From Nitrososphaeraceae archaeon (lineage in GTDB: Archaea > Thermoproteota > Nitrososphaeria > Nitrososphaerales > Nitrososphaeraceae): 16,195 nt of DNA. Position 1 is the stretch's first letter, and each line of letters opens with the position of its first letter. The position numbers and the translations under genes were made by a program. The notes under the pieces were generated by a model. It worked only from the letters and a program-made list of their open reading frames with translations, was not told the DNA's origin and searched no databases. Shown here piece after piece: positions 1 to 16,195 of this stretch. The stretch spans positions 1 through 16,195 of the forward strand of contig DATGZA010000093.1 of the NCBI GenBank assembly GCA_035297365.1, read 5' to 3'.

Positions 1-1
1 A

Positions 2-151
2 AGTGATTCAGCATCGGGCAAAATCTTTGATACGAGCATCATAAACGGTGGTGAATACAAAGTGCTAGAGACCGCAGATATCGATCCTGCTAAATATGAC
101 TTTTATTGTTCGGTACATCCCTACATGGTAGGAACTTTAACTGTACAATAG
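2..151 (+). CDS. C-terminal fragment of a cupredoxin/plastocyanin-like blue (type 1) copper protein; 5' truncated by the window edge
   Basis: Manual translation of frame 2 (not in the ORF track): SDSASGKIFDTSIINGGEYKVLETADIDPAKYDFYCSVHPYMVGTLTVQ*, with TAG at 149-151. YxFYCxxHPxMxGxLxV is the type 1 copper Cys/His/Met loop. Lying just upstream of ctaA fits the end of the AOA heme-copper oxidase cluster. Confidence 0.9.
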   Translation, partial: SDSASGKIFDTSIINGGEYKVLETADIDPAKYDFYCSVHPYMVGTLTVQ

Positions 152-208
152 AAGAAAGCAAACAATCATTTGGAGAAAAGAAATAATCAGCAGCATTTGA
201 CAGAAACA

Positions 209-673
209 ATGCTTCTAAAAATTCTATCTTTTTCTACTCTTTCTATTCTTTTTACACTCATTTTTATAGGTGGCTATGTTAGCGCGTCGGGTGTGGGTCT
301 ATCATGTCCTGACTGGCCTTTATGTCCAGCTGGATTGGCGCCACATGAAGATTTCATCATAGAATATTTTCACCGAACTATTGCAGCAATTACTGGAATT
401 ATGGTTATTATTACAATGATCTTTACTTTGAAATCTAAACAAACTCCAAAAGGAATGAAAATTGCTTCCATAATATCCGGTTCCGCAGTAGTTAGCCAGA
501 TCACATTAGGAGCCATTGTGATTATAGAACGCCTTCATGCTCATCTTGTCACTCTGCATCTTGGTATAGGCATCGTTTTGTATACAATGACTATCCTAGT
601 TACGTTGTATGCCTGGAAAATAAAGGGAAAAGAGAAACCATCTGTCTCTGAGATAGAGAAACATACAATATAA
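209..673 (+). CDS. ctaA: Short (4-TM, single-module) heme A synthase, COX15/CtaA family, copy 1
   Basis: Motifs GGYVSASGVGLSCPDWPLC, EYFHR, QITLGA and TLHL, with four hydrophobic helices. ATG 209 is preferred over TTG 170 in the same frame. Confidence 0.88.
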   Translation: MLLKILSFSTLSILFTLIFIGGYVSASGVGLSCPDWPLCPAGLAPHEDFIIEYFHRTIAAITGIMVIITMIFTLKSKQTPKGMKIASIISGSAVVSQITLGAIVIIERLHAHLVTLHLGIGIVLYTMTILVTLYAWKIKGKEKPSVSEIEKHTI

Positions 674-710
674 TAATAAATGCAAATAATATAATTAATT
701 CAACCCATCA

Positions 711-742
711 ACGAGATAATATTAACGACGAGATAATATTAA
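711..742. repeat. Perfect 15-bp direct repeat ACGAGATAATATTAA x2 (17-bp period)
   Basis: Copies at 711-725 and 728-742, separated by CG, between convergent genes. Confidence 0.9.
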
Positions 743-743
743 A

Positions 744-780
744 TTTGATTATTTTTTTTTATTTTTCTTTTTCTTTTCCC
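744..780 (+). terminator. Oligo-T tract, probable archaeal terminator for the cupredoxin-ctaA transcript
   Basis: T-rich run (ttattttttttttatttttctttttcttttccc) downstream of ctaA. Archaeal intrinsic termination uses oligo-T tracts. Confidence 0.5.
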
Positions 781-1338
781 TTAGCTCTGATTTTCAGCAA
801 TTCTTCTCTTCCTGTCTCTTCTATTTTTAAAATAGATTACTGATATTATTGTGAAGGGGGTTACACTTGCAAAGCTTATCAAAGAGTAGAAAATATAACC
901 AAAAGGATTAAGCGTACTTATATTGAACGTATATGTTAGAGTCTTGCCAGAATAATACAGATCCTGTAAATCTATGTAGAAAACATAATTGCCAGGTTCT
1001 AGAAATTTGTAATTAAACTCATAATGACCATTTGTTACCACTATCGGAGGCAATTTATAAATCTCTTCACCGTTTTTAGTTACGGTAATAGAAATAGGAA
1101 CATCTGATAATTCAACTTCATCACTTGATATTCTTAGTAGTATTTTTGAATATTGACCGGTAGTTGGAATTTCTGGATCGGTTGCTATTTGCACATAATA
1201 TTTTCCAATTCTTTGTCCTGCTGAATTAAACAAACCGTGAGAATAAGCATCTTTAATTAATAATCCGGAAGAAAATAGTACAAGACAACTAAAAACACCA
1301 AACATTATAAAAAAAGTAAACATTCTAGACACTCTCAT
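781..1338 (-). CDS. Exported membrane-anchored protein: signal peptide, beta-sandwich (YtkA/FixH-like) domain, C-terminal TM helix with basic tail
   Basis: Hydrophobic N-terminus ending in DAYS|HGLF; beta-rich body with NGHYEFNYKFLEPGNYVFYIDL; C-terminal hydrophobic segment followed by KNRRDRKRR. Start at ATG 1338 (or 1323) avoids overlap with the SDR gene that the 1482 start would cause. Confidence 0.7.
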   Translation of the reverse strand: MRVSRMFTFFIMFGVFSCLVLFSSGLLIKDAYSHGLFNSAGQRIGKYYVQIATDPEIPTTGQYSKILLRISSDEVELSDVPISITVTKNGEEIYKLPPIVVTNGHYEFNYKFLEPGNYVFYIDLQDLYYSGKTLTYTFNISTLNPFGYIFYSLISFASVTPFTIISVIYFKNRRDRKRRIAENQS

Positions 1339-1399
1339 CTTTGATATTACCTTGGAATTTATAGTTAATATTCCACTCTTAAAGTTACCTATAATATCA

Positions 1400-1413
1400 A
1401 AAAGATTAAAAGT
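1400..1413 (+). promoter_or_regulatory. Putative BRE/TATA element for the SDR gene
   Basis: AAAAGATTAAAAG lies about 25-30 bp upstream of ATG 1437, the spacing expected for a leaderless archaeal transcript. Confidence 0.4.
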
Positions 1414-1436
1414 GTAATACTGTCTGCCAAAATTAT

Positions 1437-3293
1437 ATGGAAGAGTTATCCATAAAAGAATCGTCAAAATTAAAATTTTCAAATAAATTAGTTGTAATCA
1501 CTGGGAGCGGAACAGGTATTGGTCAAGCAATAGCCAAGAAATTTGCAGAAAACGGTGCTAGTATTGTAATAATGGGTAGACGAAGGGAACCATTGGATAA
1601 CACTAGTGAAATGTTAAACAAGATAATAAAAGATAATGGTTCTACTGGAAAAGTACGAGCCTTTTCTGGAGTAGACGTTTCTGAAGAAAATGGAATAAAC
1701 GATATGTTTGAAACTATCAAACAAGAGTTTGGTAAGGTTGATATTATAGTCAATAATGCTGGCGTTTCAGGCCCAGTAAAAACTTTTACTAATGCCTCGT
1801 TTCAGGATTTTAAGGATTGTGTTGCAATTCATTTAACCGGAACTTTTTGGACTTCTGTTCAAGGTCTAAAAGTAATGGAAAAAGGCTCCAAAATAATCAC
1901 AATAGCAACTTTCTTTACAGAAGAGAACAAATATGAACAAAGACCATATAGATTCAGGACCCCATACACAGCTTCACAGGGAGCAAAAAATAGGTTAGCA
2001 GAAACTCTCGCTTGGGAATTAGTAGATAGAGGAATAAAATCCGTAGCTACAAACCCAGGACCTGTGCATTCAGATCGAATTTACAAAACGGTCTATCCAA
2101 AAGCTGCCGCAGAGTTTCTACGTATAGGCGGTTATCCGGGACTGACTTCAACAGAGATAGAGCATTCTGCAACCAGAGGTCTAGAACTTTTAGGTGAATC
2201 CTCTGATGTTTTTTCTGATGGTATAAAAAATATATCTCAAGAAATCTCATCTATGCGTGTTAACGATTTATCTAATACTTCAACAGACAAGTCCAAATCC
2301 AATGTCAATACTAAAGATGTTGATGAATTAAACAAGACGGTTAATGGTATGATAGTCAAGATCCAGGAGATTGCTGAAAAAATACAAACCAATACTAGTA
2401 AAATGATTGTAGATAATGAATTCCTCAGTCAAGAAGACGTAGCAGATATGGTTCTAACTCTGTCTGATGACAAGATCAGTAAATTGATTAACGGAAGGGT
2501 TATTCCAAATGACAGGGTATTTTATCCGGTCAAACCAATTATTGGAACTTCAGTAGATAAAGGTTCTACTGAATCTTTAAAGGATAAGGTTGTAGTAATT
2601 ACAACGACCTCTTCATTAAAACGTGACGTAGAGCGAGTAACAAATCTTGCGAATGAATTGAACAATAATGGGGTAAAACAGGTCATAATATTGACAAACA
2701 ATCCAGCAGATTTAGAACATTACAAAACTTATCACAGTCATTCAATAGATCTTTCTGATGAAGAAAAGGTAAAAAGGATATTTAATACCGCAAAGACAAA
2801 ATACGACAATATTGATGCAGTTATTCATATAACTGGAGATTATGATTATAATAGAAATTTCACATCATTATCAAGAAATGAATGGGAAGATCTAGTCAAT
2901 ACTTTTATCCATATTCCTGGTCTTGTCACTAGAGAAGCAGTTAGATCTATGGCACCTGAAGGAGCAATCTTTGAACCTTCTAAATTCAAAGAGTCCGAGG
3001 GAACAATCGTGATACTAGGACCAGATTCTCCGACTGGAAAAAAAATATCTGGACTTGTTAGATCAAGATCAGAAGTTTTTAGAGGTGCGCTTAGACCCTA
3101 TACTGCAACAGTTAATCAAGAACTATCTGATGTTCTCGGTTCAAAAATAAAGTTACATCTTGTATTAGCTGGAAATATTGAGGGGTTAGAACCTGTACTT
3201 TCTAACATAACAAGTTCGGTGCTAAACCTAATTACAGGCTCTGTATTACACCGCAACGAATCAATTTTTTACATCGATGAGGCAAAGATCTAA
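1437..3293 (+). CDS. Tandem-domain short-chain dehydrogenase/reductase resembling the C-terminal half of Chloroflexus-type malonyl-CoA reductase
   Basis: TGSGTGIG, MGRRR (NADP(H)-type), DVS, VNNAG, PYRFRTPYTASQ and PGPVHSDR. A helical insertion is followed by a second degenerate Rossmann domain starting LKDKVVVITT that lacks the glycine motif. SDR call is confident; the function is inferred. Confidence 0.85.
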   Translation: MEELSIKESSKLKFSNKLVVITGSGTGIGQAIAKKFAENGASIVIMGRRREPLDNTSEMLNKIIKDNGSTGKVRAFSGVDVSEENGINDMFETIKQEFGKVDIIVNNAGVSGPVKTFTNASFQDFKDCVAIHLTGTFWTSVQGLKVMEKGSKIITIATFFTEENKYEQRPYRFRTPYTASQGAKNRLAETLAWELVDRGIKSVATNPGPVHSDRIYKTVYPKAAAEFLRIGGYPGLTSTEIEHSATRGLELLGESSDVFSDGIKNISQEISSMRVNDLSNTSTDKSKSNVNTKDVDELNKTVNGMIVKIQEIAEKIQTNTSKMIVDNEFLSQEDVADMVLTLSDDKISKLINGRVIPNDRVFYPVKPIIGTSVDKGSTESLKDKVVVITTTSSLKRDVERVTNLANELNNNGVKQVIILTNNPADLEHYKTYHSHSIDLSDEEKVKRIFNTAKTKYDNIDAVIHITGDYDYNRNFTSLSRNEWEDLVNTFIHIPGLVTREAVRSMAPEGAIFEPSKFKESEGTIVILGPDSPTGKKISGLVRSRSEVFRGALRPYTATVNQELSDVLGSKIKLHLVLAGNIEGLEPVLSNITSSVLNLITGSVLHRNESIFYIDEAKI

Positions 3294-3334
3294 TTCGATT
3301 CATATTTAATTACATGTCAAGTAAATAGGATACA

Positions 3335-3428
3335 AAAAATAAAATAAAATAAAAGAAAATAAAATTTATTTTCTTGCTTATTTGATTGTTTATTTAGCGT
3401 ACAAGAGAGAAAAAGAGAAAAAGAGAAC
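3335..3428. terminator. AT-rich inverted repeat plus purine repeats between convergent genes; probable termination region
   Basis: AAGAAAATAAA (3353-3363) / TTTATTTTCTT (3365-3375) inverted repeat, AAAAT repeats upstream, and AAAAGAGA-type repeats at about 3403-3427 that read as T-tracts on the minus strand. Confidence 0.5.
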
Positions 3429-3462
3429 TAAGATAGATGCAATATAGCCTGAATTGGATTTT

Positions 3463-4179
3463 CTAAATTTTGAGCTCTGGAATAGGCAAGAATTCCTTTC
3501 TTATTTTATCTTCAGCTTCGTATGATGCGTCATGTAATATAGTTGATGCTCTGTCATTTGCTATTTTAAAATTAATTAAATGTCCACCTACCTGTCCTGC
3601 ATTTATCAATACGTCAATCAAAAGATCTGAGATGGTTCTAAGATCAAGCTCTGAAGCTCTGATTTGAGAAAATAACATCGACCTTAGACTTTTTATTACC
3701 GTAATGGAAGGCGTTAATGTTTCAACCAAATCCTTGAAATTTGATACACTATGAATCTGGACCTGCAGTGTATCCAGAACTATTTTCGAGATCACTATAG
3801 CCTTACCTGTCTTTCTTATTTTGTTCACTTCTGAAGAAATTAGAGAAGAATATTGAATGTTATTTTCCTTTATAGAGACAATCAATTTTCTTATTACTTC
3901 TTCGTCTTGAATTTTTAACTCATCAAATATTTTTAGAAGCTTTAATATTTCCTCATGTATTCGATACTGAATTTGATTTATCTTTGGTCTTAAAGGCGTA
4001 TTATATTTTATTAAATGAAGTTCAATGAAATTGGATCTATGATTGTTGACTAGAGTTGAAACATGCTTTCTTTCATGAATGCTATTTGAATTATTTTCCT
4101 TGACAGAATCTTGACAGGTTTCATATTTTGGATTTAAAGAACCATTTTTTGTTGAATTCAACTCGAGATCATTCTGCAT
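3463..4179 (-). CDS. Divergent ESCRT-III/Snf7-like CdvB-family paralog
   Basis: Follows the recalled thaumarchaeal CdvB pattern collinearly: PLRPKI..., D-xx-I-xx-LI, SSEVNKIRK, KIVLDTLQVQI, DLVETLTPSITVIKSLRS, and C-terminal ASTILHDASYEAEDKIRKEFLPIP. Start codon uncertain. Confidence 0.75.
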   Translation of the reverse strand: MQNDLELNSTKNGSLNPKYETCQDSVKENNSNSIHERKHVSTLVNNHRSNFIELHLIKYNTPLRPKINQIQYRIHEEILKLLKIFDELKIQDEEVIRKLIVSIKENNIQYSSLISSEVNKIRKTGKAIVISKIVLDTLQVQIHSVSNFKDLVETLTPSITVIKSLRSMLFSQIRASELDLRTISDLLIDVLINAGQVGGHLINFKIANDRASTILHDASYEAEDKIRKEFLPIPELKI

Positions 4180-4240
4180 CTATCGTAAACCTTCATCCTA
4201 TTACAAAACAATAATTAATACTACTATGTTCAAAATCTGA

Positions 4241-4273
4241 GGTTAACCACGGTAACATCAGTTAGTGGTTACA
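4241..4273. promoter_or_regulatory. Imperfect palindrome in the divergent cdvB-like/trmB intergenic region; candidate operator
   Basis: TAACCAC (4244-4250) pairs with GTGGTTA (4265-4271) and inner TAAC pairs with GTTA; GC-richer than the flanks. Confidence 0.45.
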
Positions 4274-4351
4274 ACATTCGAATTAGCTCAGTATTTTTTT
4301 TAGCTTTGACATAATCTAATTGACAAAGGGATTTTATTTTGAATATCAATC

Positions 4352-5770
4352 ATGGAGATAATCATAATGAATCAGAGATCAAATCATGAAGAAGATTTCT
4401 ATATATATCCTCCTCATGATATCATTACAGGGAAAAGAACTAACAGCGGTAGAAAATACAAGCCAAAAAAATATATGAATGAGACAGCAGATTTCAGGAA
4501 TTCAATAACTTATAACAAAGATAATAACGATGTTGGAAATCTAGAAGAATTCGGTCTCTCTTATTATGAGGCTAAAGCCTATGTTACACTGATTGGTAAG
4601 GGATCTCTTTCCGCCAGTGAAATTGCATACTATTCTCGTTTACCTAGAACGAAAATTTATCTAACGTTAAAGAAATTAGAGAAAAAAGGACTATCGGTCA
4701 TTTCTCAACAAAAACCCTTGATATGTAGTGCAATTAACCCCAAAGAAGCTTTTGAGGAAATTCTTACTCTCCACGAGCAACGTTTAAAAAATATGAGAAA
4801 AGTTATAGATAAATTACAACAATTGAATGAAAAAAGTAATTATATTAAGGGTTTAGAGGAGAAAAGATATTTCATTCTGGACCCAAAATCTACATTTGAA
4901 AGATTAACAGCTTTGATAGAAAACTCCAGAACATCCATAACAGCTATTCTTGACATTTGGGGTTTAAGATTGATATCTAAATGTAGGCAATCGTTAATCA
5001 GGGCAATTAATAAAGGAATCAAAATTCAGTTATTAATCTCTAATCAATGTCTTGGACACGATAATCTTATTTCACTGCCAAATGAAATAATGGTAAAAGT
5101 AGGAAATATTTTTTCGAACATCGTGATAATTGACTCTAATAATATTATTAATATAGATGGGGGAAATGGAAAAGCAGCTCTATTTACGTCAATAGACGTT
5201 CTAGGATTTTCATATATGAAAACATTCGAAGAAGAATGGAACAAAGCTGTTGAAGTACATGGTCTTTCTGACATTGACCCTGTGGTTCAATTAAAAGCTA
5301 TCCGGTTAACTAAATTTATTGAAGAGATGATGTACGATTCTCACTCACAAAATTTGTCCATAGATAATTCTAAACAGGATCTCGACTTTCAAGAAAATAC
5401 AAAAGGTAATGAATTGCAGAAATTTTTTGAATATGGAAATAAAGGATCACAAGTTGGTTCATCTTCTTTATTTATACTGGAGATGATGGGAAAAATGGGA
5501 ATAGATCTCGATCTCAATCAGGATGACTTTTTTAAAATATTGGATTTAGCATTAAATGTATATAATTCCGGAAGTGTAAAATTTGATAAAAATAACGGTA
5601 TTATTACAATATATTCAAAATATAAAAACAAGTCCCTTGTAGTGTGGTCTTTTTTAATATGTTCTTATTTTGAAAACTTGGATTACAAGGTGGAGACTGT
5701 TCCTAAGATTTCTGATGTAGTTGATTTTGATAAAATAGATTCATTTCGAATTAAAATTACAAGATCTTAA
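4352..5770 (+). CDS. TrmB-family transcriptional regulator (winged HTH, coiled coil, PLD-like effector domain, extra C-terminal domain)
   Basis: LEEFGLSYYEAKAYVTLIGKGSLSASEIAYYSRLPRTKIYLTLKKLEKKGL is a canonical TrmB HTH; RAINKGIKIQLL and IVIIDS mark the effector domain. True start may be ATG 4475. Confidence 0.9.
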   Translation: MEIIIMNQRSNHEEDFYIYPPHDIITGKRTNSGRKYKPKKYMNETADFRNSITYNKDNNDVGNLEEFGLSYYEAKAYVTLIGKGSLSASEIAYYSRLPRTKIYLTLKKLEKKGLSVISQQKPLICSAINPKEAFEEILTLHEQRLKNMRKVIDKLQQLNEKSNYIKGLEEKRYFILDPKSTFERLTALIENSRTSITAILDIWGLRLISKCRQSLIRAINKGIKIQLLISNQCLGHDNLISLPNEIMVKVGNIFSNIVIIDSNNIINIDGGNGKAALFTSIDVLGFSYMKTFEEEWNKAVEVHGLSDIDPVVQLKAIRLTKFIEEMMYDSHSQNLSIDNSKQDLDFQENTKGNELQKFFEYGNKGSQVGSSSLFILEMMGKMGIDLDLNQDDFFKILDLALNVYNSGSVKFDKNNGIITIYSKYKNKSLVVWSFLICSYFENLDYKVETVPKISDVVDFDKIDSFRIKITRS

Positions 5771-5799
5771 TTGATAATTAGGAGAGATGTATTTTAAAA

Positions 5800-6678
5800 T
5801 CAATTTTCTGACATTGAATCAAATTTTTTCATGACCTGTGGTAAAATATCTAGTAAATCAGTAGCCATCATGTGGAATCCAACTTTATCATACGCAATCT
5901 CTGCTGCTTTTCCATTAAAATATATCCCACAACATCCAGCATTGAATGAATTCATTTTAGTAAACAATCCGCCGACCAATCCTGCCAAAATATCCCCAGT
6001 TCCTCCTACTGTCATAGCTGATGTAGTCCTCTGAACAACAGCAGTTTGGTCTCCATCAGAAATTATATTGTTCTGTCCCTTTAGAATTATAGTAATTCCG
6101 TATTCTCTAGAAAAACTTTCAACATCCTTAATCTGATCTTCCAATTTATCTTTTAATTCTGTCTCAAAAATTCGAATGTATTCTCCTCCATGTGGTGTAA
6201 TAATACTTTTGGTATTTGCAATTATGGGTAATATTTCTGGAATTAATGCAGATGCATCTAATACCAATTTTGTTCCATTTCCAAGTAATTTTTTTACCAG
6301 CATCGTTATCGCCTCTTTCTTGGCAATATTCAATCCCATTCCAATTGCCGCAGAATCAACCTTTTTTGGCATAGTTTTGATTAGTCTTGATACTGTACCT
6401 ACAGTCAATCTTTCATCCGATAAAGGTATAACTATTAAATTTGGTGACGCCGCTCTTGTTACACTTACGTTACTTTTAGGAACCGCCGTATATACCAGAT
6501 CAATTCCTGCTCTCAAAGCGGCTATTGATGCCAGTATGGGTGCGCCATGATAAATTCTACTTCCGCCTATTACCAATACAATCCCATTATCTCCTTTCCT
6601 AGATGAGATATTTCTCGCAATGGAATTTTTGTTTATCATCTCCTCTGTTATTGTTACTCGTGAAGGGAATTCCAACAT
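5800..6678 (-). CDS. nnrD: ADP/ATP-dependent NAD(P)HX dehydratase (YjeF C-terminal domain, stand-alone)
   Basis: SRKGDNGIVLVIGGSRIYHGAP, AIGMGL, VLDASAL, IITPHGGE, ILKG and GGTGDILAG. ATG 6678 is preferred over 6744. Confidence 0.93.
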   Translation of the reverse strand: MLEFPSRVTITEEMINKNSIARNISSRKGDNGIVLVIGGSRIYHGAPILASIAALRAGIDLVYTAVPKSNVSVTRAASPNLIVIPLSDERLTVGTVSRLIKTMPKKVDSAAIGMGLNIAKKEAITMLVKKLLGNGTKLVLDASALIPEILPIIANTKSIITPHGGEYIRIFETELKDKLEDQIKDVESFSREYGITIILKGQNNIISDGDQTAVVQRTTSAMTVGGTGDILAGLVGGLFTKMNSFNAGCCGIYFNGKAAEIAYDKVGFHMMATDLLDILPQVMKKFDSMSEN

Positions 6679-6805
6679 TAAATAGAAAAAACTTTGATTC
6701 AATAAACTTTCCTCTATCTTAAAACCCGATCTCTTGGTGTTCAAACGAGATTAAACAACTCGGAACATTTAAAGAAAGAGAGTATATCATATCATTTTGT
6801 TAGAA

Positions 6806-7741
6806 ATGATTTCCTACTCAAAACCCATCGATGTAGTTTATTCCAAAAAAAAATTGCCATCTTTACAATCTCCTTCTCTCATTTGTGGTTTACCGGGTAC
6901 GGGGTTTGTAGGCAAGGTAGCCATAGATTATTTAATTAAAGAACTTGGTGCTGTACATTTAGCTGATATCTATTCTACTTTCTTCTCTCCCCAAATAATA
7001 ATAAAACAAGACGGGACCACCGAGATAGTTAAGAATAGTGTTTATTATGTAAAAAGAGAGAATAAAAAAAGTAAAAACACCACAATCAAGACACAACCAT
7101 TGCAAGATGATGGTCAAGACATTTCAAGTAGTGATATATCGAAGTCTGTCAATATTCTGGATCCTGCGTCATCAGACTTGCTTCTTCTTACTGGAGATTC
7201 TCAACCAATAGTTCCTGGTTCAGAATATGTTTTGACCGAACAGATATTAGATGATATGACAAAATTTGATATTTCTAATATTTATTCTCTAGCTGCATAC
7301 GTAACTGGTGCTTTTACAAACGCTCCGAAAATATATGGCACTGCAACGGCCACTAAATTAGTAGGCTTATTTAGGGATCATAATGTTTCTTCCTTAGATA
7401 ATGGCAATATAACAGGGATGAATGGGATCATAATAGGATTGGGAAAATTACGTGGAATTGATGGCCTCTGTTTGTTGGGTGAAACTTCTGGTTATGTTAT
7501 AGATGCTATCGCAGCTAAAAAAATTCTTGAAACGATAACACGTATATTGAATATTAATATAAACATGGATGAAATTACAAAAAGGGCTAAAGATACCGAA
7601 ATATTAATCAAAAATCTTGAACAACAAATGTTGGCGAAATCTAATCAAGGCGCCCAGGGTTTGGCGGGTGAAGAACGTCAAGATGACGAGAGACAATTTT
7701 TTTCACAAAATAGAAGATCCAATATGGGTTATATCAGCTGA
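6806..7741 (+). CDS. PAC2-family archaeal proteasome assembly chaperone
   Basis: LICGLPGTGFVGKVAIDYLI, LLTGDSQP, GNITGMNG, CLLGETSGYVIDAIAA and C-terminal GYIS. ATG 6806 (TTG 6797 alternative), with TTTAAAG about 35 bp upstream. Confidence 0.9.
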   Translation: MISYSKPIDVVYSKKKLPSLQSPSLICGLPGTGFVGKVAIDYLIKELGAVHLADIYSTFFSPQIIIKQDGTTEIVKNSVYYVKRENKKSKNTTIKTQPLQDDGQDISSSDISKSVNILDPASSDLLLLTGDSQPIVPGSEYVLTEQILDDMTKFDISNIYSLAAYVTGAFTNAPKIYGTATATKLVGLFRDHNVSSLDNGNITGMNGIIIGLGKLRGIDGLCLLGETSGYVIDAIAAKKILETITRILNININMDEITKRAKDTEILIKNLEQQMLAKSNQGAQGLAGEERQDDERQFFSQNRRSNMGYIS

Positions 7742-7878
7742 AAATCTTATTTTTTGCAATATCAAATCTTTTGACCAAATTTTCAAATTAATGTAATTTT
7801 AAAGATATCTTGACTGTTTTTGCTAAATCAAACATCTAGTGAGAAAGAATTTATTAATTATGATTTCTTTTAGTTTTA

Positions 7879-8514
7879 TTGTTGATGTTTGATATTTTTG
7901 GCTTCCGTTTTTTTTCCTTTTTAGTTTCTGCTCTTTTGATTTCACTGTCTGCAATTTTTTTTACAGACGTATATAACGAGATAAAACTAATTTACGGTGA
8001 AGATTCAAATTCTCAGTTTAAAGACAATTCCACCAAATGGATGCCTTATAGCAATGCAAAATTCTCTCTCATGTATCCAGAAAACTGGAAAGTTGAAGAG
8101 AAAATATCAAAATTTCACATATTAGATCTCAACTTGCTTAAAGTGATCGATGGCAATCGTACTTCCTTTATAGGAATTTCCTTTGATACCTTCCCAGATT
8201 CAGATAAATTATCAAATGAACTTGTTCTTGAACAGTCAGAAGATTTTGGAAAATTTGATAGTAACTCTTACTATAGTGTTTATGAAGTTTTAGAAAAAAA
8301 TTTAACCAAATATAAAATAGATGGTAATCCTTCAGCCAGTCATATCGTAAAGTATGTATTTAGAGAAAATAACCTGGATGGTAAACTTCTTGAAATATTT
8401 TCGATCATAGATAAAAAATTGTTTACATTAATATATCAATCCACAGCACAAAATTTTGATAAAGAATTACCGATAATAGACAGGATAATAAGTTCAATAA
8501 AGATAGTGTCTTAA
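7879..8514 (+). CDS. Exported PsbP-like (Mog1p/PsbP fold) protein
   Basis: N-terminal hydrophobic helix; WxxYSNxxFSLMYPENW; KIDGNPS; C-terminal FDKELPIIDRIISSIKI, typical of PsbP-related proteins expanded in Nitrososphaerales. Confidence 0.75.
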   Translation: MLMFDIFGFRFFSFLVSALLISLSAIFFTDVYNEIKLIYGEDSNSQFKDNSTKWMPYSNAKFSLMYPENWKVEEKISKFHILDLNLLKVIDGNRTSFIGISFDTFPDSDKLSNELVLEQSEDFGKFDSNSYYSVYEVLEKNLTKYKIDGNPSASHIVKYVFRENNLDGKLLEIFSIIDKKLFTLIYQSTAQNFDKELPIIDRIISSIKIVS

Positions 8515-8686
8515 TATTATTATTATACTATAGATTTTGGTTAATGTAGTTATATTGGTCTACGTGATCCATTTTATAATATATTAATCAATTTTCTTTT
8601 CTTTTTGATAGTTTATATCTAAATCAATAAGTTAATTTTGCTTATCCAAAAACATAAAGAATGGTTATTGGAATCTTTTTGTGTTT

Positions 8687-11600
8687 ATGGTACTTGAGGC
8701 GCATTTCAATGCTAAACTCATTGAAAGAAAAATTAGGGATCACATGGAACTAATACAATTTAATAAATTTATTAAAAATGAGATAGAAAATCGAAATAAT
8801 CAAAAAGTTCTGGGCTATGTAGACGGACCTCCTACAATGAATGGAGAACCCCACGTAGGACATTTACGCGGAAGAATAATCAAAGACCTTTGGTTTAGGT
8901 TTAATGTATTAAAACAAAATAAAGTCGTTTTTAGACCAGGATGGGATACTCAAGGTTTACCAGTAGAACTTCAGGTTGAAAAAGAATTGGGTTTAACAGG
9001 AAATAAGAGTGATAATATTAATAGAGTTGGTATCGAGAAAATAGTCCAGTCATGTAAATCCTTAGTCAAGAAATATAATGAAAAATGGGTACATGTTGAT
9101 AAACTTCTCGGTATGTCATTTGATTATGAAAGAGGATATTGGACCTATTATGATCAATATATGGAAAGGGAATGGTCATATTTGAAAAAAGCCTGGGATA
9201 ACGGAATTTTGCAAGAAGGGTTTAGAGTTGTTGCATTTTGTCCATCATGTCAGACTTCTCTAAGTAACTCTGAAGTCAATCAGGGATACGATACTGTTGA
9301 AGATCCATCTTTTTACTACAAGGTAAAACTAGTAGATGATGATTCATATCTTATTGTGTGGACTACCATGCCTTTTACTTTAATAACAGATGAGCTAACT
9401 GCGGTTAATCCTGATGCTAATTATGTCTACGTTAAAGTAAATAATGAAGTTTGGATAATTGGTGAAACAAGATTAAACGATTTGATGAAGGAACTACAAA
9501 TTGATAAATTTGAAACTATCAAAATTACACAAGGTAAAAATCTTGATGGAAAATATTACATCCATCCCTTACTGGACCTTATTCCTGGACTAAAAGGTCT
9601 CTCTAATTCCAGATCCATTCACTTTGTCGTGTCTGAAGATTTTGTGGATGTCACTACTGGTAGCGGTATAGTTCATCTTTCACCTGCTAACGGAGAAGAT
9701 GATTTCAACATAGCTAAAAAGAGAAATGTTCCAATATTTGTTCCAATTGATGATAGAGTATTCTTTACCGAAGCTGCAGGTGAGTTTAAGGATCTATTTG
9801 TTCGGGATGCGGATCAAAAAATAATAGATATTATGAATGAATTGGGAGCTGCTGTGAAAATAGGTAGAATAAAACACCAATATCCGACATGTTGGAGATC
9901 ACATCATAAACTTGTATGGCTAGCAAGGAGAGAATACTTTTATATGATTCATAAATTGGGGGATAAACCTTTAGAAGCAGCAACCAACGTAGAGTATTTT
10001 TTTGATGCTCCAAAGAATAGATTTCTTGAAATAATCAAAGAAAAGGTTCCTTGGTGTATTTCAAGAGAACGTATTTGGGGAACGCCTCTTCCAATCTGGA
10101 CCTGTGAAAACTGTGGAGAAAAAGAACTATTATCAACTAAAAAAGAAGTAGTGGATAGGTCGCAGAATCTTTTATTCATGGACAATGACAAGCTAATAAT
10201 CAAGTTTAAGAAACAAAATAAAGAGGATGTAAAGACAGCTAATAGTCAGGATGTTTCAGCTATTGATAAATGTTATTTCGAATTGCATAGGCCTTGGATT
10301 GATAGAGTTGAAATAAATTGTCTTAAATGTGATTCGAGAATGGTTAGAGAACCTTTTGTGCTTGACACTTGGCACAATAGTGGCTCTGCCCCATTTGCAT
10401 CCTTTAGTGATAAAGAGTATAATAATTTGATACCTGCAGTATTTTTGACGGAGGGAATCGACCAAACTAGAGGGTGGTCGTACTCACTGTTAATGCAAAA
10501 TGTTATCCTGAAAAATGCTTCTACGGCACCATTCCAATCTTTTCTCTTTCAAGGTCATATATTGGATGAGAAAGGAAACAAAATGAGTAAAAGTGCGGGA
10601 AATGTTATTGAAGCAGATTTCTTATTAGATCAAAATCCAGTTGATCTAATCAGATTCTATTTTATCTGGAAGTCATCTCCAATTGAAGCATTAAATTTCA
10701 GCCTTAAAGAAATGGCTTCAAGACCATATCAGGTTTTAAGTACATTATATTATTTACATGTATATTTAAAACAAAATAGTGTATTGGATAATTTCGATAG
10801 AAAAACGCATAACCTTGAATGGGCCTTGCAAAATAATCTATTAGAACTACCAGAAAAATGGTTATTTTCCGTATTACAAAAGTTGATTTTGTATGTGAAT
10901 AATTCCTTTAAAAATTGTAGATTTCATGAGGGAACAAAAGCTATAGAAGAATTTATTATAAATGATATCAGCCAAACCTATATCCCACTTACCAGAAATT
11001 ATATCTGGAATGATAGTATCGAAGAAATCAATAGAAGATTAGCAATATTTGCAACATTGGACTATGTTCTTGAAAAGGTTGATGTAATTCTTCATCCTGT
11101 CTCGCCTTTCCTAACAGAATATTTGTATCTAAATTGCTTCACAAATATTCAAAGAGCAAGTATATTACTTTGTAAATGGCCCGAACCACTGAATGATCTG
11201 ATAAACAAGGATCTTGAAAATACTTTCGAAAAAATAAAGGAAATTATCTCTATATCAAATTCTGCAAGAATGAAAGCCAAACTTAAACGCCGTTGGCCTC
11301 TTTCTAATATTGTCATATGTCAATTTCATGAAAAAAATAAATCCACAAATGAACCTATCACACTTGAACAGGAATTTTCAAAAAGCGAAATATCAGAAAT
11401 CTTGAAAAATCAACTTAATGTGGAGACTTTTAAAATAATAGAGATATCTGCAAATAATGAAATTGAAAAGATCCTTGGATTATTAGAAGCAGAAATCCCA
11501 ATTATTCCATCTGTCTCCCTAATTAAAAAAAATATAGCACCGCAAGTCAAATCTGATATTGGTAAGGTAATTGCGAAATTTGAAAAGCTCGATAAAATTG

Positions 11601-12046
11601 AAGTTTTAAAGTCTCTACAAGATTCTAAAAGTTTTAAAATAATTTATGACGATCTTTCATTATCTTCCATTGAAATTTTCAGTCAAGACTTGGAGATATC
11701 ATTTACTCTCAAAGATGGTTACGTAAATGCGGAAAAAGAAAATATTATGGTTTTCATTTCTTCATTTCGAGATCCAGTTCTACTTATCAAGGGTCTCTTG
11801 AGAGATCTGGCTAGAAATCTCCAACAGTTAAGAAAAGAGAAATCATATAATCCGACCGAGATCCTTTCTACTGCCTATGTTGCAAAATTAGATAAGGACG
11901 AAATATCTTCTTTATCACGATTTAAAGATGAGTTAACATATCTAGTTCGAGTCAAATCGTTAATTTTATCTGAACAACAATTAGATAAAATAGAATATAA
12001 AAATATCGATATAGATGGAAAGGAAGTAAGTATTTCAGTTATATGA
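8687..12046 (+). CDS. ileS: Isoleucine--tRNA ligase (archaeal/eukaryote-like type 2)
   Basis: DGPP...PHVGH (HIGH), GWDTQGLPVE, WTTMP and GSGIVH editing motifs, WCISRERIWGTPLP, EGIDQTRGW, KMSKS, and C-terminal RDLARNLQQLRK. Confidence 0.97.
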   Translation: MVLEAHFNAKLIERKIRDHMELIQFNKFIKNEIENRNNQKVLGYVDGPPTMNGEPHVGHLRGRIIKDLWFRFNVLKQNKVVFRPGWDTQGLPVELQVEKELGLTGNKSDNINRVGIEKIVQSCKSLVKKYNEKWVHVDKLLGMSFDYERGYWTYYDQYMEREWSYLKKAWDNGILQEGFRVVAFCPSCQTSLSNSEVNQGYDTVEDPSFYYKVKLVDDDSYLIVWTTMPFTLITDELTAVNPDANYVYVKVNNEVWIIGETRLNDLMKELQIDKFETIKITQGKNLDGKYYIHPLLDLIPGLKGLSNSRSIHFVVSEDFVDVTTGSGIVHLSPANGEDDFNIAKKRNVPIFVPIDDRVFFTEAAGEFKDLFVRDADQKIIDIMNELGAAVKIGRIKHQYPTCWRSHHKLVWLARREYFYMIHKLGDKPLEAATNVEYFFDAPKNRFLEIIKEKVPWCISRERIWGTPLPIWTCENCGEKELLSTKKEVVDRSQNLLFMDNDKLIIKFKKQNKEDVKTANSQDVSAIDKCYFELHRPWIDRVEINCLKCDSRMVREPFVLDTWHNSGSAPFASFSDKEYNNLIPAVFLTEGIDQTRGWSYSLLMQNVILKNASTAPFQSFLFQGHILDEKGNKMSKSAGNVIEADFLLDQNPVDLIRFYFIWKSSPIEALNFSLKEMASRPYQVLSTLYYLHVYLKQNSVLDNFDRKTHNLEWALQNNLLELPEKWLFSVLQKLILYVNNSFKNCRFHEGTKAIEEFIINDISQTYIPLTRNYIWNDSIEEINRRLAIFATLDYVLEKVDVILHPVSPFLTEYLYLNCFTNIQRASILLCKWPEPLNDLINKDLENTFEKIKEIISISNSARMKAKLKRRWPLSNIVICQFHEKNKSTNEPITLEQEFSKSEISEILKNQLNVETFKIIEISANNEIEKILGLLEAEIPIIPSVSLIKKNIAPQVKSDIGKVIAKFEKLDKIEVLKSLQDSKSFKIIYDDLSLSSIEIFSQDLEISFTLKDGYVNAEKENIMVFISSFRDPVLLIKGLLRDLARNLQQLRKEKSYNPTEILSTAYVAKLDKDEISSLSRFKDELTYLVRVKSLILSEQQLDKIEYKNIDIDGKEVSISVI

Positions 12047-12122
12047 TAAAATAATTTTTGTTTACAAACATATTGCATTTGGATAATTCTTGTTTCCGAT
12101 CTTGTACATGTTAAACATTGTA

Positions 12123-13010
12123 TTACCGACACGCTTTGATATATTCATTTGCAATTTTTACATAGTTATTATCTATTTCTGTACCAACAAAGTTTACTCC
12201 AATATCTATACATGCCAGTGCAGTAGAACCTATTCCCATAAATGGATCATAAACAATCATATTTTCTTTTATTCCATGTAATTTAATACATAAATATGGT
12301 AACTTTTTAGGAAATATAGCTGGATGAGGTCTTCTTTCTTGAATTGTATTGTAAGGAATGAACCAATTATTACCTCTATCTCTTCTGTCACTAGTTGCTG
12401 ATTTCCACCTTCCTATGTTTGTCTTGTCTTGATATGTTACACCTATTGCCAATTTGTCAATTGTCAGGTCTCCGTTCTTTGTGAAATGAAAAATATATTC
12501 ATGTAGATCGCTTAAGAATCTCTTGCTTATTATAGGTTTAAAGTGCCCTACGGAGGTATTTTCTTTTAATATATTATTTTTTCCAATGTCATTATCTTCA
12601 AATGAAATTGATTTGATCCAATGAATAGTATTCTGTAGCTTGTATCCCCCATCAATAAATCTTCTTGCGATATCATAGGGCAATAATGGATCTTTTAACG
12701 TACTTCCAACATTTAAAAAGAAAGCTCCATCTTCCTTTAATATGCATTTACTCTTTTCTGCAATTCTTTGTAACCAACCAAGGTAATCATTTTTTTCTCT
12801 CCTGTCATTATATTTTGTATAATATTTATTTATGTTATATGGTGGGGAAGTTACAATAACATCAAATTTAATTTTGTTTTCATCTATTAATTTCTGCATA
12901 AATTTTATACAATCGATATTGTAAATTCTGTTTGTTTTTATCACACCACTTCTTCTTACGTTAGTGGTATATTTTTTCTTGGTTTTTTTCGCTTGGTTAT
13001 GATTTTTCAA
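12123..13010 (-). CDS. Orphan DNA methyltransferase, class beta (N4-cytosine likely, N6-adenine possible)
   Basis: Motif IV VTSPPYN precedes HPAIFP and motif I DPFMGIGST (beta order). SPPY usually indicates m4C. TTG start uncertain. Confidence 0.92.
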   Translation of the reverse strand: MKNHNQAKKTKKKYTTNVRRSGVIKTNRIYNIDCIKFMQKLIDENKIKFDVIVTSPPYNINKYYTKYNDRREKNDYLGWLQRIAEKSKCILKEDGAFFLNVGSTLKDPLLPYDIARRFIDGGYKLQNTIHWIKSISFEDNDIGKNNILKENTSVGHFKPIISKRFLSDLHEYIFHFTKNGDLTIDKLAIGVTYQDKTNIGRWKSATSDRRDRGNNWFIPYNTIQERRPHPAIFPKKLPYLCIKLHGIKENMIVYDPFMGIGSTALACIDIGVNFVGTEIDNNYVKIANEYIKACR

Positions 13011-13095
13011 TATCAGATAAAATGTAAATTTTTATTTTTTGGCAATTTTGTATATTTTAGCAAGGTCTAATAATGGGTAGATGTTTTAAATATGA

Positions 13096-13437
13096 ATGCA
13101 AAAAAACCCAAATTCAAAATTTCATTATCTTAAATACAATAATCTTGACGATATGCTAAAAATAATGTTGGCCGCATCGCAATCTGCAATAGGGATAAAT
13201 TCTTTACTTTATTTTATAAATTATCATAATAAAAATATCATTTTTATATACAATAGTTCTATTGGAAGCAGTTTAATTCATTATACTGTTGTCATGGAAA
13301 AACCTGGGGACAAGTTTATCCAGCTCAATAAGACAAGTGGAAAATATGAATTTGTGGAAGATCTTGGAACAGAATTACATTCTATCTATATTCCTATTTT
13401 GGATCTAGAAACTACAACCCTAGAATTTCCAATTTAA
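13096..13437 (+). CDS. Hypothetical protein (small alpha/beta archaeal protein)
   Basis: 113-aa ATG ORF filling the gap between genes, with globular composition and no motif I can assign. Confidence 0.7.
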   Translation: MQKNPNSKFHYLKYNNLDDMLKIMLAASQSAIGINSLLYFINYHNKNIIFIYNSSIGSSLIHYTVVMEKPGDKFIQLNKTSGKYEFVEDLGTELHSIYIPILDLETTTLEFPI

Positions 13438-13618
13438 TTTAATCACAAAACGTTTCATTTTTAGTAATCGATTTATAAATTTATTTATAAAGATTAGGGA
13501 TGCATTTAGAAAAAAAATATATATTTTTAGACATATATTTTGTATAATCCTGTGAAATCTAAATTTATATCGATCTACCAGTTAATTTGTTGGATTGGAT
13601 GAATCGATGATAATATAA

Positions 13619-13628
13619 TTTTATAAAT
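13619..13628 (+). promoter_or_regulatory. TATA box (TTTATAAA)
   Basis: Consensus archaeal TATA 20-29 bp upstream of ATG 13647/13656. Confidence 0.5.
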
Positions 13629-13646
13629 ACGTGAGTATCATAGCAT

Positions 13647-14435
13647 ATGCTGATCATGACATATTCAAATTATATTGAATCGTTATTGAGCTACAAGAAA
13701 GAGGATCTTACTTTAGACCAGCGTGCTTTTCTTTTAAAACTTGTAAGCGGACATGATCAATCTTTCAAAATTAAATCATATCTAAGACTACGTAATCCGC
13801 CATCTGACACAAAGGACCCTACATCTATTATATCACAATATCTCGAAGATATTGGGTTTCTAGAAATTAGCAAGGGGAAATTCTTGAGTAGTTCCAAAAG
13901 CTTTCGATTTAGAACTAATGGTTTATTCTATATCTTTCTAAATATTTCTATATATCCTCCACAATTCTTAATCAAATATCAAGACGATATTATTTTACAA
14001 ACTCTTGTTTATCAATTCTTTCAAGAAAAAACTATAAAAATGTCGACAGGTAGATTTTATTCTCAGTTAACTACATATATACAGGAATGTTGCAATCTCA
14101 CTCTTAACGCAATCGATGATGTTAATTCATCAAACAAAGAAGATGATAAAATAAGAATTATTGACCGATTGAAATTTGATTTAGAATGGCTTATCAGGAG
14201 ACTTGCTTTCAAATTATTGATAATGTATAATGAAACTAATTTATTGGCAATTAATACTGGGTTAAAAGATGATGTTAGAGTTACATTATATGAACTGGAA
14301 GCAAAGATGAAAGTAATTTTATCGGGTGATTTAAAATTTATAGATTTAATCGAAAATTTGAATAAAGATTTTTCTGAAGGATACCAAGAAATGATATCGT
14401 TGTATAAAGAGAGTTTGGACTCACAAAAAAAATAA
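13647..14435 (+). CDS. Hypothetical protein, possible N-terminal winged-helix-like region and helical C-terminus
   Basis: 262-aa ORF with an upstream TATA box. ISQYLEDIGFLEI...FRFRTNGLFYI resembles a wHTH recognition helix plus wing (weak). Confidence 0.75.
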   Translation: MLIMTYSNYIESLLSYKKEDLTLDQRAFLLKLVSGHDQSFKIKSYLRLRNPPSDTKDPTSIISQYLEDIGFLEISKGKFLSSSKSFRFRTNGLFYIFLNISIYPPQFLIKYQDDIILQTLVYQFFQEKTIKMSTGRFYSQLTTYIQECCNLTLNAIDDVNSSNKEDDKIRIIDRLKFDLEWLIRRLAFKLLIMYNETNLLAINTGLKDDVRVTLYELEAKMKVILSGDLKFIDLIENLNKDFSEGYQEMISLYKESLDSQKK

Positions 14436-14888
14436 AATATGTATATAACTTTTTGAGATAACCTTCACTGGTCCATTTATTAAGAAATCTCTCTCTCCAT
14501 AATATTTGAAATGATCAATTCAAGATTGTATATATTTTTTTACGGAAATCGAGCTCTTTTACAGGTTAAATTATCTGATAAAATCTTTTGTATTATGCTT
14601 TTAATTTCATCATTCGTAAATATAAAAAATTTAAAGCAGAATCACAAATTATTATATGTTGTTCTAACAATTCCTGTACTTGTCATTTTACTTCAATTAA
14701 GATAAGATAAAATAAATTTGAAAAAATGAAATATATTTTTTGAAATTTTTAAGGATACCTGAAATTTCATACCATTCATATAAACTAATCAGGTTTCCTG
14801 TTCTATCTTAAATTAATAAATTAAGATCTATTTTTGTAATACAAATTACATTCAAAATTGTTAAAGCGTTGGTGTATACGAATAAAAA

Positions 14889-15347
14889 TTATAACTTAAA
14901 CTTATTGTTCTTTCTCTCCTTATACGAGTAAATAAAAGTCAATAACAACATGGCAAATAATACCATTCCAGTAGCCAGATGTCCAGCTACGAGGACGGCG
15001 TGTAGCTCTGAATTTACTACAATCATTCCCATAAAAATCTGTACCAACACGATTAGAGCTGCAATTACTGCTGTTTTTCTAACCGATCTAGCTTTCTTAA
15101 CAGAATATACTGCTGTCGCAATGATAAATCCACTCGTTATTAAAACCAGCATCCTGTGAAAATGCTCAAAGAAATATTTTGAAGATGGAAAATCAAAACC
15201 ATTAGGGCACAAAGGCCAATCAGGACATGAAAGTCCTTGATGAGATGAAGTGATATAAACTCCAATTAACATGATAGAATACGTTAATGATAAGGAGACA
15301 AACGATAACCATACCATTTTTCTTGGTAATTCTCTTTTCTCTTGCAT
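14889..15347 (-). CDS. ctaA: Short (4-TM) heme A synthase, COX15/CtaA family, copy 2
   Basis: GVYITSSHQGLSCPDWPLC, EHFHR, QIFMG and GHLATG; collinear with the protein at 209-673. Confidence 0.88.
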   Translation of the reverse strand: MQEKRELPRKMVWLSFVSLSLTYSIMLIGVYITSSHQGLSCPDWPLCPNGFDFPSSKYFFEHFHRMLVLITSGFIIATAVYSVKKARSVRKTAVIAALIVLVQIFMGMIVVNSELHAVLVAGHLATGMVLFAMLLLTFIYSYKERKNNKFKL

Positions 15348-15729
15348 TATTCAACAGGTATATTTTTATGATAATAATAATTTTCTTACTGTTATCTTAC
15401 AAATCATCATTATTCTAGTAATACTTTGTATCTTTGAAATATCATGAGTATTATTATCTCTGGATTTTGATAAAAATTATATTTCTGTCTGATCTTTGAT
15501 CCATTATAAGTACTAATTGTTTTAAAAAACATTTTTTTATCCTAATTTAAATAGCAATAATATGTTTTTAAATTAATTCTTCAATAGCTTTAACCTTATT
15601 ATATTGATATAATAAATTCATATGTCTCTCAAAAGAGTACGTAAATAATATAGATTAATAAATCCGATCTTATCAGATTTCTTCGATTTCCAATCATGAT
15701 TTATTAATGGATAAAGTATTCATTACATA

Positions 15730-16155
15730 GTGATTAATCCAACATTCAAAAGTTTAATACACGATATTCTTCAACAAAACGATATTATTTTTTCTGTAAA
15801 GAATATAGGTGGTATTTGTGAGGCAAGGTTACAAAAAGATATGAAATTTAAGATTAATGGCCAATGGGCAACGATAGGCGACGAGACAACCCCTTGGCAT
15901 ATTCATCTGAATATTGCCGAAGTCAGAGAAGCAAGATTTGTTAGAGAGTTCAATGAATCTCATAATCGTCAAAGTTACAGTATTCGTTTTTTTGATATCT
16001 GCGGAAATTTGGTAATGCGGGCAAATTTTTCTAAACTCTACGATACAAATGGAAATTTGATTCAAGAGAAAGTATCAAAATTTGAGTCAATCTTTGAGAA
16101 ATATGGTAGACAGGAATCATTGTCTCTTCAAAATATACCCACACCTTCTTGCTAG
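15730..16155 (+). CDS. ChuX/HutX (HemS-fold) heme-binding/trafficking protein
   Basis: FSVKNIGGICE, WHIHLN, ARFV and SYSIRFFDxxGNLVMR match the recalled ChuX/HutX pattern (HxHL...FV...SxSIxFFDxxG). About 140 aa, GTG start. Confidence 0.72.
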   Translation: MINPTFKSLIHDILQQNDIIFSVKNIGGICEARLQKDMKFKINGQWATIGDETTPWHIHLNIAEVREARFVREFNESHNRQSYSIRFFDICGNLVMRANFSKLYDTNGNLIQEKVSKFESIFEKYGRQESLSLQNIPTPSC

Positions 16156-16195
16156 CTTTAAAGTGTTGTTTGCCTGGTATCTATTTAGAAAAATA

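Follow-up and report, generated by a model that had tools for sequence, protein, structure and literature searches.

A stand-alone tandem SDR protein of ammonia-oxidizing archaea as a candidate malonyl-CoA reductase

Gene and Domain Architecture

The window analyzed here, i.e., the whole stretch of 16,195 nt of contig DATGZA010000093.1 (assembly GCA_035297365.1) from a Nitrososphaeraceae archaeon, contains an open reading frame at 1437..3293 of the + strand, which starts with ATG and encodes a protein of 618 aa plus stop. The gene was confirmed as real, and its product is a tandem short-chain dehydrogenase/reductase (SDR) of the malonyl-CoA reductase (MCR) superfamily (all feature coordinates given below are likewise on the + strand). 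Pfam, alignment and an AlphaFold2 model of the protein (pLDDT 84.5, pTM 0.87) agree on the layout that a sequence-only reading of this DNA had proposed: an NADP(H)-type catalytic SDR domain, a helical insertion of ~100 residues after the segment PGPVHSDR, and a degenerate second SDR domain without cofactor site.

The first part of the catalytic domain (residues 17-231, 1485..2129) follows the strands and helices of the model. The Pfam family adh_short matches residues 17-213 with an E value of 8e-44, and adh_short_C2, the enoyl-ACP reductase family, scores nearly as high; with the 618-aa protein as query, the 25 best-scoring NCBIfam families out of 239 all stayed below their cut-offs. The Gly-rich dinucleotide motif TGSGTGIG (residues 22-29, 1500..1523) is invariant in all 22 sequences from ammonia-oxidizing archaea (AOA) over which orthologue conservation was counted. 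Downstream of PGPVHSDR (residues 207-214) the model places helices at residues 213-231, 238-251, 256-281 and 292-325, and the chain is back in the first Rossmann fold at about residue 355. Classical SDRs of ~250 aa align with 238-256 residues over the model range ~12-365, and therefore ~100 residues are extra. The lineage-specific part of this insertion (residues 232-312, 2130..2372) is variable, with a low-complexity tip at about 275-296, and is followed by the re-entry into the first SDR fold (residues 313-365, 2373..2531), which carries the conserved segments AEKIQ.NT..MI and DRVFYP. The second domain (residues 385-612, 2589..3272) is Rossmann-like in the model, contains neither a Gly-rich motif nor YxxxK, and has no Pfam family listed above its curated cut-off. 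Its conserved Arg motif, FRGALRP (residues 548-554, 3078..3098), aligns with 'sLr.LTAT' of SDR4 in the C-terminal half of bacterial MCR (MCR-C).

Comparison with the Halves of Bacterial MCR

The two halves of bacterial MCR are the only whole-length structural relatives among the matches listed by Foldseek and VIA-align. Ranks 1-24 of the Foldseek matches listed are all MCR structures, with E values down to 1.2e-24, and so are the first 20 rows of VIA-align (Z 32.5-35.4, rmsd 2.8-3.6, 486-520 residues aligned), as anticipated by the sequence-only reading, which had named unrelated SDR fusions as the other outcome. The next two-domain match listed, 2et6, is far weaker (TMq 0.52). MCR-C of Chloroflexus aurantiacus, Roseiflexus castenholzii and Porphyrobacter (8j2b, 8a30, 8hi5, 6k8s) shares the tandem fold of a catalytic and a pseudo-SDR domain at Z 34-35 over 486-520 aligned residues and ~19% identity, whereas the 618-aa protein stands alone and branches separately from it. 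The N-terminal half (MCR-N; SDR1 and SDR2; 8hi6, 8aew, 6k8v) reaches Z 33.6-35.4 over 489-493 aligned residues. The best structural scores are thus near equal (Z 35.4 for the N half, 35.0 for the C half), and neither Foldseek, VIA-align, global profile alignment nor the tree distinguishes the two halves as relatives of the protein.

The matches to Chloroflexus MCR-C that the sequence-only reading had listed, GCDVSSE, FGTVDYLINNAGIAG, SYFGGE...PYPNRADY and PGPVEGDR, were all seen in the alignment to 8hjw_A. The later ones, ARKVR, LSEA.F and LHAFTAT, were recovered on the Chloroflexus-like protein P0179, the one homologue on which they were checked, by profile alignment over 566 columns. Collinearity with the C half is therefore real, but it is not special to that half, since the N half is equally collinear (498 columns) with a higher score. 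Taken by itself, the catalytic domain also scores higher against MCR-N than against MCR-C (265.6 versus 217.2), which speaks against a malonyl-CoA reductase. The second domain, on the other hand, finds its best profile match in SDR4 of MCR-C, which occupies the corresponding place there (E 6.5e-10 over 208 columns), and not in SDR2 of MCR-N. Given the equal match to both halves, the earlier description of the protein as MCR-C-like is only partly right: the SDR4 match and a long substrate loop (see below) support it, whereas the protein as a whole is equidistant from the two halves and falls in a clade of its own.

The insertion lies at the site of the MCR-C extra domain, which follows PGPVxxxR. 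The extra domain measures ~150 aa against ~100 aa here, and a profile comparison (E 0.35) revealed no sequence similarity between them; this dissimilarity also argues against the malonyl-CoA reductase reading. When the C-terminal 399 aa were compared as a single sequence with those of the PDB, only weak generic SDR matches were returned (best E 9.5e-05), and no MCR chain was among the 18 rows at E <=10; a profile of A1 against the PDB gave an alignment limited to the catalytic domain. The canonical MCR set used in our comparisons comprised 18 cluster representatives of 1102-1279 aa, nameless sequences picked by length and two motifs.

An Altered Active Site with a Conserved Carboxylate-Binding Motif

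In the alignment to 8hjw_A, residues S24, R48 and D80 of the archaeal protein fall on S593, R616 and D651 of Roseiflexus MCR, which are NADP ligands in that enzyme, with R616 binding the 2'-phosphate (PMC10470521). The catalytic domain has an NADP(H)-type look because R48, within G47-R48-R49 (1575..1583), aligns with this 2'-phosphate-binding Arg. The active-site segment (residues 158-184, 1908..1988) comprises Thr158, a substrate loop of 13 residues, the YxxRxxY motif (Y171, R174, Y177), Gln181 and Lys184. The YxxRxxY motif is invariant in 22/22 orthologues. In MCR it binds the malonate carboxylate, and in MCR-N it holds the carboxylate of malonate semialdehyde (PMC10470521).

We mapped nine functional residues of Roseiflexus SDR3 (S593, R616, D651, S731, Y743, R746, Y749, K753 and R785) onto the protein. 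Eight are kept or conservatively replaced, as S24, R48, D80, T158, Y171, R174, Y177 and R214, and all eight are invariant in the 22 orthologues. The sole residue lost is K753, where Gln181 stands in every orthologue. Substitution of K753 with Ala gives an inactive Roseiflexus enzyme (PMC10470521), and Gln181 at this position thus speaks against the malonyl-CoA reductase reading; on this point the earlier description as MCR-C-like is not supported. Lys184, invariant together with Y177, lies three residues past the canonical Lys position (+7 from Tyr177). Accordingly, the Ser731-Tyr749-Lys753 triad of Roseiflexus MCR-C is not matched, Thr158, Tyr177 and Gln181 being aligned there, and the Thr165-Tyr178-Lys182 triad of MCR-N is matched only in its Thr and Tyr. 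Thr158 and the SDRIY segment after PGPV resemble MCR-N (T165, S213-E-R-I-Y) and not MCR-C, a further point against malonyl-CoA reduction.

The substrate loop, measured from the catalytic Ser/Thr to the first Tyr of YxxRxxY, points the other way. It has 13 residues in AOA (22/22) versus 12 in MCR-C (18/18) and 7 in MCR-N (18/18); it spans 13-16 residues in other Q-type modules, the lineage described below (10/10), 7 in their K-type partner modules (8/8) and 7-9 in classical SDRs (8/8). In the AlphaFold2 model the pLDDT is low at residues 160-171 of this loop. MCR-C thus shares with the archaeal protein the NADP ligands, YxxRxxY, the Arg of PGPVxxxR, the long loop and the site of the insertion, and differs in its catalytic Ser and Lys; MCR-N shares the catalytic Thr, the SxRIY segment and YxxRxxY, and differs in its classical triad, its short loop and the lack of a large insertion.

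The stretch N206-R229, NPGPVHSDRIYKTVYPKAAAEFLR (2052..2123), is highly conserved among the orthologues: N206-E226 is invariant except for A225, which at least 90% of them keep, and R229 does not vary either. Within it, R214 takes the alignment position of R785 in Roseiflexus MCR and of R773 in Chloroflexus MCR. Roseiflexus MCR binds CoA through R799, K807 and K919, which are carried by the extra domain, and through R1164, which belongs to SDR4 and reaches the CoA pyrophosphate. In the second domain of the archaeal protein, R553 aligns with a position of 'sLr.LTAT' at which Arg or His is partly conserved, an alignment that does not establish equivalence to R1164.

A Third Lineage with Bacterial Members

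Judged by its sequence, the protein is a member of a third lineage of the MCR tandem-SDR superfamily, here named Q-type. In a tree of 73 rows, AOA proteins and bacterial Q-type modules form their own clade (SH-aLRT 95), which pairs weakly with MCR-N (SH-aLRT 81); a grouping of Q-type with MCR-C was not rejected (delta lnL 1.56, p-AU 0.49). This weak pairing with MCR-N speaks against the malonyl-CoA reductase reading. Every second AOA sequence (11/22) was omitted from the tree, as were modules not matching Y..R..Y...[QK], e.g., the Q-like module of P0125, the SDR at 3751-3970 of P0126, the second modules of P0147 and P0150, and the module at 3199-3413 of P0172.

The bacterial members include proteins from Acidobacteriota metagenome-assembled genomes that carry Q-type and K-type modules (P0145, P0147, P0150; loci L029-L039), and the larger fusions P0129, P0132, P0126 and P0152. 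They share with the AOA protein a long substrate loop and the motifs Y..R..YT.[AS]Q..K, VYP and FR..L, and differ in having a second catalytic SDR module in the same chain, often together with synthetase, reductase and hydratase domains. In these polypeptides the Q-type module comes first, and the module after it has a short loop, the classical Lys of YxxxK, a catalytic Thr and YxxRxxY; a separate module of this kind accompanies the Q-type module in every two-module fusion examined. P0132 and P0279 have additional enoyl-reductase and enoyl-CoA-hydratase domains. Two loci from Acidobacteriota have the fusion gene directly downstream, on the same strand, of a gene for a ~1950-aa protein with acyl-CoA synthetase, Zn-alcohol dehydrogenase (Zn-ADH) and enoyl-CoA hydratase domains; the gap is 13 nt in L035, and in L033 the match starts 72 nt after the upstream gene. 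Bacterial Q-type modules thus adjoin, or are fused with, propionyl-CoA-synthase-like domains, and we count three independent cases that link the lineage to domains of the 3-hydroxypropionate pathway. The closest non-AOA relative, at 35% identity over residues 13-615 (E 2e-97) and with the same motifs and insertion, forms one module within a protein of 5572 aa, and this large protein is collinear with the Acidobacteriota synthetase/reductase/hydratase protein. A search among proteins of 1083-3090 aa returned nine bacterial proteins at 33-35% query coverage.

Residues 232-312 have no counterpart in most bacterial Q-type modules, and therefore the insertion is not a general CoA-binding element. 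No characterized bacterial Q-type protein was found in the literature searched. The long, C-like loop and the bacterial fusions and operons with a second SDR module and propionyl-CoA-synthase-like domains constitute support that the sequence-only reading did not have.

Distribution, Genome Context and Expression

Of the 401 genomes that represent the class, 309 gave a match to the C-terminal 399 aa used as query. It is present in 309 of the 316 genomes of the four families that bear amoA (detected by PF12942), namely in 76/77 of family f1, 218/224 of f2, 10/10 of f3, 4/4 of f5 and in the window's genome (G000), and in none of the 85 genomes of the 16 other families; in one further f2 genome the gene is present but truncated where its contig ends. 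The amoA marker itself follows the same boundaries (f1 73/77, f2 215/224, f3 10/10, f5 4/4, and 0/85 elsewhere). Both tallies include five unpublished genomes (G364, G132, G230, G282 and G326), all from f1 or f2 and positive for both queries, without which the counts are 304/396 for the gene and 298/396 for amoA. The profile predicted from the sequence, presence throughout AOA and not a patchy one, is thus what was found, and the predicted single copy agrees with the one full-length copy in the window's genome.

Neither in the window nor at 20 AOA loci were genes of the cycle found in the neighbourhood, and this also speaks against the malonyl-CoA reductase reading. The neighbours at these loci encode TauE/SafE, a tRNA-intron endonuclease, a PhoU-like protein, homoserine dehydrogenase, a PUA protein, a half-size COX15/CtaA, TrmB, NAD(P)HX dehydratase, PAC2 and a DNA methylase. 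RNA contigs from four soil libraries (three studies) covered parts of the gene at at least 92% likeness; such contigs cannot rank expression, and stretches of the window without RNA-contig cover carry no information.

The Sulfolobales malonyl-CoA/succinyl-CoA reductase, which belongs to the aspartate-semialdehyde-dehydrogenase family, performs in another version of the cycle the reaction proposed here, with an unrelated fold. The window's genome holds just two Semialdhyde_dh proteins, ArgC and Asd, both above cut-offs, and no additional Asd-like Mcr paralogue, as the sequence-only reading had held for AOA. Its two aldehyde dehydrogenases, considered as acyl-CoA reductases, resemble non-acylating enzymes of the succinic-semialdehyde and P5C dehydrogenase types, and no other acyl-CoA reductase candidate was found in that genome. 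It also encodes a separate generic Fe-alcohol dehydrogenase (Fe-ADH); a second PF00465 match is glycerol-1-phosphate dehydrogenase.

Previous Work on the Missing Step

According to the portions of the literature available to us, AOA cell extracts show malonyl-CoA reductase activity and no gene has been assigned to it (PMC6038301; PMC6964070). The relevant part of PMC6038301 also lists the succinic semialdehyde reductase of N. maritimus and the acryloyl-CoA reductase of the cycle without genes, and describes genome-scale models that gap-fill unassigned steps. Malonic semialdehyde reductase is, in the part of PMC4510362 covered, a different enzyme, Nmar_1110, in line with the separate reductase that the sequence-only reading had assumed. 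A second locus tag, Nmar_1608, considered as a possible tag for the present gene, belongs to a different one (KEGG K18601).

Among the full texts searched, with subscription papers outside scope, and as far as their consulted sections go, no published assignment of an AOA malonyl-CoA reductase was found, which agrees with the view that the gene has not been firmly assigned. That view needs one qualification: a section of Hallam et al. 2006 tentatively named a Cenarchaeum symbiosum SDR whose N-terminal domain is 32% identical to Chloroflexus MCR (PMC1403158). Going by that section, this SDR is probably an orthologue of the present gene, so that its tentative flagging probably is not new and predates our analysis. 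On the same partial view of the literature, specialists have been able to see the gene from 2006 onwards and yet no assignment has been published; negative tests may exist unpublished, which counts against the malonyl-CoA reductase reading. The sections consulted of 2026 resources do not include malonyl-CoA reductase as a marker gene.

Proposed Function and Alternatives

On balance, we consider it somewhat more probable than not that the protein is an NADPH-dependent malonyl-CoA reductase that forms malonate semialdehyde in the thaumarchaeal 3-hydroxypropionate/4-hydroxybutyrate cycle, and perhaps also acts on succinyl-CoA. The gene is thereby the best candidate for a missing step in the CO2 fixation of AOA. 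From the observed fold, motifs, distribution and bacterial fusions and neighbours we infer substrate, direction and residue roles as follows. The gene product would act as a stand-alone, single-module Q-type member of the superfamily, whose first Rossmann domain would take NADPH via TGSGTGIG, S24, R48 and D80, while Y171, R174 and Y177 would hold the free carboxylate of malonyl-CoA. The CoA moiety may lie in a pocket formed by the 158-171 loop, the base of the insertion (R214, K217, K222, R229, K308 and K315) and, from the inactive second domain, its Arg motif. The thioester carbon would receive the hydride, with the oxyanion stabilized by Thr158 and Tyr177, and Lys184, one helix turn past the usual place, might stand in for the canonical Lys at the nicotinamide ribose. 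Malonate semialdehyde would then be released and reduced by a separate, unrelated enzyme of the Fe-ADH type.

The distribution of the gene could also reflect lineage instead of pathway. AOA-restricted genes are numerous, so that a phyletic profile by itself carries little weight, and an AOA-specific oxidoreductase outside carbon fixation, e.g., in lipid, cofactor or compatible-solute synthesis, would sit well with neighbourhoods that show no link to cycle genes, with the altered active site and with the failure of the 25 best NCBIfam models to reach their cut-offs. The strict conservation of a malonate-binding motif, the three independent bacterial associations and the lack of another acyl-CoA reductase candidate in the window's genome argue against such a role, which we regard as unlikely.

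The resemblances to MCR-N raise the question of whether the protein reduces a semialdehyde, most plausibly as an NADPH-dependent succinic semialdehyde reductase yielding 4-hydroxybutyrate, or as a second malonic semialdehyde reductase. The fold fits MCR-N as well as MCR-C (Z 35.4), the catalytic-domain profile, Thr158 and S212-D-R-I-Y are N-like, and the YxxRxxY of MCR-N binds the carboxylate of malonate semialdehyde; in addition, a succinic semialdehyde reductase gene is lacking from the portion of the N. maritimus listing consulted, and the window's genome has one generic Fe-ADH only, its other PF00465 match being glycerol-1-phosphate dehydrogenase. Such a reductase would, however, be expected neither to lack the YxxxK Lys nor to have a loop as long as that of MCR-C, when MCR-N has 7 residues and classical alcohol-forming SDRs are similarly short. 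The examined two-module fusions already carry a short-loop YxxxK module beside the Q-type module, which would leave the latter, we infer, to act on the thioester, and the acyl-CoA-reducing steps would be left with no candidate at all in the window's genome. We therefore judge a semialdehyde reductase rather improbable.

An enoyl-thioester reductase, i.e., the acryloyl-CoA reductase of the cycle, is suggested by the Tyr177-x6-Lys184 spacing, which we take to be that of FabI/InhA-type enzymes, by the close adh_short_C2 score and by the absence of a gene for this step in the source section consulted, but appears very improbable, since acryloyl-CoA has no free carboxylate and would leave the invariant Y171/R174 pair unexplained, a Zn-ADH-type enoyl reductase is already present in the bacterial fusions and operons, and no enoyl reductase is among the whole-length structural relatives listed.

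Returning to malonyl-CoA reduction, the cycle's carboxylase and dehydratase/hydratase each serve twice. It is tempting to speculate, by way of parallel, that one enzyme reduces both malonyl-CoA and succinyl-CoA with NADPH and so closes two gaps of the cycle, that the Q-type proteins form a third lineage of thioester-reducing SDRs, set apart in mechanism by a displaced catalytic Lys, and that its bacterial members are reversed-order MCRs and megasynthase-like fusions converting malonyl-CoA to propionyl-CoA; this wider proposal is possible but doubtful.

Significance

In both oceans and soils, AOA rank with the most abundant microbes. Marker-gene tools are, in the sources partially covered here, unable to use cycle steps that lack genes. 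The analysis provides a specific, single-copy and lineage-wide candidate with a clear assay, and an old question therefore becomes directly testable. If the assignment is true, the gene would be a pathway-specific marker for the thaumarchaeal cycle, and its product a compact (618 aa) mesophilic enzyme from malonyl-CoA to malonate semialdehyde for 3-hydroxypropionate engineering. It would also mean that thioester reduction evolved a second solution within the SDR fold.

Distribution of the SDR Gene among Genomes of the Class

We searched the genomes of the class with the C-terminal 399 aa of the window protein, a query chosen to avoid generic SDR matches, and scored amoA by PF12942. In the full set, which includes the window's genome (G000), the SDR gene was found in 309 of 401 genomes and amoA in 303, and amoA was restricted to the same four families: f1 (SDR gene in 76 and amoA in 73 of 77 genomes), f2 (218 and 215 of 224), f3 (both in 10/10) and f5 (both in 4/4). 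Neither gene was detected in the other 16 families (0/85 for each), as the sequence-only reading had predicted for a gene of ammonia-oxidizing archaea (AOA). The seven AOA-family genomes without a match are all drafts of 90-220 contigs and 88-97% completeness; among five rechecked with the full-length protein, a contig end truncates the gene in one, three show just generic SDR matches of ~30% identity, and one gave no match at E 1e-15 or better. G000 (97% complete) contains one full-length copy, and a full-length orthologue of 589-635 aa is present in 20/20 AOA loci examined. The match carries one in-frame stop in 13 f1 genomes (G378, G377, G365, G380, G387, G331, G359, G158, G171, G384, G159, G224 and G394; open frames of 597-629 aa), which is probably the alignment passing a slightly earlier natural C-terminal stop. 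At the RNA level, evidence of expression is confined to contigs spanning portions of the gene, drawn from four soil libraries (three studies).

Architecture of the Window Protein and Its Surroundings

The SDR gene (1437-3293, +) begins with ATG and encodes 618 aa. Pfam detects a single clear short-chain dehydrogenase domain (adh_short at residues 17-213, E 8e-44; adh_short_C2, E 1.6e-40), and none of the best 25 NCBIfam models reached its curated cut-off. An AlphaFold2 model from 22 orthologues was confident (pLDDT 84.5, pTM 0.87) and shows a first Rossmann domain at ~17-231, completed by ~313-365, an all-helical insertion (helices 213-231, 238-251, 256-281 and 292-325) and a second Rossmann-like domain at 385-612, for which the alignment of the 22 orthologues shows no Gly-rich motif and no YxxxK. 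Because classical 250-aa SDRs cover just 238-256 residues across model positions ~12-365 in VIA-align, about 100 residues of the window protein are extra. Pfam, model and alignment thus bear out the initial description of an SDR domain, a helical insertion of ~100 aa and a degenerate second SDR. The insertion tip (residues ~275-296, window ~2259-2324) is a low-complexity Ser/Asn/Thr/Lys-rich stretch with low pLDDT at 282-289, variable in length among orthologues and missing from many Nitrosopumilaceae-like rows of their alignment.

Elsewhere in the window are two separate genes for half-size forms of COX15/CtaA (heme A synthase), one of 167 aa (170-673, +) and one of 152 aa (14889-15347, -); of the 322 positions in the Pfam model, each matches just ~72-171. 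An ORF at 781-1482 (-; 233 aa) encodes hydrophobic segments and matches no Pfam family. Read from its listed TTG start, it runs opposite the SDR gene over the latter's first 46 nt, and the actual start may be internal to this frame. A DNA N6/N4 methylase adjoins two ORFs without a family match (12123-13010, -; 13096-14435, +); no other part of the window is as AT-rich (GC 0.26-0.29), and the region may represent a small island of mobile or restriction-modification type. AOA gene neighbourhoods were uninformative on the role of the SDR gene.

Relationship to the Two Halves of Malonyl-CoA Reductase

Among solved structures, sequence similarity is highest to two full-length bifunctional malonyl-CoA reductases (MCR), that of Chloroflexus (8hjw, E 4.4e-34) and that of Roseiflexus (8hi4, E 1.9e-32), and in both the catalytic domain of the window protein aligns with SDR1, in the N half (MCR-N), as well as with SDR3, in the C half (MCR-C). 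With the model as query, MCR structures occupied all of ranks 1-24 among the Foldseek matches listed and all of the first 20 VIA-align rows, where the entire chain was matched. The best MCR-N chain (8hi6; Z 35.4, rmsd 3.0, 489 aligned) and MCR-C chain (8j2b; Z 35.0, rmsd 3.1, 516 aligned) scored alike: the predicted fold matches MCR over the whole chain and offers no choice between its halves. Global profile alignment with 18 MCR-like representatives without names scored 303.6 over 498 columns for MCR-N versus 282.0 over 566 for MCR-C, and the catalytic domain by itself 265.6 versus 217.2; hmmsearch of PDB chains gave 74.2 (Chloroflexus) and 72.9 bits (Roseiflexus) for MCR-N and 85.0 and 82.8 bits for MCR-C. 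In the profile comparison the second domain matched MCR-C SDR4 at the homologous position (E 6.5e-10), SDR2 was not its best match in MCR-N, and the insertion matched nothing in either half, being without sequence homology to the MCR-C extra domain. The likeness to MCR is therefore firmly supported, and the proposed MCR-C-like character just in part.

A search of 1.84 billion representatives yielded just 53 proteins with an E of 1e-30 or below, the majority being fragmentary members of the AOA protein's family. A motif scan of the hits from this search gave three motif types: Y[YF]GR..Y..PK in canonical MCR N halves, Y[PTS]NR.DYA.SK in C halves, and a Q-type motif, Y..R..YT.[AS]Q..K, common to the AOA protein and a set of uncharacterised bacterial proteins. 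Four supported clades emerged when 73 catalytic domains were placed in a quick maximum-likelihood tree: canonical N and canonical C (100 each), K-type partner modules with the classical Lys (97) and Q-type (95), with every AOA row inside the last. Q-type joins MCR-N with support of just 81, and forcing it with MCR-C costs 1.56 log-likelihood units (p-AU 0.49), so that the tree does not settle the order among the four clades. Judged by sequence, the window protein is a stand-alone member of a Q-type lineage of the MCR superfamily that had not been described before.

Substrate Loop and Active Site

We measured the substrate loop from the catalytic Ser/Thr to the first motif Tyr, with groups set by the Lys-position residue or place in the protein, never by loop length. 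It comprises 7 residues in MCR-N (18/18 rows) and K-type partner modules (8/8) and 7-9 in classical SDRs (8/8); MCR-C has 12 (18/18), other Q-type modules 13-16 (10/10) and the AOA orthologues 13 (22/22).

Across the 22 orthologues, which share 48-81% identity with the window protein, TGSGTGIG, G47-R48-R49, D80, NNAG, T158 and the segment QRPY171-R-F-R174-x-P-Y177-T-x-x-Q181-G-A-K184-N-R-L are invariant, as is N206-E226 (NPGPVHSDRIYKTVYPKAAAE) bar A225, which is kept in at least 90% of rows. Residues were equated with Roseiflexus SDR3 by sequence alignment, with roles taken from PMC10470521. S24, R48 and D80 align to the NADP ligands S593, R616 and D651, T158 lies at the position of the catalytic S731, and Y171, R174 and Y177 align to Y743, R746 and Y749, which hold the malonate carboxylate. 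R214 aligns to R785, a conserved residue reported to be indispensable for binding of CoA by the Porphyrobacter enzyme; its mutation lowers activity. Q181 occupies the position of the catalytic K753, the Ala mutant of which is inactive; since the Lys of the window protein stands at +7 from the motif Tyr (Y177 to K184), Lys is not kept at its canonical place. The predicted active site is a mosaic of displaced Lys, Thr and an N-like SDRIY segment, which weakens the case for a malonyl-CoA reductase.

Bacterial Relatives

Wherever the motif scan detected both modules of a two-module protein, the Q-type one comes first; the other has a short loop, the classical Lys of YxxxK, YxxRxxY and, as its catalytic Ser/Thr residue, a Thr. 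This order is the arrangement expected of a two-step malonyl-CoA reductase, reversed relative to Chloroflexus. In database proteins P0132 and P0279 the upstream part adds a reductase of Zn-ADH type and enoyl-CoA hydratase domains. At two Acidobacteriota loci the Q-K gene lies immediately 3' of a same-strand gene whose ~1950-aa product has, like propionyl-CoA synthase, the domains ACAS_N, AMP-binding, ADH_zinc_N and ECH: L035:5906-9274 (+) follows L035:70-5892 (+) by 13 nt, and the match at L033:6001-9327 begins 72 nt past the stop of L033:8-5929. The Acidobacteriota MAG Q-K protein (~1120 aa) consists of a Q-type and then a classical-triad tandem SDR, and these gene pairs look like a putative, uncharacterised route from malonyl-CoA to propionyl-CoA.

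The nearest non-AOA relative is a module of P0126 (residues 4734-5328 of 5572 aa; 35% identity over query 13-615, E 2e-97), which shares motifs and insertion with the window protein and is sister to the AOA clade (support 85). P0126 is collinear at ~800-2954 with the ~1950-aa synthetase/reductase/hydratase protein and its residues 3751-3970 form a further SDR, which bears a Y..PK signature. Such giant polypeptides (also P0152, 6910 aa; P0125, 5945 aa; P0172, 4553 aa) unite in one chain at least two MCR-type SDR modules and ligase, reductase and hydratase modules like those of propionyl-CoA synthase. P0151 (1465 aa) joins a Q-type module with AOA-like helical insertion (~412-1046) to a C-terminal HATPase_c (1317-1421), an odd combination on a very long branch. 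P0146 (675 aa) is an apparent stand-alone bacterial Q-type protein; because the Arg/Pro/Gly-rich tail forming its last third aligns with nothing, its sequence suggests a frameshifted gene call of a longer Q-K protein and no true stand-alone form.

Which Reaction the Protein May Catalyze

The loop indel, the bacterial association and the AOA context all point to a thioester-reducing step. Malonic semialdehyde reduction is already assigned in PMC4510362 to an unrelated Fe-ADH, Nmar_1110, and G000 has an Fe-ADH gene of that kind. G000 encodes no Asd-like paralogue apart from ArgC and Asd, and its two ALDHs look non-acylating; the window protein is therefore the sole evident candidate acyl-CoA reductase in this genome. 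The original proposal that it supplies the malonyl-CoA reductase step is partly supported and somewhat more likely than not; it draws on these three lines and is tempered by the displaced Lys, the N-like features and the lack of the helical insertion in most bacterial Q-type modules.

An unrelated, AOA-specific role is an unlikely but real competitor. Slightly less probable is a semialdehyde reductase, in keeping with the MCR-N-like SDRIY segment. An enoyl-CoA reductase seems very improbable.

The malonyl-CoA reductase idea is not new, because the C. symbiosum SDR tentatively named as a candidate by Hallam et al. 2006 (PMC1403158), with an N-terminal domain 32% identical to Chloroflexus MCR and an adjoining extra region, is probably the same gene. 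Negative results may lie behind twenty years without a published assignment. The malonyl-CoA reductase hypothesis is open to direct test with one recombinant protein.
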